Shown here: one piece after another, positions 1 through 32,000 of the stretch | Numbering within the stretch: the first letter of the stretch is position 1 | Layout of the letters: every line of letters starts with the position of its first letter | Source of the DNA: Haloferax volcanii DS2 | GTDB taxonomy: Archaea > Halobacteriota > Halobacteria > Halobacteriales > Haloferacaceae | Assembly: GCF_000025685.1 (NCBI RefSeq) | Contig: NC_013967.1 | Coordinates: forward strand, 540,001 to 572,000 | DNA: 32,000 bases | Reading direction: 5' to 3' | The notes under the pieces: generated by a model | What the model was told of the DNA's origin: nothing | The model's database searches: none | Seen by the model: only the letters and a program-made list of their open reading frames with translations | Made by a program: the position numbers and the translations under genes

Positions 1-1
1 C

Positions 2-37
2 AAGCCGGTGTTCGACGTCTCGGTCCTTCGGGAGTAA
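2..37 (+). CDS. 3' terminal 11 codons of an unidentified CDS entering from upstream of the window (...KPVFDVSVLRE*)
   Basis: The frame is open from the window edge to TAA at 35-37. Third codon positions are almost all G/C, as in the real genes here. Far too short to name. Confidence 0.25.
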   Translation, partial: KPVFDVSVLRE

Positions 38-256
38 GGCGACCGATTCCGTCTCGCTCGTAGTCACCCTCAGCCGCCGTTTCATAGCCGCGGTTCAGTT
101 CTCAGCCACGGCTCGTTTCACACCACAGCTCGTTCACCACTCGTCTGTCTCTGTCCAGAGCGACCGCTTCGCAGTCGGTCGTCAGAAAAGCATGCCGCGA
201 AGTGGGCTATCGGGAATCGTGACACCGCCGGTGCCGCTCGGTTCGACGGGGCGGGG

Positions 257-904
257 TCACTCCGGCCGGGGGTCCCACTCGCGCTCGACGAGGAAGTCGT
301 CGAGCTTGCCCTTGGGGTCCTCGAAGACGTGCGAACCGTGGAAGACGAGCAGCGTCTCGAAGTCGTACTGGAGCAGGTCGTAGAGGTTGATTTCGGCGGC
401 CTTGTGGTCGTCGTTGAACAGCGCCGGCGGCGGGAGCAGGTAGCCAGCCGGGAGGCCCGCGCGGTCGGCCCCGTCGAGGGCGTCTCCGGAGATGAGGATG
501 CCGCGGTCTTCGAGCAGGAGCGCCGAGGTCGCCTTCGTGTGGCCCGGCACCTCGATGACGCGGATGTTCCCGTCGAGCAGGTCGCCGTCGGTGAACGTCA
601 CGTCAGGCTCGTAGTCGATGGCCTCGTGGAGCTTCGACTCGTTGGCCGACGCGACGAGTTCGGGGTCGAACGCCTCCATCACCGACGGGAGGCCGCCGTG
701 GTGGCCGTGGTCGCCGTGGGTGATGATGACGCGGTCGACGCCGCCGTACTCCCGCTCCAGAATCTCGACGAGCTCCTCGCCGTCCTCGTCGAAGCCGGTG
801 TCCACGAGCGTCGTCTTCCCCGTCGGCGTGTCCTTCAGGACGAGGACCCGGACGTGGTCGAACTGAATCTGGTCGATACCCTCGGTGGCGTTGCTGACAC
901 TCAT
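257..904 (-). CDS. MBL-fold metallo-hydrolase (beta-lactamase fold), paralogue 1
   Basis: 215-aa ORF with ATG at 902-904. MBL-fold motif series ITHGDHGHHGG / VPGHT / ISGD / FHGSH. Acidic composition. Same length as, and colinear with, the ORF at 4296-4943. Confidence 0.85.
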   Translation of the reverse strand: MSVSNATEGIDQIQFDHVRVLVLKDTPTGKTTLVDTGFDEDGEELVEILEREYGGVDRVIITHGDHGHHGGLPSVMEAFDPELVASANESKLHEAIDYEPDVTFTDGDLLDGNIRVIEVPGHTKATSALLLEDRGILISGDALDGADRAGLPAGYLLPPPALFNDDHKAAEINLYDLLQYDFETLLVFHGSHVFEDPKGKLDDFLVEREWDPRPE

Positions 905-1191
905 TCCGGTGGAACGGTGGTTCGCAGCGCCGGTTAATTCTATCGATGGGCGCGAAACCCGGCGTTGTCGCCCGCGGACATATCGACTTCGCTACCGTAC
1001 CGTCCGCCCGCCGGGCCACGCTTCAGTGTGCGGTTGTCCAGTCTCGCTGGCGGTCTCCGACGGTGACTGGACGATGGTCTCGACCGTACTTACCTCCCGT
1101 GTCGTGACTTTCAGCCCCGAACGGACGGGGAAAGACCAATATGTTTATTACATACGATTGCTTGGTATCATACCACGAGGCAGAACAAATA

Positions 1192-1707
1192 ATGGTGATT
1201 CAGAAAGTCGGGGCCGTCCTTGATAGAATCGGCTTGGAGAGCGTTCGTTCAAGTCCGCTGTCAGTCTTCTTCATCCTGTTTTCGGTCGTCGTCGTCTTCT
1301 TTGCGAGCCAGTTCCCGTCGGGTGACGGCGTCGGGCCGTCGTTCTTCCCGATTGCGGTGTCGGTCGGCATCATCTTCTTCGCCGGCATCGACGTGCTGAC
1401 GGGGTCCGAGACGGAGCTCGAAATCTCGGAGTTCGACTTCAAGCCCGCGGCCGTCGTCGCGGGGTTCCTCGTCGCGTACGTCCTCGTGATGCCACACCTC
1501 GGGTTCCTCGTGTCGACCATGGTGTTCATGCCGGTCGTCCTCTACTACTCGAACATCCACTCGAAGCTGCTGCTCGCAGTGCTGTCGATTGGGTTCCCCA
1601 TCGCGCTGTTCTACATCTTTGGCCGCATCTTCCTCGTTCGCCTCCCTGAGGGTATCATCCCGGTGTCTCGACTGCTGCCGCAGCTCCCACTGGCGGTGAC
1701 CTTCTGA
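1192..1707 (+). CDS. tctB: Tripartite tricarboxylate transporter small membrane subunit TctB
   Basis: The track ORF is 1141-1707. I prefer ATG 1192 (MVIQKVG...) because a TATA-like TTTATTA lies at 1144-1150, inside the longer ORF. About four hydrophobic helices and a TctB-type GPSFFP motif. The stop overlaps the tctA start (TGATG at 1705-1709). Confidence 0.78.
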   Translation: MVIQKVGAVLDRIGLESVRSSPLSVFFILFSVVVVFFASQFPSGDGVGPSFFPIAVSVGIIFFAGIDVLTGSETELEISEFDFKPAAVVAGFLVAYVLVMPHLGFLVSTMVFMPVVLYYSNIHSKLLLAVLSIGFPIALFYIFGRIFLVRLPEGIIPVSRLLPQLPLAVTF

Positions 1708-3194
1708 TGGTCGTCGAATACATCGGGCAGGCGCTCGTCAACCTCGCTGACCCGTTTATCCTCCTGTTGATGGTCGGCGGTATCTTCCTCGGCATCCTCA
1801 TGGGGTCGATTCCGGGGATGACCGCGACGATGACCATCGCGGTCCTGCTCTCGTTTACCTTCACGATGGAGCCGAGTCAGGGGATGATTCTCCTGTTGGG
1901 TATCTACGGCGGCGCGGTGTACGCGGGGTCGATTCCGGCGATTCTCATCCGCACGCCGGGTACCCCGTCGGCGGCGGCGACCATCTTCGACGGCCACCCG
2001 CTCTCCCAGAAGGGCGAGGCGGGTCGCGCGATTCGCGTGAGCACCATCGCGTCGTTCGTCGGCGGCGTCATCAGCGTCTTCGCGCTGATGTTCTTCTCGC
2101 CGGTCATCGCCGACGCCGCCCTCCGGTTCCGCTCGCCGGAGTTCTTCGCGCTCGCCTTCTTCGGACTGACCATCATCGTCAGCGTGAGCGGCGACTCGCT
2201 CACCAAGGGCATGGTCTCGGGTCTGCTCGGGATGCTCGTTGCGACGGTCGGCATCGACCCCGTGACCGGCTTCCACCGGTTTACGTTCGACATCCCCGAA
2301 CTGCTCACCGGCGTCGAGTTCATCGCCGTCATGATTGGCCTCTTCGGCATCGCCGAGGGACTTCGCAAGTACTCTCAGGGCATCAACAGCGGGAACGACC
2401 GCGTCGACCAGGAGATAACCGGCGTGTTCCCCTCGCTTTCCGACCTGCGGTCCATCGCGCCGGTCAGCGTCGGGTCGGGCATCCTCGGGTCGTTCATCGG
2501 CGCGATTCCCGGCGCGGGCGGCGACATCGCGGCGTTCATCACGTACAACGAGGCCACCCGCTGGCTCAAAGACAGCGTCCCGTCGTTCGGTGAAGGGAAC
2601 GTTCGCGGCGTCGCGGCCGCCGAGTCCGGGAACAACGCGAGCACCGGCGGCGCACTGATTCCGACGCTGACGCTCGGCATCCCGGGCGACTCCGTCTCCG
2701 CCATCCTCATCGGCGCGCTGTTGGTCCACGACGTGAACCCCGGTCCGGGCCTGTACCAAGAGGAGCCGGTCTTGCTGTACACCATCTTCGTCGGGTTCCT
2801 CCTCATCTACGTGTTCATCCTCATCTTCGGCATGCTCGGCGCGAACTACTGGGCGCGCCTCATCAACATCCCGAAGTCCCACATCTGGCCCGTCATCCTC
2901 GTGCTGTGTGTCATCGGAGCCATCGCGCTCCGCGGCAACGTCTTCGACGCGTGGATTATGCTCGGCGCGGGCGTGTTGGGGTACGCGATGCGGCTACGGG
3001 GCTACCCGCTGGCACCGATGGTGCTCGGTCTCATCCTCGCGCCCATCGCGGAGGAGAACCTCCGCCGGTCGCTCGTCCTCTCGGGCGGGTCGCCGACCAT
3101 CTTCCTCACGAGTCCCATCGCCCTCGTCATCATCCTGCTCGGTCTGGGTGCGATTGCGCTCCCCGCCGTGCGCTCGATTCGCGCGAACGCGTAA
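1707..3194 (+). CDS. tctA: Tripartite tricarboxylate transporter large permease TctA
   Basis: 495-aa polytopic membrane protein with TctA-like glycine/proline-rich segments (GSIPGMTATMTIAVLL, GAIPGAGGDIAAF, TLTLGIPGDS). Translationally coupled to tctB. Confidence 0.92.
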   Translation: MVVEYIGQALVNLADPFILLLMVGGIFLGILMGSIPGMTATMTIAVLLSFTFTMEPSQGMILLLGIYGGAVYAGSIPAILIRTPGTPSAAATIFDGHPLSQKGEAGRAIRVSTIASFVGGVISVFALMFFSPVIADAALRFRSPEFFALAFFGLTIIVSVSGDSLTKGMVSGLLGMLVATVGIDPVTGFHRFTFDIPELLTGVEFIAVMIGLFGIAEGLRKYSQGINSGNDRVDQEITGVFPSLSDLRSIAPVSVGSGILGSFIGAIPGAGGDIAAFITYNEATRWLKDSVPSFGEGNVRGVAAAESGNNASTGGALIPTLTLGIPGDSVSAILIGALLVHDVNPGPGLYQEEPVLLYTIFVGFLLIYVFILIFGMLGANYWARLINIPKSHIWPVILVLCVIGAIALRGNVFDAWIMLGAGVLGYAMRLRGYPLAPMVLGLILAPIAEENLRRSLVLSGGSPTIFLTSPIALVIILLGLGAIALPAVRSIRANA

Positions 3195-3212
3195 CGCCGC
3201 CACCCTCGACGC

Positions 3213-3218
3213 TTTTCT
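3213..3218 (+). terminator. Oligo-T tract (TTTTCT) about 20 nt after the tctA stop; candidate archaeal terminator
   Basis: Position relative to stop codon 3192-3194. Archaeal termination commonly occurs at T-runs. No supporting structure seen. Confidence 0.35.
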
Positions 3219-3623
3219 CACGCCGCGTTCGTTCCCCGTCTGATTTCTCCCGCGGGTTGCACCCGAACGGCGCACCGCTCGGCGCTCGCGACGCGTGCGG
3301 TGCTTCGACAGCAGGCAAGGCGCGCGCCCGAGGCTAACACCGAGACGGCTCACGACGGCTGCCGGAGTGTTGTCGGCTCCCGGTTCCATTCTGTTCACTC
3401 CGGTCTCTCACACCCCCACGCGACGGCGTCGATGTCGCGGGCGACCCGCTTGAACTGACCGGCTCCGTTTCGAGGATGTTGAAAGACAGGGGTAATTTTC
3501 GTTCTACTCGGAGTGGAATTACAGACATAGCTCCGTAACGAGATTCGGTCGATTTCGGTTTAGTTACGATACTGTTGAAATACATCCGGCTCGACGGTCG
3601 AACTCACGTGTCGCGTTGGCTGT

Positions 3624-3648
3624 CGAAACCGCGAACCGAAACCGCGAA
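3624..3648 (+). repeat. Tandem CGAAACCGCGAA x2 (13-bp period) upstream of the usp promoter
   Basis: Exact 12-mer at 3624-3635 and 3637-3648. Lies 53-77 nt upstream of the TATA-like box at 3701. Possible regulator binding site. Confidence 0.4.
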
Positions 3649-3700
3649 TCGCGCCGACGCGGCGCTCGGTGGTCGCTCCGAATGGGATTCGGCGAAACGA

Positions 3701-3708
3701 TATTATAT
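3701..3708 (+). promoter_or_regulatory. TATA-like box TATTATAT for usp
   Basis: AT-rich octamer 22-29 nt upstream of ATG 3730, which is the spacing expected for a leaderless haloarchaeal transcript. Confidence 0.5.
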
Positions 3709-3729
3709 CCCACCGTGGTACACGCTGGT

Positions 3730-4161
3730 ATGGTCGTTGTTGCAGCAGTCGATCGGTCAGGTCGATCAGCACACGTTGTCTCGGAAGCCGCATCGCTGGC
3801 GGCGGCGTTCGACGAAGCGGTCCACGTCGTCCACGCGCTGACCCGCTCGGAGTTCATCGACCTCGGGCTGACGAGCGCGCAGGCCGAGGAGCCGAAGGAT
3901 ATGGACGAGATTCGGTCGGCCGCCGCCGAGATGGCCGAAGACTCCGTGTCGGGACTGGACGTTCCGTACGAGACGGTGGGACTCGTCGGCAACCCGGCCG
4001 ACGAAGTCATCGAGTACGCCGACGGACAGGACGCGAGCTATATCGTGGTGAGTCCGCGACGCCGCTCGCGAACCGGAAAGATGCTGTTCGGAAGCGTCGC
4101 TCAGTCGATTCTCCTGAACGCGTCGTGCCCGGTCGTTTCGACCCTCGCAGACGAGGAGTAG
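3730..4161 (+). CDS. Universal stress protein (UspA family)
   Basis: The track ORF is 3616-4161. ATG 3730 is preferred because of TATA spacing and the typical Usp length of 143 aa. N-terminal beta strand MVVVAAVDRS. C-terminal nucleotide-binding region YIVVSPRRRSRTGKMLFGSVAQSILLNASCPVV. Confidence 0.85.
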   Translation: MVVVAAVDRSGRSAHVVSEAASLAAAFDEAVHVVHALTRSEFIDLGLTSAQAEEPKDMDEIRSAAAEMAEDSVSGLDVPYETVGLVGNPADEVIEYADGQDASYIVVSPRRRSRTGKMLFGSVAQSILLNASCPVVSTLADEE

Positions 4162-4262
4162 CGCCCGTCGGGGCGCGAGTCTGCCCGGAGCGCCGCCGCG
4201 CAGGTTCGTCGGCTCGGCTTCGGACCGCCGCGTTACACGCGCGTGAGAACGCGCGTCTCCCC

Positions 4263-4268
4263 TTTTAT
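4263..4268 (+). promoter_or_regulatory. TATA-like TTTTAT for the second MBL gene
   Basis: 28-33 nt upstream of ATG 4296. Preceded by the self-complementary octamer ACGCGCGT, present twice (about 4236-4258). Confidence 0.4.
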
Positions 4269-4295
4269 CGCGACTCGCCGTAGTCTCGACCGCGC

Positions 4296-4943
4296 ATGAC
4301 AGTGACAGCAGTCGCAGACGGAGTGTACACGATACAGTTCGACCACGTCCGAGTGTTCGTCATCGAAGACCGACCGGCCGGAACGACCACGCTCGTCGAC
4401 GCGGCATTCCCCGACGACGGCCACGAGTTAGTGTCCGTGCTGGAGTCGGAGTTCGGCGGTGTCGACCGACTCGTCATCACCCACGGCGACGAGGGTCACT
4501 TCGGCGGGACGCCCGCCGTGTTGGATGCGTTCGACCCCGAACTGCTCGTCCCCGGCGGCGCGAAGGGCTTCTACGACGCGCTCGACATCGAGGCCGACCG
4601 CCACTTCCGCCACGATGACGTGCTCGACGGCGGGATTCGAATCGTGCAGGTGCCGGGCCACACGGTCGCAAACAACGGCCTGCTGTTGGAGGACGACGGC
4701 GTGTTCATCGCCGGCGACGTGGTCGAGGGGTCGGACCGCCGCGGTCTCCCGCCGGGATTCCTCGTCCCGCCGGCGGCGCAGTTCAACGACCTGAGCCACG
4801 AGGAAGCCGAGCGGAACCTCGTCAAACTGTTCGACTACGACATCGAGACGGTGCTCGTGAGCCACGGCACGCACGTCGACGACGACCCGCTCGGGAAGTT
4901 GGACGACTGGCTCATCGACCGCCAGTGGACGCTGTCGTACTGA
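4296..4943 (+). CDS. MBL-fold metallo-hydrolase, paralogue 2 (inverted relative to 257-904)
   Basis: 215 aa. Motifs ITHGDEGHFGG / VPGHT / IAGD / SHGTH. By my count 51 of the first 83 aligned residues are identical to paralogue 1. Confidence 0.85.
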   Translation: MTVTAVADGVYTIQFDHVRVFVIEDRPAGTTTLVDAAFPDDGHELVSVLESEFGGVDRLVITHGDEGHFGGTPAVLDAFDPELLVPGGAKGFYDALDIEADRHFRHDDVLDGGIRIVQVPGHTVANNGLLLEDDGVFIAGDVVEGSDRRGLPPGFLVPPAAQFNDLSHEEAERNLVKLFDYDIETVLVSHGTHVDDDPLGKLDDWLIDRQWTLSY

Positions 4944-5182
4944 GTCGCTTCGAGTCGGCCGGAGGCACACCCGACCGACACGGCCGCGGAGTCGCTCCAT
5001 ACCCGAGTCAGAACAATAATTACCAAATTTCATTGATGTAATAAAAATTGACAAATTTGAGCCAGAGGAATCGACTCTATCGGAGGGGGTAAAAGAAGAA
5101 AACCCGACACATAGCCCGTAATACGCTGATATTCGGCTAACTGAATTTCGATACGCCATCAATGCGGAAGAAACTAGCATCC

Positions 5183-5221
5183 CCTATTGAATCTGCGATA
5201 ATAGGCTGTTACTGGCTTTTT
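5183..5221 (+). terminator. Hairpin (CCTATT-11 nt-AATAGG) followed by T5; terminator-like element in the AT-rich spacer
   Basis: 6-bp inverted repeat at 5183-5188/5200-5205, then TTTTT at 5217-5221 on the plus strand. It could end the MBL-2 3'UTR or a small RNA. Confidence 0.3.
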
Positions 5222-5378
5222 ATGGATGTTCACGCCCGGTCTGTGTCTGTTCGGTTCTTTCCCTTTGAATAGTCTATTTCCATATACTTTTTAGGATTAG
5301 ACAGACTATTGATTTTCAACGTATGGCCTCGATAGACCGGTCTCCATCGGGGTGCGCGACGACCCGAGCCGATGGGGT

Positions 5379-5921
5379 TCAGTTCGGGCGCGCGGCGACC
5401 GTCAGGTCCGTCCGCGACCGCGGCGTGGCGATGCGAACGTCCACGAGGACGGCGACGACGGTCGTCTCGCCCGCGCGCTCTTGGACCACGACGCCGTCGT
5501 CGGCGACGCAGGGCCCGAACTCCCGAGACGGACCGTCGGGGCAGTTCCTGAGCGCCCACCCGGAGGCCGCCGAGTCGTTCGTCGTCAACGCTACGCCGCC
5601 GGGGCGCGCGCGTTCGACGTTCGTCAGCGCGGGGTTGAGCCGCGACCGAAAGTCCGCGACTGCGGCGTCTCGCTCCGCCCAGTCGTATCGTCCCGCGACA
5701 CCCGCGGTCGCCAGTTCGACGGCGTCTTCGGTCGTCTCGACGATATCGTCCAGCGGCGGTGCCTCGGCCGTTTCGGTTACCCCGGCGAACCCGAGTTGCG
5801 CGTGGACGACGAGGAGCGTGAGCAGCGCGACGACGACGACGGCTCCGGAGACGAGCACCAACTGGCCACGGTCGTCGCCCGAGGCGGCGGCGTCGCTCGA
5901 ACCGCGGCTGAATCGGTTCAC
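5379..5921 (-). CDS. Pilin-like protein 5 with class III signal peptide (last gene of the pilus-like operon)
   Basis: The track ORF is 5379-5951. A GTG at 5919-5921 gives a GTGA overlap with the upstream stop, the same pattern as elsewhere in the operon. N-terminus ...GDDRGQLVLVSGAVVVVALLTLLV is charged, then RGQ, then a hydrophobic helix. Mature part is acidic. Confidence 0.7.
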   Translation of the reverse strand: MNRFSRGSSDAAASGDDRGQLVLVSGAVVVVALLTLLVVHAQLGFAGVTETAEAPPLDDIVETTEDAVELATAGVAGRYDWAERDAAVADFRSRLNPALTNVERARPGGVALTTNDSAASGWALRNCPDGPSREFGPCVADDGVVVQERAGETTVVAVLVDVRIATPRSRTDLTVAARPN

Positions 5922-6391
5922 GGGTACCACACCTCCAGCGTCGCGGTACAACGCGGGACCACGGCGGTCGCAGTTCTCACCCGCGCGGTCTCCGGCGGCG
6001 GTCTCCCGACCGACCCGACTTCGGTTCGGAGCGAGACGAACGCGCCGTTCGGGAGCCCCGCCGCGGCGACCTCGTGAAGCCGCGCCGCTCGGTCGTCGAA
6101 CTCCGCCGGCGACCCACAGGCCACGCCGAGAAGCGTTCCCGGTCCCTCGGCGGGGACCGACCCCACCAGCGACGCGGCGTCCGTCGCCTGCCGCGCCAGC
6201 GCGTCCGACTCGGCGGTCGGCGCGGGCGGCGCGAGCGCGAACCCCGCCGCAACGGCGAGGACGAACAGCGTCGCGACGACCGCTTCGACGACCGTCAGCG
6301 AGAGCTGTCCGCGGTCGTCCGTTCGGGTGCTGTCGGCGGCCGCGCAGTGCCGACGCAACCGCCGCGAGCGCTCTCCGCGTCGGTCACGCAT
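5918..6391 (-). CDS. Pilin-like protein 4 with class III signal peptide
   Basis: 157 aa with ATG at 6389-6391, overlapping the upstream stop by 8 nt. TDDRGQLSLTVVEAVVATLFVLAVAAGF motif. Confidence 0.7.
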   Translation of the reverse strand: MRDRRGERSRRLRRHCAAADSTRTDDRGQLSLTVVEAVVATLFVLAVAAGFALAPPAPTAESDALARQATDAASLVGSVPAEGPGTLLGVACGSPAEFDDRAARLHEVAAAGLPNGAFVSLRTEVGSVGRPPPETARVRTATAVVPRCTATLEVWYP

Positions 6392-7079
6392 CCACGGTCA
6401 CCTCGATTCGAACGACCGTCGCATCGAACGCCGTCGCTGACACGTCGACGCTCCCGGACGGCTCGTCGCCGGTGGTTTCGACGCGGACCTCGTGGTCGGG
6501 CCGGGACGATACCCCGACGACGTGTTGCCCCTCGATTCCGGCCGGTTGGTGGAGTGCGACCCTGTCGTCGACCCAAATCGTCTGCACCGTCGTGTTCGGC
6601 GCGGGATTCACGTCGAGTCGAGTGCGGTTCGTCCGCCCGGTGAGCGTCGTGTTGGGCTCCGCCGAGAGGTTAATCGACCTGCGGACGGTCCGCCGGTTGA
6701 CGCCGACCGCGCCGCGGCTAACCGTGTAGCCGCTCGACGGGTCACCCCGCTCGGCGACGGTTCGCCCGTCGATTCGGACGCGGAACGCGGCGCCGCGGAG
6801 CGGCGGGACGGCGGCGGCGAGCACGGTCGCGTTCGTCTCGTTCGCGAGCGTGAGGTCGACGGCGTCGCTTCCGTTGTCGGACCGCGTAATCGGGGATTCC
6901 GTGAGGAGCGCGTCCGCGGCGCTCTCGGCGCGGTGCTGTTCGAGCGACTCGCCGGCCGCGTCCGCGAGGACTCGGTCGGCGGCGGCGACGCCCCCGACCG
7001 TGACCGCGGTCACGAGCACGAGCGCCACCGCGAGTCCGGCGAGCGTCGTCTGTGCGCGCGCCGCGCCGTGACTACGCAT
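6384..7079 (-). CDS. Pilin-like protein 3 with class III-type signal; N-glycosylation-sequon rich
   Basis: The track ORF extends to 7169, but its first 30 codons overlap the upstream gene. ATG at 7077-7079 (MRSHGAARAQTTLAGLAVALVLVTAVTV) overlaps the upstream TAG by 8 nt (ATGCGTAG). Seven N-X-S/T sequons. Confidence 0.7.
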   Translation of the reverse strand: MRSHGAARAQTTLAGLAVALVLVTAVTVGGVAAADRVLADAAGESLEQHRAESAADALLTESPITRSDNGSDAVDLTLANETNATVLAAAVPPLRGAAFRVRIDGRTVAERGDPSSGYTVSRGAVGVNRRTVRRSINLSAEPNTTLTGRTNRTRLDVNPAPNTTVQTIWVDDRVALHQPAGIEGQHVVGVSSRPDHEVRVETTGDEPSGSVDVSATAFDATVVRIEVTVDA

Positions 7080-7650
7080 CCGCCCTCCCGTTCGCGAGTT
7101 CGAGCGTCGTCCCGTCGTCGTCATCGACCACGACGCGCACCACGCAGTCGTTGCCGCTGTCCCACGCACCCGAGACGCTCACGGAGTCGGGGAGCGTCAC
7201 CGGGAGTCGCCGGTCGAACGCGTCGTTCGGATGGTCGAGGACGAGCGCCGGTGCGGTCACGTTCGGGTCGGTCGCGAGCGTGGCGTTCGGGACGTACGCG
7301 ATTCGGTAGGAACTCCCGCGAATCGCTCGCGGAAGCGCCGCGTCGACTCGTCTGGACCCGCGGACCGCCGACTCGGGGACGACGGCGGTCGTCTCGACCT
7401 GCTCCGTCGCCGCCGCGAGCGTTCTGTCGGCGAGTTCGTGACCGACCGCGGCGCGGTGGTCGGGGACGACGCCGCCGAACAGCACCGTCGTCAAGAGTCC
7501 GACGAACAGCACGACGATTGCGGCTTCGAGCGCCTTGCCGACGACGGGGACCACGGCGCGCTCGGCGGCCCGACCGCCGGTCCCGGGCGTCACCGGTCCG
7601 GAGTCGTCGGGGGCGACCGACGACGGCTCGGACGCGTCAGCCACGGTCAA
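7072..7650 (-). CDS. Pilin-like/accessory protein 2 with an N-terminal hydrophobic helix
   Basis: 192-aa ORF. The start is TTG 7650 or GTG 7644, both overlapping the upstream stop at 7637-7639. VVGKALEAAIVVLFVGLLTTVLFGG follows an acidic/Pro-rich leader. This is the least canonical signal of the five. Confidence 0.6.
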   Translation of the reverse strand: MTVADASEPSSVAPDDSGPVTPGTGGRAAERAVVPVVGKALEAAIVVLFVGLLTTVLFGGVVPDHRAAVGHELADRTLAAATEQVETTAVVPESAVRGSRRVDAALPRAIRGSSYRIAYVPNATLATDPNVTAPALVLDHPNDAFDRRLPVTLPDSVSVSGAWDSGNDCVVRVVVDDDDGTTLELANGRADA

Positions 7651-8350
7651 TCACCACCGAAACGTCGTATCGGGCGACCGTGAGCGTCCGCTCGTCGGGG
7701 ACGGTGGCGACGACGCTCTCGGTGCCGTCGCCGTCGAAGTCGGTTCGAGTCGTGTTGAAACCGCGGCGCTCGAACGCTCGCTCCCACGCGTCGGGGGTCG
7801 CCGTCTCGACGGCGACGGCGTACCCGTCGGCCGGGCGGTCGGTCACGGTTCGCGTCGTCTGCGTTCGGAGCGCCGCACCCGACCCGAGTCCACCGCCGTC
7901 GGTGGCATCGGCGGTCAGGACGGGAACCGTGAGAAACGCCGCGTCGCCGGCGAACGCCACCGGAACGGGCGTGACGAGCGCGGCGGAATCGCCGGTGCCG
8001 CGGACGACCGCGCCGCCGACGAACGCGACCCGATGGCCGCCGAGGTCGGCGACGTACCCGTCGGCGTCGTAGGTCCTGGTCGGCCTCGTCTCCGAGGTGA
8101 TTCGGACCGTCCTGTTCACCCGCGAGAGGTCGCCGTCGGTGACGCGAACCGGGTAGCTGTCGTTCGCGGCGGCGACGACGCCGTCTCGGAACGACGAGAA
8201 GCCGTCCGCGGCGGCGTCAGCGTCCGCACTCGCTATCTGGGCGTCCACGAGTCCGCCGACGCTGGCGGTCAGGAGACCGATGGCGACGACGCCGACGCCG
8301 AGCAGGAGCGCGACGCCGACGACGTTCGCCTGGCCGCGGGTGGCGCTCAT
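7637..8350 (-). CDS. Archaeal type IV pilin-like protein 1 (Pilin_N-type N-terminus)
   Basis: The track ORF is 7637-8383. ATG at 8348-8350 forms an ATGA overlap with the pilC stop. MSATRGQANVVGVALLLGVGVVAIGLL matches the archaeal pilin N-terminal pattern (R-G-Q plus a hydrophobic helix). Three N-X-S/T sequons. Confidence 0.8.
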   Translation of the reverse strand: MSATRGQANVVGVALLLGVGVVAIGLLTASVGGLVDAQIASADADAAADGFSSFRDGVVAAANDSYPVRVTDGDLSRVNRTVRITSETRPTRTYDADGYVADLGGHRVAFVGGAVVRGTGDSAALVTPVPVAFAGDAAFLTVPVLTADATDGGGLGSGAALRTQTTRTVTDRPADGYAVAVETATPDAWERAFERRGFNTTRTDFDGDGTESVVATVPDERTLTVARYDVSVVIDRG

Positions 8351-10266
8351 ATCAGGCCCACCCCGGCGTAGACGAGGTAGCACGCGACGACGAGCGCGGC
8401 GGAGTGGAGCAACGCCTCGTACCGACCGCGGCTCGCCGTGCCGGCGAACCAGCCGGAGGCGAGCATCGTCGCCTGCGTGACGACGTACATCCGGTAGCGG
8501 TCGCGTTCGAGGTCGACCGCGCCGGCGTTGATGGCGAACGACCTGCCGGTCGAGAGCGTCGAAAGCTGGGCGAAGCCGTCGAAGACGTGGACGTTGACGG
8601 CGACGGTGATTCCGACGACGAGGAGCGCGGTCGTCCAGCCGACCGCGACGTAGACGAGCAGCCCCGAGCGGAGCGCGCGCTTTTCGTGGTAGAGGCGGCC
8701 GATTTCGGTCTGGAGCGTGTCGAAGACGGTCCCGGTATCGCTGCCGCCGTCGAGCGCGCCGACGACGAGGCCGATGGTCTGTTCGGCCATGGGCGTCCCG
8801 ACGCGGTCGACGAACCGCGCCAACGCGGCCGTCCGGAGGTTCACGTCGGTGCCGGAGCTTGGCGCGGTAAAGCGGAGGTTGAGCGCGAGGTCGGCGACGT
8901 CCGCGTCGAGCGGGCCGAGGTCAACGTCGCGGCCGACGCGCTCGACCGCCTCACCGAAGGGTCGACCGAGGTTGACGTGACCGGAGACGGCGTGGACGAA
9001 ATCCTTCAGTTCGCGGTCCTTCGCGTCGTCCAGACGGGCGCGGCGGACGCCGACGAGTCCGACCGGGGCCGCGTAGGCGACGTAGCCGGCGAGTGCGACT
9101 CCCACGGCGTCGGCACCGACGAACGCGGCGACGCCGGCCACGACGAGCCCCGAGAAGACGAAGACGGCGGCCGCGCTGGCCGGGTTCGACAGCGTCGAGT
9201 CGAGGACGCGGAGCGCGCCGGCCGGCCGGTCGTACTCGACGGACTGGTCCGGGGGTCGGAGTCCGGCGACGAGCACGCTCGCGCCCAGCCCGACGCCGAC
9301 GATGAACGCGGCGCTCGAATAGACGACGACGCCGCGCGTGGTCGTCTGGCCGAGCGGCGTGGCAACCGGCGCGGAGAGGCCGGGCGCGATGACGCTCATC
9401 ACCGTGAGGACGATGACGAGCAACGAGGGGAGGACGAGCAGGACGATGAACAGTTCGGCGAGCAGTTCGAGGAAGCCCTCGGCGCGCTCGCGGGCGCGGT
9501 CCTGTCGGTGGCCGAGCATCCGGCTCTCCATCCGCAGGTAGTTCCGGAGCGCGTCGCTGCCCTGTCCGGCGTGTTCGCGGAACTTCAGGAGAAACGGCGC
9601 GAGCATCCCCTCGGAGGGCGTGTCGCGGGCGACGCGCCGCAGGCCCTCGTTCACGTTGCCGGTCAGCGAGGCGGTGTTGAGAACGCTCCGGAAGGCGATT
9701 GCCGTCTCGCCGTAGGCGTCGGTTTCAGCGACGCGGCGGAGCATCCCGCGAGGGCCGTCGCTCCCCGACGAGAGGACGTGCAGGTAGCGGACCGCGCCGG
9801 GCAGCGTTCGCTCGATGTTCTCTCGCCGCGCGGTCGCCAGCCAGCCGAGGTACTGCCCGGCGACGGCGAGGACGACACGCCGCGTCGCGACCGCGACCGC
9901 GAGTGCGAACGCCCCGACCACCGGAAGCCGCGGAACCACGGGTATCGGGACGTGTTCGAAAAGCGGGAGCGCCGCCCGAAGAACGTCGAGTACGGCGTCG
10001 ACCGTCGAATCCGGAACCGCGAGCGCGACGAGCGCCGTCGGGAACGCGACGAACAGACCGGTCGCCCACGCGAGGCCGTAGGCGCGGGCGAGATAGAGGT
10101 CGAAGCTCATCCGCATGTCGGTGCCGCGGTAGCGGCGGCGGTCCCGGTCGTGTCGCCCGGCGTCGACGTGGCGGGCGAACAGCGCGTACAGCGCCCTGTC
10201 GAGGACCGAAAGCGAGCGGACGCGGCCGACCCGTCGCTCGTCGGCTCCGGCGTCGAACTCGGTCAC
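8347..10266 (-). CDS. pilC: Type IV pilus/archaellum-type platform membrane protein (PilC/FlaJ/TadC, T2SS-F family)
   Basis: The track gives a 949-aa ORF (8347-11196), but its first ~310 codons are Arg/Pro-rich and overlap the ATPase gene in another frame. GTG at 10264-10266 overlaps the pilB stop (GTGA) and gives 639 aa. The product has two repeated cytoplasmic-domain-plus-TM-bundle halves, typical of the family. Confidence 0.88.
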   Translation of the reverse strand: MTEFDAGADERRVGRVRSLSVLDRALYALFARHVDAGRHDRDRRRYRGTDMRMSFDLYLARAYGLAWATGLFVAFPTALVALAVPDSTVDAVLDVLRAALPLFEHVPIPVVPRLPVVGAFALAVAVATRRVVLAVAGQYLGWLATARRENIERTLPGAVRYLHVLSSGSDGPRGMLRRVAETDAYGETAIAFRSVLNTASLTGNVNEGLRRVARDTPSEGMLAPFLLKFREHAGQGSDALRNYLRMESRMLGHRQDRARERAEGFLELLAELFIVLLVLPSLLVIVLTVMSVIAPGLSAPVATPLGQTTTRGVVVYSSAAFIVGVGLGASVLVAGLRPPDQSVEYDRPAGALRVLDSTLSNPASAAAVFVFSGLVVAGVAAFVGADAVGVALAGYVAYAAPVGLVGVRRARLDDAKDRELKDFVHAVSGHVNLGRPFGEAVERVGRDVDLGPLDADVADLALNLRFTAPSSGTDVNLRTAALARFVDRVGTPMAEQTIGLVVGALDGGSDTGTVFDTLQTEIGRLYHEKRALRSGLLVYVAVGWTTALLVVGITVAVNVHVFDGFAQLSTLSTGRSFAINAGAVDLERDRYRMYVVTQATMLASGWFAGTASRGRYEALLHSAALVVACYLVYAGVGLI

Positions 10267-12629
10267 GGGTCGGCCTCGTCGTCGCGGTCGCGGTGGTGGG
10301 TGTGGTCGTCCACCCCGCCTCGGGCGGCGCTGTCTCCGTCGGCCGAATCCCGCTCGGCCATCCGCCGGCGGACGCGCTCGACCGTCGCGGCCTCGTCGGT
10401 CCGGAGGTCCGAGAGGAAGCCGAACAGCCGGTCCACGTCGGTTATCTGCTCGCGGACGAGGTACTCCACGTAGCGATGTTTTCGGTGGAACTCGCGCTCG
10501 ACGGCCTCCACGTCGCGGTCGGTGGCCTCGGCGATGCGGTGGAACAGTCGGACGCCGACGCGCCGGTGGTCGTCGCCCAGCTGCGGGTGTTCGTACGAGA
10601 GATCGAACGAGCCGTCCGGGGTCCGGCGGCCGACCGTGTTCCAGTGGAGCGTGCGCCCGTCCTTCTCGATGACGCCGCGTCGACCCCACGTTTCGTCGTA
10701 CTCGGACTCGGGGACGAGTTCGACGACCTCGGAGACGTACCGCTCGCCGTCGACTTTGTGCGGGAAGACGACGAGGTCGAGTTCGCGGAGGAGGTACGGC
10801 GGGAGCCCCTGTTCGATGACGCGGTTGACGAGCGTCTCGATGTCGGCGGCGTGGGTCGTACCGATGACGCCGTGGCCGGTGTTGAGCGTCTCGGCGAAGG
10901 TGGCGAACGACTCGGGCGTGTTGATTTCGGCGATGACCTCCACGTCGGGGTTGAGGTAGTTCGCCTCCGTCATCAGGTCGGCCATCGTGACGCGCTTGAA
11001 CTCGGACTCGTGGTCGCGGGTCGTCAACGAAACGCCCGTCTCGTGGGGGAGATGGACCTCCCGGGAGCCCTCGTCGATGCTGATGGGCCGGTGGTCGTAG
11101 GGGACGAACGGCATGTGCGCGTTCATCAGCGTGGTTTTGCCGACGCCGGTCGCGCCGGAAAAGAGGACGACGCGGTGGTGTTCGTAACAGAGCCACAGCA
11201 GCGTGACGAGTTCGGTCGAGACCGACCCGCTTTCGACGAGGTCGACCGGCGTGAGCACGTCGCCGGTCTGCTTGCGAATCGAGACGTGCGGGCCGCCCTC
11301 GGAGATGACGGGGAGGGCGACGGCGCAGCGAATCGTCTCGTCGGTGTCGGCCGACGCGGGGTCGCCGCCGACCGCGCCGGGTCGGAGGTTCACCTTCGCG
11401 CTCGGGTTCGAGGCGTTCAGCTCCACGCCGTCGGCGGCGGCGAGTTGGGTCACGACGTTCGTGAACTCGGTCTCGTCTTCGAAGACGAGGTTCGTCGGCA
11501 CCCGCAGGCCGCCGTGGCCGGTCACGTCCGCCCGCGGAATGACTTTGATTCGTTCGCCGACACGGTTCGCTTCCACGTCTTCGAGATGGGGGTCACGGAT
11601 GGGAACGGTGAGGACGCCCTCGCCGACGTAGTCGCGGAGGACGTAGTAGACGAGGTCGTCGAGACGGTCCTCGGCGAACCGGCGGTCGACCGGCGGGAGC
11701 GCGAGACCGTACTCCGAGAGCGCGGCGCGGACCCGGAAGCTCGTGGCGTCGACCCACGCTCGGGTGTTGCGGGCGGTGAGCCGCCGCGAGAGGAACTCGC
11801 GGGCCCGGTCGCGGACGAACTCGATGCGGTCGGCGACCACGTCGTTGACGTTCGCCTCCCAGATTCGCTCTTTGCACTCCTCGATGAGTTCGGCGTCGCC
11901 GGGAACCAGGTCCGGTTCGAGGACGGCGTACTTCGTGGCGAAGCGGTCGTCGCCGAGGAGTCGGTCGCGGTAGATTACCACGTCCACGTCGTAGCCGGCG
12001 AAGGGGACGGTGTAGTGGTCGATTCGCTCGGCGGCGATGCGGTCGGCGAACGACACGTCGGAGTCGAACGTCGTCGTCGCCGGCGCGAAGTCCTCGGTGT
12101 GGACGACGAGTCGCTCGGAGCCGTCGCCGCGGCCGGCGTCGACGACTTCGATTCTATCGTCGAGCGCCAGCGGTGTGACTGCACCGAGGAGCCGAAGTTC
12201 GGACAGCGCGTGGCGCTCGACGCGTCTCCGGGCGGTCGGCGTCAGGTCGAGCAGCCGGTCGAAGATACGGCGGTACTTCGGTGAGAGTCCGGTCTCTGCG
12301 CGGCTGACCGCGCCCTCGCGGGTGAGCGGTCGCCGGCGGACGACCGTCGAAAAGTGGTCGCGGACGGTCTCCAGCGCGTCGGTCTCGCGCGCGCCGAGCG
12401 TCGCTTCTCGCACCGCGTAGTCGAAACCGTGGTCCGCGTCGCTGATGGTGACGACGGTATCGGGGGCGACTTCGTACTGCGAGCGGACGGTCGGCGCGTA
12501 CCACGCGCGAGGGTCGTCCGGGGGGACGGGTGCCGGGACTGCACCTGCCGCCCCGGAAGTCGAGGATGCACCGAATTCGAGAGTCGGGGTGGGCGACTCC
12601 GACCCGGCGTTATCGCCTTGGGTAGGCAT
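10263..12629 (-). CDS. pilB: Type II/IV secretion-family ATPase (PilB/FlaI-like)
   Basis: 788 aa. Walker A FSGATGVGKTT (nt 11130-11156). Asp/Glu box NPDVEVIAEINTPES. His box TGHGVIGTTHA. Long N-terminal domain and acidic C-terminal tail. ATG at 12627-12629. Confidence 0.92.
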   Translation of the reverse strand: MPTQGDNAGSESPTPTLEFGASSTSGAAGAVPAPVPPDDPRAWYAPTVRSQYEVAPDTVVTISDADHGFDYAVREATLGARETDALETVRDHFSTVVRRRPLTREGAVSRAETGLSPKYRRIFDRLLDLTPTARRRVERHALSELRLLGAVTPLALDDRIEVVDAGRGDGSERLVVHTEDFAPATTTFDSDVSFADRIAAERIDHYTVPFAGYDVDVVIYRDRLLGDDRFATKYAVLEPDLVPGDAELIEECKERIWEANVNDVVADRIEFVRDRAREFLSRRLTARNTRAWVDATSFRVRAALSEYGLALPPVDRRFAEDRLDDLVYYVLRDYVGEGVLTVPIRDPHLEDVEANRVGERIKVIPRADVTGHGGLRVPTNLVFEDETEFTNVVTQLAAADGVELNASNPSAKVNLRPGAVGGDPASADTDETIRCAVALPVISEGGPHVSIRKQTGDVLTPVDLVESGSVSTELVTLLWLCYEHHRVVLFSGATGVGKTTLMNAHMPFVPYDHRPISIDEGSREVHLPHETGVSLTTRDHESEFKRVTMADLMTEANYLNPDVEVIAEINTPESFATFAETLNTGHGVIGTTHAADIETLVNRVIEQGLPPYLLRELDLVVFPHKVDGERYVSEVVELVPESEYDETWGRRGVIEKDGRTLHWNTVGRRTPDGSFDLSYEHPQLGDDHRRVGVRLFHRIAEATDRDVEAVEREFHRKHRYVEYLVREQITDVDRLFGFLSDLRTDEAATVERVRRRMAERDSADGDSAARGGVDDHTHHRDRDDEADP

Positions 12630-12653
12630 ATACCGTGCTTTGCTGAGTATTCG

Positions 12654-12660
12654 TATTTAA
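12654..12660 (-). promoter_or_regulatory. TATA-like box TTAAATA for the pilB-led operon
   Basis: Lies 25-31 nt upstream of the pilB ATG on the minus strand. It is the only obvious promoter element for the seven overlapping genes. Confidence 0.5.
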
Positions 12661-12696
12661 GAATTTACTGCGTCGTGGCACAGAGATGAAGTTTTA

Positions 12697-12742
12697 TGGA
12701 ATCGAATATCTCGGCGGTTTCCGGCGCTCTCCGTCGATTCCA
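12697..12742. repeat. 9-bp perfect inverted repeat TGGAATCGA ... TCGATTCCA (28-nt spacer) upstream of the pil promoter
   Basis: Arms at 12697-12705 and 12734-12742. A related TGGAATCTCGG lies at 12807-12817. Candidate operator or structured element, or part of the 3' end of the kinase transcript. Confidence 0.4.
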
Positions 12743-12850
12743 GCGTTTCGAATCCCGCGATACCAGTTGGTTAATTGACTTGTCTCAGCGAGTGTAGTTA
12801 TCAAAATTGGAATCTCGGTCGGGTGGAGTCTGGGTGCTCTCGGACTCGGA

Positions 12851-14638
12851 TCACTCGCTTCGAACCGCCTGGATGCGAAGCACCACTTCGGTCCCGCCCT
12901 CCTCGCGGCGATGGAACACGACCGTCCCGCCGAGCTGGTCGACGCCCCACTTCACCAGCCAGAGGCCGAGGCCGCTCGCGTGTCGAAGTTGCGTCTCGCC
13001 GTGGGCGTCGATGGCGGCGAGTTCGCTCGCGTTGATGCCGGGGCCGTTGTCCTCGATTCGAATCACGAGTTCGTCGTCCTCCCAGCCCGCCGTCACGGAG
13101 ACGACCGGCGTCGACGACCCGTTGTGTTGGACGCCGTTTTCGACGAGTTCGCGGACGATTGGTTCGAGCGTGGGCGCACAGACCACGTCGCGGTCGGGGA
13201 GTTCGACGAGTCGGACGTTCGCACAGGCGAAGTCGGTGCGGACGGCGTCCGCGGCGGCGCGTATCTGGACGGCCGCGGGGTGCAGTTGCACGTCGCCGTT
13301 CCCGTCGCTGCCGCGGGTCACACCGAGCTTTCGCGCTTTCTGGCTGATGTTGACGAGCGTTTTCGCGTGGTCTTGGAGCGTCTTCGCGTGGTCCCGCGCG
13401 TCGTCGAACTCGCCGCCGTCGATGTCGTCCAAGACGAGGTTGGCGTAGCCTTCGAGGAGGTTCGCTTCGGTCCGAAGATTGTGGCGGAGGACGCGGTTCA
13501 TCACTTCGAGCTGTTGGAGGTTCAGCCGGCGGTCGGTCACGTCGCGGAAGACGAGCGCGTGGCCGATGTCGCGGCCGTGGTGGTCGCAGAAGGCGCTCGT
13601 CCGGAGTTCGAAGTACCGCTGGCTCGACCCGAGTCTGACCGTGACTTGGTCCGTGTCCCGCTGGTCGGGCGAGAACTCATCGATAACGTCGCCGACGGGG
13701 CGGCCTTTGAGCTCGTCCGCGGTGTCGTTCAGAACCCGCGCGGCCGCCCGGTTCACGTCGGTGACGCGCCACTTGGTGTCGGTGACGACCACCGCGTCGG
13801 CCATCGTCTCGACGACGCGCTCGCGGGCGACCCAGCGGGGGACCGGTCGGGATTCGAGGAGCTCGTAGCGGCTGATAGCGACGGTGCAGGCGAGCCCCGC
13901 AAACGTGAACGCCGCGGGCGTCATGTCGATTGCCGCGCCGTACAGTTCGAGGAGCGTCGTGGCGAAGTTCCCGAGCACGGGCATCAGCGTCCCGAGGACG
14001 AGCGTGATCGCCTGTAACCGGTAGATGTCCGGCATATCGAGCGCCGTTCGGAGGATAACGACCGCGCCAGCGAGCCACAGCAGATAGCTGTATCCCAGTA
14101 CGACCCAGTACAGCGGCCCCCACTCCATCTGGAGGATGGTGATGGCCCGGCCGACCGCGGGAACGACGGTGACTGACGTCCACATCAGGTGGTGGAGAGA
14201 GTTGGTCCAGACGGCGCCGAGGCCGATTACCGGGAGCACCGAGAGGACGCAAAGCGACGGCCGAGCGGTGAATCGGTCCCGGCCGGCGTAGGAGAACGCG
14301 AAGAAGAACCAGGCGATGGGTGCCACGAGCACGCCGACCCACTGGAGGTCAGCGAGCGTGAGCTTGAGTGCCACGTCCGCGACGATGAGTTCGAGGAGGT
14401 AGCCCGACGACCACCACCCGCTGGCGAGGGCGAGCACGCCCAGCCCGATAGCCCCGGGCATCGACCGCCGTTGCCACGCGAACAGGGCGACGTAGCCGCT
14501 TACGACGCCGGACGTGACCATCAGCCCGATGATGATGACCACGAGGGAAACCGGCTGCGTGAGTAGCTGGGGACCGACCGCACCTCCGAACACCAACTGT
14601 TCGACGGCCCTCCACTCGATGTTCGGAGTCACTACCAC
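12851..14638 (-). CDS. Membrane sensor histidine kinase (N-terminal 7TM sensor, PAS, HisKA-like H-box, HATPase_c)
   Basis: 595 aa. Seven hydrophobic segments in the first ~215 aa. PAS region (VVVTDTKWRVTDVNRAAARVL...). H-box NRVLRHNLRTEAN. ATP-binding motifs ELVENGVQHN, DNGPGI, GLGLWLVKW. The start is GTG 14636-14638; a downstream start is possible because a TATA-like TATAATTA (minus strand) abuts it. Confidence 0.88.
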   Translation of the reverse strand: MVVTPNIEWRAVEQLVFGGAVGPQLLTQPVSLVVIIIGLMVTSGVVSGYVALFAWQRRSMPGAIGLGVLALASGWWSSGYLLELIVADVALKLTLADLQWVGVLVAPIAWFFFAFSYAGRDRFTARPSLCVLSVLPVIGLGAVWTNSLHHLMWTSVTVVPAVGRAITILQMEWGPLYWVVLGYSYLLWLAGAVVILRTALDMPDIYRLQAITLVLGTLMPVLGNFATTLLELYGAAIDMTPAAFTFAGLACTVAISRYELLESRPVPRWVARERVVETMADAVVVTDTKWRVTDVNRAAARVLNDTADELKGRPVGDVIDEFSPDQRDTDQVTVRLGSSQRYFELRTSAFCDHHGRDIGHALVFRDVTDRRLNLQQLEVMNRVLRHNLRTEANLLEGYANLVLDDIDGGEFDDARDHAKTLQDHAKTLVNISQKARKLGVTRGSDGNGDVQLHPAAVQIRAAADAVRTDFACANVRLVELPDRDVVCAPTLEPIVRELVENGVQHNGSSTPVVSVTAGWEDDELVIRIEDNGPGINASELAAIDAHGETQLRHASGLGLWLVKWGVDQLGGTVVFHRREEGGTEVVLRIQAVRSE

Positions 14639-14746
14639 GGTAATTATACACCATATGTCAAAAGAGTATTCAAGAACCGGGTCCGACTGTCCCGGCCCGG
14701 GTCCGACTCCGCGCCGGTCTCGGGTGTCCCGTCTCCGACCGACGCG

Positions 14747-15640
14747 TTACGCGAGCGTACCGCCGGTTCCGACGGCCGCGGCGACGACCGCGACGCCGAC
14801 GGCCATCAGCACACCCTCCGCGTCGCGGAGCGTACAGAGCCGCTCGATCGACCGGTCCGTCTCGGTGAGCGCGTACGTAATCCACGTCGAGTAGGCGACG
14901 GCGGGCAAGAGCGCGAACGGGGCCCACGCGGGGACCACACCGGCTCGCGCCGCGACCCACACGAGTCCGACCGAGACCAGTTCCAGCGCGTAGAGGCTCA
15001 GTTGCGTCCGGCGGACGCCGATAACCGTCGGCAGGGTCTCGACGCCGTTCTGCGCGTCGCCCGCCACGTCTCGGACGTTGTGGACCTCGACCGAGATGGC
15101 CGAACGGAGGAAGAACCAGACCGCCGCGACGGCCGCGCCCGCTGCGTACTCGGGCGCGGTCGCGGCGACCGCGAGCGGGGCGAAGCCGACGAGGACCGCC
15201 CACGCGAGCGACACCGACGCCGTGTTGACGAGGAAGATATCCTTGAGCCGGTCGACGGACGGAAGCGGGACGACCGGGGCGCTGTAAAACACCGCGACGA
15301 CGCCCGGAAACAGCGTCAGCCCGAGTCCGTAGACGCCGCCGTGCCGGACGGCGAGCCAGAGCGCGCCGACGACTGCGAGCGTCGAGAAGCCGGCGTACAG
15401 CCGCGGGTGGGCGGCGACGAACGCGGTCCGCTCCGCGTAGTTCTCTTCGTCGGCGTCGAGGTCCGCTAGTTTGTCGAAGTTGTAGATGCCGACGGTGATG
15501 AGAAAGCCGACGGCGAGGGCGACGTTCGGCCCGATACCGGCGAGCGCGGACGCGACGAACACCTCGGCGATGGTGGACGCACCGAGGAACACTGAGCTGT
15601 GCACGACCGCACCGTACAGGCGAGTTGGAACGATTCGCAT
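14747..15640 (-). CDS. UbiA-family prenyltransferase
   Basis: 297 aa with 8-9 TM helices. Two Asp-rich motifs: YNFDKLADLDADEEN and NVRDVAGDAQNG. Confidence 0.85.
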   Translation of the reverse strand: MRIVPTRLYGAVVHSSVFLGASTIAEVFVASALAGIGPNVALAVGFLITVGIYNFDKLADLDADEENYAERTAFVAAHPRLYAGFSTLAVVGALWLAVRHGGVYGLGLTLFPGVVAVFYSAPVVPLPSVDRLKDIFLVNTASVSLAWAVLVGFAPLAVAATAPEYAAGAAVAAVWFFLRSAISVEVHNVRDVAGDAQNGVETLPTVIGVRRTQLSLYALELVSVGLVWVAARAGVVPAWAPFALLPAVAYSTWITYALTETDRSIERLCTLRDAEGVLMAVGVAVVAAAVGTGGTLA

Positions 15641-15766
15641 TGCGCCTTTGAATCGTCCCGCCGACGAATTAGATGTGCGGCAGGCAACAGTTCACCCCGG
15701 TTGTTCGTTTCGCGGTCGAACGTGTTCGGGGCCTCGCTCATTCTCTCCCGGCGCGTATGAGGACGC

Positions 15767-16195
15767 ATGAAGATACCGACAGCCGAGCGGGCGGAGACGG
15801 CGGCGACAGGAGAGACGGCGGCGACAGCCGAGCGAGTGGAGACGACCGTCGAGGTCAAACTGACCGGCCACGTCAGGTCGGCTGCGGGCACCCACCGGAC
15901 GGAGTTCACCTTCGAGGGCGAGACGCTCCGGGCGTTCCTTGAGGCGTTCTTCGCGGCGTACGACGTGCGCGACCTGGTCATCGCCGAGCGCGAGGCGGAC
16001 GCGACGACGCGGGGGTGGGCGCGGGTGGACCGGCCGCCGGGGACGTGGCGGAAGAACCCCGAAGGCGAGCAGACGCAACCCTACGCCCGCGTGCTCGTCA
16101 ACGGCGTGTTCAACGAGAACCTCGACGGCTTCGACACGCGACTCGAAGACGGCGACCGCGTCGCGCTGATGAAGCCGTTTCTGTACTGTGTGTGA
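15767..16195 (+). CDS. MoaD/ThiS/SAMP-like beta-grasp protein lacking a C-terminal Gly-Gly
   Basis: 142 aa. The pattern VEVKLTGHVRSAAG...FEGETLRAFLEAF...RVLVNG...LEDGDRVALMKPF resembles MoaD-type ubiquitin-like folds, but it ends in FLYCV*. An alternative in-frame GTG start at 15836 would remove the repeat-containing extension. Confidence 0.6.
   Translation: MKIPTAERAETAATGETAATAERVETTVEVKLTGHVRSAAGTHRTEFTFEGETLRAFLEAFFAAYDVRDLVIAEREADATTRGWARVDRPPGTWRKNPEGEQTQPYARVLVNGVFNENLDGFDTRLEDGDRVALMKPFLYCV
15794..15827 (+). repeat. In-frame tandem duplication GAGACGGCGGCGACAG x2 (18-bp period)
   Basis: Exact 16-mers at 15794-15809 and 15812-15827. They encode ETAATG/ETAATA in the N-terminal extension of the beta-grasp ORF. 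Confidence 0.9.
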
Positions 16196-16292
16196 GCGGT
16201 GGTCCCCGTGAGGGGGCCTTCGGACGTGGCCGCGGGTCGTCCTGATGCCCGACCGCCACAGGACTAACGTCCGCTGCCGACAGAGGGGAGGT

Positions 16293-16805
16293 ATGGCATC
16301 GACCCCCGCGGACGACTCGACTCGCGAACGCGGCCCGGGCGAGGCGTTCTGCCGCGACTGCGGCGCGGTCATCGACGCGCGCGCCGAAATCTGCCCCGAG
16401 TGCGGGGTCCGGCAGCGCGACCCGCCGAAGTCGTCGGTCGACTCGGCGCTCGACGACCTGTTCGAGGGCGGCAATCCCTTCGTCGCGGCGGTGCTGTCTG
16501 CGGTTTTCCCCGGCCTCGGACAGCTGTACAACCGCGAACTCGAACGCGGCCTCGTCTTCGCGGTCGGCTTCCTCGTCGCCACCGCCTCGGTGATGGTCCT
16601 CATCGGCTTCTTCCTCGCGCCCGCGGTGTGGCTCTACGCGGTGTACGACGCCTACACCCGGGCCGAACTCCGGGCCGAGGAGTTACAGCGGGAGTCGGGG
16701 CGGGACCGCGAGACGGAGGTTTCGGTGAGCGAGGCGGCGGGCGACGAGGCGGCGGATCACGAGGAGGTTGACGACGAGGAGACCGACGACGACCGCGAGG
16801 AGTAG
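16293..16805 (+). CDS. Zinc-ribbon membrane protein with an acidic C-terminal tail
   Basis: The track ORF is 16245-16805; ATG 16293 (MASTPADD...) is preferred. CxxC...CxxC ribbon FCRDCGAVIDARAEICPECG. Two TM helices with the FPGLGQLYN motif. C-terminus rich in D/E. Confidence 0.75.
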   Translation: MASTPADDSTRERGPGEAFCRDCGAVIDARAEICPECGVRQRDPPKSSVDSALDDLFEGGNPFVAAVLSAVFPGLGQLYNRELERGLVFAVGFLVATASVMVLIGFFLAPAVWLYAVYDAYTRAELRAEELQRESGRDRETEVSVSEAAGDEAADHEEVDDEETDDDREE

Positions 16806-16840
16806 ACGCGGGACCGCAGGGCCACGGGCCGAGGCGCGAC

Positions 16841-17266
16841 TCAACGGGTGACCAGGACGATACCGAGAACGGCGAACGCGATGCCCGTGAGTTTCGTTAC
16901 GGTGAGGTTCTCTCCGAGAACGACGACGCCGATGACGGCCGCGACGACGAAGTACATGGCTCCGAGGGTCGAGACGACGGTCGTCGAGCCGTGGGTGAAG
17001 CCGATGTACATCGAAATGAGGCCGACGCCGGTACACAGCCCGGCCACCCCGGCGAGCAGTCCCCCTCTCGCGGTGACGACGAGCGACGCGTCCGACACGA
17101 CGATGAAGCCGAACGCGAGCAGCGCCGCGACGAGATACGAGATGGCGGCGGCGGTTCGCGGGTCCATGGACTCGGAGGCGGCGTTGCCCACGACGATCCA
17201 AATCCCCCACGTCACCATCGTAATCAAACCGAACAGGGCAGCCGAGTCCACCTCTGCGAGTTCCAT
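16841..17266 (-). CDS. Half-size EamA/DMT-superfamily membrane protein
   Basis: 141 aa and 4-5 TM helices. Single EamA-like domain ending in the GENLTVTKLTGIAFAVLGIVLV pattern. Confidence 0.72.
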   Translation of the reverse strand: MELAEVDSAALFGLITMVTWGIWIVVGNAASESMDPRTAAAISYLVAALLAFGFIVVSDASLVVTARGGLLAGVAGLCTGVGLISMYIGFTHGSTTVVSTLGAMYFVVAAVIGVVVLGENLTVTKLTGIAFAVLGIVLVTR

Positions 17267-17374
17267 CGGATAGTGCCTCGCGTCGCTATCCGAAAGAAAC
17301 CGGACCTCCAGTATAAGCGGTGTCTATGCGGGGGCGGCTAACCGCGTTCGGAACTCGGCTCAGCGAGCGGACGA

Positions 17375-17884
17375 CTACGCGAACTCGTCCGAGAGGTCGG
17401 CGTCCCAGTCCGGCGGGAGCAGCGGGTTGGGGTCCTCGTGGATGAACTCGACGCCCTTGTCGGGGTCGAGCGGGTGGACTTTCGTCCGCATCGTCTCGCC
17501 GCCGTCGAGGAGCGAGAACATGCGTTCGGACTCCGCGAGCCGGTAGTACAGGGGGAGACAGACCGCGACTTCGTCGTCGGTGGCGCGGACGACGAGCGCG
17601 AGGTAGACGAGGCCGCCGGAGACCGCGCGGAACGCCTCGTACTCGTCGAACGTCGCGCCCTCGACGGCGGCTTCCAGGTCGGGGTACACGTCGTCGCCGA
17701 CGACCACGTCGAGCCCGACGTGTTCGACCACTTCGTCGCCCGCGGCGGGGACCGGAACCACGTCCCCCGGGAGGGCGACGACGACGGTCCAGTCTCGCTC
17801 CCGATAGTCGTCGGCGAGCGACTCGCACTCTGCGACTACCGTCTCCCACGTACCCGGCTCGTCCGAGAGCGGATGTTCTTCCAT
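17375..17884 (-). CDS. Acidic cytoplasmic hypothetical protein
   Basis: 169-aa ORF with ATG at 17882-17884. Strongly acidic, haloarchaeal-type composition and high GC3. No motif I can name. Confidence 0.6.
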   Translation of the reverse strand: MEEHPLSDEPGTWETVVAECESLADDYRERDWTVVVALPGDVVPVPAAGDEVVEHVGLDVVVGDDVYPDLEAAVEGATFDEYEAFRAVSGGLVYLALVVRATDDEVAVCLPLYYRLAESERMFSLLDGGETMRTKVHPLDPDKGVEFIHEDPNPLLPPDWDADLSDEFA

Positions 17885-18051
17885 GCGGCATGGTGTCGGA
17901 GTCCGCTACCTAAACTTTGGCTTCTCCCGCCACAGTCGCGCGCTTTCGCGCGTCACGCGGGCGACTGCAGGCGATTCAGCATTATGTTTCACACGTATCA
18001 ACTGGCAAAAATTGGAAAGGTATTTCACTCCATGCAGGTCATTCCCATTCA

Positions 18052-20748
18052 ATGAGGAATCTACTCTCTCTTTCGGACCTCCGAACTCAGTTCTCGACCG
18101 GCCGCGGTCAGGTCAAGGCCGTCGACGGCCTCGACCTCACGGTCGGCGAGGGCGAGACGGTCGGACTGGTCGGTGAGTCCGGGTCCGGAAAGAGCGTGAC
18201 GGCACTTTCGGCGATGGGCCTCGTCGACGACCCCGGCGAAATCGTCTCGGGGTCGGTCGAACTCGAAAGCGGCCGGCTCGCCGAGGAGTTCCGTGAGGAG
18301 TACAACAACCCCGCCTTCGTCGACGGCGACGTGGTCAATCTCGTCGACGCCCCCGAGGAGGCGCTGCGGGCCGTTCGCGGGCGCGAGCTCGGCATGATTT
18401 TCCAGGACCCGATGACCTCGCTGAACCCCTCGCTGACGGTCGGCGAGCAGGTCGCAGAGAGCCTGCGACTCCACCAGTACGGCGGGCGTCGCAAGGACTC
18501 GTGGTTCAACGCGGTCCGCGAACTGCTCCCCCGCATCAGCCGCGACATCGACGACGAAATCGTCGAGCGGACCATCGAGGTGCTCGAATCGGTCGGCATC
18601 CCCGAACCCGGCGCGCGGGTCGACGAGTTCCCCCACGAGTTCTCCGGAGGGATGCGCCAGCGCGTCCTCATCGCCATCGCGCTCGCCTGCCAGCCGCGCG
18701 TGCTCGTCGCCGACGAGCCGACCACCGCGCTCGACGTGACCATTCAGGCGCAGATTCTCGACCTCATCGACGACCTCCAGGAGGACCTCGGCATGTCGGT
18801 GCTCATGATTACCCACGACCTCGGCGTCGTCGCGGAGACGTGCGACCGGGTCGCGGTCATGTACGCCGGCGAAATCGTCGAGGAGGGACCGGTCGAGGAA
18901 ATCTTCCACAACCCCTCGCACCCCTACACGTACACGCTTATCGAATCGCTCCCGAGCGAGGACAAAGAGCGCCTGACGCCCATCGAGGGCAACGTGCCGG
19001 ACCTCATCGATATGCCCGAAGGGTGTCACTTCGCGCCCCGATGTCCGTGGGCCCAGCCGGAGTGCACCTCCGGTGAGATACCCTACAAGCAACACGGCGA
19101 CGACGAGGTAGACCACCGCTCGAAGTGCGTCCTCGACGACTTCGACACCAGCGAGTACGGCGGCGACGCCATCGAGGCCTCGACGGGCACCGAGCCCTCC
19201 GACACGCCGCTGCTCGAAGTCGACGGCATGCAGAAGTACTACGAACAGGCCGACGGCATCCTCGACCGATTCTTCGGGGCGGACGACCGGAGCGTGAAGG
19301 CGGTCGACGGCGTCGACTTCACGGTGTACGAGGGCGAGACGCTCGGGTTGGTCGGGGAGTCCGGTTGCGGGAAGTCAACCGCCGGGCGGAGCCTCCTGCA
19401 TCTGACGCCGCCGACCGGCGGTCGCGTCGTCTTCTCGGGGACGGACCTCTCGGGGCTCGACAGCGACGAACTCCGCGCGATGCGCCGCGATATGCAGATG
19501 ATTTTCCAGGACCCGATGTCGTCGCTCGACCCCCGGATGACGGTCGGCCAGGCCATTCGCGAGCCGCTCGACGTCCACGACCTCCCCGAGTCGGACCCGA
19601 ACGTGCGCGGCGAGGCCGACGTGACCGTGACGGGCATCGACGCCGAGCGCGTCTCGGTCACCGCGAGCGACGAAATCGACGCCATCGTCGGCTCCTCGAA
19701 CGGCGTCGCCACCGCCGCCGTGACCGTCACCGTCGCGGACGGCGAGGTCGACGTGGCCGTCGAAGAGCGCCTCCGGACCGAGGTCGAAGTCGAGCGCGAG
19801 GGTGATGTCGTCTCGGGCGTCACCGTCCGCGTCACGCCGGGCGACTCCACCAGCGAGCGCCGGCGTCGTCGGGTCCGCCAACTCCTCGACGCGGTCGGCC
19901 TCGAACCCGGCCAGTACGACCGCTACCCGCACGAACTCTCCGGCGGCCAGCGCCAGCGCGTCGGCATCGCCCGCGCGCTCGCGGTCGACCCGGACTTCAT
20001 CGTCGCCGACGAACCCGTCTCCGCGCTCGACGTGTCCGTGCAGGCGCAGATTCTCAACCTGCTCGAAGACCTCCAGGAGCGCTTCGGGCTGACGTATCTG
20101 TTCATCGCGCACGACCTCTCCGTCGTCCGGCACATCTCCGACCGCGTGGCCGTGATGTACCTCGGTGAAATCGTCGAGGTCGCGGCGACCGACGAGCTGT
20201 TCGACGACCCGAGACACCCCTACACGCAGGCGTTGCTGTCGGCGATTCCGGAGCCCGACCCGGCCGCCGAGACCGACGACCGCATCATCCTCGAAGGCGA
20301 CGTGCCGAGTCCCATCAATCCGCCGTCGGGCTGTCACTTCCGGACGCGGTGTCCGCAGGTCATCCCCCCGGCCGACCTCGACATCGAGCAGGCGGCCTAC
20401 CGCGAGGTGATGGACCTCCGCCAGCGCGTCGAACGCGAGGCGCTGGACGTCGAGACCGCCCGCGACGCCGCACTCGATGCGGGCGACCCGAGCGCCGAAG
20501 CAGCGGTGAGCGCCGACGGCGGCACCGCCGACGCCGTCGTGGACGAACTCCGCGAGTCGCACTTGTCGCACTCGCTGTCGCCGGAACTCCGGGGCGTCGT
20601 CGACCGCGCGCTCGAACGCGTCGTCGCCGACGACTGGGACGAAGCGGGCGAAATCCTCCGCGAGCGGTTCGAGAGCGTCTGCGAGCGCGACGCGCCCGAA
20701 CTGGGTGAACAGACGCACCCTGCGGCGTGTCACCTCGTCGACGAATAG
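18052..20748 (+). CDS. Fused double ABC ATPase of the oligopeptide/dipeptide/nickel (Opp/Dpp D+F) type
   Basis: The track ORF is 17917-20748; ATG 18052 ([14 protein letters not shown]...) is preferred. Two complete NBDs: Walker A GESGSGKS / GESGCGKS, signature FSGGMRQR / LSGGQRQR, Walker [13 protein letters not shown] / [12 protein letters not shown]. Each half ends in an Opp-type Cys-containing C-terminal domain. Confidence 0.92.
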
Positions 20749-20760
20749 ACGACGAGCAGG

Positions 20761-20814
20761 CCCCGATACGGGGTCTCGCCAGCTGTCAGACGTTTTTGAT
20801 TGGCTCGTGTTTTT
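20761..20814 (+). terminator. Hairpin CCCCGATACGGGG followed by two T5 runs (20793-20797, 20810-20814)
   Basis: Immediately downstream of the ATPase stop (20746-20748). Suggests the ATPase gene ends its own transcription unit. Confidence 0.45.
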
Positions 20815-20864
20815 ACCGGAACAGGTCGGTGGTGTCTCTCGTTCCGTCCTTCAGCGCTTCGTTA

Positions 20865-20872
20865 TTTTTATA
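20865..20872 (+). promoter_or_regulatory. TATA-like box TTTTTATA for the SBP-permease operon
   Basis: 24-31 nt upstream of ATG 20896. Confidence 0.5.
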
Positions 20873-20895
20873 GGGAGTCATTGATAGGTACACGT

Positions 20896-22620
20896 ATGTC
20901 ACAAGATGGCAATGATGTTTCGCGGCGTCGGTTCCTGACGGCCGCAGGAGCTGCTGCAGCGACGGCCGGACTCGCGGGCTGTTCCGGCGGCGGCGGTGAG
21001 GACACCACCACCGAATCCGATGAGACGACCGGTGAGGGCGAGACGGACCAGACCGAGACGGAGACCGAAGACGGCGGGTCGACGCCGGTCCTCCGCTACG
21101 GTCGCGGCAGCCACTCGCCGACGCTCGACTTCCAGAACAGCACGAGCGGCGAGGTCGCGAAGGTGACCGAACAGCTCTACGACACGCTCATCAACTTCGA
21201 GCCGGGCCAGTCGACGCTGACGCAGGGGCTCGCCACCGAGTACTCCCTGGAGGGCCAGTCGGCCTCCATCACGCTCCGCGAGGGAGTGATGTTCCACAAC
21301 GGCGAGGAGTTCACGGCGGAGGACTTCGTGGCGACGTATCGCCGCTTCGTCGACAGCGACTACGAGTACTACGCCGGCGACGACTACGTCTCGGCGTACG
21401 GGCCGTTCACCCTCGGCTCGTGGATCGACGAGATTCAGGTCGACGGCGACTACTCGATGACGATTCAGCTGACCCAGTCGTACGCGCCGTTCCTGCGTAA
21501 TCTGGCGATGTTCGCGGCATCGGTGCACTCCCTCGCCGCCATCGAGGAGTACGGGACGGAACTCAGTTCGAACCCCGTCGGGACGGGGCCGTTCCAGCTG
21601 AGTAACCTCGACGACGCGAACGAGCGCGTCCGCCTCGAAGCTAACTCCGAGTACTGGGGCGAGGGGCCGAACGTGGACGAGGTCGTCTTCGTCACCATCG
21701 GACAGAACTCGACGCGCGCCCAGGCGCTCGCGTCGGGCGAACTCGACATCATCGACGGACTCGGCGCGCAGTCGTCCGTCCAGGTCGAAAACGCCAGCAA
21801 CGCGAACCTCGTCCGCACCGAGGGTATCAACATCGGCTACATGGCGTTCAACATGGCGAGCCGCGAGGAGTTCCGCGACCGCCGCGTCCGGCAGGCCGTC
21901 AGCCACGCCATCAACACCGAGGCCATCGTCAACGAGATTTACTCGGGCTTCGCGACGCAGGCGAGCCAGCCGCTCCCGCCGAACGTCCTCGGTCACAACG
22001 ACGACATCGACCCGTACCCGTACGACCCCGAGGAGGCCCAGCGCCTCCTCGAAGAGGCCGGCTACGGTGACGGCTTCTCGTTCGAACTGGCGACGTTCCA
22101 GAACCCCCGCGGCTACAACCCGTCGCCGATTCAGACCGCCGAGACCGTCGCGTCCAACCTCGGCGAAATCGGCATCGAAGTCGACATCAACCAGCAGTCG
22201 TTCGGTCCGTTCCTCGAATACACCGCTCAGGGCCGCCACGACGCGTGTTTCCTCGGCTGGTACACCGACAACGCCGACCCGGACAACTTCATGTACGTCC
22301 TCCTGCACCCGCAGGTAGAGGAGGGCGAACTCACGGAGGGACAGGACTGGGTCAGCTTCGACGCCGAAGGCTACAACACCAGTAACCGCTCGGCGTGGGC
22401 GAACCGCGACTACATGGACCTCGTCGAACAGGGCCAGAGCACCTACGACGAGGCCGAGCGCGAGTCGCTGTACAACGAGGCGAACCAGATCGCACACGAC
22501 GAAGCCCCGTGGGTCTACCTCGACTACGCCGACGAGCTTCGTGGCGTCTCCAACCGCGTCAGCGGGTTCCAGATCGCCGCCATCAGCGGTCCGTACCTCA
22601 ACCTGGTCAGCCTGAACTGA
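20896..22620 (+). CDS. ABC transporter substrate-binding lipoprotein, family 5 (peptide/nickel type)
   Basis: The track ORF is 20800-22620; ATG 20896 is preferred. Tat motif SRRRFL plus lipobox LAGC, then an acidic Thr/Glu-rich linker. The SBP_bac_5-like body is conserved throughout. Confidence 0.92.
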   Translation: MSQDGNDVSRRRFLTAAGAAAATAGLAGCSGGGGEDTTTESDETTGEGETDQTETETEDGGSTPVLRYGRGSHSPTLDFQNSTSGEVAKVTEQLYDTLINFEPGQSTLTQGLATEYSLEGQSASITLREGVMFHNGEEFTAEDFVATYRRFVDSDYEYYAGDDYVSAYGPFTLGSWIDEIQVDGDYSMTIQLTQSYAPFLRNLAMFAASVHSLAAIEEYGTELSSNPVGTGPFQLSNLDDANERVRLEANSEYWGEGPNVDEVVFVTIGQNSTRAQALASGELDIIDGLGAQSSVQVENASNANLVRTEGINIGYMAFNMASREEFRDRRVRQAVSHAINTEAIVNEIYSGFATQASQPLPPNVLGHNDDIDPYPYDPEEAQRLLEEAGYGDGFSFELATFQNPRGYNPSPIQTAETVASNLGEIGIEVDINQQSFGPFLEYTAQGRHDACFLGWYTDNADPDNFMYVLLHPQVEEGELTEGQDWVSFDAEGYNTSNRSAWANRDYMDLVEQGQSTYDEAERESLYNEANQIAHDEAPWVYLDYADELRGVSNRVSGFQIAAISGPYLNLVSLN

Positions 22621-22645
22621 GGCACTGACCGCGCCTTCGACTTTC

Positions 22646-23665
22646 ATGATTTCCACACGATTCGTACTCAAGCGGCTGCTGTTGCTCGTCCCGGTGTTGG
22701 TGGGAGTGGCGTCGCTCGTCTTCTCCATCCTGCATCTCTCGCCGGGCGACCCGGCGCTCACCATCGCGGGCGAACGCGCCAGCGAGGAGTTCGTCCGGCA
22801 GGTCGAAGAGAGCCTCGGCCTGAACGACCCCATCTGGGTGCAGTACGGGCGGTTCCTCGCCGATGCCGCGCAGTTCCAGTTCGGCGAGTCGTTCATCATC
22901 CAGCGGAACACCACGGTCCGCGAGGTGCTCGCCAACAAGCTGCCGGTCACGCTCGAACTCGCTCTCTACGGGCAGCTCATCGGCATCTCGCTGGGCATCC
23001 CGCTCGGCATCCTGAGCGCCGTCAAGCAGGACAGCATCACAGACCACCTGACTCGCATCGGTGCGCTCGCCGGTATCAGCGTGCCCATCTTCTGGAGCGG
23101 CCCGCTTCTCATCTTGCTGTTCGCGCAGGTGCTCGGATGGCTCCCGACGAGCGGTCGCATCTCGGTGCTGTACAACGTCGAGGCCATCCGAGTGACGGGC
23201 CTCGTCACGGTCGACACGTTCCTCGCGGGCAACTGGGATATGTTCGTCTCCGCGGTCCGCCACATGATTCTCCCGGCGTCGGTCATCGGCGTCTACTCGA
23301 TGGCGCTCATCTCCCGGATGATGCGCTCGTCGATGCTGGAGGTCATCCGGCAGGACTACATGCGGACCGCCCGCGCGAAGGGCCAAGGCGCGAAGATTAC
23401 GGTCCTGAAGCACGGCTTCCGCAACGCGATGATTCCCGTCATCACGGTCATCGGCATCCAGTTCGGTGGCCTGCTCGGCGGCGCAGTACTCACGGAGACG
23501 GTGTTCGCTATCGGCGGCATCGGGACGCTCCTGGTCGAGGCCATCAAGGTCGGTGACTACCCCATCGTACAGGGGACGGTCCTGACCTTCGCGTTCCTGT
23601 TCACGCTGGTCAACCTCGGCGTCGACATCACCTACTCCATCCTTGACCCGCGGATCGAACAATGA
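22646..23665 (+). CDS. ABC transporter permease (DppB/OppB type)
   Basis: 339 aa. N-terminal RFVLKRLLLLVPVLVGVASLVFSILHLSPGDPA. EAA-loop region YMRTARAKGQG. Six TM helices. Confidence 0.92.
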   Translation: MISTRFVLKRLLLLVPVLVGVASLVFSILHLSPGDPALTIAGERASEEFVRQVEESLGLNDPIWVQYGRFLADAAQFQFGESFIIQRNTTVREVLANKLPVTLELALYGQLIGISLGIPLGILSAVKQDSITDHLTRIGALAGISVPIFWSGPLLILLFAQVLGWLPTSGRISVLYNVEAIRVTGLVTVDTFLAGNWDMFVSAVRHMILPASVIGVYSMALISRMMRSSMLEVIRQDYMRTARAKGQGAKITVLKHGFRNAMIPVITVIGIQFGGLLGGAVLTETVFAIGGIGTLLVEAIKVGDYPIVQGTVLTFAFLFTLVNLGVDITYSILDPRIEQ

Positions 23666-24597
23666 GCACGGAATCCACGACCACGAACGAGACGGCGACC
23701 GACGTCGACCAACGCGGGCTCGTCGACCGCCTCACGGCGTCGCCGTTCGTCTCCCGACTGCTGTCGAACCGCCTCGCACTCGCCGGTATCGCCATCATCG
23801 TCGCGATGGTGGTCATCGCGCTGTACGCGCGGCTGTTCTTGGACCTCGAAGTCATCACGCAGTCGCAGCTCGGGACGAACCCGAACCGCGCCCCGCCGAG
23901 TCTCGACTACCCGTTCGGCACCGACGGACAGGCGCGGAGCCTCCTGCCGCGGGTGGCGTACGGCGCGTGGTACGCGATGCTGTTCGGCACCGTCACGGTC
24001 GCCGCCTCGACCGTCCTCGGCGTCGGGCTCGGCATCGTCGCGGCCTACTACGGCGACGTGACCGACAACGTCATCATGCGGACGATGGACGTGCTGCTCG
24101 CGTTCCCGTCGCTGCTGTTGGCGCTGGCGCTCGTCGCCATCTTCCCCGACGACCTCGGTCTGTGGCGAGCGGTCGCCGCGCTGACGCTCGTCTACACGCC
24201 GCGGTTCGCCCGCGTCGTCCGCGGGGCCGCGCTGACCGTGCTCGAAAACGAGTACATCGACGCGACGGTCGCGCTCGGCGCGGCCGACCCGCGCGTGCTG
24301 GTTCGGCACGTCCTGCCGAACTGCCTCGCGCCCATCACGGTCCAGAGCACGCTCAACTTCGGGCTGGCTATCATCGACCTCGCGGCGCTGTCGTTCCTCG
24401 GCTTCGGTGCCGCGGCGGGCACGCCCTCGTGGGGGCTCATGCTCTCGAACGGCGTGAGTCAGGGCCTGCTCACCGGCGTCTGGTGGTGGTCGTTCTTCCC
24501 CGGGTTCTTCCTCGCGCTCACGGTGCTGGGGTTCAACCTCCTCGGCGACGGCATGCGCGACGCGCTGGACCCGCGGATGCGCGAAGCGGTCGACTAA
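23662..24597 (+). CDS. ABC transporter permease (DppC/OppC type)
   Basis: 311 aa. ATGA overlap with the upstream permease. N-terminal anchor helix, then a BPD_transp_1-like core (EYIDATVALGA). Confidence 0.92.
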   Translation: MSTESTTTNETATDVDQRGLVDRLTASPFVSRLLSNRLALAGIAIIVAMVVIALYARLFLDLEVITQSQLGTNPNRAPPSLDYPFGTDGQARSLLPRVAYGAWYAMLFGTVTVAASTVLGVGLGIVAAYYGDVTDNVIMRTMDVLLAFPSLLLALALVAIFPDDLGLWRAVAALTLVYTPRFARVVRGAALTVLENEYIDATVALGAADPRVLVRHVLPNCLAPITVQSTLNFGLAIIDLAALSFLGFGAAAGTPSWGLMLSNGVSQGLLTGVWWWSFFPGFFLALTVLGFNLLGDGMRDALDPRMREAVD

Positions 24598-24603
24598 CCG
24601 ACC

Positions 24604-24999
24604 GTGTCCGCGCCACCGGACCCGACGGACGCGGCGTCGCCCCCCGTGCTCGAACGGGCGGCGACTCGCCTCCGACTCGTCGGCACGGCGGCCCTCGCGG
24701 GCGCGCTCGCCGTCGCCGTCTGGCTGGTCGCTCGGCTGGTCGTCGGTGACTTCTCGGCGAGCGTCGAGACGACGTTCGCGGTCGGCTCGCTCGCGTTCGG
24801 GTTCGGGCTCCTCGGCTGGTCCGGGGCGGTCGCGCTCGGTCGCGGCATCGAGTCGATGCAGGCGCACCTCGACACCGGGGCGGGCTGGACGGAAGCGGAC
24901 GCTCGCCGGGCGATGGCCCGAGTTCTCGGGTTCGGACTCGGCGTGATGCTCGGGGCGACGGCGGTCGGTTCGGTCGCCTCTGTTTTCGTCGCCGCCTGA
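24604..24999 (+). CDS. Small hydrophobic protein (three predicted TM helices), unknown function
   Basis: 131-aa ORF with a GTG start 7 nt after the permease stop. High GC3. Three Ala/Gly/Leu/Val-rich segments. No recognisable motif. Confidence 0.5.
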   Translation: MSAPPDPTDAASPPVLERAATRLRLVGTAALAGALAVAVWLVARLVVGDFSASVETTFAVGSLAFGFGLLGWSGAVALGRGIESMQAHLDTGAGWTEADARRAMARVLGFGLGVMLGATAVGSVASVFVAA

Positions 25000-25022
25000 G
25001 CCGGCCGAACGCAGACTCGGAC

Positions 25023-27614
25023 TCAGGCTTTCGGCAGGCGAAGCTCGATAATCGTCCCGCTCGGTTCGTTGTCTCTGATTTCCATCGTGCCGTTGCTGTT
25101 CGTCACCGTCCAGCGGACGAACCAGAGACCGAGCCCGTTCGTGTGCCGAAGCGGCGACTCCCGCCCGGACATGAGCGATTCGCGTTCGAGCGCGGGGAGC
25201 CCCGGCCCGTTGTCCGCGATTCGAACCGTCACTTGCTCCGCACCGTCGGCCTCGGCGACAGAGAGTTCGATTTCGACGTCGTCACCGCCGTAGGCGACGG
25301 CGTTGTCGACGAGTTCGTTCACCGCGAGTTCGAACGTCGCGTGCGCCAACGCTCGCACGTTCTCCGGCGCGTCGACGGTGATGGTCACCCCGGGGTAGCT
25401 GAGCTGAGCGCCTTCGACCACGCTGCGGACGCGGTCGGCAACGTTCTGCGGTTGCACCCGCTCGGTCACGTCGGGGTCGAGCGCGGAGCTGAACTTTCGT
25501 GCCGTCTCGGCGATTGAGAGGAGTTCGTCCGCCGCCCGCTCGATGGCCGCCGCCGACTCGCGCACGTCGGCGTCGTCGGCGGCTTCGAGCAGCATCGCCG
25601 CGTGCGCCTGCGCGATGTTCATCTTGTTCCGGAGGTTGTGTCTGATGACGCGGTCGAGGACCGAAAGCCGCCGCTCGCGCTCCCGGAGTTCGGTCACGTC
25701 GCGGCCGACGCAGACGATGCCGTCGAACTCGCCGCCCGACGACTTCGCCGCGATGGTCGTCTGGAACTGTCGCTCAGCGCCGCCTCGGTCGACGACGACC
25801 GTCTCGATGGTCTCCTCGGCGCTATCCCCCGAGAGAAGCGACGCGATAGCCTCTAAGAGCGCCTGGGCGTGTCGCTCGCCGAACACCGCCGAGACGTGTT
25901 CGCCCGTGAGTTCGCCGGGGTCACAGTCCAGCAGGTCGGCGGTCGCGCTGTTCGCGAGGACGAACCGGAGATTGTCGTCGAGCGTGTGAATCGGGTCGGC
26001 CGTCGTCTCGACGATGCGCTCGTACCGCTCTAACTCCTCGGAGCGGGCCTTTCGCTCGGTGATGTCTTGGACGGTCCCGCGGTAGACGGCGGCGTCGGTC
26101 TCTCGCGCCGCGACGCCGCGGACGTTCACCCAGCGCGTCTCGCCGTCCATCGTCTCCAGTCGGCACTCGACTGACTGCTCTTCCCCGGTCGCAACGAGAC
26201 GTCCGAACGCCGCCCGGGCCTCGGGTTCGTCCTCGGGATGGTAGAACGCGAACGCCTCTTCGAGGTCGAAGGTCTCCCGCGAATCGACGCCGACGAGTTC
26301 CGCGAGTCCGCTCGTGAACAGGACCTCCCCGGTCCGTGTGTTGAACTCCCACGCGCCGACCGAGGCGATTTTCTGACTCTGGTCGAACAGGTCGAGCAGT
26401 CGTTCGCGGTCGCGCTGCTGGCGCTTCACTTCGGTCACGTCCTCGATGACGGCAATCACACCGATGCACTCCCCGCCGCTTCCAGTCAGGGACGCGGCGT
26501 TGACGACGACCCACCGGCGGTCGCCGCCGACTTCGATGCCGTGTTCGAAGCCCTTGACGGTCTCACCGGCCTCTCTCGCCCGTTCGAAGGGGAGCCCACC
26601 GCGGTCGAGTGGCTCTCCGCGCTCGCCGACGAGTTCCCACTCGGGGGCGTCGTACGGCTGTCCGAGCACGACTGACCGGCCCAGACCGAGAATCTCTTGG
26701 GCCGACTCGTTGGCGCGCATGATTATCTCGTCTTCGTTGAGGACCACGATACCGACCGGACTCGTCTCGAAGAGCTGTTTGAGCGTTTGCGTCTCGTTGA
26801 CGAGTTGGTTCCTGAGCGCGTGGCGGACGGTCGCGTCGGTCTGGAACCCGACGAAGTGGGTGAGCTCCCCGTCGTCGTAGACCGGCGATATCTTCAGGTC
26901 GTTCCAGAACGGCGTTCCGTCCTTCCGGTAGTTCGTGAGGCCGACGGCGGCGCTCTCGCCAGCGTCGACCGCCTCGTGGAGCGTCTCGACCGCCTCGGGG
27001 TCGGTGTCGTCCCCTTGGAGGAATCGACAGTTCCGGCCGATGACCTCCGAGCGGTCGTAGCCGGTCATCTCCTCGAAGGCGTCGTTGACGTACGTGAGCG
27101 GTTGGTCGTCGTCGGCTTCGGTGATGGTGATGCCGACCGTCGCGCTGTCCATCGCCCGGCGGTACAGCGCGAGTTGGAGCGACTGCCGTCGGGTCTGGAG
27201 AAGCGACTCGACCCGCGACCGGATGACTGCGCTCGGTGCGGGGACCGCGAGCACGTCGTCCGGCACGTCGTCGAGTCGCCGTGCGGCGACGCGCTGTTCG
27301 TCTTGCGTGACCGTCAACAGCACCGGCACGAAGCGGTCGCCGGCGTCGGCTTTGCGTTCGTCGAGCGCGTCGGCAACCGCCGAGTACGTCGCCATATCGA
27401 CGATACAGAGGTCGAACTCCGGAAGTTGGGGTTCATCCTCGCGGCCGCGTTCCCAGACGACGACTTCGTGCGCGTCGAGGAGGCCCGCCAGTAGCTCGCG
27501 GTCCCGAGCGCCGCGAACCGCGAGGAGTATCCGTTCCTCGTCGGACGCGTCACGCGCGGAGCGCGCTCCGTTCCGGGACGCGTCTTCGCTCACGGTCACT
27601 CGGCCTCGTTCCAC
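25023..27614 (-). CDS. Multi-domain sensor histidine kinase: receiver-like domain, LOV-type PAS, three further PAS domains, H-box, HATPase_c
   Basis: 863 aa. LOV signature GRNCRFLQG with the Cys codon at 27027-27029. Further PAS S-box-like segments. H-box DRVIRHNLRNKMN. ATP-binding motifs NELVDNAVAYGG, DNGPGLP, GLGLWFVRW. The start is GTG 27612-27614, or GTG 27597-27599 (GTGA overlap with the upstream stop). Confidence 0.9.
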   Translation of the reverse strand: MERGRVTVSEDASRNGARSARDASDEERILLAVRGARDRELLAGLLDAHEVVVWERGREDEPQLPEFDLCIVDMATYSAVADALDERKADAGDRFVPVLLTVTQDEQRVAARRLDDVPDDVLAVPAPSAVIRSRVESLLQTRRQSLQLALYRRAMDSATVGITITEADDDQPLTYVNDAFEEMTGYDRSEVIGRNCRFLQGDDTDPEAVETLHEAVDAGESAAVGLTNYRKDGTPFWNDLKISPVYDDGELTHFVGFQTDATVRHALRNQLVNETQTLKQLFETSPVGIVVLNEDEIIMRANESAQEILGLGRSVVLGQPYDAPEWELVGERGEPLDRGGLPFERAREAGETVKGFEHGIEVGGDRRWVVVNAASLTGSGGECIGVIAVIEDVTEVKRQQRDRERLLDLFDQSQKIASVGAWEFNTRTGEVLFTSGLAELVGVDSRETFDLEEAFAFYHPEDEPEARAAFGRLVATGEEQSVECRLETMDGETRWVNVRGVAARETDAAVYRGTVQDITERKARSEELERYERIVETTADPIHTLDDNLRFVLANSATADLLDCDPGELTGEHVSAVFGERHAQALLEAIASLLSGDSAEETIETVVVDRGGAERQFQTTIAAKSSGGEFDGIVCVGRDVTELRERERRLSVLDRVIRHNLRNKMNIAQAHAAMLLEAADDADVRESAAAIERAADELLSIAETARKFSSALDPDVTERVQPQNVADRVRSVVEGAQLSYPGVTITVDAPENVRALAHATFELAVNELVDNAVAYGGDDVEIELSVAEADGAEQVTVRIADNGPGLPALERESLMSGRESPLRHTNGLGLWFVRWTVTNSNGTMEIRDNEPSGTIIELRLPKA

Positions 27615-29050
27615 GTCGGCGTCCCCGTGAGGATGCCCCGTAGCTCGTCGAGCGGTTCGCCGACGGTGATGCCGTCCCTCCCGATTTCGAACGACCGGAG
27701 CGTCGGCTCGAAGCCGCCGAACCGCTTTTTGAGGACGCCGACGGCCTTGCGAATCTCGCCGCGCACCTCGATGTAGCGGATGAACAGGATGTTGTCCGCG
27801 AGGTAGCTCACGTGGTTGTCCGAGGCGTGGAACGCGCCGGTGACCTGCTGTACCTCCTCGGTCAGCACGACGGTGACGCCCATGTTCTTGAGGTACCGCG
27901 CCAGCGCGTGGAGTTCGCGGCGGATGTCGCTCCGCTCGTCGGTAAGGCTGAGTTGGTAGCCCGCGGTACCGTCTATCAGCACGAATTTGGTGTCGTTGGC
28001 TTCGACCTCGGCGCGCACCCGCTGGGCGAACTCGTCGGTCGAAAGCGAGAGCGGTTCGACGGCGTCGACCCGGAGGTTCCCGGAGTCGACGAGATCGTCT
28101 ATCGGGATGCCGACGGACTCGGAGCGGTGTCGGAAGCTCCGTTTGCTCTCCTCGAACAGATAGACTGCGGCGCGCTCGCCGCGTTCGGCGGTCGCCCGCG
28201 CGAACGCGGCTCCGGTGGTGGACTTACCGACGCCGCTCGGGCCGCTGACGAGCGTGATGCTCCCCCGCTCGATGCCGCCGCCGAGCAGGGCGTCGAGGTC
28301 GTCGATGCCCGACGAGAGCGGCTCGATAGTGAACTCGTGGTGGTGCGAGTCGGGGACGAGCCGCGGGAAGACGCGCATCCCGTGACCGCCGTCGATTCGC
28401 ATGGCGTGCGGCCCCGTCTGCGAGTCCGAGCCGCGGAACTTCTCGATGCGGACCGACCGCCCCCAATCGGACCGAGACAGCGATATCGACCCGTCGCAGA
28501 GGTACGCGAGCGTCTCGTCGGTGCCGCCGCTCGACGGCTGGCTCGTGAACAGCGTCGTCGCACCCGACCGCTTGAGATAGCTCAGGAGCGACGAGACGAG
28601 CCGGCGGAACTGGTATTCGTCCGACGAGAGCCGACCGAGTTGGCTCAGCGGGTCGATGACGACTCTGTCGGGGTGGTGTTCTTCGATTACCTCTTTCAGT
28701 TCGGTCGTCGTGGATTTCCCTTCGACCTCGCTCGGCGACAGCATCGTGTAGGCCTCGTCGTCGAGGAACGCCTCGGGCGACGGGCTTAGGTCGAGAACCG
28801 GCACCTCGGAGAGGTCGAACCCGAGCGTTCCGGCGTTCGCCCGGAGGTCGGCGTTCGACTCCTCGAAGGAGATGAACAGCACGTCCTCGTCGTTTTCGCG
28901 CCCGGCGGTCAAGAAGTGGTAGCCGGCGATGGCCTTTCCCGCCCCGGATTCTCCGCGGACCATGTACGTTCGGTTCGGCACTAGCCCGCCGTCTAGTACC
29001 GCGTCGAGTCCGGAGACTCCCGTGGAGAGTCGCGGGGGGAGATTCGTCAT
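27596..29050 (-). CDS. KaiC-like double-domain RecA-superfamily ATPase
   Basis: The track ORF is 27596-29161; ATG 29048-29050 (MTNLPPRLSTGVSGLD...) is preferred, giving 484 aa. Two KaiC-type domains: LSTGVSGLDAVLDGG...GESGAGKA...ISFEES and LSSGIDDLDALLGGG...GPSGVGKST...YLFEES. Confidence 0.9.
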   Translation of the reverse strand: MTNLPPRLSTGVSGLDAVLDGGLVPNRTYMVRGESGAGKAIAGYHFLTAGRENDEDVLFISFEESNADLRANAGTLGFDLSEVPVLDLSPSPEAFLDDEAYTMLSPSEVEGKSTTTELKEVIEEHHPDRVVIDPLSQLGRLSSDEYQFRRLVSSLLSYLKRSGATTLFTSQPSSGGTDETLAYLCDGSISLSRSDWGRSVRIEKFRGSDSQTGPHAMRIDGGHGMRVFPRLVPDSHHHEFTIEPLSSGIDDLDALLGGGIERGSITLVSGPSGVGKSTTGAAFARATAERGERAAVYLFEESKRSFRHRSESVGIPIDDLVDSGNLRVDAVEPLSLSTDEFAQRVRAEVEANDTKFVLIDGTAGYQLSLTDERSDIRRELHALARYLKNMGVTVVLTEEVQQVTGAFHASDNHVSYLADNILFIRYIEVRGEIRKAVGVLKKRFGGFEPTLRSFEIGRDGITVGEPLDELRGILTGTPTWNEAE

Positions 29051-29112
29051 ACCGTACACATCTGTCCGGCGCACCAAGAAACTACCACCGCCTCGAACTG
29101 CCGCGTCTCGGA

Positions 29113-29153
29113 GCATCACATCCCGGGCACCACGCCCGGAGCACCACATCCCG
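29113..29153. repeat. 13-bp direct repeat GCA(T/C)CACATCCCG x2 flanking the hairpin CCGGGC-ACCAC-GCCCGG
   Basis: Copies at 29113-29125 and 29141-29153 match at 12 of 13 positions. They lie 63-103 nt upstream of the kaiC-like ATG, within the orc1-kaiC spacer. Confidence 0.3.
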
Positions 29154-29202
29154 TGACACACTACCTCGGCACGCCGATTCGGGGGACTGCGTCGCCGTGG
29201 GG

Positions 29203-30429
29203 TCAGGCGGCCTCGGCCTGCGTCGCGGTCTTCCGAATCTCGTCGAGGACCGAGTCGAGAGCGAGCACGTCGGACAGCGCCTCCATCGCGCTGGAGAACG
29301 GCACGTCGAGCGCGTAGCTGTAATAGTTCCCGCGCGAACCGGTTCGGTTCTCCTCGGCCGAGAGGATGCCGAGCATCCGGAGGTCCGAGAGGTGGTTGTG
29401 GACCGACCGCTGGGCGAGCGGGTCGATGCCGGCGGAGTTACACAGTCGGAGGTACTCCTGATAGAGGTCGCGCATCCGACACGGCGTCTCGTCGTGGGCG
29501 GCCTTCGAGACGACCGCGAGGAGGGCGAAGTGGCCGTTTTCGGTGAGTTCGCGCATCCCCTCGACGACGCGCTCCTGTTCGAGTTTCTGCCGGGCGATGT
29601 CGACGTGGTCGAGCGTGATTCGCTCGTCGTCTTTGTTCTCGGCGTGTTCGCCCGCCAGCCGCAGGAGGTCGAGCGCCTGCCGCGCGCTCCCGCTGTCGCG
29701 GGCGGCGAGCGCCGCACAGAGGTTGAGCACGCCCTCCTCGCAGGCGTCTTCTGCGATGGCGACCTCAGCGCGCGATTCGAGGATGTTCTGGAGCTCAGGC
29801 GCTTGGTACGGCGGGAAGTGGAGTTCGCGCTCGCAGAGCGTGTCCTGCACGCGCGGGTCGAGTTGGTCGTGGAACTTGAAGTCGTTCGAGATGCCGATGA
29901 GGCCGACCTTGGCGTCTTCGAGCTTGCCGTTCGAGCGCGCCCGCGGGAGTTCGTAGAGGAGCTCGTCGCGGTCGCCGATGGAGTCGACTTCGTCGAGGAC
30001 GATGAGCACCGTCCCGCCCACGTCGTCCAACTCCTGAAACAACTTCTTGAAGACGGTCTGTTGGGGGTAGCCGGTCGAGCTAATCACCGCACCGGGCGGC
30101 CGAAGCTCGTTGACGAGTTCGACCGCCACCTGATACGAGGAGTTGAGCGTCTTGCAGTTGATGGAGATGACGCTGAGGTCCACGTCGTCGTACTGCGAGA
30201 CATCTTCGAGGAGCATTTCCAGAAGGAACTCGGTGACTGCGGTCTTCCCCACGCCGGTGTTTCCGTACAGGAAGACGTTGTTCGGCTCCCAGCCGTCGAC
30301 GACCGGTTGGAGCGCGTCCATGTACTCCGAAATCTCGTCGTCGCGCTCCTCGATGCGCTCGGGCTTGTAGGACTCCCCGAGGGCGTCCTTGTTGGTGAAG
30401 ACGTTTTGTTTTCGCTCGAACCGGCGCAT
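29203..30429 (-). CDS. orc1: Orc1/Cdc6 family replication initiator
   Basis: 408 aa. AAA+ Walker A GNTGVGKTA and Walker B LIVLDEVD. Typical N-terminus (FTNKDALGESYKPERIEERDDEI) and a C-terminal winged-helix region (NHLSDLRMLGIL). Confidence 0.93.
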   Translation of the reverse strand: MRRFERKQNVFTNKDALGESYKPERIEERDDEISEYMDALQPVVDGWEPNNVFLYGNTGVGKTAVTEFLLEMLLEDVSQYDDVDLSVISINCKTLNSSYQVAVELVNELRPPGAVISSTGYPQQTVFKKLFQELDDVGGTVLIVLDEVDSIGDRDELLYELPRARSNGKLEDAKVGLIGISNDFKFHDQLDPRVQDTLCERELHFPPYQAPELQNILESRAEVAIAEDACEEGVLNLCAALAARDSGSARQALDLLRLAGEHAENKDDERITLDHVDIARQKLEQERVVEGMRELTENGHFALLAVVSKAAHDETPCRMRDLYQEYLRLCNSAGIDPLAQRSVHNHLSDLRMLGILSAEENRTGSRGNYYSYALDVPFSSAMEALSDVLALDSVLDEIRKTATQAEAA

Positions 30430-30455
30430 TAGCGTCGGTCCGTTGTAGCGTCCCC

Positions 30456-30465
30456 TTATTTAAAA
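30456..30465 (-). promoter_or_regulatory. TATA-like box TTTTAAATAA for orc1
   Basis: 27-36 nt upstream of ATG 30429 on the minus strand. Confidence 0.5.
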
Positions 30466-30620
30466 CCCCGATTTCATCTGATTCATGTGAATTGTGACGA
30501 CGACGGTGTCGCCGGAGTCAGACCGCGTGTTCTCGTCTGGAACCGCCGTCTCTCGGTTGATGCTTGCTCACCCTATACTGTCCCATGTTATTGTATTTCG
30601 TGGGTCATGTGAACTCGTTT

Positions 30621-30650
30621 GAACAGACACACACCATGTTTGCAAGTGAA
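30621..30650 (-). repeat. ORB-like repeat, inverted copy (TTCACTTGCAAACATGGTGTGTGTCTGTTC)
   Basis: Matches the copy at 30958-30984 at 22 of the first 23 positions. Confidence 0.7.
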
Positions 30651-30790
30651 AGAGAGTACGCGAGAGTAGCTAGTAGAACAACAGAGCATGTGTTCAACTA
30701 AAGCGTTGACATATTTCGGTGCTCACGGTGTACGTCTCGGTGGGATGCGTCTCCCGTTAACGAGGCGTAGACGGCCTCAATCGGAGTGAA

Positions 30791-30812
30791 TCACCTGCAA
30801 TGGTGGTGGGTG
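30791..30812 (+). repeat. ORB-like repeat R1 (TCACCTGCAATGGTGGTGGGTG)
   Basis: Shares the core and G-string with R3 and R4. The first T of the core is replaced. Confidence 0.6.
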
Positions 30813-30836
30813 ACGCGCGACGAGTCCCGTTCGAGG

Positions 30837-30855
30837 TTCACTTGCACCGGTGCTC
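30837..30855 (+). repeat. ORB-like repeat R2, degenerate (TTCACTTGCACCGGTGCTC)
   Basis: The core TTCACTTGCA is conserved; the G-string is lost. Confidence 0.45.
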
Positions 30856-30901
30856 TCCCCGCGCAGTCGCCGGTCCCACCCCCTCCGCGGCGTCACCGCG
30901 C

Positions 30902-30930
30902 TTCACGTGCAACGGTGGTGTCTGTGGGTA
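30902..30930 (+). repeat. ORB-like repeat R3 (TTCACGTGCAACGGTGGTGTCTGTGGGTA)
   Basis: Core plus G/T-string. Confidence 0.65.
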
Positions 30931-30957
30931 CGCCGCGACCCATCGCTTCCCCGCCAA

Positions 30958-30984
30958 TTCACTTGCAAACGTGGTGTGTGGGTG
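30958..30984 (+). repeat. ORB-like repeat R4 (TTCACTTGCAAACGTGGTGTGTGGGTG)
   Basis: Best copy; mirror of 30621-30650. Confidence 0.7.
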
Positions 30985-31021
30985 TCGGACCGCGGCTTTC
31001 GCGTTCCGCCGCGGCGACCCA

Positions 31022-31045
31022 TTCACTTGTACGGCCGGTCTGTCC
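31022..31045 (+). repeat. ORB-like repeat R5, degenerate (TTCACTTGTACGGCCGGTCTGTCC)
   Basis: Only the core TTCACTTG is retained. Confidence 0.4.
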
Positions 31046-31161
31046 AGCCGCGTCGTCTGTGACCCTTCGGCACCACCGACACGGCGCGACCGACGCTCCG
31101 CTCGACTCGACTGGTCGACGGGGTGACAGTCGTCCCGCCGGCGACGGCCCCGCCCCTCGAA

Positions 31162-32000
31162 ATGTCTTTACCTCGGATGCTGTTACCTACCCCCGTGGAC
31201 CGTTCCGCCCTCCGCGCGCTCGCACTGGCCCTCCTCGCGGTCGTCGCCCTCTCGGTCGTCGCCGCCACCATCGATTCGACCGTCGTCTCAAGCGGCGGCC
31301 CAGTCGGCTTCGGTGGCGGCGAGACCGGCGGCGCGGTCGCTGGAGACACAGACGAGACCGGCACCCAACCGTCCGGTGATTCGTCCGGCAGTCTCAGCAT
31401 CCCGACGCCGTGTTTCCCGTGGTTGCTCTCACCCGGAGTCCTCGCGGTCGTCGCCCTCGTCTTCGTCCTCCTCGGCGCGTACGCCTACCGGGAGACCGGC
31501 TCTCTGCTTCCGCCCCTCGCAATCTTCGCGGCGGTCGGGCCGCCGGTCGTCCTGCTTTTCGCCCTCCTCACGGGATGTCGCCGCGAGTTCTCGTTTTCGT
31601 CTCGTGCCGCGGCCGCCGCGCGAAACGTGTCGTTTCTCCCCGCCGGCGGCGGTGGTAGTCTCGGCCAAGGCGGGAACGCGGCGCAGAGCGTCTCACCGCC
31701 CACGGTGCTGTTCGGCCTCTTGCTCGCCGTCGCCCTCGCCGTCGCGGCCTTCATGCTCGTCACCGGGACCGGCGACTCGCCCGCGGCCGACGACGAAGTC
31801 ACCCCCGCCGACGAGGACGAGGGGTCGAACGTCGCCGCCGTCGGACGGGCCGCCGGGGCCGCGGCCCAGCGCATCGAAGACGGCGACGCCGACGTCGAAA
31901 ACGAAGTGTTCCGCGCGTGGGGTGAGATGACCGCGCTCCTCGACGTGCCGAACCGTCGCGCTGCGACGCCCGCCGAGTTCGCCCACTCGGCCGTCGACGC
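31162..32000 (+). CDS. 5' part (279 codons, no stop within the window) of a DUF4129-type membrane protein
   Basis: Absent from the ORF track because it has no stop. The frame is open from TGA 31060-31062 to the window end, with strongly G/C-biased third positions. It has an N-terminal TM helix (ALRALALALLAVVALSVVAAT) and further hydrophobic segments. An acidic region follows, ending ENEVFRAWGEMTALLDVPNRRAATPAEFAHSAVD, a pattern I associate with DUF4129 proteins. The start is uncertain (ATG 31162, ATG 31177 or GTG 31123). Confidence 0.7.
   Translation, partial: MSLPRMLLPTPVDRSALRALALALLAVVALSVVAATIDSTVVSSGGPVGFGGGETGGAVAGDTDETGTQPSGDSSGSLSIPTPCFPWLLSPGVLAVVALVFVLLGAYAYRETGSLLPPLAIFAAVGPPVVLLFALLTGCRREFSFSSRAAAAARNVSFLPAGGGGSLGQGGNAAQSVSPPTVLFGLLLAVALAVAAFMLVTGTGDSPAADDEVTPADEDEGSNVAAVGRAAGAAAQRIEDGDADVENEVFRAWGEMTALLDVPNRRAATPAEFAHSAVD

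Follow-up and report, generated by a model that had tools for sequence, protein, structure and literature searches.

The pilB1 operon of Haloferax volcanii, a conserved seven-gene locus of a catalogued haloarchaeal type IV pilus class with five dissimilar pilin-like proteins

The window, i.e. the whole stretch of 32,000 nucleotides of Haloferax volcanii DS2 that was analysed, contains a seven-gene locus running from 12629 to 5379 on the minus strand, which is the pilB1 operon, hvo_0620 to hvo_0614. The ORF check placed all seven open reading frames on the minus strand with coordinates unchanged from the original prediction, and direct reading of the sequence confirmed that the genes overlap at every junction. 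The genes (a slash marks the predicted cut), the TATA-like box and the junctions are as follows.

10263..12629, minus strand: pilB1 (hvo_0620), assembly ATPase of the FlaI/VirB11/TadA type, 788 aa
8347..10266, minus strand: pilC1 (hvo_0619), polytopic membrane platform of the TadC/FlaJ type, 639 aa, GTG start
7637..8350, minus strand: hvo_0618, third gene, pilin-like, 237 aa, DUF7289 (3.9e-60), predicted cleavage R5-G6/Q7
7072..7650, minus strand: hvo_0617, fourth gene, pilin-like, 190-192 aa, DUF7266 (2e-46)
6384..7079, minus strand: hvo_0616, fifth gene, pilin-like, 231 aa, DUF7263 (4.6e-63), predicted cleavage R8-A9/Q10
5918..6391, minus strand: hvo_0615, sixth gene, pilin-like, 157 aa, DUF7262 (1e-36), predicted cleavage R27-G28/Q29
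5379..5921, minus strand: hvo_0614, seventh and last gene, pilin-like, 180 aa, DUF7261 (1.7e-55), predicted cleavage R18-G19/Q20
12660-12655, minus strand: TATA-like box TTAAAT, -31 to -26 relative to the first base of the pilB1 start codon ATG
10266-10263, minus strand: pilB1/pilC1 junction, GTGA, 4-nt overlap
8350-8347, minus strand: pilC1/hvo_0618 junction, ATGA
7650 (TTG) or 7644 (GTG) against TGA at 7639-7637, minus strand: hvo_0618/hvo_0617 junction
7079-7072, minus strand: hvo_0617/hvo_0616 junction, ATGCGTAG
6391-6384, minus strand: hvo_0616/hvo_0615 junction, ATGCGTGA
5921-5918, minus strand: hvo_0615/hvo_0614 junction, GTGA

The identity of the locus was established with the primers published for the ΔpilB1-C1 deletion (PMC6491452), all five of which have exact, single matches in the window at the expected places.

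12615-12629: exact match, pilB1 start codon
12627-12647: exact match
8350-8364: exact match, end of hvo_0619
13255-13269: exact match, ~630 bp upstream of the pilB1 start
7741-7757: exact match, ~600 bp downstream of the pilC1 stop

The outer primers thus lie ~630 and ~600 bp away here, a distance given as ~700 bp in PMC6491452. The flanking genes HVO_0612 (UspA) and HVO_0621 (sensor kinase) agree with the gene numbering of the operon, and the 4-nt overlaps at pilB1/pilC1 and pilC1/hvo_0618 agree with the published description, the locus being the same DNA as the H. volcanii pilB1 operon of that study, with no difference (PMC6491452). The gene set was catalogued by Makarova, Koonin & Albers in 2016 as a halobacteria-specific "subclade 4C" type IV pilus system (PMC4858521), and the PilB1 ATPase branches within clade 4 (TACK-type), subclade 4C (PMC6491452, PMC6098224). 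The original prediction had taken the locus to be unstudied and its small proteins to be uncharacterised; instead it is an already named, partly studied operon of a catalogued haloarchaeal pilus class, with its five pilin-like proteins assigned to DUF7289, DUF7266, DUF7263, DUF7262 and DUF7261, and as such is an ordinary find. The locus itself and the genes of its assembly machinery therefore do correspond to a characterised pilus; for the five pilins taken singly this does not hold. A literature search found no individual studies of HVO_0614 to HVO_0618 and no deletion, tagging or demonstrated PibD cleavage for any of the five, and no published test of PibD cleavage or filament assembly was found for them in the main texts of articles.

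Within 5200 to 12800, the minus strand has no TTWWWW hexamer other than the TTAAAT box, in keeping with the single TATA-like box that had been predicted upstream of pilB, and the operon contains no A/T run of six bases. The position of the box, -31 to -26 from the pilB1 ATG, points to a transcript with no leader or almost none. The overlaps that follow, of 4 or 8 nt, are widely conserved: in 52 complete orthologous loci, counting overlaps of 1-25 nt, they are kept in 42 at pilB/pilC, 49 at pilC/third gene (4 nt in 47 of these), 47 at third/fourth, 49 at both fourth/fifth and fifth/sixth, and 50 at sixth/seventh, the junction that has the GTGA form seen in hvo_0615/hvo_0614 in 48/52. The overlaps are not due to chance, since every junction is maintained in 42-50 of the 52 loci. 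The exact seven-gene order, defined by Pfam families, was recovered in 55/69 haloarchaeal loci with enough downstream sequence, bearing out the synteny that the original prediction had proposed as a check, and in two further loci it is present after a 4-kb insertion; some Halorubrum and Haloplanus genomes carry a pilB(-pilC) of this clade with no adjoining pilin set. Halobacteria and hypersaline metagenomes are the only sources of the 80 genome loci and of the named homologues of PilB1, HVO_0617 and HVO_0618, and the genes flanking the operon are conserved within Haloferax only.

Profile matches for the two assembly genes uphold the prediction of a type IV pilus-like operon of the PilB/PilC type. 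PilB1 matches Pfam T2SSE (2.8e-18) as well as the NCBIfam models FlaI (2.1e-42) and TadA (2.8e-28), and its nearest solved relatives are Archaeoglobus fulgidus GspE2 (2oap, 1.5e-30), CpaF and FlaI; because the FlaI and TadA scores are both under the equivalog cut-offs, PilB1 is, on its profile scores, a paralogue and not the archaellum motor. PilC1, whose gene adjoins that of the ATPase, matches Pfam T2SSF (5.2e-14) over two stretches. The subclade 4C ATPase and TadC have been proposed to be of crenarchaeal origin (Makarova 2016, PMC4858521).

All five small proteins have a short charged leader, [KR]-[GA] at positions -2/-1 and approximately 20 hydrophobic residues, and these features are kept across 50-102 homologues per family. 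For the third, fifth and seventh genes, no fewer than 49 of the 51-53 orthologues keep the R-[AG]-Q motif, with 52/53 for HVO_0616 and, as RGQ, 51/52 for HVO_0614, and in the HVO_0618 family it extends to 100/102 homologues; HVO_0615 likewise carries an RGQ class III motif. The predicted class III motifs consequently stand for all five proteins, except that the site in the second pilin, HVO_0617, was probably misplaced. Here the peptidase site is likely R31-A32/V33, within a conserved D-[DE]-R-[AG]-V-x-P-V-V-G, because R31 and an A or G at -1 are better kept (each in 86/91 sequences) and because a weak Pfam Pilin_N match aligns from residue 31. The site first proposed, K39-A40/L41, was rejected: K39 is invariant, and the residue after it is A in just 71/91 sequences and T or L elsewhere. 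The start of hvo_0617 is more likely the GTG at 7644, since the resulting 8-nt overlap is the commonest among orthologues and the nearest homologues in databases have a length of 190 aa.

Beyond their N-termini the five proteins differ, as had been predicted, and in profile-profile comparison the five families share the N-terminal segment only. In the two proteins for which models were considered, the predicted fold is a pilin architecture, with a long N-terminal helix and a β-rich head: the HVO_0618 AlphaFold model (pLDDT 92.7) has a helix at 7-59 followed by a β-rich domain at 65-235, and a model of HVO_0617 (pLDDT 84.6) has helices at 37-58 and 63-89 followed by a seven-strand β head. A structure search with these two models gave no significant match among solved structures, and profile searches against PDB sequences gave just weak, non-significant N-terminal matches to solved archaeal pilins (8gi2, E=0.14; 8fj5). 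Based on gene order, protein sizes and Pfam DUF families, HVO_0618 was assigned by position to arCOG02911, the 'signature' euryarchaeal pilin, HVO_0617 to arCOG06296, HVO_0616 to arCOG03933 and HVO_0615 to arCOG04680. The fifth subclade 4C pilin family listed is arCOG04679 (PMC4858521), and HVO_0614 is probably its member, this being the one family left once the other four are assigned.

The predicted counts of N-X-S/T sequons, 3, 2, 7, 0 and 1 in gene order from hvo_0618 to hvo_0614, are correct. Sequons are enriched 2.9- to 3.6-fold over shuffle expectation in four families, while the HVO_0615 family is sequon-free in 46/53 orthologues and has 0.62 times the expected number. This pattern suggests that at least four of the five proteins are probably exposed and N-glycosylated.

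Taken together, the data favour, with a probability of roughly 75%, a subclade 4C type IV pilus system that builds a surface fibre contributing to adhesion. A single, probably leaderless mRNA would start ~26-31 nt downstream of TTAAAT, and its seven cistrons would be translated in a coupled fashion. The short charged leaders would be cut off after R-[GA] by PibD, which is encoded elsewhere, presumably far away at HVO_2993, and the mature proteins would be lifted out of the membrane by PilB1 docked on the PilC1 platform, so that their hydrophobic N-terminal helices could pack into the core of the fibre. If other type IV filaments are a guide, one subunit would form the shaft, for which HVO_0617 is the literature candidate, its family arCOG06296 having been proposed as the major pilin (Makarova et al. 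2016, PMC4858521), and the other four may prime, cap or decorate the fibre. A peptidase acting in trans had been predicted, and PibD is indeed described as the one peptidase that processes all H. volcanii pilins (PMC7771232).

Both pilB1::tn and ΔpilB1-C1 strains have an intermediate adhesion defect (Legerme & Pohlschroder 2019, PMC6491452), measured for ΔpilB1-C1 as adhesion to plastic in semi-defined medium. The original prediction had argued that translational coupling and dissimilar substrates favour a pseudopilus over an adhesion pilus; this argument fails, since bacterial pilus operons also group major and minor pilins and overlapping genes with dissimilar pilins therefore do not speak against a pilus, and the published phenotype is one of surface adhesion. 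It is unlikely, then, that the five proteins form a short pseudopilus of fixed composition or a tip/priming complex, comparable to GspG-K or ComGC-GG, in place of a long adhesive fibre, with a main job such as secretion, surface-protein display, cell-cell contact or DNA uptake and only an indirect effect on adhesion. The conserved set of ATPase, platform and five pilins in fully overlapping genes would suit such a complex, but the same layout is normal in true pili and does not discriminate; unrelated head domains are expected of distinct structural roles, and a consistently sequon-free HVO_0615 looks as if buried. No PilB1-dependent pili are visible on ΔpilB3-C3 cells, the adhesion defect of ΔpilB1-C1 is merely intermediate and other specialised functions of PilB1/C1 have been suggested (PMC12240190). 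Against this, no secretin-like, DNA-handling or secreted-substrate gene is linked to the operon in its flanks within the window, and adhesion, the sole phenotype measured, is rescued by PilB3-C3, a bona fide pilus machinery. Extended to the whole class, the idea would have subclade 4C machines build a short five-part complex of fixed composition that serves cell-cell contact, secretion or DNA transfer and in which HVO_0615 is buried, while the remaining four subunits are glycosylated and exposed; unlikely as this is, it would account for the lack of any observed PilB1-dependent fibre.

The remaining genetics concern the relationship to PilB3-C3. Adhesion of ΔpilB1-C1 is rescued in trans by pilB1-C1, and fully by pilB3-C3, whereas pilB1-C1 fails to rescue ΔpilB3-C3, and adhesion of the double mutant, ΔpilB1-C1 ΔpilB3-C3, is at the level of ΔpilB3-C3, so that a separate PilB1 fibre is not demonstrated. 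The ΔpilB3-C3 strain, in which the pilB1 operon is intact, is described as having no cell-surface pili, and the literature search found no report of a PilB1-C1-dependent filament. These results could mean that the PilA1-6 pili of PilB3-C3 take up the five proteins, or are primed by them, as minor or accessory pilins, with PilB1-C1 only helping their insertion and forming no fibre of its own, an arrangement to which the apparent epistasis of pilB3-C3, the PilA-type N-terminus R-A-V-x-P-V-V-G of HVO_0617 and the separability of the modules in Halorubrum and Haloplanus all lend some weight. It is nonetheless highly improbable: the adhesion assay may have bottomed out and so have given the apparent epistasis, constitutive overexpression was used for the rescue, and the fusion of the five genes to their own ATPase and platform in 55/69 genomes points to a dedicated machine. 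An adhesion-contributing fibre built by PilB1-C1 itself thus remains the preferred reading.

Published proteomics detected PilB1, PilC1 and HVO_0616 as proteins, and PilB1 was lowered by log2 -2.65 to -3.05 with conditioned medium. Of the five pilins, only HVO_0616 was quantified in the proteome tables of mBio 2025, although it is also the one that offers most tryptic peptides for observation.

As the rediscovery of a named operon in a model archaeon, the finding itself adds little. The pilB1 operon is, however, a genetically tractable system for studying how archaeal type IV filaments are primed, and could reveal how euryarchaeal pilins and an ATPase and platform of apparently crenarchaeal type work together; the corrected cleavage site of HVO_0617, the strictly conserved overlaps and the sequon-free HVO_0615 provide testable handles.

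In bacteria, type IV pilus, T2SS and ComG operons have one major and about four minor pilins adjoining each other, and the ComG and T2SS sets consist of an ATPase, a platform and five contiguous pilin-like genes, with the peptidase encoded elsewhere. The likeness of the pilB1 operon to these pseudopilus systems is one of gene count and layout only: its ATPase and platform belong to the archaeal/Tad type, unlike those of ComG and T2SS, and no sequence or fold match was found between the pilin heads and the pseudopilins GspG-K or ComGC-GG. Closer at hand, the PilB3-C3/PilA1-6 pili (clade 2) are likewise PibD-dependent adhesion type IV pili, PilB3-C3 can replace PilB1-C1 and the N-terminus of HVO_0617 resembles that of PilA. 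However, pilB3-C3 is a two-gene operon with its pilins scattered over the genome, whereas pilB1 has five pilin genes joined to those of the machinery; PilA1-6 are closely related paralogues whose hydrophobic domain is identical, whereas the pilB1 operon pilins are mutually unrelated; and PilB1-C1, unlike the reverse case, is no substitute for PilB3-C3.

The pil-2 locus of Halobacterium salinarum R1, OE1347R to OE1332R, likewise has seven ORFs led by pilB2 and pilC2 (Losensky et al. 2015, PMC4292770), and its orthology with the pilB1 operon is taken from Makarova 2016 (PMC4858521). That locus is co-transcribed over 6.9 kb, encodes FlaFind-positive prepilins and is found in haloarchaea only, and pilB2 is induced in adherent cells, although FlaFind 1.2 recognised just three of its ORFs as prepilins and no pil-2 mutant was made (PMC4292770). 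Restriction to Halobacteria is common to subclade 4C and to the scans of the present locus. Furthermore, the subclade 4C order of ATPase, TadC (arCOG01810), arCOG02911, arCOG06296, arCOG03933 and arCOG04680 in the catalogue (PMC4858521), given in its text as well, is the order found here, and for the first four pilins both order and protein size agree with the Haloarcula hispanica table of the supplement, which is labelled subclade 4C.

Seven ORFs, all on the minus strand, fill the 7.25-kb block at 5379-12629, and they are pilB1 (hvo_0620), pilC1 (hvo_0619) and the pilin-like genes hvo_0618 to hvo_0614 (g3 to g7 in operon order). The identification comes from primers published for deletion and expression of hvo_0620 and hvo_0619 by Legerme & Pohlschroder 2019 (PMC6491452). 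All five primer cores have one match each in the window, with zero mismatches and in the expected places: 12615-12629 (start codon), 12627-12647 (overlap), 8350-8364 (end of pilC1), and 13255-13269 and 7741-7757 (both flanking); therefore the locus is hvo_0620 to hvo_0614. The flanking primers lie ~630 bp 5' of the pilB1 start and ~600 bp 3' of the pilC1 stop, compared with ~700 bp in PMC6491452. HVO_0612 downstream and HVO_0621 upstream agree with this numbering.

Features of the operon and its upstream neighbour
12851-14638, minus strand: HVO_0621, HisKA_7TM-PAS-HATPase sensor kinase, ~220 nt upstream of the operon
10263-12629, minus strand: pilB1 (hvo_0620), 788 aa; T2SSE 2.8e-18; FlaI-like 2.1e-42 and TadA-like 2.8e-28, both far under equivalog cut-offs
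8347-10266, minus strand: pilC1 (hvo_0619), 639 aa; two T2SSF repeats, 5.2e-14
7637-8350, minus strand: hvo_0618 (g3), 237 aa; DUF7289, 3.9e-60
7072-7650, minus strand: hvo_0617 (g4), 190-192 aa; DUF7266, 2e-46
6384-7079, minus strand: hvo_0616 (g5), 231 aa; DUF7263, 4.6e-63
5918-6391, minus strand: hvo_0615 (g6), 157 aa; DUF7262, 1e-36
5379-5921, minus strand: hvo_0614 (g7), 180 aa; DUF7261, 1.7e-55

Direct reading of the sequence bears out the original prediction of seven minus-strand genes that overlap at all six junctions: GTGA at 10266-10263 (pilB1/pilC1), ATGA at 8350-8347 (pilC1/hvo_0618), a TTG (7650) or GTG (7644) start overlapping the TGA at 7639-7637 (hvo_0618/hvo_0617), ATGCGTAG at 7079-7072 (hvo_0617/hvo_0616), ATGCGTGA at 6391-6384 (hvo_0616/hvo_0615) and GTGA at 5921-5918 (hvo_0615/hvo_0614). 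The single TATA-like box it described was also recovered, as the minus strand holds one TTWWWW hexamer between 5200 and 12800, TTAAAT at 12660-12655, which is 31 to 26 nt 5' of the A in the first ATG (pilB1); no six-base A/T run occurs inside the operon block. The ~200 bp 3' of hvo_0614 (5180-5378) are unusually AT-rich for the genome (at 5217-5310 several 10-base windows contain 8 or more A/T), and the stretch opens with a 7-bp inverted repeat noted by eye (CCATCGG 5375-5369, CCGATGG 5350-5344). Repeat and AT-rich stretch are possibly the terminator region of the operon. The downstream neighbours encode a UspA-domain protein (HVO_0612) and an MBL-fold protein. Upstream, HVO_0621 was considered as a dedicated regulator and rejected, because it adjoins the operon in Haloferax species only. 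Elsewhere in the window, GC falls to 0.578 at 30001-31000, against ~0.66-0.72 in the rest.

The nearest solved structures to the PilB1 ATPase are A. fulgidus GspE2 (2oap), the Tad ATPase CpaF and FlaI, and its nearest named relatives are from Haloferax species (86-90% identity). In addition to the families listed, hvo_0618 and hvo_0617 match the archaeal Pilin_N profile weakly. Class III signals had been proposed for all five small proteins, and the R-[AG]-Q motif, with hydrophobic residues after it, is indeed near-invariant in DUF7289, DUF7263 and DUF7261 (g3, g5 and g7) and common in DUF7262 (g6). In DUF7266 conservation points eight residues upstream of the cleavage site first assigned to HVO_0617. 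The conserved block reads D-[DE]-R31-[AG]32-V-x-P-V-V-G-K39-A-L-E42, with R31 in 86 of 91 sequences and A or G at position 32 also in 86 of 91; K39 is invariant, and the residue after it is sometimes other than A or G. Since the Pilin_N alignment on HVO_0617 also begins at residue 31, the predicted site for PibD, the prepilin peptidase encoded elsewhere, is likely R31-A32|V33. The mature proteins would thus be expected to begin at Q7 (HVO_0618), V33 instead of L41 (HVO_0617), Q10 (HVO_0616), Q29 (HVO_0615) and Q20 (HVO_0614).

Beyond the signal, the mature parts are as dissimilar as originally described. All-against-all hhalign of the five families found N-terminal similarity only, the best pair being g3-g4 (74% probability, columns 3-61), and a common origin of the five heads was set aside, head-domain homology being undetectable at sequence level. 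The AlphaFold model of HVO_0617 (pLDDT 84.6) has two helices (37-58 and 63-89), the break between them falling at the invariant P63, and then a β head of seven strands. That of HVO_0618 (pLDDT 92.7) combines a helix of 53 residues with a large β-rich domain. Foldseek comparison of both models with the PDB returned nothing at E <= 0.001, with TM-scores <=0.27; the weak HVO_0617 matches were Ig/FN3-like. PDB sequence searches with three pilins and two family profiles gave no significant match, and sequence profiles matched solved archaeal pilins weakly and at the N-terminus only. A recount of N-X-S/T sequons agrees with the earlier 3, 2, 7, 0 and 1 in gene order. Across orthologues, sequons are 2.9- to 3.6-fold over shuffle expectation in four families and depleted in DUF7262 (0.62 times expectation; none in 46 of 53 orthologues), and by this pattern hvo_0615 may lie inside the assembled structure or be unexposed.

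A PilB1 scan with one genome per species returned 80 loci, all 80 from Halobacteria. Among the 69 with at least 5.2 kb of sequence 3' of pilB, 55 keep the exact same-strand order pilB, pilC, DUF7289, DUF7266, DUF7263, DUF7262, DUF7261, and two more (Haladaptatus, Halorussus) have the same gene set with 4 kb of DNA inserted between pilB and pilC. In Haladaptatus pallidirubidus (scan locus L017, 10249-14358) the ~4-kb insertion codes for two large proteins, one with a twin-arginine-like leader (RRHFLSATG), and pilC and the first three pilin genes lie beyond it, up to the end of the retrieved sequence; in Halorussus aquaticus (L024) pilC is displaced by a similar distance, a layout inferred from the position of the pilC match. 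Among 52 complete loci, the junction overlap is 4 nt at pilC/g3 (47 loci), g4/g5 (37) and g6/g7 (48), 8 nt at g5/g6 (39), and either 8 or 4 nt at g3/g4 (45). Four loci have a clade-mate pilB-pilC pair without pilin genes downstream (L040, L046, L066 and L044; three Halorubrum and one unclassified Halobacteriota MAG) and four have an orphan pilB without pilC (L010, L031, L016 and L078; two Haloplanus and two MAGs), which fits modular exchange between machinery genes and pilin sets. Salinirarus marinus NZ_CP132292.1 carries two copies near the ends of the chromosome record (L012 at 20850-39120, L013 at 2852738-2871008) whose match coordinates and percent identity against the query are the same. 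The locus may be truly duplicated, or the assembly may retain an un-trimmed circular overlap.

The original prediction favoured a pseudopilus, tip or secretion complex over a simple adhesion pilus because the operon couples five dissimilar substrates. This layout is not discriminating, as a major pilin and some four minor ones are encoded next to each other for true type IV pili, T2SS pseudopili and competence pili alike. The published reading, in which a type IV pilus-like machine that depends on PibD has a part in surface adhesion, is best supported, with a probability of roughly 75%. The adhesion defect is intermediate in pilB1::tn and ΔpilB1-C1, and that of ΔpilB1-C1 is rescued in trans by pilB1-C1 and also by pilB3-C3, the machinery for PilA adhesion pili; ΔpilB3-C3 is not rescued by pilB1-C1 (PMC6491452). 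It is improbable that the five proteins are accessory pilins of PilA pili. A short pseudopilus or a tip complex that serves mainly some other role would agree with the description of ΔpilB3-C3 cells, which keep the operon, as lacking pili, and with the ΔpilB1-C1 ΔpilB3-C3 double mutant, which has the ΔpilB3-C3 phenotype and no added defect (PMC6491452), yet adhesion is the only phenotype measured for the locus and such a complex is unlikely. In later work ΔpilB1C1 still made immersed liquid biofilms. In conditioned medium PilB1 protein falls by ~log2 -2.65 to -3.05, and PilC1 and HVO_0616 were also quantified. That HVO_0616 is the only pilin quantified was not taken to mark it as the major subunit, because it is also the richest in observable tryptic peptides. 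HVO_0621 rises slightly (log2 +0.70) in the same proteome.

A type IV pilus-like operon with dissimilar pilins therefore stands, without the argument for a pseudopilus; the locus is already a named operon of a catalogued class with existing Pfam families. Among the main texts searched, the locus tags of the five pilin genes were found in PMC6491452 only and no individual studies of these genes were found; searches by DUF name, and for the HVO identifiers in the text of glycoproteomics and ArcPP supplements, gave no match. A search for an annotated plasmid-borne paralogue (pilB2) gave no match in a plasmid collection that probably has no haloarchaeal plasmids. New here are the conservation figures, a corrected cleavage site for HVO_0617 with GTG 7644 as its likely start codon, two models unmatched among solved structures, and the distribution of sequons across the families.

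By the classification in PMC4858521 the operon is equivalent to the Halobacterium salinarum pil-2 locus, a seven-ORF, 6.9-kb transcription unit found in haloarchaea only (PMC4292770), for which the evidence in that study is limited to co-transcription and induction; the gene deleted by Losensky et al. 2015 (PMC4292770) was pilB1 (OE2215R, clade 2 locus). Makarova, Koonin & Albers 2016 (PMC4858521) catalogued the halobacteria-specific "subclade 4C", in which an ATPase/TadC pair, thought to be crenarchaeal in origin, is joined to a euryarchaeal-type pilin set with arCOG02911 as signature minor pilin, arCOG06296 as hypothesised major pilin and arCOG04679 as a further family (supplement), and H. 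volcanii PilB1 and PilB2 have been assigned to clade 4C (PMC6491452). The Haloarcula hispanica locus runs ATPase, arCOG01810, arCOG02911 (~241 aa), arCOG06296 (~148 aa), arCOG03933 (~234 aa), arCOG04680 (PMC4858521 and its supplement), and the H. volcanii operon matches it in both order and size pattern.

Follow-up and report, generated by a model that had tools for sequence, protein, structure and literature searches.

Two genes on the minus strand of a 32,000-nucleotide window of the Haloferax volcanii DS2 chromosome (positions 540001 to 572000) probably form a two-gene signaling operon, not a replication or repair element (Table 1). The first encodes the ATPase CirC: an exact-sequence look-up matched the protein to H. 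volcanii DS2, and both of the published qPCR primers for cirC match the gene exactly. The second encodes a sensor histidine kinase.

cirC was named in 2014 (Maniscalco et al. 2014, PMC3941300). The same study put the double Walker A/B structure on record, described the neighbors "fixL" and orc2, and found that cirC transcript levels depend on light/dark cycles. Thus, the gene and its neighbors were already known, and their pairing is not new in the form in which an earlier note on this DNA stated it. The 2014 study took the neighbor for the oxygen sensor FixL; it mentions neither the LOV domain nor the pseudo-receiver described below, and it says nothing about how the pair is conserved or about the DS2-specific P-loop change.

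The gene 152 nt upstream of cirC belongs to the Orc1/Cdc6 family. It had been called orc1; the family and the distance are correct, but the gene is orc2 (its coordinates agree with those of HVO_0634, 569203 to 570429). The reported ORB array is also present as a set of ORB-like repeats, with five matches to TTCACNTGCAANNGTGGTGT where 0.03 would be expected. A low-GC stretch lies at 30.4 to 30.8 kb.

Table 1. Features of the cirC locus, by position in the window
Feature	Positions	Strand	Evidence
Sensor histidine kinase, 858 aa (GenBank ADE03168.1)	25023..27599	-	Pfam, NCBIfam, exact-sequence look-up
HATPase_c catalytic domain	25029..25331	-	Pfam, E = 1.5e-14
DHp/H-box (VIRHNLRNK) with phospho-acceptor His	25488..25649	-	Weak HisKA match, E = 0.006
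Three further PAS domains	25680..26756	-	Pfam PAS_7, PAS_3, and PAS_4 stretches
LOV domain, aa 146-260; adduct Cys191 codon at 27027-27029	26820..27164	-	GRNCRFLQG motif
N-terminal PsR domain of kinase, aa 20-145; proposed KaiC-coupling module	27165..27542	-	Family profile, AF2/Foldseek, linkage
Junction of the two genes, with the cirC stop (TGA 27596-27598) and the three GTG codons at which the kinase could start in frame	27591..27614	-	Sequence reading
cirC, double-domain KaiC-like ATPase, 484 aa (GenBank ADE02759.1), ATG 29050	27596..29050	-	Pfam KaiC, exact-sequence look-up, primers
C-terminal (CII-like) RecA/KaiC domain, aa 245-480	27611..28318	-	Second KaiC stretch and AAA_25 match; aligns with KaiC CII
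Ser415-Tyr416, aligned with KaiC phosphosites Ser431-Thr432	27803..27808	-	HVSYLAD vs. HISTITD alignment
CII catalytic Glu-Glu pair (E300, E301)	28148..28153	-	Invariant in 19 orthologues
CII Walker A, GPSGVGKS	28220..28243	-	G270, P271, G273, V274, G275, K276 invariant in 19 orthologues
N-terminal (CI-like) RecA/KaiC domain, aa 9-230	28361..29026	-	Best Pfam stretch; translation checked
CI catalytic Glu-Glu pair (E63, E64)	28859..28864	-	Invariant in 19 orthologues
CI Walker A, GESGAGKA; Ala codon GCC at 28931-28933	28931..28954	-	Direct reading
Spacer from orc2 stop to cirC ATG, 152 nt; presumed cirC promoter	29051..29202	-	Sequence reading
orc2 (HVO_0634), context outside the module	29203..30429	-	Cdc6 lid and winged-helix domains
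ORB-like repeats, orc2-associated origin, context	30631..31041	.	Four direct copies and one inverted

CirC and the LOV kinase

The earlier note described CirC as a protein with two KaiC domains, and this is borne out by the match to PF06745 (E = 3.5e-72, in two stretches). CirC groups with KaiC and not with RadA or RecA, as its top relatives among solved structures are all KaiC proteins (E = 1e-44 to 1e-61). We also checked the coordinates reported for both P-loops and both Glu-Glu pairs, and they are correct.

The Ala at the end of the first P-loop had suggested a possibly non-hydrolytic N-terminal domain. We do not retain this idea: across 134 homologues, the final residue of this P-loop is Thr in 126, Ser in 5, and Ala in just 1, which is strain DS2, while other Haloferax have Thr or Ser. 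The GKA motif is a single Thr-to-Ala substitution that is specific to DS2, not a design feature or trait of the family. Because DS2 is the strain used for genetics and its CirC carries this Ala, genetic work may rest on an impaired module.

The kinase could start at any of three in-frame GTG codons (27614, 27599, or 27593). GenBank places the start at 27599, which gives a GTGA overlap with the cirC stop. The earlier note argued for translational coupling from an overlap at 27614 or 27599; both codons exist, but the argument rests on an uncertain start, as GTG 27593 also fits. Across five other genera, the start codon of the kinase (ATG or GTG) follows the kaiC stop by 2 to 5 nt. Because the kinases of Halobaculum and Natronomonas begin with MSDE, and starting from GTG 27593 gives MSED in H. 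volcanii, a 2-nt gap between the cirC stop and the kinase start is no less likely than an overlap and is favored by this comparison. In the presumed promoter of cirC, a TTTCTT stretch near -30 and a TA at -11/-10 can be made out by eye only.

From its N terminus, the kinase comprises a pseudo-receiver (PsR), a LOV domain, three PAS domains, DHp, and HATPase_c, and it matches the YtvA-family and LOV-kinase models of NCBIfam. The earlier claim of a canonical LOV domain stands: this region has the GRNCRFLQG motif, is similar to solved LOV kinases (E of about 1e-33), and superimposes on LOV folds with a target TM of 0.9 and an rmsd of 0.6 to 0.9 Å (Foldseek). The flavin-site residues N190, C191, R192, Q195, N223, R225, N233, and Q253 are at least 90% conserved among 39 orthologues, as is the RHNLRNK motif of the H-box. 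By these sequence and fold comparisons, the LOV domain is of the canonical blue-light type, and the identification of the "fixL" neighbor as a LOV blue-light histidine kinase is new here.

The pseudo-receiver and its linkage to kaiC

The first ~145 residues of the kinase form a divergent receiver-like domain that was previously unrecognized. Pfam has no match to it, even at E = 10, but a profile of the family matches solved receiver domains (the best is a PleD entry, E = 1e-15), and the AF2 model (pLDDT 90.6) resembles the receivers of PhoB, CpxR, and FixJ (Foldseek TM of 0.7 to 0.78). We predict that it is a catalytically degenerate pseudo-receiver, because the catalytic residues equivalent to D12 and K109 of CheY are missing: the Mg-binding D12 position is acidic in 0 of 167 PsR domains, and the K109 position is Lys in 4 of 167. 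The phospho-acceptor Asp is retained in 96%, so PsR may be open to some unusual phosphorylation. The earlier note did not include this domain, which is the element that would best explain a coupling between the two proteins.

PsR was found almost exclusively beside cirC-type kaiC. Among kaiC loci at ≥40% identity that had sufficient flanking sequence, 41 of 43 include PsR; this sample spans Halobacteria, Cyanobacteria, Chloroflexi, Armatimonadota, Gemmatimonadota, and others, and the two exceptions are from Haladaptatus and a Haloferacaceae MAG. Conversely, kaiC is present at all 73 testable loci from metagenomes that were selected via PsR alone. Similarly, each of three further haloarchaeal PsR-LOV kinases adjoins a double-domain kaiC, whereas the one LOV kinase in this comparison that lacks PsR is not beside kaiC. 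This near-obligate neighborhood is new here, although part of the linkage may already be described (Makarova et al. 2017). PsR does not appear to be a universal KaiC adaptor, because the proteobacterial kaiC loci that we sampled (35 to 37% identity) lack it and the KaiC-binding N terminus in Pseudomonas is described as PAS.

The pair is kept together in relatives, as had been proposed: in six further genomes, the kinase lies directly 3' of kaiC with a gap of 2 to 5 nt or an overlap of 4 nt, and the two are adjacent at most other loci as well. Across phyla, kaiC and PsR genes may overlap or be adjacent, have one gene between them, or be divergent. The identity matrices of KaiC and PsR are correlated (r = 0.93, 94 pairs, Mantel p ≤ 0.001), as would be expected for any linked genes. 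kaiC and its kinase gene have probably moved together in exchanges between bacteria and haloarchaea.

PsR itself is constant, but the outputs attached to it vary (kinase, PAS-kinase, GGDEF, PAS-GAF-HD, EAL, and HTH), and many PsR proteins contain just PsR, HisKA, and HATPase, without any sensor domain. A constant PsR with varied outputs is the pattern that would be expected of an input domain that docks on a partner.

Proposed signaling mechanism

The domain content, gene linkage, and co-inheritance that we observed lead us to infer physical contact, a light response, and a direction of signaling. We lean toward a two-protein module in which one kinase integrates, through PsR, the state of CirC with blue light. 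PsR would read the CirC oligomer, much as SasA docks on KaiC via its N-terminal adaptor domain. Because the last helix of PsR (alpha5) is predicted to continue into LOV as one unbroken helix of 30 residues (AF2), the nucleotide or phosphorylation state of CirC and blue light could act on the same helical spine. Both inputs would set the autophosphorylation of the kinase, which would then signal to a response regulator encoded elsewhere; as had been noted, none is encoded in the window. Given how exclusively PsR accompanies cirC-type kaiC in both archaea and bacteria, a signaling link from light to KaiC is directly testable.

Information might also flow in reverse: the LOV light signal would change PsR and thereby modulate the ATPase activity or phosphorylation of CirC, so that light and the kinase tune CirC as KaiA does, with kinase output secondary. 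KaiA (at its N terminus) and CikA carry pseudo-receivers in the cyanobacterial clock, and KaiA modulates KaiC; PsR is N-terminal and next to sensor domains; cirC expression is light dependent (PMC3941300); and the conserved linkage fits either direction. However, the fusion of PsR to many output enzymes fits a signal from KaiC to output, and the proteins with only PsR, HisKA, and HATPase lack a separate sensor domain whose signal could be relayed to KaiC. We consider this reversal unlikely.

More doubtful still is co-transcription without contact, with PsR as an ordinary phosphorelay receiver in a hybrid kinase and KaiC merely co-expressed. The retained Asp and the profile matches to genuine receivers would fit, as would the presence in bacterial modules of a gene for a small, near-canonical receiver protein. 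But PsR is missed by the Pfam receiver model and lacks the D12 and K109 equivalents, and co-expression alone would hardly explain a near-obligate linkage that crosses phyla in three arrangements.

It is quite improbable that this archaeon has a true, self-sustained circadian oscillator built around CirC and entrained by the LOV kinase. CirC does have the double-domain architecture, both Glu-Glu pairs, and, where KaiC has S431, a conserved Ser, and diurnal changes in cir transcripts were reported (PMC3941300). However, those 2014 data are for expression under light/dark cycles; there is no kaiA or kaiB, nor room for them, between or beside the cirC-kinase pair; and CirC, when aligned to KaiC, lacks the C-terminal KaiA-binding (A-loop) tail. 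S415 and Y416 are both invariant across 19 CirC orthologues, so that an invariant Tyr takes the place of Thr432. CirC also scores below both KaiC equivalog cutoffs of NCBIfam (268 vs. 408 bits for one of them), and the related KaiC2 of Leptolyngbya boryana did not show autophosphorylation (PMC11680916).

Finally, we give almost no credence to the suggestion that the pair controls the timing or licensing of firing at the neighboring orc2 origin: it draws on position only (the pair lies 152 nt downstream of orc2, the ORB repeats are about 1.6 kb away, and the synteny is retained in Haloferax prahovense), while no orc is near the pair in Halobaculum, Haloarcula, Haloglomus, Natronomonas, Halopenitus, Halobellus, Halorientalis, or Salinirubellus or at the other archaeal and bacterial kaiC loci surveyed, and bacteria, in which Orc is absent, have the pair as well. 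The position of cirC next to orc2 seems to be an accident of synteny that is specific to Haloferax.

Relation to known systems

The proposed module is most easily compared to KaiC-SasA of cyanobacteria, where a double-domain KaiC is read by a histidine kinase via an N-terminal adaptor and the output is a response regulator (as proposed here). The adaptor of SasA has a KaiB-like thioredoxin fold, whereas the candidate adaptor in H. volcanii is receiver-like; the cirC pair lacks KaiA and KaiB, and CirC lacks the A-loop tail and Thr432; and, unlike SasA, the H. volcanii kinase carries its own photoreceptor. The pseudo-receivers of CikA and KaiA also have a receiver fold without phosphotransfer residues and work inside KaiC complexes. 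However, that of CikA is C-terminal and binds KaiB on KaiC, and that of KaiA is not the KaiC-binding part of the protein. We found no specific sequence relationship of PsR to either one; in its best solved match, the PleD entry, both receiver domains align.

In Pseudomonas, kaiC-like genes are almost always beside a histidine kinase, and KaiC binds the neighboring kinase, whose N-terminal 138 residues suffice (Terrettaz et al.; bioRxiv 10.1101/2022.01.26.477890), which sets a precedent for the contact proposed here. That system has a single-domain regulator, just as bacterial cirC-type modules have a small receiver gene. The KaiC-binding N terminus is described as PAS, and the Pseudomonas kinase has no photoreceptor, while the H. 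volcanii kinase has PsR and LOV.

KaiC2 of L. boryana is a non-clock paralogue that is 25.7% identical to KaiC of S. elongatus; the protein is multimeric, its ATPase activity is low, and a kinase gene starts 3 nt past the kaiC2 stop (PMC11680916). It is likely a member of the CirC subfamily, because cyanobacterial members are 44 to 48% identical to CirC. No LOV domain was reported for its kinase (PMC11680916), in contrast to that of H. volcanii.

Among photoreceptors, Brucella LOV-HK, Erythrobacter EL346, and YtvA-type proteins share the LOV core and motif with the H. volcanii kinase (solved LOV domains are 40 to 57% identical), and the LOV-PAS-kinase order is that of Brucella LOV-HK. Those bacterial proteins start with LOV, whereas the H. 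volcanii kinase has PsR before LOV and an attached KaiC gene.

The cirC locus and its neighbors

The three genes at the core of the locus encode an Orc1/Cdc6 protein, a KaiC-like ATPase, and a large sensor kinase (see table), and all three products are identical to proteins of Haloferax volcanii DS2 by exact-sequence look-up. The genome paper places orc2 (HVO_0634) at 569203-570429, so the window is chromosome 540001-572000, and the gene that an earlier note called orc1 is orc2. The ATPase gene is cirC: both qPCR primers published by Maniscalco et al. (2014; PMC3941300) match it exactly. They named four KaiC homologues in H. volcanii, among which cirC alone has two sets of Walker A and B motifs. 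Since cirC and its surroundings appear in their paper, the core arrangement that the earlier note described is real and already in print. A text search of the literature for HVO_0632 and HVO_0633 found nothing.

Features of the cirC region, in window coordinates
Feature	Position	Strand	Basis
Secretion-family (type II/IV) ATPase, 788 aa	10263-12629	minus	
Second sensor kinase	12851-14638	minus	
DUF7268 gene	24604-24999	plus	
Large sensor kinase, ADE03168.1	end at 25023	minus	Pfam and exact-sequence look-up
LOV adduct Cys (C191) codon	27027-27029	minus	
Pseudo-receiver domain (PsR), aa ~20-145	27165-27542	minus	
Kinase in-frame GTG candidates	27614, 27599, 27593	minus	sequence read
cirC stop TGA	27596-27598	minus	sequence read
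CirC ATPase, 484 aa, ADE02759.1	27596-29050	minus	Pfam and exact-sequence look-up
P-loop of first CirC domain	28931-28954	minus	sequence read
Ala codon of that P-loop	28931-28933	minus	
orc2, HVO_0634, Orc1/Cdc6, ADE04877.1	29203-30429	minus	Pfam and exact-sequence look-up
28-nt inverted pair	30623-30650 and 30958-30985		
ORB-like repeats	30631-31041		

The earlier note had cirC overlapping the kinase gene, which would begin at GTG 27614 or 27599. Both codons are in frame, and GenBank uses 27599, producing a GTGA overlap, but the overlap itself is less secure. In Halobaculum, Haloarcula, Haloglomus, Natronomonas, and Halopenitus, the kinase begins with ATG or GTG 2-5 nt past the kaiC stop; its N-terminus is MSDE in Halobaculum and Natronomonas, and GTG 27593 would give MSED in DS2. 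Because of these starts in other genera, a 2-nt spacer is no less likely than an overlap. Whichever start is used, the genes lie too close for a separate promoter between them, and translational coupling is plausible.

Upstream of orc2, we found five ORB-like matches to one consensus (0.03 expected), and these repeats mark the orc2-associated origin. A 28-nt inverted pair with an ORB-like element flanks a low-GC stretch there and is followed by four further direct ORB-like copies spaced about 60 nt apart. The earlier note had speculated from position about a link to replication, with conservation of neighbors as its own measure. H. prahovense shares the order orc, cirC, kinase, DUF7268, dpp, but no orc gene lies near the pair in eight other haloarchaeal genera or at the remaining kaiC loci, archaeal and bacterial, in our comparison. 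With synteny not conserved, we rejected the replication link as unsupported.

The small DUF7268 gene is convergent with the kinase gene, 23 nt from its stop, and its H. prahovense counterpart lies at 9049-9462 of the compared locus (L134). Elsewhere in the window, the secretion-family ATPase gene adjoins that of another sensor kinase (7TM region, PAS, and HATPase_c), unrelated to the first.

CirC and its substituted P-loop

CirC contains two tandem RecA-like KaiC domains, CI and CII (PF06745, E = 3.5e-72, two stretches). Solved KaiC proteins align with it over their full length (E = 1e-44 to 1e-61), and its top solved relatives are all KaiC. The Glu-Glu pairs of both domains (E63/E64 and E300/E301) and the P-loop of CII are intact and are invariant in 19 orthologues. 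We also considered whether CirC might be a RadA- or RecA-like repair protein. Models of RadA, RadB, and RecA give it 20-70 bits, far under their cut-offs and far under KaiC; we therefore rejected a repair role, and the earlier assignment to the KaiC-like group is upheld.

CirC falls short of the NCBIfam equivalogs for KaiC (PRK09302 and TIGR02655), scoring 268 bits where the cut-off is 408 and 166 where it is 546. At the circadian phosphosite pair Ser431/Thr432, CirC keeps the serine (S415) and has an invariant tyrosine (Tyr416) in place of the threonine. It stops about 35 residues short of the KaiC C-terminus and lacks the KaiA-binding A-loop tail. At this locus, there is no room for kaiA or kaiB beside cirC or between it and the kinase gene (152 nt upstream and at most 2 nt downstream). 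Judged by its sequence, CirC is a double-domain KaiC-like protein rather than a bona fide circadian KaiC.

The CI P-loop does read GESGAGKA, as the earlier note reported, but its Ala (Ala40) is not a family trait. In 134 homologues, the residue after the P-loop Lys is Thr in 126, Ser in 5 (GKT or GKS in 131 of 134), and Ala only in DS2; the other 2 have no motif match. Every other Haloferax sequence has Thr. With the substitution confined to DS2 (1 of 134), the proposal of a non-hydrolytic N-terminal domain does not hold for the family. The DS2 CirC sequence is present on 260 contigs, so a single sequencing error is unlikely. The Ala reflects a single-base substitution, GCC in place of ACC, in the laboratory lineage. 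DS2 may thus carry a weakened cirC allele, which is relevant to reading knockouts: in the standard laboratory strain, the substitution could weaken or mask phenotypes, both in published knockouts and in future ones.

The LOV and pseudo-receiver domains of the kinase

Pfam finds four PAS-type stretches in the kinase and HATPase_c (E = 1.5e-14), and the first PAS is a LOV domain. The match to HisKA is weak (E = 0.006), and the H-box motif RHNLRNK is at least 90% conserved in orthologues. The LOV domain carries the motif GRNCRFLQG, matches solved LOV kinases with E of about 1e-33, and, as modeled by AF2, overlays known LOV structures with a Foldseek target TM of about 0.9. NCBIfam matches are to YtvA-family and LOV-kinase entries. 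Conservation of the flavin-contact residues N223, R225, N233, and Q253 is 90% or more across 39 orthologues. By motif, flavin-site residues, and predicted fold, the domain is a canonical LOV, in agreement with the earlier note, so the "fixL" label on this neighbor of cirC is misleading. One Haloferax orthologue is already named "Blue-light photoreceptor" in the database; our literature search found no LOV protein linked to KaiC in haloarchaea.

In some orthologous PsR-LOV kinases (the PsR is the N-terminal domain described below), His replaces the adduct-forming Cys (GENHRFLQG or GRNHRFLQG). These include a protein (P0337) and the kinases of two compared loci, L010 (about 7090-7440) and L053 (kinase gene 7461-9284). 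Their LOV domains may signal by a route that needs no Cys adduct, or they may be blind.

For the N-terminal 150 residues of the kinase, Pfam returned no family even at E = 10, leaving residues ~20-145 unmatched. A word-indexed homologue search with a 145-aa query (window 27165-27599) also found no match, even though the database searched contains the full-length protein; such searches can miss short divergent domains, and an exhaustive HMMER search found 309 cluster representatives. Using tblastn, we found this stretch encoded beside kaiC genes of the cirC type, in bacteria as well as archaea. A profile of 16 of these domains matches solved receiver domains, best the PleD entry (E = 1e-15), whose second receiver domain gives the stronger stretch. 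The AF2 model (pLDDT 90.6, pTM 0.87) has a (beta-alpha)5 fold in which helix alpha2 of the receiver fold is a loop, and Foldseek places it at TM 0.7-0.78 to the receivers of PhoB, CpxR, PmrA, and FixJ.

The catalytic quintet is degenerate. Across 167 members (CheY numbering), D57 is kept in 96%, D13 is acidic in 44%, T87 is Thr or Ser in 41%, K109 is Lys in 4, and D12 is acidic in none. We therefore call the domain a pseudo-receiver (PsR), as its sequence and modeled fold indicate. Its invariant residues include the FDxC motif, D103, P109, R118, and R126, in PsR alignment numbering. The Pfam receiver model (PF00072) matches anywhere in just 5 of the 95 family representatives surveyed (of 150) and so misses the PsR in at least 90. 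The PsR is constant and N-terminal across the family; the domains that accompany it vary (plain kinase, PAS-kinase, GGDEF, PAS-GAF-HD, EAL, or HTH).

Linkage of the PsR to KaiC and a possible role

A PsR gene lies beside kaiC in 41 of the 43 kaiC loci with at least 40% identity and enough flanking sequence, either following it on the same strand or, as in Halorubrum, diverging from it. These 41 are from Halobacteria, Cyanobacteria, Chloroflexi, Armatimonadota, Longimicrobium, Terriglobia, Methylococcaceae, Halanaerobium, and Marinobacter; the two loci lacking a PsR gene belong to Haladaptatus (L004) and to a Haloferacaceae MAG (L037). Among 80 metagenomic loci fetched through the PsR alone, cirC-type kaiC adjoins it in all 73 that could be tested (the other 7 have less than 630 bp upstream), a result that describes a bacterial subclade, as the scan profile comprised six bacterial PsR sequences. 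Double-domain kaiC also lies beside all three further haloarchaeal PsR-LOV kinases (Halobellus, Halorientalis, and Salinirubellus). In a single negative control, there was no kaiC near the PsR-less LOV kinase of Halobaculum rubrum, and the PsR is absent from a distant proteobacterial kaiC group (35-37% identity). Pairwise identities of KaiC and PsR are correlated (r = 0.93, 94 pairs, Mantel p <= 0.001), which shows co-inheritance, as expected of linked genes, and is not proof of contact.

Haloarchaeal CirC shares 44-50% identity with its homologues in Cyanobacteria, Chloroflexi, and further bacterial groups (loci L001-L053). In the identity matrix used for that correlation, archaeal-bacterial pairs have a mean CirC identity of 0.48 and archaeal pairs one of 0.49. 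These values suggest that the whole cassette was transferred between domains of life. One copy comes from a 2-kb contig assigned by binning to Methanobacterium (L012). In Halorubrum sp. N11 (L031 9549-12871), two consecutive PsR-PAS-kinase genes follow one kaiC. Apparent KaiC-kinase fusions at two loci (L001 and L025) were rejected, as the long open frames are out of frame with kaiC.

In bacterial loci, kaiC and the PsR gene are often separated by a small gene (about 120 aa), whose product is a near-canonical single-domain receiver retaining Asp, Ser, and Lys-Pro (L008 9428-9800, L015 9438-9800, L056 4636-5000, and many of L054-L133). This small gene is absent from haloarchaeal kaiC-PsR modules, and the earlier observation that no response regulator is encoded nearby was correct: the window encodes no further receiver.

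H. volcanii is an archaeal genetic model, and we know of no light sensor connected to its cir genes before. Transcript levels of these genes were reported to change with light/dark cycles (PMC3941300). Our results address archaeal timekeeping and the roles of the many KaiC homologues. Going by sequence, the operon partner of cirC would be a canonical blue-light receptor kinase and not an oxygen sensor. Also, one domain tracks the CirC-type KaiC subfamily over two domains of life, which points to a concrete protein pair and interface. To the published core arrangement, we add the LOV identity of the partner, the KaiC-linked pseudo-receiver family, and the DS2-only P-loop substitution.

In the mechanism that we propose, the PsR would read the CirC oligomer. 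The last PsR helix is predicted (AF2) to be a single 30-residue helix running into the LOV domain, so the state of CirC and blue light could act on one signaling spine that controls the kinase. Here we infer the physical contact, the light response, and the direction of signaling alike. More broadly, and quite tentatively, the PsR might be a dedicated, previously uncatalogued KaiC-docking domain that defines an ancient two-gene cassette, without KaiA or KaiB, common to bacteria and haloarchaea; haloarchaea would have captured the LOV domain, and CirC and the kinase would form a minimal light-gated timer or hourglass. We consider this whole reading possible but rather doubtful. If it is true, a photoreceptor would for the first time be tied directly, in molecular terms, to a KaiC protein in Archaea.

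There are precedents for parts of this scheme. SasA docks on KaiC via an N-terminal adaptor domain. The SasA adaptor has a KaiB-like thioredoxin fold, whereas the N-terminus of the CirC-linked kinase lacks such a domain and has a receiver-like fold. Pseudo-receivers are in use in CikA and KaiA. In Pseudomonas, the first 138 residues of a neighboring kinase bind KaiC (bioRxiv 10.1101/2022.01.26.477890), and in L. boryana, a kinase gene lies 3 nt downstream of KaiC2 (PMC11680916).
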